Source: a virus (taxonomy: Duplodnaviria; Heunggongvirae; Uroviricota; Caudoviricetes). From it: a stretch of 41,435 bases of DNA. The position numbers and the translations under genes were made by a program. This document shows positions 1 through 41,435 of the stretch, in pieces. The stretch lies in IMG/VR virus record IMGVR_UViG_3300028886_000065. One strand, written 5' to 3'. The first letter of the stretch is position 1. Each line of letters begins with the position of its first letter. Below the pieces are notes generated by a model. It had not been told where the DNA came from, ran no database searches, and was given only the letters and a program-made list of their open reading frames with translations.

Positions 1-20
1 TCTATTAGCCCGATATTCAT
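1..20 (-). CDS. 5' start of a gene running off the window (MNIGLI...)
   Basis: ATG at 20-18 followed by AAT ATC GGG CTA ATA; resembles the M-x-IGLID start of a phage radical-SAM-associated family (recalled, not verified). Confidence 0.3.
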
Positions 21-54
21 TGCCACATTATCGCTATAATGTTTGTTCCGTATG

Positions 55-444
55 CTACAATGACATTGCAGCAGCAGTTCTCTCTGCTTTTATATTGATT
101 CTTACGACTTTCCCGTTCTTGTCTCGCTCGTAGAAAGCAATAAGTTGGCAGTCCTCGTAGAGCCACAGACGTACATTGTCTTTGCTCTCTAAAAGAAAAC
201 GAATCATCGCTTCACCTGCCATTTTTCTATACTTTCTGTCAAGAGGGAAATAATCAGTACCTTCAATGCCAGAAACTTTGCCTCTGCTTTTCATCGGAAC
301 ACTCGGTGTCATGCTAAACTCAAAACACTGCTGCAACTTGCACAGAAGTTTTCTCGCACCGTTGATCTCGGCACTCTCAACCATCGAACTCGGCAGGTCC
401 CACGCAGGGGAGGCAGTTACGCCCCTCCTGTGTGAAGATGTCAT
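55..444 (-). CDS. Hypothetical protein (129 aa)
   Basis: Start moved from 474 to ATG at 444-442, which forms an ATGA overlap with the TGA of 441..1181. Confidence 0.6.
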   Translation of the reverse strand: MTSSHRRGVTASPAWDLPSSMVESAEINGARKLLCKLQQCFEFSMTPSVPMKSRGKVSGIEGTDYFPLDRKYRKMAGEAMIRFLLESKDNVRLWLYEDCQLIAFYERDKNGKVVRINIKAERTAAAMSL

Positions 445-1181
445 CTGAGTTTTGTCACTTTGTACCTTTCCCATAAGCGATCCAAGTTTAATGATTCTAC
501 TTCTATCTTGATAGGCTTTACCAGCTTGTGCCAGTATTCGCCGTATCTTCCCTTACGTTTGATGTCTGTTAGCATCTTCTTGCAGAAACGCTCGTAGTTG
601 TAAAGACACATACCATTCATTATCTTCTCATACATGGAGCCGATCACTTCTGGTACGGATTCCATTGCCTTGCGCTCACCCATTTGCAGGGTTTTCATCG
701 CGTACTTCATAAGACATGGATATAGATAGTTCTGCACATGGTGGTTTATTTCATCCATCTTCAATGTCTCAAAGTAGTGCAAGGTCATAAGGCTCTCGTC
801 GGCTACCAACTGCAATTTCCGTTTCCTTTCCTCTAAGGTGTCTGGCTTCGGACTTGAGTGTCGCTGCATATAACGCCAATAGCCTTTCTTGTCTTCAAGA
901 ATAAGGTTGTCGGCACAGATATTATGACAGTTCTCGTCACGGTAGGTAATGTAGTCACCTGCTTCGTAACCTCGCAACCAAGTCTCGGCTACCAACCTCG
1001 CGGCTTGCCAGTAATGGAGTTTCCCATGCATCATAATGTGAAGCCTTACCGTAGCCCTGCGACCTGTAATGGTATGGCAAACAATAGCCTTCTTCGGCTT
1101 ACCATTATATCGGAAATGCCCGTCACGGCTACATTCAAGTCCAGGCACACTATTCACTGGCTTGTAAACGGTTTCTGTCAT
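441..1181 (-). CDS. NUMOD4/degenerate HNH-like N-terminus fused to a sigma-region-2-like helical C-terminus
   Basis: RLVAETWL...YITYRDENCHNICADNL resembles HNH_3 (RLVAxAF...VNHxDGNKxNNxxxNL) with Tyr at the catalytic His position; C-terminal YLYPCLMKYA...ESVPEVIGSMYEK is sigma2-like. Confidence 0.55.
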   Translation of the reverse strand: MTETVYKPVNSVPGLECSRDGHFRYNGKPKKAIVCHTITGRRATVRLHIMMHGKLHYWQAARLVAETWLRGYEAGDYITYRDENCHNICADNLILEDKKGYWRYMQRHSSPKPDTLEERKRKLQLVADESLMTLHYFETLKMDEINHHVQNYLYPCLMKYAMKTLQMGERKAMESVPEVIGSMYEKIMNGMCLYNYERFCKKMLTDIKRKGRYGEYWHKLVKPIKIEVESLNLDRLWERYKVTKLR

Positions 1182-1540
1182 TACGAATGGAGTTTCATGC
1201 CGTAGCGGTCAAGTATCAATTTGTGCGCCCATTCGGGAACACTTGTCTTGTCTGTCTTATGCTCATTCAGATAACTTTCCAGTTCCTTCACATAGTGCTG
1301 GAGCAATGCCACAAAGTCACTGTCTGGTGTCTCACCGCCTTGGATGCCGAACCTGTCTTGTATATACCGAACGTCGTTGACGAATTTCAGGTTAAGTACA
1401 ATTTCTTCCTCGCCGCCACCATACACATATACAATAGCCATGATTCTCGCACTCGTATCGGTAGTGATGGCTGGAATACCAGCCGACATGCAAGCGTCAA
1501 GCCAGTCACGTTGTAGTTTCGTTGCTTGTTCTCTGTTCAT
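1181..1540 (-). CDS. Hypothetical protein (119 aa)
   Basis: TAATG coupling to the next gene; co-oriented with the operon. Confidence 0.75.
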   Translation of the reverse strand: MNREQATKLQRDWLDACMSAGIPAITTDTSARIMAIVYVYGGGEEEIVLNLKFVNDVRYIQDRFGIQGGETPDSDFVALLQHYVKELESYLNEHKTDKTSVPEWAHKLILDRYGMKLHS

Positions 1541-1546
1541 AGTATT

Positions 1547-1780
1547 CTACATCAAAACCCGGGCAAGTTCATCGCTTACTTCGCGAATGGAAGTGCGACC
1601 GCCAAACAAGGGTATCAAGTCTGTGTCAAGAAATCCTTTCAGACTTTTCAAATAAAACTTTTCAAAGTTATCAAGGTCAACTATAGTCCAATCCTTATTC
1701 CGCTTACGGAATCCTGTATTACAGTCGTGGGCGCACTTCTCTTTGAAGATACGCCCACAATGATTGCACTTAAATCTCAT
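1547..1780 (-). CDS. Small Zn-finger-like hypothetical protein
   Basis: CNHC...CAHDC at the N-terminus; fits the operon. Confidence 0.65.
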   Translation of the reverse strand: MRFKCNHCGRIFKEKCAHDCNTGFRKRNKDWTIVDLDNFEKFYLKSLKGFLDTDLIPLFGGRTSIREVSDELARVLM

Positions 1781-1928
1781 TTACTTGATCTGGTAGTTTG
1801 AAACGGAAACATGCACGGAAATGTGGATTCATCGGCTTATTAACGTCTGGATGATAGCAAACACCATTCGCAAATGCGTCATAGCCATGCCACTTACATT
1901 CCTTGCAGTAGAATTGTAGGTAGTCCAT
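1770..1928 (-). CDS. Small Cys-rich hypothetical protein (52 aa; not in ORF track)
   Basis: MDYLQFYCKECKWHGYDAFANGVCYHPDVNKPMNPHFRACFRFKLPDQVNEI*; fills the gap and overlaps the next start. Confidence 0.6.
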   Translation of the reverse strand: MDYLQFYCKECKWHGYDAFANGVCYHPDVNKPMNPHFRACFRFKLPDQVNEI

Positions 1929-1942
1929 TGTGCTATAAAGAG

Positions 1943-1973
1943 TTTGATTTATATTATAAATGAATTACTTTTG
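1943..1973 (+). promoter_or_regulatory. Bacteroidetes-type promoter, antisense to the leftward operon
   Basis: TTTG (1943-1946), 19-nt spacer, TACTTTTG (1966-1973); matches the -33/-7 consensus. Confidence 0.5.
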
Positions 1974-1981
1974 CAAAATCT

Positions 1982-2296
1982 TCATTCGTCATTTCGTTTT
2001 TCGCCTTTGTCATACACATGGTGCGGATCAATACCCGTCATGTCGATTATCAACTGACGAATACGCTCACCAAACTCTAACGCTTCTTTCTCACGGATGC
2101 GACCTTCCTTGATACCGATGTTTGAACACACATGATTGAAGAGCAAGGCAACATTCATCACGTCTTCTTTGTCATAGTTCAAATCGTAAGACCATCGGTC
2201 TGCATCTGCCATGAGACAGATTTTAGCCCATTGTTCAATACCATCCTTGATGTGGACGTTAATTTCTTGAATTTGTTGTTTTCCCAATTCATTCAT
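1982..2296 (-). CDS. Hypothetical protein (104 aa)
   Basis: ATG start; fits the operon. Confidence 0.75.
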   Translation of the reverse strand: MNELGKQQIQEINVHIKDGIEQWAKICLMADADRWSYDLNYDKEDVMNVALLFNHVCSNIGIKEGRIREKEALEFGERIRQLIIDMTGIDPHHVYDKGEKRNDE

Positions 2297-2359
2297 AATT
2301 GCTAAAACTTCTATTTAATTCGCTTTCTATCTCTTTTTCTACAAAGCAAATGGGCATAG

Positions 2360-2806
2360 TTATGGCTTTGGTGCGTTGATGAAATGCAAGCCGTTTCTCG
2401 CATTTCCACTATTGATGGCGTTCCAAAGTGACTTGTGAGATAGACCTAATCGCTCACAACATTCTCTGATGGAACCAAACACCTGCCCCGTCTCTACACA
2501 CATCACTGGACGTTCCCAATACTTCTTAGGCTTTACCTTCTTAGGTTTATTGACAATAAACGTCTCCTTGATGACTTCACACTTGCGGGGACGCTCGATT
2601 GATTTCTTCCAGCGTAAGCCAGAACGTATAATCTCTTTCTCTACCTGCTCATGTGTAAGGCTCTCAAAGTTTTGCATGTCAAAGACGCTAATATCGCAAT
2701 CCTTGTGAAGTGCCTTGATGGTTATGAGATCGTCCAGATTCTCTGAGTAATACGAATTGACATTCTTGCCACAAACAAATACCGAAATGAGATAGTTTTG
2801 ATTCAT
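2360..2806 (-). CDS. NUMOD1-like HTH DNA-binding domain protein
   Basis: C-terminal RPVMCVETGQVFGSIRECCERLGLSHKSLWNAIN. Confidence 0.7.
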   Translation of the reverse strand: MNQNYLISVFVCGKNVNSYYSENLDDLITIKALHKDCDISVFDMQNFESLTHEQVEKEIIRSGLRWKKSIERPRKCEVIKETFIVNKPKKVKPKKYWERPVMCVETGQVFGSIRECCERLGLSHKSLWNAINSGNARNGLHFINAPKP

Positions 2807-2850
2807 TCATTCAATATATTTGCCGCCGTTCCATGCGATTTTACGCGAGG

Positions 2851-3252
2851 TCAGTCATCGTACTCGGCGTAGGGGTCAACATTGCGATCTATGACATAGT
2901 ACATGACTCCGTTTTCGCCCATCTTCGACTTGGAATCAAGTTCTGCAAGTTCCTCTTGTAGTCTCCTCTCAAAACTTTCCTCACCATCGTCACAACAGAT
3001 AAGGTAGTCTGTCCTCTGAGCATAGATGGCAGCACGACGTAAAGCGTAAACAGCTTCTTCCATTCTTCTCAGAATCGGATCTGGGAAAGCATAGTTCATT
3101 GGCTGTTTGTGAGTTTCCTCAAACTCCTGCCTTTCGTAGAAACTCCATTCCTGTTTAGGTATGGGTTTACCACTCAAAATGACTTCCTGCTCTATCTAAT
3201 CTGCAATGTTTTCGATGTGCCATTGCTTGTAAGAGAATTTACCTCCGCTCAT
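2851..3252 (-). pseudogene. Conserved phage protein interrupted by one in-frame TAG (3196-3198)
   Basis: MSGGKFSYKQWHIENIAD*IEQEVILSGKPIPK... reads continuously into ORF 2851..3177; ATG at 3252 lies 11 nt after the upstream gene. Confidence 0.7.
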
Positions 3253-3263
3253 AGTAGTTTGGG

Positions 3264-3578
3264 TTAATGGTTTGATATATGTGGGTGCTTACGCTTATAG
3301 TTCGGGTCTTTCTCACGACCTTTAACTTTGTCTGCGGCCATGGTAAGTAAATCGTCCTGGGTCAAACCAAGAATACCTGCGATATGGAATACAACTGCGT
3401 TGAGGTCTGCGAGTTCGTCAATGAAATCGTCAAGATTCTCTTTGTCATTAAAGATGTCCTTTTCGGCTGCTTCCATAAGTTCGCCATACTCTTCACGGAG
3501 TTTTACCAATCGTCTGTCAACGCTCGTTCCAAACTTTGCGTTGAACATTGCCAATATTTCTGTCTTTTCCATAATCAA
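3264..3578 (-). CDS. MazG-like all-alpha NTP pyrophosphohydrolase
   Basis: KLREEYGELMEA...DELADL acidic motif pair. Confidence 0.75.
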   Translation of the reverse strand: MIMEKTEILAMFNAKFGTSVDRRLVKLREEYGELMEAAEKDIFNDKENLDDFIDELADLNAVVFHIAGILGLTQDDLLTMAADKVKGREKDPNYKRKHPHISNH

Positions 3579-4042
3579 TAGCGAAATTTTGTAAAGTGAA
3601 TAACTGCTAATGGCCCTGTGAGGTCGTATCTCGAAAACCAGTTGCGCCAGTCACCAAGAGTAAGTCCGTCGTTATGTGCAAGTACATCGGCAGAAACGGA
3701 ACAGATTTCAACATATATCGGATGAATAATTGCGCATCCCGCAACTGTCATTCTCTGCAAACCGATACCGTCCTCTTTCGTCAGAACAGCAATCTCAACC
3801 TGCTTACTGCAGTAGGGTTTGCCAGTCCACTGTCTGATGCAAAGACAAGCCCTACCAGCATTGATCTCGTCAAATCGTTTCTTCCACAACTCATAGTTGG
3901 CACGGATGGTATGGAGTTTAAGCCAGTCACCATCTGACCTACCGATGGCTGCAAGAAACTTATCCTTGAATCCAGTAGGCTCACCATTGCGAATATGCGT
4001 CACAGGAAAGACCTGAGACAATGTGATTACGTATTTCTTCAT
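3575..4042 (-). CDS. Conserved Bacteroidales phage protein, possibly ASCH/PUA-like
   Basis: KLHTIRANYELWKKR motif; ATGA-type overlap with the downstream gene. Confidence 0.6.
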   Translation of the reverse strand: MKKYVITLSQVFPVTHIRNGEPTGFKDKFLAAIGRSDGDWLKLHTIRANYELWKKRFDEINAGRACLCIRQWTGKPYCSKQVEIAVLTKEDGIGLQRMTVAGCAIIHPIYVEICSVSADVLAHNDGLTLGDWRNWFSRYDLTGPLAVIHFTKFRY

Positions 4043-4047
4043 CGGAT

Positions 4048-4088
4048 AAAAAGGACAGCCCTGCCATCACAAAGATAACAGGACTGTC
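4048..4088 (-). terminator. Intrinsic terminator inside the leftward operon
   Basis: 13-bp stem GACAGTCCTGTTA/TGGCAGGGCTGTC with a GTGA-containing loop, followed by TTTTT. Confidence 0.65.
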
Positions 4089-4146
4089 ACCAAAGGTAAA
4101 GTGAATAAATAAAGTGTTCCGTATGTTGTGATTGCACAGCAATCAA

Positions 4147-4659
4147 TCAATCCTTGTCTTTCTCAGCAGAAAGAGTTTGGAGGTGCTTGCCGTTTTCCAG
4201 AACATCAAGGATTCTGGTCTTCACAATGTCTGCGATTTCGTAGTCTGCGTTGGAGTCCTTATAGACCTCATCCTTGATGGCCTTGCGTGCTCCTTCAACA
4301 TTGGATGCCTGAACAAGATGGAAGTGTGACTGTACCTTCGTCTTGGTACGTGTGCCGCCCTTGCGAGTACGAACTTCTACCTCCTCGGTAATGCAGACCT
4401 TGACCTTGTAGAAGTTCTCGGCTTCGGCATCGTCGCTGAAACAGATAGTGCCGTACTTAGGCTTGATCATGGCCGGAACCTTGATAGGACGGTTGTTGTA
4501 CGTCATTTCGTCGCGGATGCGCTTCTCACCGTCAATGAAGGTGGCGGCTTCAACGACATAGCGTTCTTTCGACTCTTTAGAGATACCTTTCTCATTGGTT
4601 TCGTTGAAAGCAATAGTAGCCTCCATCCAAAAACCGCTGCGATTTCTTAAATTTGCCAT
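4147..4659 (-). CDS. DUF4494-like protein
   Basis: FWMEATIAFNE...KERYVVEAATFIDGEKRI and FYKVKV...HLVQASNVEGA: duplicated-module pattern typical of DUF4494. Confidence 0.65.
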   Translation of the reverse strand: MANLRNRSGFWMEATIAFNETNEKGISKESKERYVVEAATFIDGEKRIRDEMTYNNRPIKVPAMIKPKYGTICFSDDAEAENFYKVKVCITEEVEVRTRKGGTRTKTKVQSHFHLVQASNVEGARKAIKDEVYKDSNADYEIADIVKTRILDVLENGKHLQTLSAEKDKD

Positions 4660-4718
4660 TGTTCTTCTTTTTTTATTGGTTATACTTAAAGTTGGTGTCT
4701 TTCGGTTTTCCCGAAAGG

Positions 4719-4982
4719 TTATTTGCGTGCTTTGATTCTCGCCTTGTTTCTGCGCTTCCAGCGTGCATGAGTGTGATTGCTCTTCTTCCCCTTTTGGGGT
4801 AGGAAGTCACGATGCTCATGCTCACATGGGAATACAGCGTTTGGACCAGGTAGCGGTACTAACGGGTACATCTTCTGAAATTCATAACGATTCATGTAGG
4901 GAACTTTGATAAGATGTGTTTTGTTCTTTTTCTTCTCTACTCTGTAGAAGTAGTCAGTGTAACGTCTTGATAAATGTGACAT
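4719..4982 (-). CDS. Basic hypothetical protein (87 aa)
   Basis: ATG at 4982 preferred over TTG at 5045; K/R-rich C-terminus. Confidence 0.5.
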   Translation of the reverse strand: MSHLSRRYTDYFYRVEKKKNKTHLIKVPYMNRYEFQKMYPLVPLPGPNAVFPCEHEHRDFLPQKGKKSNHTHARWKRRNKARIKARK

Positions 4983-5051
4983 GTTTTGGTATGATATAAT
5001 GATTGAACATATTCTTTCGGTTGTGTGTGACGCATATTCGTACAAAGCTTT

Positions 5052-5405
5052 TCAGTATAAAACAAGTGTGCTCACTACAAAGATAACAAAAAGTGTAATT
5101 ATTAACAAGAATAATAGAGAATAGTTATCGTATCGTCGGCGATGCCTGATGTCCCCACGGGCATAGAAGACAACTTCATGTTGAGCACCGGGAAGAATTG
5201 CATTGAGTACATCGTACTTGTCAGCTTTGTAAGCTATTTCAAATACGGACATTCCAAAATAATAAGGGGAGTAGGAATAATAGCAATAACCTCCATATTG
5301 CTCATGGACTCCACTGACAACTCTCTTGATGGCGTTGACCAGTCTCGGATAATTCTGTTTCTGGTATTTCTGTTTCATATTCTCTTGTTTTTTGGTGTCC
5401 CCCAT
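5052..5405 (-). CDS. Hypothetical protein with a C-terminal transmembrane helix
   Basis: LLFLLIITLFVIFVVSTLVLY tail. Confidence 0.65.
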   Translation of the reverse strand: MGDTKKQENMKQKYQKQNYPRLVNAIKRVVSGVHEQYGGYCYYSYSPYYFGMSVFEIAYKADKYDVLNAILPGAQHEVVFYARGDIRHRRRYDNYSLLFLLIITLFVIFVVSTLVLY

Positions 5406-5593
5406 CCGTTCAAACGATAAACTTCCGCTCTCGCTTCTTCCTTCGTCTTGCAGTCCTTGACAAAAGAACCTTCTCCTCCACCAGTCACAACAACTGTGCG
5501 CATCGCATTAGCGATGGGAATATCACGCCAACGCCAAATACCCCACAAACTACCATGTGGCGCATAGTAGTATTCCCCATCCTTCCTATTCAT
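5375..5593 (-). CDS. Small conserved phage protein (72 aa)
   Basis: MNRKDGEYYYAPHG...EEARAEVYRLNGW; ATG at 5593 overlaps the upstream TAG by 8 nt. Confidence 0.65.
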   Translation of the reverse strand: MNRKDGEYYYAPHGSLWGIWRWRDIPIANAMRTVVVTGGGEGSFVKDCKTKEEARAEVYRLNGWGTPKNKRI

Positions 5594-5933
5594 GGCAATT
5601 GAAGTAATAGGTGGTGTCTGTCTCATAGGAAACTCTCTCGGACAATACAAGTGACAAACTATCACGCTCATATTCCGCATGAAGCCTTGCGACACGCTCT
5701 TTGGCAAAAGTGATAAACCAGCACAACAAGATAATACAGACCAATATGGCAACTATCAGCGATGCACGAAACTCACGCCGACAGAAAGCATTGACGGACT
5801 TCCACATGGCGAAGGCAATACTTACAATGCCTAAGATGAGTGAAAGAAAGATGCGGGTCAAACCCTCGAATAAGTCACATACGCCGGAGAGACAATAACT
5901 CTTCCAGTTCTTGAATGTTTTGAAAAGTATCAT
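5586..5933 (-). CDS. Membrane protein (2 predicted TM helices)
   Basis: Two hydrophobic stretches; fits the operon. Confidence 0.65.
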   Translation of the reverse strand: MILFKTFKNWKSYCLSGVCDLFEGLTRIFLSLILGIVSIAFAMWKSVNAFCRREFRASLIVAILVCIILLCWFITFAKERVARLHAEYERDSLSLVLSERVSYETDTTYYFNCHE

Positions 5934-5938
5934 AATGT

Positions 5939-6811
5939 TTATGTTTTTGCGATGGCTTCTACAACAGAGCCGTCTGGTTGAACGAAATAGTATTTACCCC
6001 ATTCCAATCCAAAGTCGTGAATGAAATCATCCAGTTCTATCAGCGACACCTTGCCTAAGTTACGTATGCACGACAGTTCAGACTTACGTTTGGAAACCAA
6101 GTCTCCTATGGTATAAATATCTGCCGATCGTAAGCAGTGAAGCGTTCTCACACTGAGGTCACATTGAGACAAACGCATGGTTAATATGTTTGGTCTAACA
6201 TCTTCACTTTGCTTGATTTCGCATTGAATCTTTTCGTGGGTTCTTGTGTTTAGACGGAGGGCATCGACTTCCGCAAGCAGTTTGTCACGTTCTTCTTTCA
6301 ATTCCCTGTAACTTTCAATGTGAACACTGATGTCGAAAAGTTTCTTGCGGATTAGTTGCTTGATACGCTCTGACGTAAGGTTGAAGGTTTTTGCAATGGT
6401 CTTTATATCATCACCTGCAAGCAACATCTGGAGAACCTTACAACCGCTATCTGTTTCTGAGGAATCTGGCTGTATGACATCGTATAGCACTGGAAGAACA
6501 TCAAGAAGAGCCTTGCGACTATTGACCAATGCATTGTTACCTTCTATACATTTACGGAGTTCTATAATGCTCTCTCTGTAATATTCTTCAAGCTCTTTCA
6601 GTCTTTTCTTGTAACTCTTGATGCTTTCTTCCATCACAACGAAGACGTTTATAGAGTCTTCAACTTTCTGCAAACTCTCACGATGGATAAACTGAGTGCC
6701 ATCTATCATAACGCCATTCAGAATACCTTTCTTGACCCAATTCCTGATTGTCTGCCTGGTCACGCCAAACATTTCGGCGACATCACTTGCTTTGATATAT
6801 TTCTGTTCCAT
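5939..6811 (-). CDS. MerR/HTH_17 + sigma4-like HTH + RNA polymerase alpha-CTD fusion protein
   Basis: N-terminal SDVAEMFGVTRQTIRNWVKKG; central IKTIAKTFNLTSERIKQL; C-terminal LSVRTLHCLRSADIYTIGDLVSKRKSELSCIRNLGKVSLIEL. Confidence 0.75.
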   Translation of the reverse strand: MEQKYIKASDVAEMFGVTRQTIRNWVKKGILNGVMIDGTQFIHRESLQKVEDSINVFVVMEESIKSYKKRLKELEEYYRESIIELRKCIEGNNALVNSRKALLDVLPVLYDVIQPDSSETDSGCKVLQMLLAGDDIKTIAKTFNLTSERIKQLIRKKLFDISVHIESYRELKEERDKLLAEVDALRLNTRTHEKIQCEIKQSEDVRPNILTMRLSQCDLSVRTLHCLRSADIYTIGDLVSKRKSELSCIRNLGKVSLIELDDFIHDFGLEWGKYYFVQPDGSVVEAIAKT

Positions 6812-6816
6812 AACAT

Positions 6817-8505
6817 TTATGCTACTTTTTGCAATTCCTCATACAGAGCCTCACACAATACCCTGCTCATGTTCACCTCAACAGCATTGCCAATAAACTT
6901 TTTCTGTTCTGCCTGTGTGCCGATAAGAGTGTAGTCCTCTGGAAATCCCATGATTCTTTTAAGTTCCACAATCTTCAGCATACGCATCTTTATGTCAACG
7001 ATACCGTACATTGCCATAAATTCCTTGACTTTATTCGTCATAGGAGAATCATCGTCATAAATAGCTATGCCAATGCCTTTCTCTGTACTGATTAAGTATG
7101 GAGGCATCTTATCCATTCTTGCTATCAAAGTAAAACATGGCTTATCAATACTGCCACCTTCACTCTGGTACTGAGGATTCATAAGGTACTGAGCAGATAC
7201 GAGATTCTGCTTTGGAGTGGCAACGACCGATGGAGATGGGCTGTCAATTTCTGAAGGTGTGCCGTTTCCGTACTGATTATCCAAGAACTGACAGTTAGCA
7301 ATACCGATTTGATTGACTGTGCAAATGGTAGGTGCTGGCTCTTCAATGGAACTGCCTGTGTTGTTGAATCGGTAGTTTACAATGAACTTAGGCTTAACCA
7401 ATCCAAATCGTTCTTTCGTCGTTACCGTAGGCGACGGATTTTCTATTGTCTTGTTGAATCCTTTGCCGTAGTAGGCAGTAATGAAAGCATGGTGATCAAC
7501 TGTTGTGATAGAACCTGCTGGTCTGTCAATGGAAATATTCTTGTCTTCTGGACGACCACTGAATTGCTTTGACAGAAAATTTACTTTTACCTTCGCAAAT
7601 CGGTTCTCAGTAGTAACGACACCACAAGGCTCTTCAATAGACTTCACTGTATCTTTTGGATTGACGGTATTGTAACGCATCAGATAGTTCTCATGGCGTT
7701 TCTTACCACCTGCGACAAACTTCACAAGTCCGGCATAGATACGTTCCAAAGTACGCTCACACAAAGGTTTCTTCTTCTCAAAAATGCTACAGCCTTCGTC
7801 TTCGAGGTCTAAGACTTCTCTGACTGGTTTCCACTTCTCATAGACTTGGAAGAGACTGTTTTCCTCAACTTCTTTCGCATGAGTCGGTACAGGAAATGCT
7901 ATTGGAAGTCCGTGACGGGCAAACTGACCAAAGAAACGCTTGCGACTTGTGTATGCACCAAAGTCGGCAGCATTGAGAATACGCCAATCAAAATCATACC
8001 CATATTGCCGTACATGACGTACCCATCTGAGATAGGAACGACCCTTGTCTTTGCTAACAGGCTTTCCGTTCTCGTCTAACTCACCCCAACACATAAATTC
8101 CTCTACATTCTCGATCAAAATGTAGTCAGGATTCAATGCTTCAATGTATCGGAATAGGTGTTCTGCGAGAGTACGAGAGTCTGCATCCCTCGGCATACCA
8201 CCTTTGGCACGGCTGAAATTCGTACATTCTAAACTGGCCCACAATACAACTAATGCGTCAGGATTCTCACGTTTCTTATTCTCCAAATGCGATACCAAAG
8301 GCGAAAGTTCAAGCGTGCGTATGTCTTCTGTGAAGTGTAGGGTATGTGGATGGTTGGCAGCATGAGAGGCAATAGCATTTGGGTCGTGATTGACACAAGC
8401 TATTACTTCGGCACATTTTTCACCATTTACAAACGCTTTTTCTACACCACTCGATGTACCACCTGCGCCACAAAACAGGTCGATATATAAAAGTTTCCTT
8501 GCCAT
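6817..8505 (-). CDS. DNA (cytosine-5) methyltransferase with an expanded repeat-containing variable region
   Basis: DLFCGAGG (motif I), LECTNFS (IV), ENV (VI), RKRFF (VIII), ELKRIMGFP and IGNAV (IX/X). Confidence 0.92.
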   Translation of the reverse strand: MARKLLYIDLFCGAGGTSSGVEKAFVNGEKCAEVIACVNHDPNAIASHAANHPHTLHFTEDIRTLELSPLVSHLENKKRENPDALVVLWASLECTNFSRAKGGMPRDADSRTLAEHLFRYIEALNPDYILIENVEEFMCWGELDENGKPVSKDKGRSYLRWVRHVRQYGYDFDWRILNAADFGAYTSRKRFFGQFARHGLPIAFPVPTHAKEVEENSLFQVYEKWKPVREVLDLEDEGCSIFEKKKPLCERTLERIYAGLVKFVAGGKKRHENYLMRYNTVNPKDTVKSIEEPCGVVTTENRFAKVKVNFLSKQFSGRPEDKNISIDRPAGSITTVDHHAFITAYYGKGFNKTIENPSPTVTTKERFGLVKPKFIVNYRFNNTGSSIEEPAPTICTVNQIGIANCQFLDNQYGNGTPSEIDSPSPSVVATPKQNLVSAQYLMNPQYQSEGGSIDKPCFTLIARMDKMPPYLISTEKGIGIAIYDDDSPMTNKVKEFMAMYGIVDIKMRMLKIVELKRIMGFPEDYTLIGTQAEQKKFIGNAVEVNMSRVLCEALYEELQKVA

Positions 8506-8546
8506 AATCGTTCAGTATATTACTATGTCTTAGTAACTCTCATCCG

Positions 8547-8828
8547 TCACGCAAACATATCGGGCGTGACAACTATCTTCTGGTTGATAATCTTGATGTA
8601 ATCTGGATTCAGCTCATAGCCGATAAAGTTCCTGTTGTATGTCCGGGCTACCCTTGCAGTCGTACCGCTACCCATGAACGGATCAAGAATGATACCACCT
8701 TTCGGACAACCTGCAAGGACGCAGGGTATGATAAGCTCTTCGGGATAGACTGCGTAATGGGAATTAGGGTCTGGCTTGGTATTTACAAGCCACACATCAC
8801 GCTTATTCCTGTTAATGTGACAAATCAA
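8547..8828 (-). pseudogene. C-terminal fragment of an N4/N6 (beta-class) DNA methyltransferase
   Basis: HYAVYPEELI...ILDPFMGSGTT...FIGYELN present; catalytic S/DPPY half absent; only a TTG start. Confidence 0.75.
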
Positions 8829-10960
8829 AATGGGACTTCACCTTCTGGAGGCGGTCCAAAAGGGTCATCAGTAGTAGCCACCGTGTCAGTGGCGTTAGTC
8901 GCTGGCTCACCAAACATCACCGTCTGCCTACCAATATCTCCCCTCCAACCATATACTACCTTTTCCTCATTCGTGTTCTTGAACCGACGGCTTTCTATCT
9001 CGTAATACATACCACACAAGAAGTCCTGGACTCCCATCATGCGGTTCTTTGCGACCTCAATGACATTACCGAAATTGTAGAATGTCTTGATGTATTCGAC
9101 ACCAAAGAAATCTCCACCTGTCTTTCTGAAGTCGTTGTTGACGCGATGGATAATGAAGATATTGTCTGCCGCATCGGTAATGTTTCCAGTACCGCTAATG
9201 TCATTCTTTCGGATGAATGTTGTTGTCTTTCGTGGATGGGCAACGAGAATGATATGCACTTTCTCCTTCTTGGCAAAGTCGCATATCTGCTTGATCAGTT
9301 CCTTTTGCTTGTTATTGCTGTCACCGTTGAAGATGTCTATGTCAAGTGAAAATAGATTGTCGAGGATGAAGATTCTGACACCTGCTGCAAGCAGCTCCTT
9401 CATGTCGGCAAATATCTGTTCCCATTTGTTTGAGTATTCGTTATTGTAGAGATAAAACTTTCCGTCAAGCCAGTTATCAATGTCGTGAGAAATCTCGTTC
9501 GGAACAAACCAGTACTGACCATTTAATGACTGACGAAGACATTCCTTTCCTGCAGCCACCATCTGAATCCATGTCTTCAACACATCGGGGCGAAGCTCAC
9601 CACTCCACAATGCACATTTGTACTTCTGTTGAATGGCATTAAGAATCAAAGTATTCAGCCAAGAACTTTTGCCGGAAGAGTTCGAGCCACTAACTATTGT
9701 CAATTCACAGAAGAACAAGCCCTTGATGGCTTTGTCTAACTCCGTAAAGCCAGTCTTGAAATGTTCAATGTCGTTGATGTTGATTTTCTGAATATCTTTC
9801 AACGAAAACCATTTCTTACCCAACTCTGGCGTTTCAGGCTTGATAACTGGCTGTTGCGGCTGTGATACCTGTTGTGGTGCTACTTGTGGTGTACCCGAAA
9901 AGGATAGCGGTCTGTATTGTGGTTGGTATGTCTGCTGATAGTTATGTCTCGGTGCGTATGCGTTAGGGTCAAGCATCTGCCTTACCTCTTGCCATGTGTG
10001 CTGTTGGCAGGAGTTATGAAGACATGTGTACTTGATTGCGCCGCTTGCCATCTGAATGATTGCGGCATCCTTACCTCTATGTTCTTGGTTGAAAAAGCAG
10101 TGGTCTAATACGTACTTCGTCCATTTCGCACAACTCTCTTTCTTATATTGGACGTTATGCTCATTAAGGAACTTCTCTAAGTCAAACAACTCATTGCTTC
10201 CACCGCTATGATAGGGATAGGGCGTTGTGGGCTTTGGCTCTTCTTTCGGTAAAAGTTTCGCTACTGCCTGAAACAGCGAAATGTCATTGACCTTTATCTC
10301 TTTCGGCACATAGACGATTTCTGACATTCGCCACGGACGTTCAGGAAGGTTAGCACCTTTCTTTGCCGTCGTACCGTATAGCTTGCATATTCTTGCTGCG
10401 TTGAATACGGCTTCGTCAATATCTACCTTTTCATCGGTAAACATCAATGAAACCGACTGGAGGAATCGTGAAAGCATGTCTCTCACTTCCTCTGTGTTCG
10501 GCATATCACACTTGTAAATGGTGTGCCAGCCGTTGCCGCTTTTGCAGATTACGGGGTCACTGAAACCTACACTGCGCAAATAGAGGAATACCTGTTGCGC
10601 TTTCTTGTGAGCAAGTTCAAACTCTTCGTCGGTAGCGTTTGTGCCAACCACGCGAACAGGGTCATAATCAATCAATACCCAAGATCGATGTGTGATATTG
10701 TTGTCCGATGTCGTAGTCTTTGGAGACTTCAATATCTTCTCACATTGTGCGCGACCGTAACACCCTTCGTCAATGTCGTTGAGCGTGAAATAGATTTGCT
10801 CATCTGGCAGTTCCTCGTAAGGCTTAATGTCTTCTATGAGCTTGTCTATATTTTTATAGTAGCCACTATATTGGAACTTTCCAAGTATTCTGATTTCAAC
10901 CAACTCGGAATCGTTCTTGAAGACATGCCACCATTGACGCAGGGTATTCTCGTTAATCAT
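8825..10960 (-). CDS. Primase-helicase: AEP-like primase, Zn module and SF4 helicase
   Basis: IDYD and SGNGWH (AEP motifs); CFFNQEH...CLHNSC; Walker A SGSNSSGKS; ILDNL; ILVAHPRK; KNR. Confidence 0.85.
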   Translation of the reverse strand: MINENTLRQWWHVFKNDSELVEIRILGKFQYSGYYKNIDKLIEDIKPYEELPDEQIYFTLNDIDEGCYGRAQCEKILKSPKTTTSDNNITHRSWVLIDYDPVRVVGTNATDEEFELAHKKAQQVFLYLRSVGFSDPVICKSGNGWHTIYKCDMPNTEEVRDMLSRFLQSVSLMFTDEKVDIDEAVFNAARICKLYGTTAKKGANLPERPWRMSEIVYVPKEIKVNDISLFQAVAKLLPKEEPKPTTPYPYHSGGSNELFDLEKFLNEHNVQYKKESCAKWTKYVLDHCFFNQEHRGKDAAIIQMASGAIKYTCLHNSCQQHTWQEVRQMLDPNAYAPRHNYQQTYQPQYRPLSFSGTPQVAPQQVSQPQQPVIKPETPELGKKWFSLKDIQKININDIEHFKTGFTELDKAIKGLFFCELTIVSGSNSSGKSSWLNTLILNAIQQKYKCALWSGELRPDVLKTWIQMVAAGKECLRQSLNGQYWFVPNEISHDIDNWLDGKFYLYNNEYSNKWEQIFADMKELLAAGVRIFILDNLFSLDIDIFNGDSNNKQKELIKQICDFAKKEKVHIILVAHPRKTTTFIRKNDISGTGNITDAADNIFIIHRVNNDFRKTGGDFFGVEYIKTFYNFGNVIEVAKNRMMGVQDFLCGMYYEIESRRFKNTNEEKVVYGWRGDIGRQTVMFGEPATNATDTVATTDDPFGPPPEGEVPF

Positions 10961-11526
10961 TGTCTATTCCTAAGACTTTCACCTCTAAAGACTACAGGTG
11001 TTGTCAATGCACGTAATCTATCTAATGTACGCTCTCCGTACTTCTCTTTTATTTCGTTGATGGAAAGGTTGGTCGTGACAATCAATATCCAATTATTTCG
11101 TTCTGAATCATCCACAAGCTGATTAAAGACATTTCGCCGCTCGCCAAAGTTTCGAGTGTCATATTCAACACCTATATCATCGACAAATACAATAGTGCCT
11201 AACAGTTCGTCGTAATCTCTTGCTATGGAATATGCCCTAATCTTTCCGATTTTTGCATACGAATATGTCTTCTCTATAATTGGAAGGAGGATTCTCTCGC
11301 AAATGAAAGTCTTGCCACGACCGCCATCGCCGATACAGAGTAGCCCTTTGCCTTTATTGTCGGAAAGCCAGTCTGCAACGCAGTCGTATTCCTGCAGCCA
11401 TTCAGCATGTTCACCAAAAAAATATCTCAGACCTCTCTCTATAAGCTCTTTTGAGTTATCCACGCTGATACGCATTGGATCGTTCTTCTGACCGAACAGG
11501 TCTATATCTTCCATCATCATTTCCAT
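10957..11526 (-). CDS. DnaC/IstB-like AAA+ ATPase (helicase-loader type)
   Basis: Walker A GDGGRGKT; Walker B FVDDIG; VTTNL...YGERTLDRL...FRGESLR. Confidence 0.85.
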   Translation of the reverse strand: MEMMMEDIDLFGQKNDPMRISVDNSKELIERGLRYFFGEHAEWLQEYDCVADWLSDNKGKGLLCIGDGGRGKTFICERILLPIIEKTYSYAKIGKIRAYSIARDYDELLGTIVFVDDIGVEYDTRNFGERRNVFNQLVDDSERNNWILIVTTNLSINEIKEKYGERTLDRLRALTTPVVFRGESLRNRQ

Positions 11527-12284
11527 AAATCCATACTATCATACTTTCCAGTATTGTTACCATGCAATATGACACCTATTTCCTCCCTGCTTTGCGGGGA
11601 GCTGGTGTTTTCGCATCGTTTTCTCTCCCATGTTCTACAAGCAGCTCGCCAGTCTTTCATCTTATTCTTCCCTACAAGCCAGCCTTTACTCTCATAGAAG
11701 TTCACGAAAGCATCGGCATCGAAGTGAAATCCCTGTTCAAGAATAAAGGAATGCACCTCATCTACCGTTGGCGGCACAAATAACCGCGATTTCTTCTTAC
11801 TTGCGATAGCAAGTTCTTCTTTTTCTTTTTCTAATTGTTCTATTCTTTCTTCTAATTCTTTTATTCTTTGTATGTGGTTGTTCTCATTATATGTTGCTGG
11901 TTGATTGCTGGTTGATTGCTGGTTGATTGCTGGTTGATTGCTGGTTGATTGCTGGGTGGTCGTTTCCGAAGAGCGTTTCCAACTATCATATTTACAGATA
12001 GTTATAACACTAAACTTGTTGGTTGATTGCTGGTTGATTTCACCGCTTTTTATTAAGTGGTCGATGGCGGTTCGTATTCCTTGCTCACTTATACCTAAGT
12101 CGGAAGATAGTTGTTTTCTTCCTGTTACAACCTGTCCTCTCAATACCTTCACTCCCATATATTCACCATCCTGATTTTGGGCTTTTAATAGAAGGTGAAA
12201 AAAAACACGGAACGTATTGGCATCACGATACCAACCCCACTTTTCTATTTCACGCGATATAAGCATATAACCTTTGCTATTCAA
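11517..12284 (-). CDS. Phage replication initiator (lambda O/DnaD-like)
   Basis: N-terminal winged HTH (RGQVVTGRKQLSSDLGISEQGIRTAI); internal repeats; C-terminal FVPPTVDEV...FYESKGW...MKDWRAACRTWE. Confidence 0.8.
   Translation of the reverse strand: MNSKGYMLISREIEKWGWYRDANTFRVFFHLLLKAQNQDGEYMGVKVLRGQVVTGRKQLSSDLGISEQGIRTAIDHLIKSGEINQQSTNKFSVITICKYDSWKRSSETTTQQSTSNQPAINQQSTSNQPATYNENNHIQRIKELEERIEQLEKEKEELAIASKKKSRLFVPPTVDEVHSFILEQGFHFDADAFVNFYESKGWLVGKNKMKDWRAACRTWERKRCENTSSPQSREEIGVILHGNNTGKYDSMDLWK
11896..11955. repeat. Tandem 11-bp repeat (GCTGGTTGATT x5 plus a partial copy), iteron-like
   Basis: Five perfect copies at 11896-11950; about two more at 12019-12039. Confidence 0.9.
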
Positions 12285-12361
12285 AACAATTCAAATTTAG
12301 TAGTGACGTGCGAAACCAATCACACGGCACTTGAGTGATAGCGTCTTTGGTCGGACACCTT

Positions 12362-12649
12362 TCAGTAATCAATACGCAGTTGAACGACTTTCAAACCATT
12401 TCTCCTGCAAGCCTCAAAGTAGGCAGGAATAAAGGTATTCGCGTCGAACCAACGCTTACCCATACAATGAAGAATCCAATCATCCTCGTCAAGACGATCA
12501 CTTTCAATAACGTAGTCTGACCAGGCATTGAACATATCACCCGATGGAGAAAGAAACCAATCATTGTTGAAATCCTCATAACCATCAGGACATTCATTAC
12601 GCATACGACCACCAATCTTATGACGTGTGTCTATAATCCTATCGTTCAT
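12362..12649 (-). CDS. Hypothetical protein (95 aa)
   Basis: Fits the operon; conserved-looking DWILH...WFDANTFIPAY. Confidence 0.7.
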   Translation of the reverse strand: MNDRIIDTRHKIGGRMRNECPDGYEDFNNDWFLSPSGDMFNAWSDYVIESDRLDEDDWILHCMGKRWFDANTFIPAYFEACRRNGLKVVQLRIDY

Positions 12650-12663
12650 GTATGTTCATCTTT

Positions 12664-12852
12664 TTATATGAGCCTAATATCATTCAACTTACCGTTGTAG
12701 CCAAGTGTGCGAGCCAATGAATATGCGTCTGACTTACTGAAACCAGTAACAACAACAAATTCATCGGCTATCACACATATATACTCTTTTCGACTAACCA
12801 CGTCTTCCGCAGTGTGGCCAAATCTTACATCAACGGACTGCTTCTTATCCAT
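12664..12852 (-). CDS. Hypothetical protein (62 aa)
   Basis: ATG start; fits the operon. Confidence 0.55.
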   Translation of the reverse strand: MDKKQSVDVRFGHTAEDVVSRKEYICVIADEFVVVTGFSKSDAYSLARTLGYNGKLNDIRLI

Positions 12853-12877
12853 TAACCTTCGGAATTGTGGTTGTCAA

Positions 12878-13312
12878 TCAGAATGGCAGAACTTCCGCAC
12901 CAACGTCACCGTGCGGTGCTTGTCCTTGAGGTTGTGGGGGGAATGGTGATGCACTCTGCTGAGGTGGCGGTGCTGCTACCTGTTGAGCTTGTACCGTAGG
13001 TTGAGGTTGTGCCACAACAGTTTGTGCCTGTTGTTGCGAACCATGTTTTGTAACATTAAAACAGGAAATCCTCGGAAACCATCTGCCGTTCCATTCACGA
13101 CCGTCAATATCGAAACTGATAGTTACGGTCTCGCCAATCTGGATATTGAACAGTTTAAGCCTATCCTCTCCAAATACCTCAAAAGGTATCTTCTTAGGAT
13201 ATTGCTCAATGGTTTCAAGAACGAATGTTTGAGTACACCACGGATTTCCAGTACGTTGCGATACGCCACTATTCGCTGGCAATATCGCTATAATCTTTCC
13301 AGTTGCTTCCAT
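12878..13312 (-). CDS. DUF3127 OB-fold single-stranded DNA-binding-like protein
   Basis: GVSQRTGNPW...QYPKKIPFEVFGED...SFDIDGREWNGRWF; Q/P-rich linker ending in LPF. Confidence 0.85.
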   Translation of the reverse strand: MEATGKIIAILPANSGVSQRTGNPWCTQTFVLETIEQYPKKIPFEVFGEDRLKLFNIQIGETVTISFDIDGREWNGRWFPRISCFNVTKHGSQQQAQTVVAQPQPTVQAQQVAAPPPQQSASPFPPQPQGQAPHGDVGAEVLPF

Positions 13313-13314
13313 TT

Positions 13315-14145
13315 TTACTTGTATTCGTTAATGATAGACGGCATGTTGTTTATGCGGTTAATCTGCTCACGGAGATAGTCAACACCAAGTTTCGTGCGTT
13401 CCAAGAGAAGTTCCTGCATTTCCTTTTCGGCAGGAATACGCAGCACCTTCAGTTGCTTCGACTTCGAGGTGCGAGGGTCGTAACTGATAAAGTCACAGAA
13501 ATCAACATTGTAGCCAAACTCACGTTCAACGCAGATCATGTTGTACTGACACTGGACGTAATACTGGAGGTTGTCCTCTTTCAAGTCATCTGGCTTCTCA
13601 AACAGGAAGTGACGCATGTGTACGGATGGATTGAACGGACATTTAATCTCAATGATTCCGTTTGTTCGTCCATCTGTTTGCGCATCGTTGTTTTCCCGCA
13701 ATGAATCACCACCTAAACGAATCACGCCATCTGGCGAACCACCTGCGAAGTTCTCAAAATCTTTTAGGGCGATAAAAGGTGCGTCGAGGATTTCAAATCC
13801 TGTTACTTCCTTGTATCTGTTCCTTGCGCCCTCTTCCCAGAAAGTTCCCCACTGCATCGCCTTGGTCTCAAACTTACACTCTTCCATGTATTCGATGAAA
13901 GAGTTTTCCGGCATATACATTTCGGCAATCTTCTCGTCGAGATAAGTGTAGGTTCCAGAACTGAAAGGAACTTCTTTCGTGGTGACACGGCTCTTAGGAT
14001 TGGTCTTCTTCCATTCTGCAAGTTCGTCATCAGTCATTGCTACCTTGCTATTGTTCAGCAATACGTAACATTCCGATGCTGTGATTTTGCCTTTTCTGGC
14101 AAGATACCACTCTCGCGTTCGTTGCAAATCGTTTGCCATAATCAA
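13315..14145 (-). CDS. YqaJ/lambda-Exo-like recombination exonuclease
   Basis: WYLARKGKITAS; MQWGTFWE; GSPDG; IEIKCP; YYVQCQ. Confidence 0.9.
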   Translation of the reverse strand: MIMANDLQRTREWYLARKGKITASECYVLLNNSKVAMTDDELAEWKKTNPKSRVTTKEVPFSSGTYTYLDEKIAEMYMPENSFIEYMEECKFETKAMQWGTFWEEGARNRYKEVTGFEILDAPFIALKDFENFAGGSPDGVIRLGGDSLRENNDAQTDGRTNGIIEIKCPFNPSVHMRHFLFEKPDDLKEDNLQYYVQCQYNMICVEREFGYNVDFCDFISYDPRTSKSKQLKVLRIPAEKEMQELLLERTKLGVDYLREQINRINNMPSIINEYK

Positions 14146-14990
14146 TTAGCCGTTGTGCCAGCCGCATCAGCGGGTGGTTGGTTGAACAAATCACTGCTTG
14201 GGTCAACCTCTTCGGCGGTCGCGTCCTGAATGGATGGCTCGTTGTCAACGTAGTCAGCAGCAAAGTAGTCTATATTCAAGTCTTCCACATTGTCGGAATT
14301 TACTTTGACGGCAGCTTGATCGAACCTAAGAGCATTGACCATTTCAATGGACTTCGGTGCATACTTGAGGATAGACTTTAAGACGGTCTTGCAACCCATT
14401 TCGTCATAGTTTGTCTTCCAAGGCGAAGTCCATCCTTTCTGTACGGCTTGGGAATACCTCTGCGCGTGCTTGTCAACTTGTTCTTTCGTCCAGTAAGCAC
14501 ACTTTACGAAACCATTGATTAGTTCAAATTTAGCATAATAGCCAATAACGGTGTCAGACTTCTTCTTTGACTTGTCAAACACCCAATCCTCGTTGAACTC
14601 GTCACCACTGACAAGTTCACCGTCATGGACGGGAACGGTAAGAATGCGCTTGAACTGACCACTACGCTGACAGAGCTGAAGCAGTCCAAGGTAGCCAACC
14701 TGTATCTGTGCCTTTGCACCGTAGGGGATGATGTAGCATTGACCAAGTGTGGGGACAACTTGCAACTGCAAGGTCGCTGCAACCATGGCCGAGCCTACAA
14801 CAGACATAGCATCGCACTTCCTCAGATTCGGATTTCCGTTGACAATAGAGATAAGTGACGATGAGAAACTGGCGGCGATATTGGGATTACCCCACACCGC
14901 GTTCAACTTTGACACCATCGCGGGCATCGCCATAATGTCAGATACCGTTTTCTTTGGTTGCTGTGTCGCAACCTGCGTGTTGTTTGCCAT
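14142..14990 (-). CDS. recT: RecT-family single-strand annealing protein
   Basis: LGQCYIIPY...QVGYLGLLQLCQRSGQF; W..NYDEMGCKTVLK. Confidence 0.92.
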   Translation of the reverse strand: MANNTQVATQQPKKTVSDIMAMPAMVSKLNAVWGNPNIAASFSSSLISIVNGNPNLRKCDAMSVVGSAMVAATLQLQVVPTLGQCYIIPYGAKAQIQVGYLGLLQLCQRSGQFKRILTVPVHDGELVSGDEFNEDWVFDKSKKKSDTVIGYYAKFELINGFVKCAYWTKEQVDKHAQRYSQAVQKGWTSPWKTNYDEMGCKTVLKSILKYAPKSIEMVNALRFDQAAVKVNSDNVEDLNIDYFAADYVDNEPSIQDATAEEVDPSSDLFNQPPADAAGTTAN

Positions 14991-15000
14991 AAAAATAACG

Positions 15001-15777
15001 TTATTTAATTGGTGAATAATCTGTCAGTCCGAGAATGGAGAAATAACCCCTTGCAGGATCGTCTGGAAACACATTTGAAAAGTATTCATACAAAGACTTT
15101 CCAAATTTCCAAGACATGTTCGGACTTTCAAGTAGTTCATGGTCGGAGATTGTCTTCAGCAATTCGCTGTTCAATGGAATATAGGTCTTTGTGGCATCGA
15201 ATACTTCCGGCTTTGTTTCTGACCAGATAGCCGTACCGAATGGACGTGGGCGAACCATCATCATCACGAAACGCACAAACTTGTTTGGCAGGTATTCAAT
15301 AGATGTTGGCATCTGACCAATGCCAGAGAACATATCACACAGCACTTCAAGCGTTGCGTCACGAACATCGGTAGTTTCCATTTCCTTGATGCCGGACAAA
15401 ACTTCTTGAAGAATGGTGCTTCCGTTGGAGTAAATCTTGTAAAGCCTACCCATCAACTGCCACCAGCTATGCAGGGTGTGGTTGGTCGTGAACTTGTTAT
15501 AGACCTGCTGAAAGCGAGTCCAGTTCTTGCTCTTGTTAAGGACATATCCAAGAGGATTTCCATTGAACTTGTTATATGCCCACATAGCATTAGTGACACC
15601 CTCACTGCGAACACCTATGTTAAGCCAGCAAGCGGATATAGCCATGATTTCTATATCCTCAATAGTTCTATATTCCGAAACATACTGCTCAATGTTCTGC
15701 TGAATGAAGTATCGTTCAGCAGAACAAGCATAATGTATAAGATTGTCTTTTGTTATCATCATCTGGTTATGGCGCAT
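15001..15777 (-). CDS. Divergent DUF2400 (TIGR02757)-like protein
   Basis: DIEIMA...RFVMMMVR...IW...YIPLN...FPDDPARGYFSILGL follows the family pattern (LRWMVR, IPLD, PEDPVKYDFALFG). Confidence 0.6.
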   Translation of the reverse strand: MRHNQMMITKDNLIHYACSAERYFIQQNIEQYVSEYRTIEDIEIMAISACWLNIGVRSEGVTNAMWAYNKFNGNPLGYVLNKSKNWTRFQQVYNKFTTNHTLHSWWQLMGRLYKIYSNGSTILQEVLSGIKEMETTDVRDATLEVLCDMFSGIGQMPTSIEYLPNKFVRFVMMMVRPRPFGTAIWSETKPEVFDATKTYIPLNSELLKTISDHELLESPNMSWKFGKSLYEYFSNVFPDDPARGYFSILGLTDYSPIK

Positions 15778-15794
15778 GTATGCACAAAGAGAAC

Positions 15795-15829
15795 AAAAAA
15801 AGTCAGCCTAATCTCACGACTAAGCTGAC
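15795..15829 (-). terminator. Intrinsic terminator with a GTGA tetraloop
   Basis: GTCAGCTTAGTC-GTGA-GATTAGGCTGAC followed by T7. Confidence 0.8.
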
Positions 15830-15900
15830 CTCCTACAAATTACTTTGTAACGTCTAATTAAAAAAAACATGGTTAAGAATGTATAGAATAGAAACGGGAG

Positions 15901-16305
15901 TTAATCAAAGAGGCTGGGTGATTGGGAATCTCGTCGCTCAACACCGCCAACCTCAACAAGTGTGAACTCTATCCTGGGATTGTTCTTGTCAATGAACTTG
16001 TTCGCAACAATCTTCACACAGTTTCTGTCATTCTTGATGGCCTTGCAACCCTGCAAGCAGTCAAGTAATCCCTTTAACGAATTATCCAAGTCAGGCTGGT
16101 TGCTCTGGAAATATACATCGGCATAAAGCTCAAAGAAACCTTGAATGTTACGATTCCTATAAGCACCACACTGGAGAAAGAAGTTCTTCTCGTAAGTCTT
16201 CATTGCGGTGGTCTTTCCAAGAGAAGCGTGACCGCCAATGGTGATAATCCTATAGCAGTTACTCTTGCTCGGTACACTGCCCAATATCACTTGTTCATGT
16301 TTCAT
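15901..16305 (-). CDS. rusA: RusA-like Holliday junction resolvase
   Basis: GSVPSKSN; PDLDNSLKGLLDCL...IKNDR...IDKNNPRIEF; start set at MKHEQ (16305). Confidence 0.85.
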   Translation of the reverse strand: MKHEQVILGSVPSKSNCYRIITIGGHASLGKTTAMKTYEKNFFLQCGAYRNRNIQGFFELYADVYFQSNQPDLDNSLKGLLDCLQGCKAIKNDRNCVKIVANKFIDKNNPRIEFTLVEVGGVERRDSQSPSLFD

Positions 16306-16324
16306 ATTATATATCGTTCTGTAT

Positions 16325-16492
16325 TTACCTGCGTCGTAATACCCAATTTTCGCACTCAAATTGCATACCCAAATACGCAGCCTTTTTCAATCCAGCTTTC
16401 ACATCATCGCGTGTATAACTGCATACAATACCGTCTTCAATCTCATCCAAGATGTCCTCGGCAATCTGGGTTGCTTGTTCATTCCAGTTCAT
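16325..16492 (-). CDS. Hypothetical protein (55 aa; not in ORF track)
   Basis: MNWNEQATQIAEDILDEIEDGIVCSYTRDDVKAGLKKAAYLGMQFECENWVLRRR*. Confidence 0.6.
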   Translation of the reverse strand: MNWNEQATQIAEDILDEIEDGIVCSYTRDDVKAGLKKAAYLGMQFECENWVLRRR

Positions 16493-16530
16493 ATCAAATG
16501 TTGTTTAGTGTAACTCATAATAGAACAAAG

Positions 16531-16563
16531 AAAAAGTCCACCTATTTTCACAAACAAGTGGAC
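16531..16563 (-). terminator. Intrinsic terminator with a GTGA tetraloop
   Basis: GTCCACTTGTTT-GTGA-AAATAGGTGGAC followed by TTTTT. Confidence 0.75.
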
Positions 16564-16928
16564 GCAGTGGTTAAAAATTCATCAGTTATGTATCGTGTAT
16601 CTACGATAGCTCATACAAATAGCCACACCACCGTATTGTGATGGGGCTGCGGCACACCGATTGTCTGGCCATTTGCCAGAGAATCTGAATACACACCCTA
16701 AAAAAAGTTTTGAGAAAATGGGTCGTGGAAGTGCGCTACCACTCTCTCTCGTCCTGCAATAGTCGATCGTCATGCTACATATTCTTGAGCAATCAGACGT
16801 GATGAAGCAGATAGTAAATGTATGGCAGAACTTCTAATGGACATACCAAACGACCCCGTGCGAATCGAACGAACATGACGTTGAGTGTTTTATAGGGAGT
16901 TTCCTTTACGTCGAATTACTCTCCCTTG

Positions 16929-17003
16929 TTGCGGAAGGGCAGGACTCGAACCTGCGACCTCTGGCTTATGAAACCAGCGAGCTACCAACTGCTCCACCCC
17001 GCA
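16929..17003 (-). tRNA. tRNA-Met(CAT), initiator-like body with an irregular acceptor stem
   Basis: D-arm GAGC-AGTTGGTA-GCTC; anticodon arm CTGGT-TTCATAA-GCCAG; T-arm GCAGG-TTCGAGT-CCTGC; 3' strand CCTTCCGCA is 2 nt too long; no encoded CCA. Confidence 0.75.
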
Positions 17004-17008
17004 ATGTT

Positions 17009-17039
17009 AAAAACCAACCTATTTTCACAAACTGGTTGG
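17009..17039 (-). terminator. GTGA-loop hairpin with a U-tract between the two tRNAs
   Basis: CCAACCAGTTT-GTGA-AAATAGGTTGG followed by TTTTT; one mismatch. Confidence 0.6.
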
Positions 17040-17129
17040 ATAAAATGATTTAATGAAATATAATGAATTACCGTTTTACCTATAACCAACTACTTTCACA
17101 AGCTGTAAGGTTATCTTCAAGTTACGTTG

Positions 17130-17203
17130 TCAGTCTGGATGGACTTGAACCATCGACCTCCACATTATCAGTGTGGTGCTCTAACCAACTGAGCTACAAA
17201 CTG
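17130..17203 (-). tRNA. tRNA-Ile(GAT)
   Basis: Acceptor CAGTTTG/CAGACTG; D-arm GCTC..GAGC; anticodon arm CCACA-CTGATAA-TGTGG; T-arm GATGG-TTCAAGT-CCATC; no encoded CCA. Confidence 0.92.
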
Positions 17204-17269
17204 AGATATGCCGCGTACTGCGCTACCAGTATCTTTTATATATAATATAGGTATATATATAGGAGACAT

Positions 17270-17575
17270 ACTCCACGGCTAAAATTCGTATTCAGCCTTC
17301 AACTTTTCTTCACAGAGAGTACCATGCCTTTCGGTTTCCCAGAAAGGAGAATACCTCCTTCAGTATAGGCGGCTTTATCCCGCCAACCCCTTTTCCTACT
17401 ATTCACCTTTGACTGGTTTTCGGCTGACGCAAGGGCTGCGACCGACTCTTCCGAGTGTGCGAGACTTACAGATAATACAAGTCCTTCCTGTATCGGTTGC
17501 CTATCACGTAGGCAATTGTCTGGATGCACGGTACACGACCGTCTGCCATTTCTCTTGCTCGCTATGTCTTTATAT
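17270..17575 (-). ncRNA. Candidate structured non-coding RNA upstream of the tRNAs
   Basis: Dense hairpins: ACGGT/ACCGT, TTGCCTA-CGTGA-TAGGCAA, ACTC-GGAA-GAGT, GGCGG/CCGCC, GAAGGAG/CTCCTTTC, GG-GAAA-CC; no credible ORF. Confidence 0.45.
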
Positions 17576-17579
17576 CGTT

Positions 17580-17753
17580 TTACCGATTATCGTTGTTTAG
17601 GAAAGCATCAAGGTCTCGCTTTTTGAAGAGCCAGCGACCTGCAGGCTTCGTACATGGGATGATTCCATCTGCAATATAAGTCTGCAACGTCCTGAAACAA
17701 ACTCCGATGTAAGCAGCGGCATCCTTGCTCTTCATGTAAGTTTCCTTACCCAT
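17580..17753 (-). CDS. Excisionase-like HTH_17 protein (57 aa; not in ORF track)
   Basis: MGKETYMKSKDAAAYIGVCFRTLQTYIADGIIPCTKPAGRWLFKKRDLDAFLNNDNR*; overlaps the upstream stop by 8 nt. Confidence 0.85.
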   Translation of the reverse strand: MGKETYMKSKDAAAYIGVCFRTLQTYIADGIIPCTKPAGRWLFKKRDLDAFLNNDNR

Positions 17754-18033
17754 TGTTGAACTCCTCCAGTTTTACCAATAGTTTGTTGTCTGCATCACCA
17801 GTCTTCGTCACAAGGTTCAAACCTATCTGACGCAATTTGGTCTTGTTGAGCCAACTTGTCGTACTCTGCGCCTTTTTGCGCAAGTCTGCCGATGGGAATA
17901 CGAGCGTCCGCACCTTGAAATCACGACGTTCTACCATATCCATGATGGCTTCTGTGCTGATTTTATCGGTCTGAATTGTTAAAAAAGCGTTTTCTGACAT
18001 TTTTGACCTTAATGTTTCTATTGTTTTTACCAA
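17746..18033 (-). CDS. First gene of the lytic operon (Cro position), hypothetical
   Basis: Divergent from the repressor; directly follows the leftward promoter. Confidence 0.65.
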   Translation of the reverse strand: MVKTIETLRSKMSENAFLTIQTDKISTEAIMDMVERRDFKVRTLVFPSADLRKKAQSTTSWLNKTKLRQIGLNLVTKTGDADNKLLVKLEEFNNG

Positions 18034-18051
18034 TAATCCAATTTTTATGCG

Positions 18052-18059
18052 TATATTTG
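18052..18059 (+). promoter_or_regulatory. -7 element of the putative repressor promoter
   Basis: TATATTTG matches TAnnTTTG; no clear -33 element. Confidence 0.55.
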
Positions 18060-18136
18060 CACCAGAAAATCAAATTGTCGTGAGACAAATGACCGTTTTA
18101 TCTGCGTTTTCAACGCCTGTTCTTGGATTTCGCTTG

Positions 18137-18167
18137 CAAATGTACGGCGTTTTATCCGAATATCAAA
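18137..18167 (-). promoter_or_regulatory. Putative early lytic promoter
   Basis: TTTG-N19-TACATTTG on the minus strand; full consensus. Confidence 0.75.
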
Positions 18168-18176
18168 ATAAATTCT

Positions 18177-18197
18177 AAGATATTTACTCAATATCTT
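18177..18197. promoter_or_regulatory. Palindrome, candidate repressor operator
   Basis: AAGATATT-N5-AATATCTT. Confidence 0.45.
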
Positions 18198-18279
18198 TGA
18201 TTTTTAACAGGCGTTTACATTCATAATTTGACCTACAATATTCACTTTTTATTTATTAACGTCTAAATATCTTTAAGTT

Positions 18280-18966
18280 ATGGTTAATGAAACATCAACT
18301 CCTTATGAAAGGCTGCTTCAGCTCAGAGAGTGGCTACAAGTCAACGATCCAAAGTGCAAGACCAATGAATCGCAAATCCTACGCAGATTAGGATTAGGGA
18401 GCGGCTACTTCGGCACATCGGAAAAACAGGAAAACAAGTCCCTGCGAGAAAGTACTTACAAGAAGATTGGCGAGGCATGGCCAGCCGTCAATTTGGAATG
18501 GTTGAGGACAGGCGAAGGCGAAATGTTCACAGAACCCGTCATTTTTGATGAAGAAACAGACGACGGCGTGCCATACTATGACGTTGACTTCCTTGGTGGA
18601 TTCAACGATAGGGTCAACGACCAGTCAATCTACCCATCCTATTACATCAACTTCCAGCCATATAACAAGAAGGGTAACGTTTGGTGCAACATCGTCGGAG
18701 ATTCCATGTCACCGCGTATCAATAGCGGGGACAAGATTTGCATACAGCCAGTGAACAGCGTTGACGATATAATCTACGGAGAAATCTACGCCATCATCAC
18801 CGTCAATGATATGCGCACCGTCAAGTGGGTCACACGTTCACCAGAACCAGGCATGATTCGACTCGTTCCAGAGAACAAAGACCCACGATACGGCGACTAT
18901 CAGGACATAAGAAAGACAGACATCTTTCGCATCTTCAAAGTCATCGGCTCACTCCGTTCATTCTAA
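18280..18966 (+). CDS. CI/LexA-like repressor with an S24 autopeptidase domain
   Basis: N-terminal HTH ending VNLEWLRTGEGEMF; catalytic Ser (GDSM) and Lys (RTVK). Confidence 0.9.
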   Translation: MVNETSTPYERLLQLREWLQVNDPKCKTNESQILRRLGLGSGYFGTSEKQENKSLRESTYKKIGEAWPAVNLEWLRTGEGEMFTEPVIFDEETDDGVPYYDVDFLGGFNDRVNDQSIYPSYYINFQPYNKKGNVWCNIVGDSMSPRINSGDKICIQPVNSVDDIIYGEIYAIITVNDMRTVKWVTRSPEPGMIRLVPENKDPRYGDYQDIRKTDIFRIFKVIGSLRSF

Positions 18967-19023
18967 ACCGCGACACAAAATCGTACCACCTAATCATAAC
19001 TTACAGATATACGATGCCTACAA

Positions 19024-19040
19024 AATCCCGACGGAATCAC
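19024..19040 (+). other. Putative attP core resembling a tRNA 3' end
   Basis: AAT-CCCGA-CGGAATC-A-C has the layout T-loop end / T-stem 3' strand / acceptor 3' strand / discriminator; flanked by five GTACCA direct repeats. Confidence 0.6.
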
Positions 19041-19049
19041 GAAAAAAGG

Positions 19050-19084
19050 ATGAAATAGGTATCAAAGAAAGATGCCTATTTCAT
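19050..19084 (+). terminator. Hairpin downstream of the att core
   Basis: ATGAAATAGGTATC-N7-GATGCCTATTTCAT (14 bp with one G:U). Confidence 0.65.
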
Positions 19085-19260
19085 TAAATGGTTAGTATTC
19101 TTTTAGTTATTGTATTAGGTATTCTACGATTAAGTGACATTATAACGTGTACCACTTAAATACGCAGAAATACGCAATACTGCGCAATACTACGCAGAAT
19201 TTGTGTACCAATCTCGTACCAAGTGTGTGTACCACTTTTAAGAAACTTAATTAAGAGAAT

Positions 19261-20397
19261 ATGAAGATAGCAAAAACAAGGGTTGTCTTTGACAGACACC
19301 ACAAGGCCACAAAGAAAGTGGCTGCGTCAATTTACATTGAAGTTTCGTATGACCGTGTTCGCAACTTCTATAACACGGGAATCAAAGTTTGCTCTCATCA
19401 GTTCAAGGATGGGAAGGTAATCAACTGTGCGCAGATGGCAGAATACCAGGAACGGATTAACAACCTGCGTAACACCATCGAGAACTATATCAACGAGAAG
19501 GTAAAGGCAAAGGAAACATTTTCACTTGACAACCTCCATCAGTACATGGAAGGAAGGATATGTGGCAATGGCGATTCTTTCCTTCGCTTCATGCTCACAA
19601 AGATAATGGAACGACCTATTGCAGAATCAACCAGAAAAGGGCATATCTCTATTCATAGGACATTGAAAGCGTGGGGGCATATCCGGCAATTCAGTGACAT
19701 TACGGAGGCTAACATCAAACTATGGGATGATTTGGCACGAAAGAACGCACAGAAAGCTAAAAGTGTGTGGAGCTATCATAAGGTCTTGAAGATATATATA
19801 AAAGAAGCCGTTATGCTTGGTTACATCGATCGCAATCCATACGACTACATGAAGTTCAAACGAGATAACCCGTCAGGACACCGCTTCATCACAATGGAAG
19901 AGATAGACAAAATAAAAGAACTTCAACTAACGGAGAAGGCTCTGATTGAAGCACGGCTATGCTTCCTGTTTCAATGCTACACAAGCCTATCATATTCCGA
20001 CATGAGGCTTTTTGACATGGCTAATGTAAAAGAAGTGGACGGGAAATTGCGTATGCGCGGACTTCGCGTTAAGACACATGAGGAATATAACATCACTCTC
20101 ATAAGACCTGCAATAGCCATTCTCGAAGAGTGTGGGTATAACCTGCCAGTTCAGGATATGCACTTCTACAACCGCAACCTACAAGCGATTCAATACAGGG
20201 CTGGCATTACAACAAGAATAACGTCACACGTAGGGCGACATACCTTTGCCACTACAATAGCACTTAAAAACAAAGTGCCTATTGAGGTTTTGCAAAGGGT
20301 TTTGGGACATAGCAGCATCAGGACAACACAGGTCTACGCAAAGGTACTACAGGAGTCTGTGGATGAAGAGTTTGACAGACTCGATGCCATTATCTAA
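19261..20397 (+). CDS. int: Tyrosine integrase, Bacteroidetes type
   Basis: N-terminal arm-binding domain; YTSLSYSD; RVKT; HVGRHTFAT; LGHSSIRTTQVY. Confidence 0.95.
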   Translation: MKIAKTRVVFDRHHKATKKVAASIYIEVSYDRVRNFYNTGIKVCSHQFKDGKVINCAQMAEYQERINNLRNTIENYINEKVKAKETFSLDNLHQYMEGRICGNGDSFLRFMLTKIMERPIAESTRKGHISIHRTLKAWGHIRQFSDITEANIKLWDDLARKNAQKAKSVWSYHKVLKIYIKEAVMLGYIDRNPYDYMKFKRDNPSGHRFITMEEIDKIKELQLTEKALIEARLCFLFQCYTSLSYSDMRLFDMANVKEVDGKLRMRGLRVKTHEEYNITLIRPAIAILEECGYNLPVQDMHFYNRNLQAIQYRAGITTRITSHVGRHTFATTIALKNKVPIEVLQRVLGHSSIRTTQVYAKVLQESVDEEFDRLDAII

Positions 20398-20400
20398 GAG

Positions 20401-20434
20401 AAAGAGCGGGTAGGTCATTTCCTACTCGCTCTTT
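20401..20434. terminator. Bidirectional terminator between convergent genes
   Basis: AAAGAGCGGGTAGG-N6-CCTACTCGCTCTTT. Confidence 0.85.
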
Positions 20435-20676
20435 TTATATGGATTCTCAATTTCGTTTTCTGCCAGAACTTTCGCGTAGAAGTCGTTTTCCTCTTCCAGT
20501 TCGCGTATTCTCTTGATTAGCATTTCCACGTACTTCTTATATGTAGGTGTCTCAAACTGGCGTATCGTGGTTGGGCTGCAAGTACACATGTCAATGTCCT
20601 GTGACACAGCAACAGCCATGCAGCCCGGTATCAGAACTTTGCCTACACCTTTTATATTCGCGTAGTGGCATTTCAT
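20422..20676 (-). CDS. Cys-rich hypothetical protein (84 aa)
   Basis: ATGA overlap with the thyA stop. Confidence 0.7.
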
Positions 20677-21467
20677 ACGCTAACATCAGCTTTGATGTGC
20701 GGCCATGGATCGTAGTTTTCCAGAACAAAGTCCTCATACTTGAAATCAAAGAGGCTCTTCACGTCTGGGTTGAGTTTCATCGTCGGTAACGGACGTGGTT
20801 CGCGTGTCAGTTGCAGTCTGGCTTGTTCAAGATGGTTCAGGTAAAGGTGTGTGTCTCCTGTCGTATGAATGAACTCGCCTGGTTCTAATCCCGTCACCTG
20901 TGCAATCATCATACAGAGCAAGGCATAGGACGCGATATTGAACGGTACGCCAAGGAATGTATCAGCACTCCTTTGGTAGAGCTGTAGTGACAATCTGCCG
21001 TTTACGACATAGAACTGGAAGAGGGTATGACATGGTGGCAATGCCATTTTGTTGACCTCTGCGACATTCCAAGCCGACACTATCATGCGTCTGGAATTGG
21101 GATTTGTACGAATCTGGTTTAGGACGTACTCAATCTGGTCAATGACTCCACCATCGTAGTCAGGCCATGACCGCCATTGATGCCCGTAAACTGGCCCTAA
21201 TTCGCCATTTTTATCAGCCCATTCATTCCATATCCTAACACCGTGTTCCTGTAAGTACCTAACATTGGTATCACCTTTGAGAAACCACAACAGCTCGTAG
21301 ATGATAGATTTCATGTGCAACTTCTTTGTCGTCAGTAGCGGGAATCCTTCTGAAAGGTCAAAACGCATTTGGTGGCCGAAAACGCTCAAAGTACCTGTGC
21401 CAGTGCGATCGCCCTTCTGAACACCGTCATTCAAAATGTGTTCCAGTAAATTCAAATAACTTTTCAT
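20673..21467 (-). CDS. thyA: Thymidylate synthase
   Basis: DRTGTGT; FPLLTTKK; MALPPCH; [18 protein letters not shown]; GDTHLYLNH. Confidence 0.98.
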
Positions 21468-21473
21468 TGTTCT

Positions 21474-22010
21474 CTATTTTAGTTCGTTCATTTTCTTCTG
21501 GAATGAAGATGTGATGTTGTCGTAACGAACCTTCATCTTACGCAGAACAAACAACAATTCTTCTTTGTCCTGTTCAGAAGAAACACTAAGGATGCAAGCC
21601 TCCATGTCAGAGAAACTATCCTGCATCTTCATCAATTTCTTGATAGAAGACAGAAGAGCCATTCGCGCATTGTCGTTTGACATTTTACCACGACTAAGAC
21701 GTTCAAAAACGGACTGGAAAAATTCTTTTGTTCCATAATCAAGACCATCGCAGTCGTTGACAGCATCTGCAAGTTCACTAAAGCGTTCTTGCATCAGTTT
21801 GTAGTTCTTCTCAAACTTGCTATAATACGCCTTGCGCTCTTCGTCGTATTTCTTGAACTTGGCAATAATAGCATTTTTCTCTTCAATAACCTTTCTGAGA
21901 CGCTGCAATTCACCTTTCAACGTCAGTTGAAGATTTCGATTTGACATGTTAGCCCTAATCTCATCTTCAGACAATTTTTGACCAAAATTTTGCGAAAAAT
22001 TTGATTCCAT
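21474..22010 (-). CDS. Coiled-coil hypothetical protein
   Basis: Heptad-rich; co-oriented with thyA. Confidence 0.7.
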   Translation of the reverse strand: MESNFSQNFGQKLSEDEIRANMSNRNLQLTLKGELQRLRKVIEEKNAIIAKFKKYDEERKAYYSKFEKNYKLMQERFSELADAVNDCDGLDYGTKEFFQSVFERLSRGKMSNDNARMALLSSIKKLMKMQDSFSDMEACILSVSSEQDKEELLFVLRKMKVRYDNITSSFQKKMNELK

Positions 22011-22059
22011 AATACATATATATTTATTTTAACCAATATTGGAAGTTAATATATTCTTG

Positions 22060-22330
22060 TTAAAACCAAACTCCCGATTGAGTGAGCCGTTGAAGTATAG
22101 TTTGCCCTTACCCGACAAAGGCAGTCGGCAAACTATTCAATGTCAAACTCCCGCATATCGGTCGCCGTACATTGGGTGGATTCAAGCGTCTAACCACCTC
22201 TCCCGTTCTTTTTCGTTACGCTAACGTTGGTGCAAGTGGTCGGGATTTCGTCTTCACTTCTTGGTGCGCACACCCCTTGTTCCAAGTTTTAAGATTGCCG
22301 CCCAATGTCTAATCGTCATGCGATCTTACC
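22060..22330 (-). ncRNA. Candidate structured RNA or long leader
   Basis: No ORF on the minus strand; ATAGTTTGCC/GGCAAACTAT helix enclosing CGAC/GTCG; CGGGAGTTTG repeated at 22067 and 22144. Confidence 0.35.
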
Positions 22331-22354
22331 CCGACGGCAAAATGGGTATAAAGA

Positions 22355-22450
22355 ACCCTGCAAAGTGGGACGATCTTTGCAGGGTCTTTGCATATACAGA
22401 AGGGAGGTAAAACCATCCTGAACAGCCTTCATTTCATGCAATTCGTCCCA
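22355..22450 (-). promoter_or_regulatory. Leader with hairpin-loop pairing to the 5' end
   Basis: 11-bp perfect stem (22355-65/22375-85); loop ATCGTCCCA is complementary to TGGGACGA (22443-50). Confidence 0.55.
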
Positions 22451-22460
22451 AATTGCGCTG

Positions 22461-22491
22461 CAAAGGTAAATATAATATCTGAATATCCAAT
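22461..22491 (-). promoter_or_regulatory. Leftward promoter for the thyA cluster
   Basis: ATTG-N19-TACCTTTG. Confidence 0.65.
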
Positions 22492-22610
22492 CATCGGTTA
22501 TGATAATTTAACACGACATTTCTGAACTATTACTATGTAATAGAAAAATAATTTGCAACATTATGAAAGTTAAACTATTTAAACGCACAAAAGAAATATC
22601 AGAAAAAATT

Positions 22611-22640
22611 TTTGATATTAAGATATTCTCCCTACATTTG
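22611..22640 (+). promoter_or_regulatory. Rightward promoter for the accessory cluster
   Basis: TTTG-N18-TACATTTG. Confidence 0.65.
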
Positions 22641-22663
22641 CACCCGAAATCCAAGACCCGTAG

Positions 22664-22752
22664 GTGGCTCTCCGGGAAACAAGAACGATATTTGAGGACA
22701 TTTGAGGAGGCAGTCGAGAGCCACAAATGACTGCTGAATCATTTGCCCTCAA
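22664..22752 (+). promoter_or_regulatory. Leader with hairpin-loop pairing to the 5' segment
   Basis: GTGGCTCTC (22664-72) is complementary to GAGAGCCAC (22716-24), in the loop of GCAGTC/GACTGC; outer TTGAGG/CCTCAA helix. Confidence 0.55.
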
Positions 22753-22763
22753 TTTTATTTATT

Positions 22764-23519
22764 ATGAACGCGAAAGATATCACCGCATTTAAGAGGTTCT
22801 TAAAGAACCACGGTGTGAACACGATGTTTGTGGGACTCTACAAACAACATCGGTACACAGACAATCCAGAATCGGTAGAACAGTATTTGGTTTCCGTACC
22901 AAGGAATCTGGCGATTGCCTACGCATTCGACTTGTCTTCACTCCAAAAGTCAGAGTTTGGAATGGCTTATTGGAATGACCTTGACAATAAATGGCGTGGC
23001 TTTATCAACAACAACGATGAGAGAAAGGGCTTCGAGATGCCAATACAGGAAGAGTACGCAGCGCAGGAAAAGAAGCAAGAGGAAGAAGTGCAAATTGTTA
23101 GCAACGACTGGAGCGGATTAAACCTTATAGACATTGGGCCGTGGTCATCTAACAAGCAGCCGATGCCAGACGAAAATGAAATACGTATCAACACATTTAA
23201 AAAGAACTGCGTAGTCCTCAATAACATACTCGTTCATATTTTAGACAATGCCAGTTTTGACACAATGGGCATCAGTGTTGATGCAAACACCAACAGAATG
23301 GTGCTGGTCTTCGGAAAAGGGCTACAGTACAACGTCAGCAAATACTCAACGAACATAAAATGTATCAACAGCAAGAAGTTCGTTGAGCATCTGGCAAAAT
23401 ATCTCCAAGTTGCTTTTGACCCACAAAAGCACTATTACGTGAGAATTGCACAGCGAATGTGGAACAACTCACATACTGCTTACGGCATTGTATTGTCACA
23501 GAAGATAACGATTAAATAG
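22764..23519 (+). CDS. Hypothetical protein (251 aa)
   Basis: ATG at 22764 follows an AT-rich leader; preferred over TTG at 22743. Confidence 0.75.
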   Translation: MNAKDITAFKRFLKNHGVNTMFVGLYKQHRYTDNPESVEQYLVSVPRNLAIAYAFDLSSLQKSEFGMAYWNDLDNKWRGFINNNDERKGFEMPIQEEYAAQEKKQEEEVQIVSNDWSGLNLIDIGPWSSNKQPMPDENEIRINTFKKNCVVLNNILVHILDNASFDTMGISVDANTNRMVLVFGKGLQYNVSKYSTNIKCINSKKFVEHLAKYLQVAFDPQKHYYVRIAQRMWNNSHTAYGIVLSQKITIK

Positions 23520-23525
23520 GGTATT

Positions 23526-23828
23526 ATGGAAATCGAAAATCGTACTACTACCTATCTGATATTCTATTCGCGTGCTGGGAACCGCCAAAGAACGAGTGTG
23601 GTTGGTGTTGAGAAGGAAGAAGATTTGGTGAATATCATCAGAACAACATTCAAAGGACGATTCAAACGACCTCTTGCACTCTCTCCGAAAGACGGCGTAA
23701 GCATCCAAGTCAAAAGACTCGACCACGTAAGAAAGAGTATCTCGCTTGTGCTCATTACCAGAATATACAACAAGTCTGTTAGAAACGCAAGAATCGATCT
23801 CGAACAAGCAATAAGGAGAACACAATAA
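23526..23828 (+). CDS. Basic hypothetical protein (100 aa)
   Basis: Fits the operon. Confidence 0.6.
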   Translation: MEIENRTTTYLIFYSRAGNRQRTSVVGVEKEEDLVNIIRTTFKGRFKRPLALSPKDGVSIQVKRLDHVRKSISLVLITRIYNKSVRNARIDLEQAIRRTQ

Positions 23829-23947
23829 GCAATGGATAGTAACATTCCAAGTTGCAAAAGAACGGAATGAAAATAACTTATATCATATTTTTGTGATATT
23901 AAATAAAATCAGTGAGTTTGTAATGTTCACAATTAGCAGACCATGTT

Positions 23948-24301
23948 ATGAATAAGAAAGAACTTAAAAAGAAGTACGACAAACTTGTTGCTGAAATAGA
24001 ATCAGCGCAAATGTTTGACGGTCGTGACAAAGGCGTTGACATTTACCAGTGTGAAGATTGTGGTTTCCAATTCTGTACGCGATATAAGGACAAAGGCGTA
24101 ACACCTTCTGCCATAAAATGCCGCAACTGCAATCATGGTACAGCCTTCCACGTAACGATAATTTCGGAAAGTAATGCAAAACTTATGAACGTCAAGGTTC
24201 ACAACTGGGTACGCCCTACATTTGAGCAACTACAGAAACTCAGTGATGGTGCTCAAGAGCATGTACTGAATGGTGGACTTTTATTGGAATATGAACTTTA
24301 A
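23948..24301 (+). CDS. Zn-ribbon protein
   Basis: CEDC...CRNC. Confidence 0.7.
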   Translation: MNKKELKKKYDKLVAEIESAQMFDGRDKGVDIYQCEDCGFQFCTRYKDKGVTPSAIKCRNCNHGTAFHVTIISESNAKLMNVKVHNWVRPTFEQLQKLSDGAQEHVLNGGLLLEYEL

Positions 24302-24313
24302 AAAACGTATGGT

Positions 24314-24607
24314 ATGGATAAGAAAGAAATCAAGAAGACTCAGAGAATGGTTCAAGCTATTCTTGAACGGCTGCAAGGAGAAGATGCTTCTTTCCTCTTT
24401 GTCGGCGACGATGGGAATTGTTTCACCATCGGAGGTGATCCTGTAAATATCGAAGCTCAAATAGTCTTCTCCATGATACGCTACCCTATCGTAAAGGGCA
24501 TCATCAAGAAATGCGCTACACATTTCGATGAACTTAACAATGAATTTGGTGAAGACATAAGAAACGTAAAAATGGAACATCTAATCGAACAAAACTCTGG
24601 TAATTAA
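24314..24607 (+). CDS. Hypothetical protein (97 aa)
   Basis: Fits the operon. Confidence 0.7.
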   Translation: MDKKEIKKTQRMVQAILERLQGEDASFLFVGDDGNCFTIGGDPVNIEAQIVFSMIRYPIVKGIIKKCATHFDELNNEFGEDIRNVKMEHLIEQNSGN

Positions 24608-24745
24608 AACTTTCAGATTATATATGTCGAATATGACGAGTCAGCTCTGAGATTCAAGCTGCACACCATCAACAACTTCCTCGAAGACCTTGTTGTATTC
24701 AGCATTTATGAAGTGCTTGGAAACACTTTCGAGAATCCAGAACTA
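24608..24745 (+). pseudogene. Start-less 3' remnant of a YopX-like gene
   Basis: NFQIIYVEYDESALRF...IYEVLGNTFENPEL matches the YopX C-terminal EVIGNIxENPELL pattern. Confidence 0.55.
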
Positions 24746-24784
24746 ATACGCAAAGATAATATCAAACAATTAAACACTATAACT

Positions 24785-25033
24785 ATGGAAAGAAAAAAAA
24801 TAGATTCAAAAGTTAAAGAACTTATCGCTCAATTCGCAGACTGCGAGGTATCAATCATCAATGACAACATTGACCTTGAAAATGACCTCGGACTGGATTC
24901 TATCGATCGACTGGAACTGGTCATGAACATTGAAAAAGAGTTCAACGTATGTGTTTCGGACGATGTAGCTGACAACGCTACCACCGTGAAAGACTTTGTT
25001 GACATGACAGAAAAAGCCATTTTAAATAATTAA
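24785..25033 (+). CDS. acpP: Acyl carrier protein (82 aa)
   Basis: KVKELIAQ...DLGLDSIDRLELVMNIEKEFNV..SDDVA..ATTVKDFVD; acidic; DS motif Ser intact. Confidence 0.88.
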   Translation: MERKKIDSKVKELIAQFADCEVSIINDNIDLENDLGLDSIDRLELVMNIEKEFNVCVSDDVADNATTVKDFVDMTEKAILNN

Positions 25034-25044
25034 CAAGTAACAAC

Positions 25045-25725
25045 ATGACTAAGAAAATCAATTATGAAACTTATCGTAAGTACCTGTGTGCATTGCAGGA
25101 TTCTTACAAGAAACGAAAAGACCTCAGCGGGATAGGTAAGCTCTCGAAAAGATACAGAGTGACACACCTCACCAAAGAGCAGTTCTTTGAGTTCAACGTT
25201 GCTGAAGGAGAAATCACGATGGAACGTGCCATCGAGATTCGCAACAAAGTGAGCATACAGAATCGTGAACGGCAGAAAGAACGTGATGCCGCAAAAGCTC
25301 TGGCAAAGGAGAAAGAACAGCAACTTCCAGAAGATGTCAAGTTCAGCATCGAAAGCCTACGACTTCCATATCCACTCTTCTCAAAGATAATCGCCCTTAA
25401 TCCATCGGAAAAGAACCCGTATCGGTATGCTTTACAGACACCACCTTGCGACAATCTTTCAGCGCACATCAGACCTGTTGAATCGCCAGTTGTGGAGAAA
25501 TTGCTGGAGAAAGGACTTTCAAGTATCAACGGAGATTACATCACTTTCTTCGGAGAGTTCAATCTGCCAACGATGTGTGATGCCAACGATTCTATGCTGC
25601 ATGACATTCGCATCGGTGTCGTGAAATTCAGCATCAATGGTACTACATATTGGCTGTGCAAGAGCGACATCGTACTGAAACTTCTCGCGTGGATTTCCTC
25701 ATACTTCACAAAAGAATTGTTATAA
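25045..25725 (+). CDS. Hypothetical protein (226 aa)
   Basis: Fits the operon. Confidence 0.7.
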   Translation: MTKKINYETYRKYLCALQDSYKKRKDLSGIGKLSKRYRVTHLTKEQFFEFNVAEGEITMERAIEIRNKVSIQNRERQKERDAAKALAKEKEQQLPEDVKFSIESLRLPYPLFSKIIALNPSEKNPYRYALQTPPCDNLSAHIRPVESPVVEKLLEKGLSSINGDYITFFGEFNLPTMCDANDSMLHDIRIGVVKFSINGTTYWLCKSDIVLKLLAWISSYFTKELL

Positions 25726-25985
25726 TGACAGATTTAGAGAACATCGAAAAAGAACTTGGAGGCAACAATGACTTTGTGTCATTCTGTATCATCTATGACA
25801 GGAAGAACAAGAAACTTCTCACCACGGTCAATGGAGATGAGAATATCATTGACAAGATGATGGCAAGAGCCGTCAACACAAACGACCGAGTGAAAGGGAT
25901 TGTAAGGCGCGTTTCAGCTTTCACCAACGAGTCAAGGATGCCTCCAAGTGATTTTCTTGACATATTCAAGAGATTCAAACATTGA
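25725..25985 (+). CDS. Hypothetical protein (86 aa)
   Basis: TAATG coupling at 25723-25727. Confidence 0.7.
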   Translation: MTDLENIEKELGGNNDFVSFCIIYDRKNKKLLTTVNGDENIIDKMMARAVNTNDRVKGIVRRVSAFTNESRMPPSDFLDIFKRFKH

Positions 25986-25991
25986 ACGATT

Positions 25992-26171
25992 ATGACAAAG
26001 TTACAGCAATACATATTGGATAAATCACAGCAAAGCATCAAAGAACTTCGATTGCAACTCAATGATGTGATGAAGTCGCCAGAAACTCTTTCTGGTGAAG
26101 AGTATATGAAAATTAAGACTTCATACGACCTTATTTGTCAGGCTAACGCAAAACTTTTCGGAAGCACCTAA
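25992..26171 (+). CDS. Hypothetical protein (59 aa; not in ORF track)
   Basis: MTKLQQYILDKSQQSIKELRLQLNDVMKSPETLSGEEYMKIKTSYDLICQANAKLFGST*. Confidence 0.6.
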   Translation: MTKLQQYILDKSQQSIKELRLQLNDVMKSPETLSGEEYMKIKTSYDLICQANAKLFGST

Positions 26172-26202
26172 CACGGGTGTTTGAAGAATTAGAAAATAGA
26201 TT

Positions 26203-27060
26203 ATGGAATCTTATAAGATTATAAACGGAAAATCAATATATACACCGAAAGGTGCTGCATTGGAATACGGACGTGTCGGCTGTAACTTCTACATTGGCTG
26301 TCCGCATGATTGCGAATATTGTTACCTCAAACGTGGCGCACCATCGAAGCAACTTGGAGGTAAAGAGGTTCGACTGAAGAAGTGCTTCAAGGATGAAATG
26401 GACGCTCTCGAAGTATTTTGCAAAGAGGTTCGGAAGCATATAGACCACCTCAAAGAGACGGGCGTATTCTTCTCTTTCACTACCGATCCAATGATTCAAG
26501 AGGCAATAGGTCTCACATTGTCTGCATGGAATATGTGCATTTACAATGACATTCCTGTTAAAGTGCTGACAAAGGATGCTTCTTTCGTTGACCACAAACG
26601 GATGCAGTTGAACTACAAGTCAAATGCAGTAAGGGATTTAGTGCATTTCGGTTTCACTCTTACAGGTCGTGACGATATGGAGTCTATGGCATCAAGCAAC
26701 GCTGACCGAATAAAGGCTATGAAACGGCTTCACGATATGGGCTTTAAGACTTGGGCGAGTATTGAGCCTGTCATTGATTGGGAATCATCGTCAAAAATGG
26801 TCTTAGAAACATTAGGCTGTTGTGATCACTACAAGATTGGCTTGCGAAGCGGTGTCAAACGTGACTACTACGACTTCAAAGAAACTGCAGATATAGTAAA
26901 CTCTCTTACTGTTGCTATTAGAAACGCTGGTCGTACTGTCTATCTCAAACAGAGCATCCGCAACTTCTTAGGAAATGCAATGCCTGGTGATGATTGGCAG
27001 AAGATTCTTAGCCGTACCGTTGACATGGATGGCAATGAATGGAACAACCTACAAATATAA
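26203..27060 (+). CDS. Radical SAM protein (SplB-like clade)
   Basis: NFYIGCPHDCEYCY (CxxxCxxC); FSFTTDP; VLTK; SIEP. Confidence 0.85.
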   Translation: MESYKIINGKSIYTPKGAALEYGRVGCNFYIGCPHDCEYCYLKRGAPSKQLGGKEVRLKKCFKDEMDALEVFCKEVRKHIDHLKETGVFFSFTTDPMIQEAIGLTLSAWNMCIYNDIPVKVLTKDASFVDHKRMQLNYKSNAVRDLVHFGFTLTGRDDMESMASSNADRIKAMKRLHDMGFKTWASIEPVIDWESSSKMVLETLGCCDHYKIGLRSGVKRDYYDFKETADIVNSLTVAIRNAGRTVYLKQSIRNFLGNAMPGDDWQKILSRTVDMDGNEWNNLQI

Positions 27061-27066
27061 TAAGGT

Positions 27067-27942
27067 ATGGAATTAAAGTTAAACCAAAAGAAGTTCATTG
27101 AGGATTTGCTTTCTCGTCTTACTGCTAACGAGCCTGCGCGAGTCGCAATAGAATACGCACTACAAGAACAGGGCATGAGATTCTATAATGGTGCAGTCGT
27201 ACCGATTATGAATCCTACTTTTGACTCCGAACATAACACAGAAAATACAGGTGATTTGACTGACTTTGAGAATGCAATGATGCACATAGGAGGCTCTTTC
27301 TTTGGAGATAATGCAGGATTAAACCCGAATGATACAAATGCAATAAAAGAGCAGGCAAACCTTCTATTAAGCATGGCACCAAAGCAAGAATGGAGTGAAG
27401 AGGATGAAAGAAAAAGAAACCATTGCATTGCTTTCCTAAATCATCCTGATATGATAATAGCAACTCCAACTGTAGCAAAGGGTTGTAAGGAGTGGCTCAA
27501 ATCCCTAAGACCTCAACCAAAAAATGAGTGGAATGAAGAAGATTCCTATATGCTTGGTCAGGCAATTAAATGCATAAATAATTCAGGAAAACTTGATGTA
27601 TCAACGGAAGAAATAGAAGATTGGCTCAAATCTCTCGAAGAAAGAGTGCAGCCTCAGAATAATATTGTTACTGATGAAGAACTTGCCCAAGCAAAGAAAG
27701 ATGCTTATAACAATGCTCTTGACAAAATTGAATATCATAGTGGAGAACCTTCATTTGATGATGGTTGGAGTGCTGCAATATGGTATCTAAAAACGAGAAA
27801 TACACAACCTCAGAACATTTGGAAGCCAAGTGATGAGCAAATGTGGGCTTTAAGTACCTTGGCAAATATTCCAGAAAGTGCTTCTGATACTTGTAAAAAG
27901 AATGCACAAGAGCTTTTAGAACAATTAAAGAAACTAAAATAA
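27067..27942 (+). CDS. Modular phage protein with EWxEED / WLKSL repeats
   Basis: EWSEEDE, EWNEEDS, WKPSDEQM; WLKSL occurs twice. Confidence 0.75.
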   Translation: MELKLNQKKFIEDLLSRLTANEPARVAIEYALQEQGMRFYNGAVVPIMNPTFDSEHNTENTGDLTDFENAMMHIGGSFFGDNAGLNPNDTNAIKEQANLLLSMAPKQEWSEEDERKRNHCIAFLNHPDMIIATPTVAKGCKEWLKSLRPQPKNEWNEEDSYMLGQAIKCINNSGKLDVSTEEIEDWLKSLEERVQPQNNIVTDEELAQAKKDAYNNALDKIEYHSGEPSFDDGWSAAIWYLKTRNTQPQNIWKPSDEQMWALSTLANIPESASDTCKKNAQELLEQLKKLK

Positions 27943-27949
27943 TAAACTT

Positions 27950-28186
27950 ATGAAAGCAAACGAAGCGCCAGAGAAAATCTATTTCAGTGGCCAGCAACAA
28001 TGGTCTAACCCTTTTATTGGCTTAATGCAAAAGTGTGCTGACACGGATATTGAATACACCCGCACTGATGCCTTTATTGAGAAGGCTGTAGATTATATTG
28101 CCAATAATATGCGATGCGATGGTTATACATCGCAGACTAAGGCAAAATTTATAAAAAGTTTCAAAAACTATATGAAAGGAGAGTAA
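27950..28186 (+). CDS. Hypothetical protein (78 aa)
   Basis: MKANEAPEKIY...DIEYTRTDAFIEKA. Confidence 0.7.
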   Translation: MKANEAPEKIYFSGQQQWSNPFIGLMQKCADTDIEYTRTDAFIEKAVDYIANNMRCDGYTSQTKAKFIKSFKNYMKGE

Positions 28187-28190
28187 TGGT

Positions 28191-28391
28191 ATGGAATTAC
28201 AAGAAGTAATAGAACATGTAAAAGGTGAATACAAATCAGACCTCGCAAAACAGATAGCAGAAAAACTTGTGATTCTGGGGGCTGAACACATTAAGTATGT
28301 AAAAGAAGGTAAGTATTCTTTTAATCACGGTATGAACGTAGGGCAAACTAAAGCATTATCTTGGGTGTTAGAACGACTTAAAAATGAATAA
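28191..28391 (+). CDS. Hypothetical protein (66 aa)
   Basis: Fits the operon. Confidence 0.65.
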   Translation: MELQEVIEHVKGEYKSDLAKQIAEKLVILGAEHIKYVKEGKYSFNHGMNVGQTKALSWVLERLKNE

Positions 28392-28397
28392 ATAATT

Positions 28398-28784
28398 ATG
28401 GAACAGTATATACCAAAATCCGCTTTAGTAGCGGAGATAGAGAAAAAAATAAAGAACCTTTACCCAAAAGGTGGTCAAGGTATGGTTGTAACAAAGATAT
28501 TAAAAGACCACTACGAGGACTTACTTTCTTTCATCAACACCATTGAAGTGAAACATGATTCTTTGGAGAATTTCAAATCTTTGCAGCATATCAGCGGAGA
28601 CTTAAAATCCACATTGCAAGATTGGGGATATGCTCCAAATCTATATTTCTTTGATACAATGTGGCACGTTTCCTGGATTAGTTGTGAAGAAGGCGATGGT
28701 ATAAAAGACTTTGACGGTAATACTCCAGAGGAGGCTATTGATAAAGCATATAATTGGTTTCATTCAACTTTTTGTAATAGTTAA
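28398..28784 (+). CDS. Hypothetical protein; N-terminus paralogous to the next gene
   Basis: MEQYIPKSALVAEIEK. Confidence 0.7.
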   Translation: MEQYIPKSALVAEIEKKIKNLYPKGGQGMVVTKILKDHYEDLLSFINTIEVKHDSLENFKSLQHISGDLKSTLQDWGYAPNLYFFDTMWHVSWISCEEGDGIKDFDGNTPEEAIDKAYNWFHSTFCNS

Positions 28785-28795
28785 TAAATTGGACT

Positions 28796-29158
28796 ATGAT
28801 ACAGTACATTGACAAAGATACTTTAGTAGCAGAGATAGAGAATTTGGAAAATACCTATAAAAAATGCCCAACTCGTAACTCTTATGAAGAAGGATTAAAA
28901 GAGGGCAGACTTATTGGGTATAAAGATGCTTTGTATAAAATCGACACCCTTGAAGTGAAAGAGGTGGACTTGGAGAAAGAGCTGGAGGTTGATTTACTCC
29001 AAGAGTTTAATGATTTTCTTGAAAGAGAAAATGCCTATGTAGATGATGATTGTGCAATCTTTTATTATAACGGAAGCACTTTCAACCATACATGTGACAT
29101 CTACCCTATCGCCAAGCATTTCTATGAACTTGGCCTTAAAGCACAGAAAGGAGAATAA
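28796..29158 (+). CDS. Hypothetical protein
   Basis: MIQYIDKDTLVAEIEN...AKHFYELGLKAQKGE. Confidence 0.7.
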   Translation: MIQYIDKDTLVAEIENLENTYKKCPTRNSYEEGLKEGRLIGYKDALYKIDTLEVKEVDLEKELEVDLLQEFNDFLERENAYVDDDCAIFYYNGSTFNHTCDIYPIAKHFYELGLKAQKGE

Positions 29159-29160
29159 CT

Positions 29161-29415
29161 ATTGCAACAATTAAAGCATATACAGATTTAGAACAAAGCA
29201 AGCCAACGGAATACGTGACGGCAAAGTTACCTATCACAGATAATCTTGCACTTGCTGACAAGTTGATGGATATTATCTGCCAAAAGTCTATTGTAGATGT
29301 TGACACGGAAGACATACCAAAAGAGAGGTATCACGACCGCACGTTTCCAAAGGACTTCTGGAAGAAGAAAAAGGCAAAACGTAGAATACAAAAGCAATCT
29401 CGAAAACGCAAATAG
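29161..29415 (+). CDS. Hypothetical protein with an ATT (lost or non-canonical) start
   Basis: ATT at 29161 is in frame with GTG 29215; IATIKAYTDLEQSK...; basic tail. Confidence 0.45.
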   Translation: MATIKAYTDLEQSKPTEYVTAKLPITDNLALADKLMDIICQKSIVDVDTEDIPKERYHDRTFPKDFWKKKKAKRRIQKQSRKRK

Positions 29416-29437
29416 TTTGGAAAACAAAGTAAAGAAT

Positions 29438-29737
29438 ATGAAGAAAAAAGTAACAGCAAACACAGTTCTGTATATTGCAATCATACTTGCAATAGCAATC
29501 GTAGGTGCTATCCTTTGTGGATGCACCGAACATGGAAAGGCAAGAAAGTGGGGCGGTCAAATGACGATCACTTTGCCAAAAGGTCAAAAACTTCTCAAAG
29601 CGACTTGGAAAGAGGCTTCTTTGTGGTATCTCACAGAGCCAATGGATTCCGACTACGTGCCGAAGACAAAGACATTCCGTGAAGATTCCAGATTTGGAGT
29701 TTTTGAAGGTGAAATAACTTTCGTTGAAAGCAGATAG
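29438..29737 (+). CDS. Putative lipoprotein (99 aa)
   Basis: MKKK, hydrophobic signal, then ILCG-C; CTEHGKARKWGGQMTITLPKG. Confidence 0.75.
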   Translation: MKKKVTANTVLYIAIILAIAIVGAILCGCTEHGKARKWGGQMTITLPKGQKLLKATWKEASLWYLTEPMDSDYVPKTKTFREDSRFGVFEGEITFVESR

Positions 29738-29739
29738 AT

Positions 29740-30018
29740 ATGGGAGCGTTTATTTCAAAACAGCCAAACGGAAAGTATTGCAGATTCTCAACATTTGTCG
29801 ATACTTTAACACACATCAATATGACAGAAGAAGAATATATTGAAATGTGTGCCGAAAGAGCAAGGGAAGAAGCCCGTGACGTTCTTAAAAACCACATTCA
29901 ACCATTTAGCATGGTAAAAGAATATTTCCTGCCAAATAACAATACGGTAGAAGAGTTCAATGATATGTTGAAAGAAATGGGAGAAACAGAACTTCTTGAT
30001 CCAAAAGATTACGGCTAA
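29740..30018 (+). CDS. Conserved phage hypothetical protein (92 aa)
   Basis: MGAFISKQPNGKYCRFST. Confidence 0.7.
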   Translation: MGAFISKQPNGKYCRFSTFVDTLTHINMTEEEYIEMCAERAREEARDVLKNHIQPFSMVKEYFLPNNNTVEEFNDMLKEMGETELLDPKDYG

Positions 30019-30050
30019 TAGTATTTTATTATCAATAAAACTCAAACATT

Positions 30051-30641
30051 ATGAAACATATTCAATTATGTGTGCCTGACGATCAGGCTGAACTTTTTGC
30101 AGAGAAACTTTCTGCTTTAGTCAAAGAGTGTGGAGGTGACATCGACACCAGTAACAAGCCCAATCCATTCATCTACAATGACAAAATCCCTATCTGGGAG
30201 AGAATCAAGACCGTTGAGGATGCCATTGCCATAACTGGAATGACATTGCCGGACAACATCGACGAACTGCCTCTTGACGTACAGGCAATGCTAAAACTCC
30301 GTATCATCTGTGCCGCTTACAACGAACTGAAGGCTGATCAACTCGACCAGTTCCCGAAGTTTACGCCTGACGAATACCGATACTATCCTTGGTTCTACCT
30401 CTACACTCAGGAAGAGATTGATGCCATGACAGAGGAAGAGCGAAGCCGTGTTCTCGGTCGCTCGTACTACTACGCGAGCGCGCACGCGGGTGTCGCCTGT
30501 TCGTTCGCGAGTCACGCTGCATCGTACTCGAGCGCGAGCTACGGCGGGCGGCTCTGCTTCAAAACGGAAAAACTCGCAAGCGAGTGCGGAAAGCGTTTCA
30601 CGAAATTGTGGGGGCAGTTCTTTGCTTTTCTCACAGAATAG
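30051..30641 (+). CDS. Second DGR target protein (196 aa), non-structural context
   Basis: C-terminal RVLGRSYYYASAHAGVACSFASHAASYSSASYGGRLCF is encoded by VR2. Confidence 0.9.
   Translation: MKHIQLCVPDDQAELFAEKLSALVKECGGDIDTSNKPNPFIYNDKIPIWERIKTVEDAIAITGMTLPDNIDELPLDVQAMLKLRIICAAYNELKADQLDQFPKFTPDEYRYYPWFYLYTQEEIDAMTEEERSRVLGRSYYYASAHAGVACSFASHAASYSSASYGGRLCFKTEKLASECGKRFTKLWGQFFAFLTE
30445..30558 (+). repeat. DGR variable repeat VR2 (remote, inverted relative to TR)
   Basis: 114-nt match to TR with 16 mismatches, all at TR adenines. Confidence 0.95.
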
Positions 30642-30662
30642 AATAATTTTGCATCCTTAACT

Positions 30663-31529
30663 ATGGAAGAGAATTATTTGCGAGACAAAAGTTTCGGCTT
30701 TGAGATTGCACACGTACTTAGAGAACTTGGGTTCAGAAAAGAATCCAAGTTCTACTACGTCAAAGCAGGAAAAATAGTTGGTTCATTCCCAATGAGACAA
30801 AACAATTTCTGGAACTTTAAGCATTACGACTTCAATAAGAGTGACAGATTTGTTCCGTCTATGGGTGAACCTTGGATTCAGAATAACCATTATAACTTTC
30901 CAATCTTTGATAATTTTGGATTCTCTGGCTATATCTGTACTTGCCCAACCTACAAACAGGTCTTTGATTTTTGTGATAGCATCGGAATCACTCTATCTAA
31001 CAAGAAATGTTCGTCCATAATTCTTTGCGACCTTATATTGTTCTACAGAAAGAAAGTTCATCAAGACCGTGCTTTTGAAAAATATTGGAAAATCATAATG
31101 AGTACAATGAACGGGTACGACCATGATACAATACTGTCACAAAATAATGGAGTTGAATATAAAAAGCACGACAAATGGGTAAAAGAACATCTGCAAGAGA
31201 TTCGTTCAAAAACAGCAATGAGTCCAAGGGGTGAATGGTTTTGGTACGCTTCTGTCTTCGATGGTCACATCTATGCAATCGGCGAAGAGCAAGGTAACTA
31301 TGCAGGTGGAGACCTCTGTTCCGTAAGAGGTGGTGAAAACCGCCTAAAAGCCTTTATTGAGGAAAGAATGGCCAACGCCAGCCCTGACTCATACGAAGGC
31401 TCTCTATATGAAAAGATAAAGGATATGCCAGTTGCTACTTTTGAAATGTATCAGGAAATGGAACGTACATTGCTTGAATTAGCAAAGGAAGACGCAATAC
31501 ATGGGAAATTCCCCTCTAATTTCCCATGA
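30663..31529 (+). CDS. Hypothetical protein (288 aa)
   Basis: Last gene of the rightward cluster. Confidence 0.7.
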   Translation: MEENYLRDKSFGFEIAHVLRELGFRKESKFYYVKAGKIVGSFPMRQNNFWNFKHYDFNKSDRFVPSMGEPWIQNNHYNFPIFDNFGFSGYICTCPTYKQVFDFCDSIGITLSNKKCSSIILCDLILFYRKKVHQDRAFEKYWKIIMSTMNGYDHDTILSQNNGVEYKKHDKWVKEHLQEIRSKTAMSPRGEWFWYASVFDGHIYAIGEEQGNYAGGDLCSVRGGENRLKAFIEERMANASPDSYEGSLYEKIKDMPVATFEMYQEMERTLLELAKEDAIHGKFPSNFP

Positions 31530-31545
31530 TTTCCTGCGAAGATAA

Positions 31546-31586
31546 AAATCCGCTGTCAGTCAACAACTTAAACTGGCAGCGGATTT
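31546..31586. terminator. Bidirectional terminator between convergent operons
   Basis: AAATCCGCTGTCAGT-N11-ACTGGCAGCGGATTT. Confidence 0.85.
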
Positions 31587-31601
31587 ACTCTGCAAATAAG
31601 A

Positions 31602-32165
31602 TTAAAACAGACTAACTGTTACGCCAACACCTATAAACGGTTCAAACTGCTTGGAGAGGAATCCATAACCATAACCGCCAATGATTCCGACATTCCATCG
31701 CCGGAACTTCTTTTGTTCAATAGTTTCGGTCTTGACAATAGTCATTGTAACTTCTCTCTGCCTTATGAAGATACTATCAAGTCTCGTTTCATAACCGCTA
31801 ACGTATGCAGTATAGGAACTATCAGAGTAAACTTTCTGCATAATAGGCACTTCTACCAAAACACTATCTCCCACAAGTTGGTTCTCTGCGGTTTCCACGA
31901 AAAGAGTATCAATAGCAACCGTTCCAGATGCGTCATAGTCTGGTTCTGCAACCTTAAGCACCCGTGTAACATACCTCACGACAACACTATCCCGTGGAAT
32001 AGGCTGGTAGAAAGTTACGGTATCGACAACAGTGACATACGAAGTGTCAGAGTGAAAGGATGGCTTGCCTCCTTGACTGACACCAGCACGCCATCCAAAA
32101 TAGCTGGAAAGGAACATAAGACCAATCAGTCCTACGACCCAAAGCAGATTCTTCAAAGCATCCAT
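31602..32165 (-). CDS. Membrane-anchored lysis-cassette protein, possibly spanin-like
   Basis: N-terminal TM helix; directly after the endolysin; C-terminal GIIGGYGYG...FIGVGVTVSLF. Confidence 0.55.
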   Translation of the reverse strand: MDALKNLLWVVGLIGLMFLSSYFGWRAGVSQGGKPSFHSDTSYVTVVDTVTFYQPIPRDSVVVRYVTRVLKVAEPDYDASGTVAIDTLFVETAENQLVGDSVLVEVPIMQKVYSDSSYTAYVSGYETRLDSIFIRQREVTMTIVKTETIEQKKFRRWNVGIIGGYGYGFLSKQFEPFIGVGVTVSLF

Positions 32166-32599
32166 AACTTAACCTCCTCTGCTCTACGTCGCATTAAACC
32201 AGGCAACACAGTGAGCTTACCGTTGACACGCCCTTTGTTCCATTTCTTGAACTCAGCGGCGATCTCTTCATCCTTCGCACAAGCAAGAATTTTCTTCTTC
32301 AAGGTTGAGGTGTTGAAATTTCCCTCTCCTACATTGAAGATGAAACTCACAAGAGCATCAAACTGTCCTTGACGAAGATTCAGCCTCAAATCGTTAATCA
32401 GCTTCTCGCATGGCTTAATGTCTTCAATTAGCAGGTTATCGGCTATCTCCTGAGTGATAGTCATATCTTGTTTGACACCTCTTGTATGACCATAACCTAT
32501 CGTCCAGACACCTGCAGGACACTTATATGCGTTGAGTTTAAGACCCTCACTCGTCTTGATAAGAGCCAGTCCGTCATTACTTGTAGTCATAAGTCGCAT
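32153..32599 (-). CDS. Endolysin, GH24 phage lysozyme
   Basis: SEGLKLNAYKCPAGVWTIGYGHT (E-x8-C/D-x5-T triad); QGQFDALVSFIFNVG; LPGLMRRRAEE. Confidence 0.95.
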   Translation of the reverse strand: MRLMTTSNDGLALIKTSEGLKLNAYKCPAGVWTIGYGHTRGVKQDMTITQEIADNLLIEDIKPCEKLINDLRLNLRQGQFDALVSFIFNVGEGNFNTSTLKKKILACAKDEEIAAEFKKWNKGRVNGKLTVLPGLMRRRAEEVKLWML

Positions 32600-32602
32600 G
32601 TG

Positions 32603-33091
32603 TTATTCAAAGTTTACGTTATCGTCCAAGTCCGGGGTTTCGTCGCCTGTAGTGTATTGGCGCAACGCTTCTGCAAGGATGGATGCAAGTTCTTCCTTGT
32701 TGATAAGTTGAGCACCAGTAGTGGCTATCTTCGCCATGCGGCGGCGTTGTTTGTCTTCGGCCTTCTCATATACAGACCACAATTCAACACCACATAGGAT
32801 GATACCCATGAGGATGACTACACAAGGAACGTCATAGCTTCTATCAATGAAGAGATAGAGACCAAAATGCAGTAAGACATCTATACATTGGGCAATCAGA
32901 AGGATGCCCTCATAGATGAGGAACTTTGTCAGTGTACGCGAAAAACCGTAGGAAGTGTGGGCTTCACCAAGAAGTTTGGCCTTACGCCAACCACTCACCA
33001 AGTCAACAGCCATCGCAATAATGACTATTAGCATGGATATAACACTGACCATACACATGAGTCCGAGACCATCAAAGATTGTTGTTTCCAT
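32603..33091 (-). CDS. Holin
   Basis: AMAVDLVSGWRKAK...SYGFSRTLTK; 3 TM segments; upstream of the lysozyme; start set at METT (33091). Confidence 0.8.
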   Translation of the reverse strand: METTIFDGLGLMCMVSVISMLIVIIAMAVDLVSGWRKAKLLGEAHTSYGFSRTLTKFLIYEGILLIAQCIDVLLHFGLYLFIDRSYDVPCVVILMGIILCGVELWSVYEKAEDKQRRRMAKIATTGAQLINKEELASILAEALRQYTTGDETPDLDDNVNFE

Positions 33092-33105
33092 ATTAAAATA
33101 TTTTG

Positions 33106-33576
33106 TTAAGTTAGACAATACACAAAGATTGTCAGCATACAAGAAACTTCTACCCAGAAAAAGTTCTTGCTGCTGTCTTTCTCAAACAGAGTGTAGCCGA
33201 TATACAGGAACCACAACAACAGGATAAGAGGCTGATTAAAAGCCACAAGCAATTGTGAAGTGATTCCTGCGACGGCTGCACACACATAATGAATAGTGTT
33301 TCGTTCCTTTGCTACAAGAGGCAATGCGCCGACACCCATGATTCCTGACACCATGAAGAAAGCAAGGAAACGTGTAGCATCGGAAGACTTCTCCATCAAC
33401 ATAGGCACAATGGCGAATGAGACGAGAAACATCACGATAGTAAACACCCATTCCCATTTCCGCGAAAACTGATACACAGTGGCAGAAATGCTTTCCGGGA
33501 TGCTTTTCGTGACGATGGCCATGGCCACGACATACGCGACAATGACAATCATTGCAATGATAACCAGACTACTCAT
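33106..33576 (-). CDS. Multi-pass membrane protein
   Basis: About 5-6 hydrophobic segments; 8-nt overlap with the upstream stop. Confidence 0.75.
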   Translation of the reverse strand: MSSLVIIAMIVIVAYVVAMAIVTKSIPESISATVYQFSRKWEWVFTIVMFLVSFAIVPMLMEKSSDATRFLAFFMVSGIMGVGALPLVAKERNTIHYVCAAVAGITSQLLVAFNQPLILLLWFLYIGYTLFEKDSSKNFFWVEVSCMLTIFVYCLT

Positions 33577-34072
33577 AACCGAATACGCTCATGTCAAGAC
33601 CATCCTTCTCCTGCCAGCCCTCATCGAGAGTTTGCTGGATGAAAGAGACGGCACTAAGGTAAAACCTTGTCAGTTCCTCAACACTCTCAAACTGGTAGTA
33701 AGTCGGATTACCATCTCCATCCTCACCGAGTTTGAATGTCATGGGCAAACTTGAACCATTGGTAATCATCGCCACACGCTGAGCCTCAGAAAAGTTACGC
33801 TGGTTCTCTTCACTGAGCCATACAGCAATTGTATCATCAGAATCGGCGGGTTTCCACTTGAATCCTCTCAGAATCTTTTCGTCAACGCACTCATTGATGT
33901 GGGCAATGAGGACGCTGTGAACTTCATCCTTGGTTGGAATGTGTGTAAAAACATGCCGATAGTCATAGCCTTGACCATCTTCTTCGCCATAGCCGTAGAT
34001 GAGCATGGCGCGTTTCGTACCGAAAACAAGCAATTGGTCATGTCGTTCGGTTGCTCCAAAAGTCTTTTCCAT
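33569..34072 (-). CDS. DUF4376-like tail-associated protein
   Basis: VWLSEENQRNF...LPMTFKLG...ELTRFYLSAVSFIQQTLDEGWQEKD. Confidence 0.6.
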   Translation of the reverse strand: MEKTFGATERHDQLLVFGTKRAMLIYGYGEEDGQGYDYRHVFTHIPTKDEVHSVLIAHINECVDEKILRGFKWKPADSDDTIAVWLSEENQRNFSEAQRVAMITNGSSLPMTFKLGEDGDGNPTYYQFESVEELTRFYLSAVSFIQQTLDEGWQEKDGLDMSVFGYE

Positions 34073-34097
34073 AATTTCTATTTTTTAAATGTTTGAC

Positions 34098-35450
34098 TTA
34101 ACTGAACATATACCGCACCTTACCTTGAGCAAAGTATTCTGGAATAATCTTGCACTCAAAGGGCAAACGTCCGTCACTTCTGAACTTATCAAGCCAGAAC
34201 TTCTGTTCCGAGTCATTGGTAAGGTACTTACCGATAGTGCCATCGTCCTTCTGGAATTGAACAACATAACGTGTGCCGTTCTGTGTAGGTACGTTTTGCT
34301 CAAAGTCCAAAATGACGATGTGAGTGTTAATAAGCGTCCGAAGAGCCACTACCTGACCGTTCAAGATACGCTTTCCGTCTTTTCCTGTGAAGTTGATGCC
34401 TTCTTGACGCATCTTCTTCGCGATTTCATTGAATGTTTCCATATTTTTTCCTGTTAGTTTTTTGAATAGATGTTTGGAATTACACCATTTTGCCATGCCT
34501 TTCAGACTACCAATTATCTCCTGCCGACGCTTGCGGCTCCTGATTTTGTGAAGTTTTCTGGCGGCTTTCTGTTTCGTTCTCTTGCGCAGACGCGCTTTCT
34601 TTCCGTCATAGACATATCCGAGAAAGTCTATACCCTCGCTAATGGGTCTCACACATTCGTCTGGTTTCACTTCAAGTTTTATCCCAGCAGCCTGTTCGTG
34701 AATGATGTCACGCAATAGCCAGAGTTTGGTCTTCGACGAAGCAAGAATGACAATATCATCACAGTAGCGATAGTAATACTTCACACCGAGACAGTCTTTG
34801 AAGAAATGGTCAATACCGCTTAGGAATATATTGCCATAACACTGCGATGAGCGAAGACCGATGCTGAGTCCTTTATCCATCATCGTCACAAAACTATGAA
34901 GGATTGGAAGAAGGACGGGGTCTTTTATTTTGCTCTTGACACAATCCCACATCAGGTCTTGGTCAATGCTCTCAAAGAACTTACGAATGTCACACTTGTA
35001 GAAGTATGCTGTTCCATCACGGTCATGCTCGATGTCATGACGCATCTTGGCAAACAAACGGTGCATACCTCTTCCGGGGATGCTCGCAGCACTTGTCTTG
35101 ATAACACTTGGGTACAGCACATCTTCTACAATGCGCATAATGGCATTGCAACCTATTCGGTGTTCTACACACGGACTCTGCACCTTTCTGTTTTTAGGAC
35201 CGTCTGTAACCCACATTTCATTGTAGTGATCAACACGGAACGTTCCATCGCTGATTTGTCTCACTAAACGTTCGATGATTATTTCACGATGCTTCCTGTA
35301 CCAACTCCTGCGACCAGGCACAACTTTCTTTTCACCGTTCTTGAGCACCAATTCGCGATCGGGAAGTTGGTCAACGACTTCATTGAACGCCCTATCCATG
35401 TTAGCACGTTCAACAATTTTAGGTATCAAATAGCCATATCTTTTAGACAT
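34098..35450 (-). CDS. DGR reverse transcriptase with a fused C-terminal domain
   Basis: KCDIRKFFESI; GLSIGLRSSQ (DGR-type SQ); YRYCDD; GIDFLGY; extra 114 aa from Met at 34442. Confidence 0.96.
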   Translation of the reverse strand: MSKRYGYLIPKIVERANMDRAFNEVVDQLPDRELVLKNGEKKVVPGRRSWYRKHREIIIERLVRQISDGTFRVDHYNEMWVTDGPKNRKVQSPCVEHRIGCNAIMRIVEDVLYPSVIKTSAASIPGRGMHRLFAKMRHDIEHDRDGTAYFYKCDIRKFFESIDQDLMWDCVKSKIKDPVLLPILHSFVTMMDKGLSIGLRSSQCYGNIFLSGIDHFFKDCLGVKYYYRYCDDIVILASSKTKLWLLRDIIHEQAAGIKLEVKPDECVRPISEGIDFLGYVYDGKKARLRKRTKQKAARKLHKIRSRKRRQEIIGSLKGMAKWCNSKHLFKKLTGKNMETFNEIAKKMRQEGINFTGKDGKRILNGQVVALRTLINTHIVILDFEQNVPTQNGTRYVVQFQKDDGTIGKYLTNDSEQKFWLDKFRSDGRLPFECKIIPEYFAQGKVRYMFS

Positions 35451-35695
35451 AATCTTGGATAAGTTTTCTTCTTCGATTCATGCGGTCATAGGGCTTTCGA
35501 CATCATTGCTGAAACTACTTGACCATAATAGACCGCACCCTGTGATGTTCCGGCTTTCCGCATTTCTGCGCTGTTGCCGAGGCTCAAATCCCTCGCTGGC
35601 TTCCATCACCTATCTCGTAGGTGTTCGACGTAGCAACGATTGTGTCTGAAGGTCTGCCCAACCCGTGAGCAAGTTTTCAGATGCAGAGTTTCGAT
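35451..35695 (-). ncRNA. TR-RT spacer, structured 3' part of the DGR template RNA
   Basis: 245 nt with no credible ORF; CACCTA-CGAGA-TAGGTG; GCGGTC/GACCGC; several GAAA/GCAA loops. Confidence 0.6.
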
Positions 35696-35698
35696 TTA

Positions 35699-35812
35699 GC
35701 AGAGCCGCCCGCCGTTGTTCGTGTTCGAGTTCGATGCAGCGTTATTCGTGTTCGAATAGGCGACACCCGCGTTCGCGTTCGCGTTGTTGTTCGAGCGACC
35801 GAGAACACGGCC
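35699..35812 (-). repeat. DGR template repeat TR (114 nt, 28 adenines, 12 AAY codons)
   Basis: GGC CGT GTT CTC GGT CGC TCG AAC AAC AAC GCG AAC ... AAC AAC GGC GGG CGG CTC TGC. Confidence 0.97.
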
Positions 35813-35893
35813 GATGGGATTTTCTACCTTTTTTCTTTTATTACGCCTTACGCTTTCGTTGTTCGTTTGGCGTTTATCGCATGACGGGGAGTA

Positions 35894-35915
35894 GAGACGG
35901 CTTTGCAGCCGCCTC
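35894..35915 (-). other. GNRA hairpin downstream of VR1/IMH (DGR homing-type cruciform)
   Basis: GAGGCGGCT-GCAA-AGCCGTCTC. Confidence 0.7.
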
Positions 35916-35928
35916 CGCTCTCCGATTT

Positions 35929-38900
35929 TCAAAGTACATCTTCCTCGTTATCGAACTTTCCGAAGAAGCAGAGCCGCCCGCCGTAGAGCGTGTACGAGAC
36001 CGATGCACCGTTATCCGTGCTCGAATAGGCGACACCCACGTACGCGTTCGCGAAGCCGCCCGAGCGACCGAGAACACGGCCTTTACTTGAATTAGATGAC
36101 TGATAACAGGCATATCCAGTGGCATAGACACTATCACCTGCATAGGCAGAAACAACAATGTCGCAGTAACGACCGAAACGGACACGGGCGACATTGCTTG
36201 CGGCATTTGCAGTTGCAGCCTTGACACGACGCTCGTTGCCGTCCTGTTGTTTGATGTTGTAGGTATAGTCAACAACCCATGAACTTTGCTCGACACGGTG
36301 GGTGCTCAAGAAGACTGCGAACGACGGGGCGTTAAAGCAGCCGTTATCCGTCCACTCGTACATTGAAGCTGTCCAAGCTTCCAGACCCCACATCTTGTTT
36401 AGTCCATTGGTGTCCGATGAAGAACCTCCACTTAGACGGGTGTCACCCATACCGACACTATTCCTCAAACCTGTCTGGTACGATGACATAGAACCTTTAC
36501 CGCAAATGCTTTCAACATCGCGAGTGCCAAACCAAGCCATTATCAAGTTTGCCATATCCTTTGATGTCTCATAAGGTACGGTAGTGTACTCACCATCATC
36601 GACATTCGTCTGTGACGTGCGGATGCGGGCGAGATTGTAGAAGTCTTGCGCCGTACCATTCAACGTCGTAGATGGGATGCTGCCAGTTGGATTACCGTCG
36701 CTGTCATACGACCAGTCGTTGTTGTACGTGGAAGTACCGTTTCCTCTCGAAGTGCTCTTGCCGCTCAATGAACGGAGTCCAGAAGTAGCAATACCTCCAG
36801 TAGTAACACCTACTGCATGACCCTGATACAGACCGATAAGTTCTGCCTTGTGTTCTACCCAATTCGGCTCAATAGCTTCTGTCTCAACGGAATCCGTGAG
36901 AAGGATAGCGGCATAACCAGCCACCGTGCCTGGTGTTTCAGTATCGGGTATCGGCATTGCACCGAAAGCCGTTCCGTTGGTGAACAATGACTCAACGCTC
37001 GCAAGGGTGCTGAAATACAGATAGACAGCACCAACAGGGATATTTGTAAAGATGTAATCACCTATCTCATTGTCGAAGTCACCGGGGTTTCCTGAATAGT
37101 CCGTCATGGTGAAATGTTGCGCACTGATAGTCTTACCATCGACATCGGCAAAGACAAAACCTGCAAAACTATGCTTCAGACCGGGGAATCTCACCTGCTT
37201 GTAGCTGCTGACATTCACACGATACGTGTTGTAAAGTGTTGCTGTTCCCAACCAGTTTTCAACAGAACTGCCAACAGCTATTTCGCCACTGCCAGTGATG
37301 TCAAGCCAACTGCCGGATATATCCAGACACCTTCCCTCATACTTCGTAACGCCAGAGTCTGTCAGTGCAACGAGAGTTTCCCTCGTTGAAGAATTTGTAG
37401 GCTTGGTTTCCATACCAGACAAGAACAGATGCTTCTTGGCTTCCAGATAGTTGTTCACGCCCTTATAGAAATATTTTGGAACATACAGGAAAGCGTCTTG
37501 ACCAACTCCATCGTTATCGGTGATGGCATTGGAGGCACTTGTCCCGTCGGCAAACAATCCGTAGTTAGACTTTGACAGCTTCGTCAAGTGCATCAATCTC
37601 TTCGACTCACCAGTGTCAGGGTCGGTAGTATTCCTAACCATACCCAAAACAGGCTGACACTTGTCATGGATAACTTTCACATGACCACTTCTGTTGTAGC
37701 CATTTGGATTAGCAACGTCATACTCTTGACCTTCTACACGATAGTCATAGCCAGTCTGGTTGTCTTCATTGGTGATGTTCGCTGGGTCGCTTTCAGCATC
37801 GTGGAAGATGTATTCCGTGTACTGAGCTTCTTCCAATTCCAAACCACATTGAGCAAAGAAACTCTTCACCTGTGCAAAGGTGTACTCAACACCACCTACC
37901 GTAACTGTGTTAATAACATCTATCAACTGAACTTTACCGATAAGTGCGGGATAGGTCTGTTCCGTGCCTTGTGCGGTCAAACCGCGATAGCCGGACATGA
38001 ATGGGAGAAGAACGGATGAACGGACACGACCAGATATTCCTTCGATACGGACGTGATCAATGTTCTGGCATTGGGCGATGAGGGTCTGCCAGCTCAGATT
38101 CGGACATTCGGCGAAGTTCAAGGCTGTGATATTTGACGCACCTTGCAATGTAAGTCCGGCATGTGTCAAGTTGGGCAGGTAACGCAACGTAAGAGTTTGC
38201 AGCGTTGACGGCATAACCAAAGTCTGCAACGGAGAACCTTCGGGAAGTATGATACTTGTCAGACTTGTGCCACCTGCAAGCAACGTGGTCAAACGGGTAT
38301 GCTTGCTGATGTCAAAGACTCCTGCTGTACCTGTGTGGACGGCGGTCTGACCAGTTATGTCCACATATTCCAACTTTGACGTATTTCCGAAAGTCAGAGG
38401 CGCATTTGCAATACCATTGGTTGCTGGCATCGTTAGTTTCGACAGCATCGCACAAAGCGAAAGATTGACAGTGCCGTTCAACTGGCTACCCATGTTGGTG
38501 AAGTCAAGTTCTTTGATGCAACTTGCGCCACCGAGCATCAACGGGTCATTGGTTGCCAACGTCTGAGTGAAGTTGAGCGTCAAACTCTCACCTGCGGCGG
38601 CTCTATCCGGCCCTTGTAGCCAGAGTCCGTTGAGTTTGTAGCCGAAATAATACAGGTCGCCACTCTTCAGCGTCATTGATGACGGTGTATCATTCGCGTT
38701 GCGGACAACAGTGAACGTAATCACGTCACCATTGTAGTTTCCTGCACCATAGCGGGCATCAAGCAGGCGAGCACGGTCTGTCAAGAACTGAGTGCGGTGC
38801 AACTCCCTGTTACCAGTCAGAGTATAGACGTAGTTCATGTCATCAATCGTGTCGATGTACTTCAACTTTCCACTCTTGTTGTACTGGCGTTCACTCCAGT

Positions 38901-41435
38901 TTCCTTGCATCTTCACGTTGAACTCATTCAGCATAACTTCCGTGGTCAACTGATTGCGCAGGTTGGATGCGCAAGTCTTCAGTTCGTCCTCAAAGTTTGC
39001 CAAAACGAGACACCACAACCAACTGCTGTGACCCTCAAATGCGTATTTGGCACGTTCGGAGTCGTAAGTGTCACGGGTAACGTTGTAGAGATATACCATG
39101 AAAGCGTCGTTACGGATTGACATGGCGGTATCACCATCGTAATAGGTTGAATACCATATCAGTCCATCCCATGTACGCCAGATAATGTTCTTAGCGCGCT
39201 GGTCAACTGATGCCCAATAGTCCGTGAACAGATAATAGGTCAACAAGTGATTGACATTGAAGTACTGGTTTGCCTCATTCTTGAACTTCGTTGAGACCCA
39301 CTTGGCTTTTGACACATCACTCCAACCTTGTTGCGTACCGTAATCGGGGTTACTACGCATGGCAGAAGGAACACAGTCGTAAATCCAACCCATCAAACGC
39401 TTGATTGCAGTCTGCGCACCACCCCAATCCGCATATTTGCCTGTGCCGATGGTTGACCAAACGGCATCTTCTGGATAGTTGAACTCAAAACCGTTGTCAA
39501 ATTCTGCTGCCAACTGATTGGCCAAAGCGGTACTATTTGCGGAACCTGCGGGCTGGAACAACGTCATTGGAGAAGCATTGTTCAATGCCTCAAGGGAGAT
39601 AGGTTTGGTATCAGGACCGACAAGAACCATGTTTGGCTCTTCATCTGTGCCCTGGTTCTCATAAGCACGGAAGTCAACGGTGTTGCCACCGCTATCCTTG
39701 ACACCGCTCATGCCGAAAATCTTATCTGACTTCGATTTCTCGTTGTTCAACACGAATTGACCGCAATAGGTCAACGTGCCGTTTTCGCTTGTTCCGGCAT
39801 AGACATCACATGGAATACCATCAATGGCTTGGAGAACCTTTGCATCGTATTCTTGAGGTGGTGTGTCAAGGTGTAGCTGGTGCATGATATTGTGGAACAG
39901 GTGTGCGCCACCAGTATTCATAACCAACGAGGAATCAACAAAGTCGGTCTTGGCGCAAAGAACGGCTTGCGCAATACTGTTGCCACTGCCACGAAGAGCA
40001 TAACCGCTTGCTGTGTCAGTAACATCAATGCCGCCAATGACCAAGGAACGGGCTGCATCGCCCTGCTGTGTGGTAAGGTAGATGCGAAGGTTCTTGTATG
40101 GGTACTTCACACTTGATGTACCCTGAATCCTCATGCGAACGTTCCTTGCTTCAAAACCATCACCAATGGTGTTGCCTTGATCGTCAAGAGGAGGTTCCCA
40201 TTTCACAAGGTCGGCCTTGAAGTTTTCTTTCTTATCCTTGCAACGGAACATCTGACTCAGACCTGTACCACTTCCTGCGGCTGCTCCATCGGAGGCGGTA
40301 TCTGTACTACGAATGATAGTCAGAATACCACGACCCTTGTTCAGCAACGTATCGTGGTCAATGGCGATATTACCGTCAGAGTCGGTGGTGTTGTTCATGT
40401 TACCTACGGCATTGCGGGTATGAGTGCTCTGAATCATGGCTGCAGTCGGACGGTCGATAATCCAGTTTGACAAGGCTTCGTCTGAACTCAACGGAGTGCG
40501 GTAGTAACGTAGGCTGCGGATGCGGACATCGGCTTTGTCTGAGTCAATGGAAATGCCGACGGGTGTTGTCTGACGCAAGCTGTTGACGTAAGTGTTTGCA
40601 CGGCTTAATACGCCGTTGATGAACAGCATGGCAAGACCACGACCGTTAGTAACTGGCTGCACAACGAAAGCAAGATGAATCCACTTGTCAATGGCTATGT
40701 TCATTGCCGTGCTGTGAGGACGCACGATATAGAGGTCTTCTGCATCGTCGCTGTCTGACTCTATAACGGCTTCATAATACGTCTTCCCGCTGATTGCTGT
40801 CGTGTCAGAAGTGAGTGAATAGGAGTGGTCGCCTATTTTTTCGTAGTAACCAGAGGAAGAGATGTCCGTACCTGACGTAACAGTAACCTCGGAGAAACTG
40901 ATGTAGTTGCCCTCTGGATCAACAACTTTCTCAGCGGTCTTGATTTCTTCAACGCCACCAAAGAACAGTCCTGCCTCTTCGGTCGTGACCTTGATACCCA
41001 TCGGATATCCGTTTCCGTCGTTGTCACAGAGGCAGTGAATGACGGTTGCGCCGCGCTCCATGACCTGAGAAATCATTATCTCCATTTCGAGAGTCATGCC
41101 ACGGTTCTGGATAGAATAGTCACCATCTGAAACGTCCTGAACGAATGGCTTGACATCAATGAGTGCCTTCGCGCCGTTCGTCAAGAGCAAGGCATCAACA
41201 CCGTCACTACCGCGATTCCAGCCGTTCGTGCGCCAGTCAATACCTGTGAACGTGGTGATGCCACCCCAATCTGCCGGATTGGATTCGCCGTTGCTGCGAC
41301 CAAGAGCTGTCAGTTTCGTTCTGTAACCAACCGTCTCGGTCTCGGTTACACCTGCTGCTGCGGTTACGGTAACGGCGAATGTGCGTACAGATGTACCGTT
41401 TGTGATAGTCATGGTGTGGCTACCAGACATATCGA
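35929..41435 (-). CDS. Large DGR-targeted tail/adhesin-like protein (>1833 aa, 5'-truncated by the window)
   Basis: LamG/ConA-like segment (WIHLAFVV...LFINGVL); CotH-kinase-like segment (AKTDFVDSS, VDQRAKN, YYDGDT); leucine-rich repeats; C-terminal CLec-type VR (GLEAWTASMYEWTD...GRVLGRS...GGRLCF); frame still open at the window edge. Confidence 0.9.
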   Translation of the reverse strand, partial: DMSGSHTMTITNGTSVRTFAVTVTAAAGVTETETVGYRTKLTALGRSNGESNPADWGGITTFTGIDWRTNGWNRGSDGVDALLLTNGAKALIDVKPFVQDVSDGDYSIQNRGMTLEMEIMISQVMERGATVIHCLCDNDGNGYPMGIKVTTEEAGLFFGGVEEIKTAEKVVDPEGNYISFSEVTVTSGTDISSSGYYEKIGDHSYSLTSDTTAISGKTYYEAVIESDSDDAEDLYIVRPHSTAMNIAIDKWIHLAFVVQPVTNGRGLAMLFINGVLSRANTYVNSLRQTTPVGISIDSDKADVRIRSLRYYRTPLSSDEALSNWIIDRPTAAMIQSTHTRNAVGNMNNTTDSDGNIAIDHDTLLNKGRGILTIIRSTDTASDGAAAGSGTGLSQMFRCKDKKENFKADLVKWEPPLDDQGNTIGDGFEARNVRMRIQGTSSVKYPYKNLRIYLTTQQGDAARSLVIGGIDVTDTASGYALRGSGNSIAQAVLCAKTDFVDSSLVMNTGGAHLFHNIMHQLHLDTPPQEYDAKVLQAIDGIPCDVYAGTSENGTLTYCGQFVLNNEKSKSDKIFGMSGVKDSGGNTVDFRAYENQGTDEEPNMVLVGPDTKPISLEALNNASPMTLFQPAGSANSTALANQLAAEFDNGFEFNYPEDAVWSTIGTGKYADWGGAQTAIKRLMGWIYDCVPSAMRSNPDYGTQQGWSDVSKAKWVSTKFKNEANQYFNVNHLLTYYLFTDYWASVDQRAKNIIWRTWDGLIWYSTYYDGDTAMSIRNDAFMVYLYNVTRDTYDSERAKYAFEGHSSWLWCLVLANFEDELKTCASNLRNQLTTEVMLNEFNVKMQGNWSERQYNKSGKLKYIDTIDDMNYVYTLTGNRELHRTQFLTDRARLLDARYGAGNYNGDVITFTVVRNANDTPSSMTLKSGDLYYFGYKLNGLWLQGPDRAAAGESLTLNFTQTLATNDPLMLGGASCIKELDFTNMGSQLNGTVNLSLCAMLSKLTMPATNGIANAPLTFGNTSKLEYVDITGQTAVHTGTAGVFDISKHTRLTTLLAGGTSLTSIILPEGSPLQTLVMPSTLQTLTLRYLPNLTHAGLTLQGASNITALNFAECPNLSWQTLIAQCQNIDHVRIEGISGRVRSSVLLPFMSGYRGLTAQGTEQTYPALIGKVQLIDVINTVTVGGVEYTFAQVKSFFAQCGLELEEAQYTEYIFHDAESDPANITNEDNQTGYDYRVEGQEYDVANPNGYNRSGHVKVIHDKCQPVLGMVRNTTDPDTGESKRLMHLTKLSKSNYGLFADGTSASNAITDNDGVGQDAFLYVPKYFYKGVNNYLEAKKHLFLSGMETKPTNSSTRETLVALTDSGVTKYEGRCLDISGSWLDITGSGEIAVGSSVENWLGTATLYNTYRVNVSSYKQVRFPGLKHSFAGFVFADVDGKTISAQHFTMTDYSGNPGDFDNEIGDYIFTNIPVGAVYLYFSTLASVESLFTNGTAFGAMPIPDTETPGTVAGYAAILLTDSVETEAIEPNWVEHKAELIGLYQGHAVGVTTGGIATSGLRSLSGKSTSRGNGTSTYNNDWSYDSDGNPTGSIPSTTLNGTAQDFYNLARIRTSQTNVDDGEYTTVPYETSKDMANLIMAWFGTRDVESICGKGSMSSYQTGLRNSVGMGDTRLSGGSSSDTNGLNKMWGLEAWTASMYEWTDNGCFNAPSFAVFLSTHRVEQSSWVVDYTYNIKQQDGNERRVKAATANAASNVARVRFGRYCDIVVSAYAGDSVYATGYACYQSSNSSKGRVLGRSGGFANAYVGVAYSSTDNGASVSYTLYGGRLCFFGKFDNEEDVL
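35968..36081 (-). repeat. DGR variable repeat VR1
   Basis: 114-nt match to TR with 17 mismatches: 15 at TR adenines and 2 at cytosines. Confidence 0.97.

Follow-up and report, generated by a model that had tools for sequence, protein, structure and literature searches.

The locus described here was studied in a window of 41,435 nt, which is the whole stretch of DNA analysed and forms part of the genome of a large temperate gut/rumen Bacteroidales phage (virus record of 105,413 bp, with direct terminal repeats). The temperate gene set of this phage includes an integrase (19261-20397) and a CI-like repressor (18280-18966), and further phage genes encode RecT/RecE-like proteins, a DnaB-like helicase, a methyltransferase and ThyA; no DNA near-identical to that of the phage was found in the phage collection. 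The DGR of this phage comprises a reverse transcriptase (RT), a template repeat (TR) and two VRs, and these three repeats are the only copies across the whole 105-kb genome. VR1 lies in a giant tail-like gene beside the DGR core, and VR2 lies in a small gene that is remote from the core, as had been described before: it is 5.14 kb away and inverted, with the lysis cassette intervening (Table 1).

Table 1. Features of the DGR locus, with window positions, and gene settings of homologs of the remote target in other phages.
Feature	Position	Strand	Remarks
196-aa remote DGR target gene	30051-30641	+	phrog_11581 family; from ORF list
VR2	30445-30558	+	encodes residues 132-170 (SRVLGRS...GGRLCF) of 196
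Lysis genes between VR2 and DGR core	31602-32599	-	DUF6808 protein and phage lysozyme
DGR reverse transcriptase, 450 aa	34098-35450	-	RVT_1, E 6e-13; IGLRSSQ, YCDD
Non-coding TR-RT spacer	35451-35697	-	without Avd-like ORF; local hairpin, not significant
TR, template repeat	35698-35811	-	12 AAY, 1 TAT and 2 ACG codons (VR frame)
VR1	35967-36080	-	3' end of tail-like target gene; 15 A-site and 2 non-A mismatches to TR
VR1 target gene, 2284 aa, 3' part in window	35929-41435	-	start outside window, at genome position 20166
Versailles homolog			between NinB/Orf and replisome organiser
LoVEphage homolog			among methyltransferases, Holliday-junction resolvase and Lar-like gene
BT-TP2 homolog			first gene after cro-like HTH; adjoins repressor and integrase
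L017 and L018 homologs (more distant, metagenomic)			beside RecT, NinG, Dam and cytosine methylases

The RT carries motifs of the DGR type (I/LGxxxSQ and YxDD), at residues 197 and 229, respectively. With respect to Avd, the interval from the VR1 target to the RT contains no ORF of at least 40 aa, bar frames overlapping the TR, and no Avd match was obtained among the ORFs that follow the RT; an unrecognised accessory factor may yet be present. Directly 3' of the RT there is a DUF4376-like ORF (33569-34072, - strand; weak match, E 0.006), the BT-TP2 counterpart of which (L020:42256-42750) is annotated as a DUF4376 protein, and this ORF may be a conserved accessory gene of Avd-less Bacteroides phage DGRs. 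The lysis cassette consists of the DUF6808 protein (31602-32165) and the lysozyme (32153-32599), in an order that is kept in relatives.

At the C-terminus of the VR1 target, an FGE/CLec-like motif (WGLEAW..YEWT) can be read by eye from the sequence, and a Pfam search with the last 523 residues gave no match. The two non-A differences between VR1 and the TR are a C>T at repeat position 43 and a C>G at position 73, and VR2 has none of this kind. These two mismatches suggest either that the proximal target has drifted since its last homing or that the RT makes non-A errors.

VR2 aligns with the TR over 114 nt without gaps, and all of its mismatches (16/16) fall at TR adenines, of which there are 28 in the 114 nt (hypergeometric P = 2.4e-12). 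The preliminary description had reported this adenine-restricted match along with an identical 3' end (GGCGGGCGGCTCTGCT), taken as the IMH, and both the match and the identical end were reproduced; the TR had been placed at 35699-35812, which is one base off. The TR and both VRs share a GC-rich end, GGCGGGCGGCTCTGC, immediately 3' of which the sequences diverge, the TR reading TAA and both VRs reading TTC. VR1 and VR2 have eight substituted sites in common, and the same base is found at only two of these eight, which argues that they were written independently and agrees with the independent retrohoming events that had been proposed. VR2 is placed near the 3' end of its target, and the template adenines lie in AAY codons, so that stop codons cannot arise; the earlier count of 12 AAY, one TAT and two ACG codons was confirmed, and the figure of about 8e15 stop-free peptides derived from it is arithmetically right. 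A 5-bp hairpin (ACTCG-CAAG-CGAGT) occurs 15 nt past VR2; it is not significant and is not kept in relatives.

The remote target, its family and its gene neighbourhoods

The 196-aa protein encoded by the VR2 gene matches phrog_11581, a family of no assigned function (E 1.3e-35; residues 44-193 against profile positions 39-193 of 200). In a large protein collection it has 602 homologs, and a profile search of 1.84 billion representatives at E <= 1e-3 gave a family of 789 clusters (50% identity), whose members are mostly 180-200 aa in length and have a common core corresponding to residues 43-190. No Pfam domain was found in the 196-aa protein or in any of 113 family members (0/113), and domain fusions above threshold were likewise absent from the longer members of the family. 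A Tad2-like match in P0217 was partial and below threshold (19.9 bits against a cut-off of 25) and was rejected. The N-terminus of the 196-aa protein (MKHIQLCVPDDQAELF...) is charged and, by eye, not signal-like, and the maximal Kyte-Doolittle mean over 19 residues is 0.89, which bears out the description of the protein as one without a TM segment; with its gene lying outside the structural module, the target is non-structural by position, as had been claimed.

Two further observations concern the N-terminal part of the family. Residues 2-26 of the 196-aa protein (P0001; 30054-30128), with the pattern KxIxLxVPDxxAELFAEKLSALVKE, resemble by eye the strand-helix start of a ribbon-helix-helix protein; this segment is without Pfam support and lies outside the family core 43-190. 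Many relatives, including L016:10001-10804 (P0003) and the P0021 cluster, are called with a 71-aa N-terminal extension, in which there is a CxxC...CxxC-like motif with weak zinc-ribbon matches, and which may either be genuine and in frame or reflect a start called too far upstream.

Likeness between the two targets is confined to the part encoded by the VR, as had first been noticed from the VR-encoded peptide. A BLASTP comparison of the 196-aa protein with the C-terminus of the VR1 target aligned residues 127-170 only, while hhalign comparison of the family profile with seven VR1-type C-termini aligned residues 133-170 only, and matches of the 196-aa protein to tail-protein PHROGs were limited to residues 129-173, again the VR-coded part. 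Given that the alignments are limited in this way, the scaffolds of the two targets share no detectable similarity, and the original proposal that one TR serves two unrelated scaffolds holds to this extent.

Only one gene follows the VR2 gene in its + strand accessory operon, which converges on the lysis cassette, and the VR2 gene keeps this position in sister phages. The genes of this operon are mostly of no assigned function. Of its ORFs, the one at 24713-25033 (+) codes for a product resembling an acyl-carrier protein (PP-binding, E 8e-13), and the one at 26203-27060 (+) gives a weak radical-SAM match (E 2e-5) that is below the Pfam cut-off. At the place of this operon, relatives have PP-binding, DUF5131, YopX and adenylosuccinate-synthase genes.

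Beyond the sister phages, homologs of the 196-aa protein at 32-40% identity are found in LoVEphage, BI-TP1, PV4-TP1, BT-TP2 and Versailles, with tblastn against the first three giving 37-40% identity. The homologs of LoVEphage, Versailles and BT-TP2 each have a remote VR of their own, derived from a different TR and with mismatches at adenines only, and a remote VR together with a proximal VR on the tail side is seen in the present phage, LoVEphage, Versailles, BT-TP2 and the sister phages L010, L012, L013 and L016. The phrog_11581 family is thus a recurrent remote DGR acceptor, in at least four Bacteroides/Bacteroidales lineages and under at least four different TRs. The settings of the gene differ among these lineages (Table 1), and as its neighbours in the present phage are almost all without assigned function, any 'defence island' argument here is borrowed from the other lineages. 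The Versailles homolog has been labelled a 'tail protein' through an HHpred/PHROG match, and the PHROG scan of the 196-aa protein limits such a match to the VR segment.

Variation of VR2 among relatives

Evidence for the activity of VR2 comes from comparison between samples, in which sequencing runs are represented by assembled (Logan) contigs. When the best 120 of the 602 homologs were aligned, the 12 AAY-coded residues (139-141, 143, 145, 152, 154, 155, 159, 161, 163 and 164) were hypervariable, with an entropy of about 3 bits and 11-14 residue types at each, the TAT- and ACG-coded positions had intermediate entropy, and the flanks RVLGRS and GGRLCF were near zero. With the 15 A-coded codons set aside, the closest homologs show 95-97% identity, and of these 15 only one or two agree; the VR2 peptide differs in each of 30 members drawn from two 90%-identity clusters.

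The sister phages L010, L012, L013 and L016 have TR, VR1 and VR2 in the same layout. Where the TR of L010 or L016 departs from that of the present phage at non-A positions, the changes recur in both VR1 and VR2, with zero or one non-A mismatch in each VR. Such a transfer of non-A changes from the TR into both VRs is a form of concerted evolution that only continuing retrohoming into both explains. In the present phage, the absence of non-A mismatches from VR2, as against two in VR1, indicates that the last homing into VR2 is no older than that into VR1. On these comparisons, VR2 is very probably a working second, remote target of the DGR of this phage. That VR2 might instead be a fossil of past retrohoming, in a gene that has ceased to be a DGR target, was named as a refuting possibility in the preliminary description and could be entertained from the single genome in the window, but VR2 is the repeat with the fewer non-A mismatches, relatives with a nearly identical scaffold each have a different VR2, and TR point changes of sister phages are carried into VR2, which together contradict a fossil target and leave it a negligible chance.

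Several observations from individual runs and relatives can be added. Run X3 has a contig over VR2 with 21 differences in 444 nt, as against a single one in 901 nt of the contig next to it. Contigs of X3 and X7 break off around VR2, which is compatible with hypervariation and is not countable as evidence for it. A metatranscriptome contig (X18) spans 30069-30302 of a relative, with possible DNA carry-over.

In the sister phage L012 (IMGVR_UViG_3300011005_000556), VR2 (L012:2670-2830, +) contains a 27-nt in-frame insertion, which duplicates a GCCTCCTCG-NAC-TCG unit and has no counterpart in the TR or VR1 of L012; template slippage during retrohoming may have produced it. In L013, a 110-kb relative (ENA ERZ920178 scaffold_99), the TR (L013:14857-14970, -) matches over the 3' 73 nt only and its 5' third is unrelated sequence; VR1 and VR2 nonetheless have diversified 5' parts, and in this lineage the 5' part of the two VRs may no longer be rewritten.

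Predicted structure and possible role of the 196-aa protein

An AlphaFold2 model of the 196-aa protein based on a diverse alignment of 113 sequences reached a mean pLDDT of 81, with residues 135-164 unmodelled (pLDDT <50). An earlier model from a shallow alignment of homologs 72-90% identical had a pLDDT of 49 and was unusable. The preliminary description had looked to AlphaFold for a CLec-like fold with a surface-exposed VR; a scaffold was indeed modelled, but the CLec-like fold and the exposure of the VR, which falls in the unmodelled part, were left unsupported.

With the predicted scaffold as query, Foldseek returned nothing from the PDB at E <= 1e-3, an exhaustive VIA search gave a best Z of 3.6, and a second look with VIA gave nothing. 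Searches of AFDB clusters, BFVD and the ESM Atlas (structure), as well as an ESM Atlas sequence-feature search, yielded uncharacterised homologs and one weak SMI1/KNR4 row. The latter is an AFDB cluster that was automatically named 'SMI1/KNR4 family protein' (E 5.6e-3; TM 0.39/0.50) and constitutes a weak SUKH lead; no Pfam match for SUKH was found in the 113 members, and no SUKH chain was among the VIA rows. Sequence and profile searches of the PDB gave only matches to NDUFB7 and TIM44, which were rejected as spurious. No CLec chain was found in the structure searches, a result that does not establish a fold distinct from CLec, and a CLec domain has been reported for the Quimbyvirus homolog (Benler et al., 2021; PMC8008677).

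By analogy with the DGR of BPP-1, the TR RNA would be reverse-transcribed with adenine infidelity, and the resulting cDNA would replace each VR, guided by the common GC-rich 3' end. The 196-aa product is predicted to be a soluble, early-expressed ligand binder that acts in the cytoplasm after DNA entry, the cytoplasmic location being suggested by the missing export signals together with the recurrent early-region location of the gene. A putative surface of 38 residues, with 12 fully randomisable positions and rich in Tyr, Ser, Asn and Gly, would be kept diverse, and this diversity could let some phage genomes in a population bind a variable host or rival-phage factor. An intracellular role in phage-host or phage-phage conflict (counter-defence, superinfection or host-factor binding), as proposed in the preliminary description, is given a chance approaching even. 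A narrower version, in which a distinct non-lectin scaffold with a captured VR cassette serves as an intracellular 'antibody-like' early protein against variable defence or rival-phage proteins and is kept across Bacteroidales lineages, is possible but distinctly less probable.

The alternative that survives best is that the 196-aa protein is a virion accessory adhesin or decoration, which binds variable cell-surface or mucosal glycans as the tail protein would. Its VR peptide stems from the same template as that of the tail-like target, the VR segment matches tail-protein PHROGs and the Versailles homolog bears a 'tail protein' label, the gene adjoins the late/lysis operon in the present phage, and its non-structural position is compatible with a virion role. 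However, the tail-protein likeness stays within the 38-44 VR-coded residues, the Versailles label is taken from an HHpred/PHROG match rather than from experiment, and four other lineages place the gene among early, recombination or methylase genes, far from virion genes, which makes a virion adhesin unlikely.

Somewhat less likely again is a lysogeny-expressed 'moron', that is, a hypervariable sensor or excluder of superinfecting phages that benefits the host and is not a counter-defence factor. The phage is temperate (with its integrase and CI-like repressor), and the gene lies in an accessory operon that adjoins the lysogeny region and is made up mostly of genes without assigned function; in addition, bacterial DGRs are reported to vary putative intracellular antigen sensors (PMC10907252). 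Against such a sensor, the protein has neither a fused nor a conserved neighbouring effector, STAND or kinase domain, and the place of the BT-TP2 homolog after a cro-like gene points to a lytic early operon. The intracellular binder predicted to act after DNA entry is retained here as the preferred reading.

Comparison with known DGRs

DGRs of phages are commonly interpreted as means of altering host range through tail proteins. That a soluble second target recurs in early regions suggests a further use of targeted hypermutation, in a process that follows adsorption, and this idea is already in print for Quimbyvirus/LoVEphage. The novelty implied at the outset for a DGR that diversifies a small remote protein was overstated, as Benler et al. 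(2021; PMC8008677) had already placed the Quimbyvirus/LoVEphage homolog in a defence-related island and recognised it as a non-structural protein that serves as the second target of the DGR. Dual-target arrangements have also been published in Nature in 2025 and, with experimental evidence, for the Roseburia phage Shimadzu, and distal second VRs near counter-defence genes have been noted again (PMC12629997). Remote targets were, by its authors' account, undetectable by the approach of the global DGR survey (Roux et al., 2021), so that the phenomenon is under-counted and not unknown. The dual-target DGR with a small remote protein is therefore a known arrangement, of which the present phage is an additional lineage, from the ruminant gut.

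What is added here is that one family is a recurrent remote acceptor under at least four TRs, and that its scaffold, for which there is a confident model without a solved relative, has no detectable likeness to the proximal target. The family is abundant, its members are small, and some of them are in culture (LoVEphage-type isolates, BT-TP2 and Versailles), which offers a practical entry to the ligand of a non-structural DGR target.

The DGR of BPP-1 (mtd-avd-TR-brt) serves one target only, includes an Avd gene and has a defined hairpin past its VR. The present system resembles it in that retrohoming is adenine-specific and directed to a VR close to the target's 3' end, in the GC-rich common 3' end and in an RT with IGxxxSQ. 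It departs from BPP-1 in serving two targets, in lacking an Avd ORF in the interval from target to RT and in having no conserved hairpin past VR2.

A closer example is the DGR of Shimadzu, where one TR likewise serves two VRs, one in an RT-adjacent tail gene and one in a gene without assigned function (orf43). Sequencing showed that both of these VRs mutated in culture and in mice, and weaker selection was reported for VR2 alleles than for VR1 alleles (Cornuault et al., bioRxiv 10.1101/575076). Mutation at TR adenines was established there by read analysis of both VRs, whereas activity in the present phage is deduced from comparative data; the host of Shimadzu, in contrast to that of the present phage, is a Firmicute, and orf43 is likened to the 196-aa protein by arrangement alone.

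The closest known system is that of Quimbyvirus/LoVEphage. The present phage differs from LoVEphage in being a 105-kb temperate phage with direct terminal repeats from a bovine gut sample, as opposed to a 71-kb phage, in the sequence of its TR, in an RT that is a single ORF instead of being split over three frames, in the 5.1 kb distance of the remote target, and in the neighbours of that target, which are unassigned genes and the lysis cassette and not methyltransferases. In both systems, the remote target is a protein of about 195 aa with the VR near its C-terminus, is encoded on the other strand and away from the structural module, and carries a remote VR of a TR that serves a tail-side target too; the two proteins are homologous, with 38-40% identity over 73% of the query, and belong to the same PHROG.
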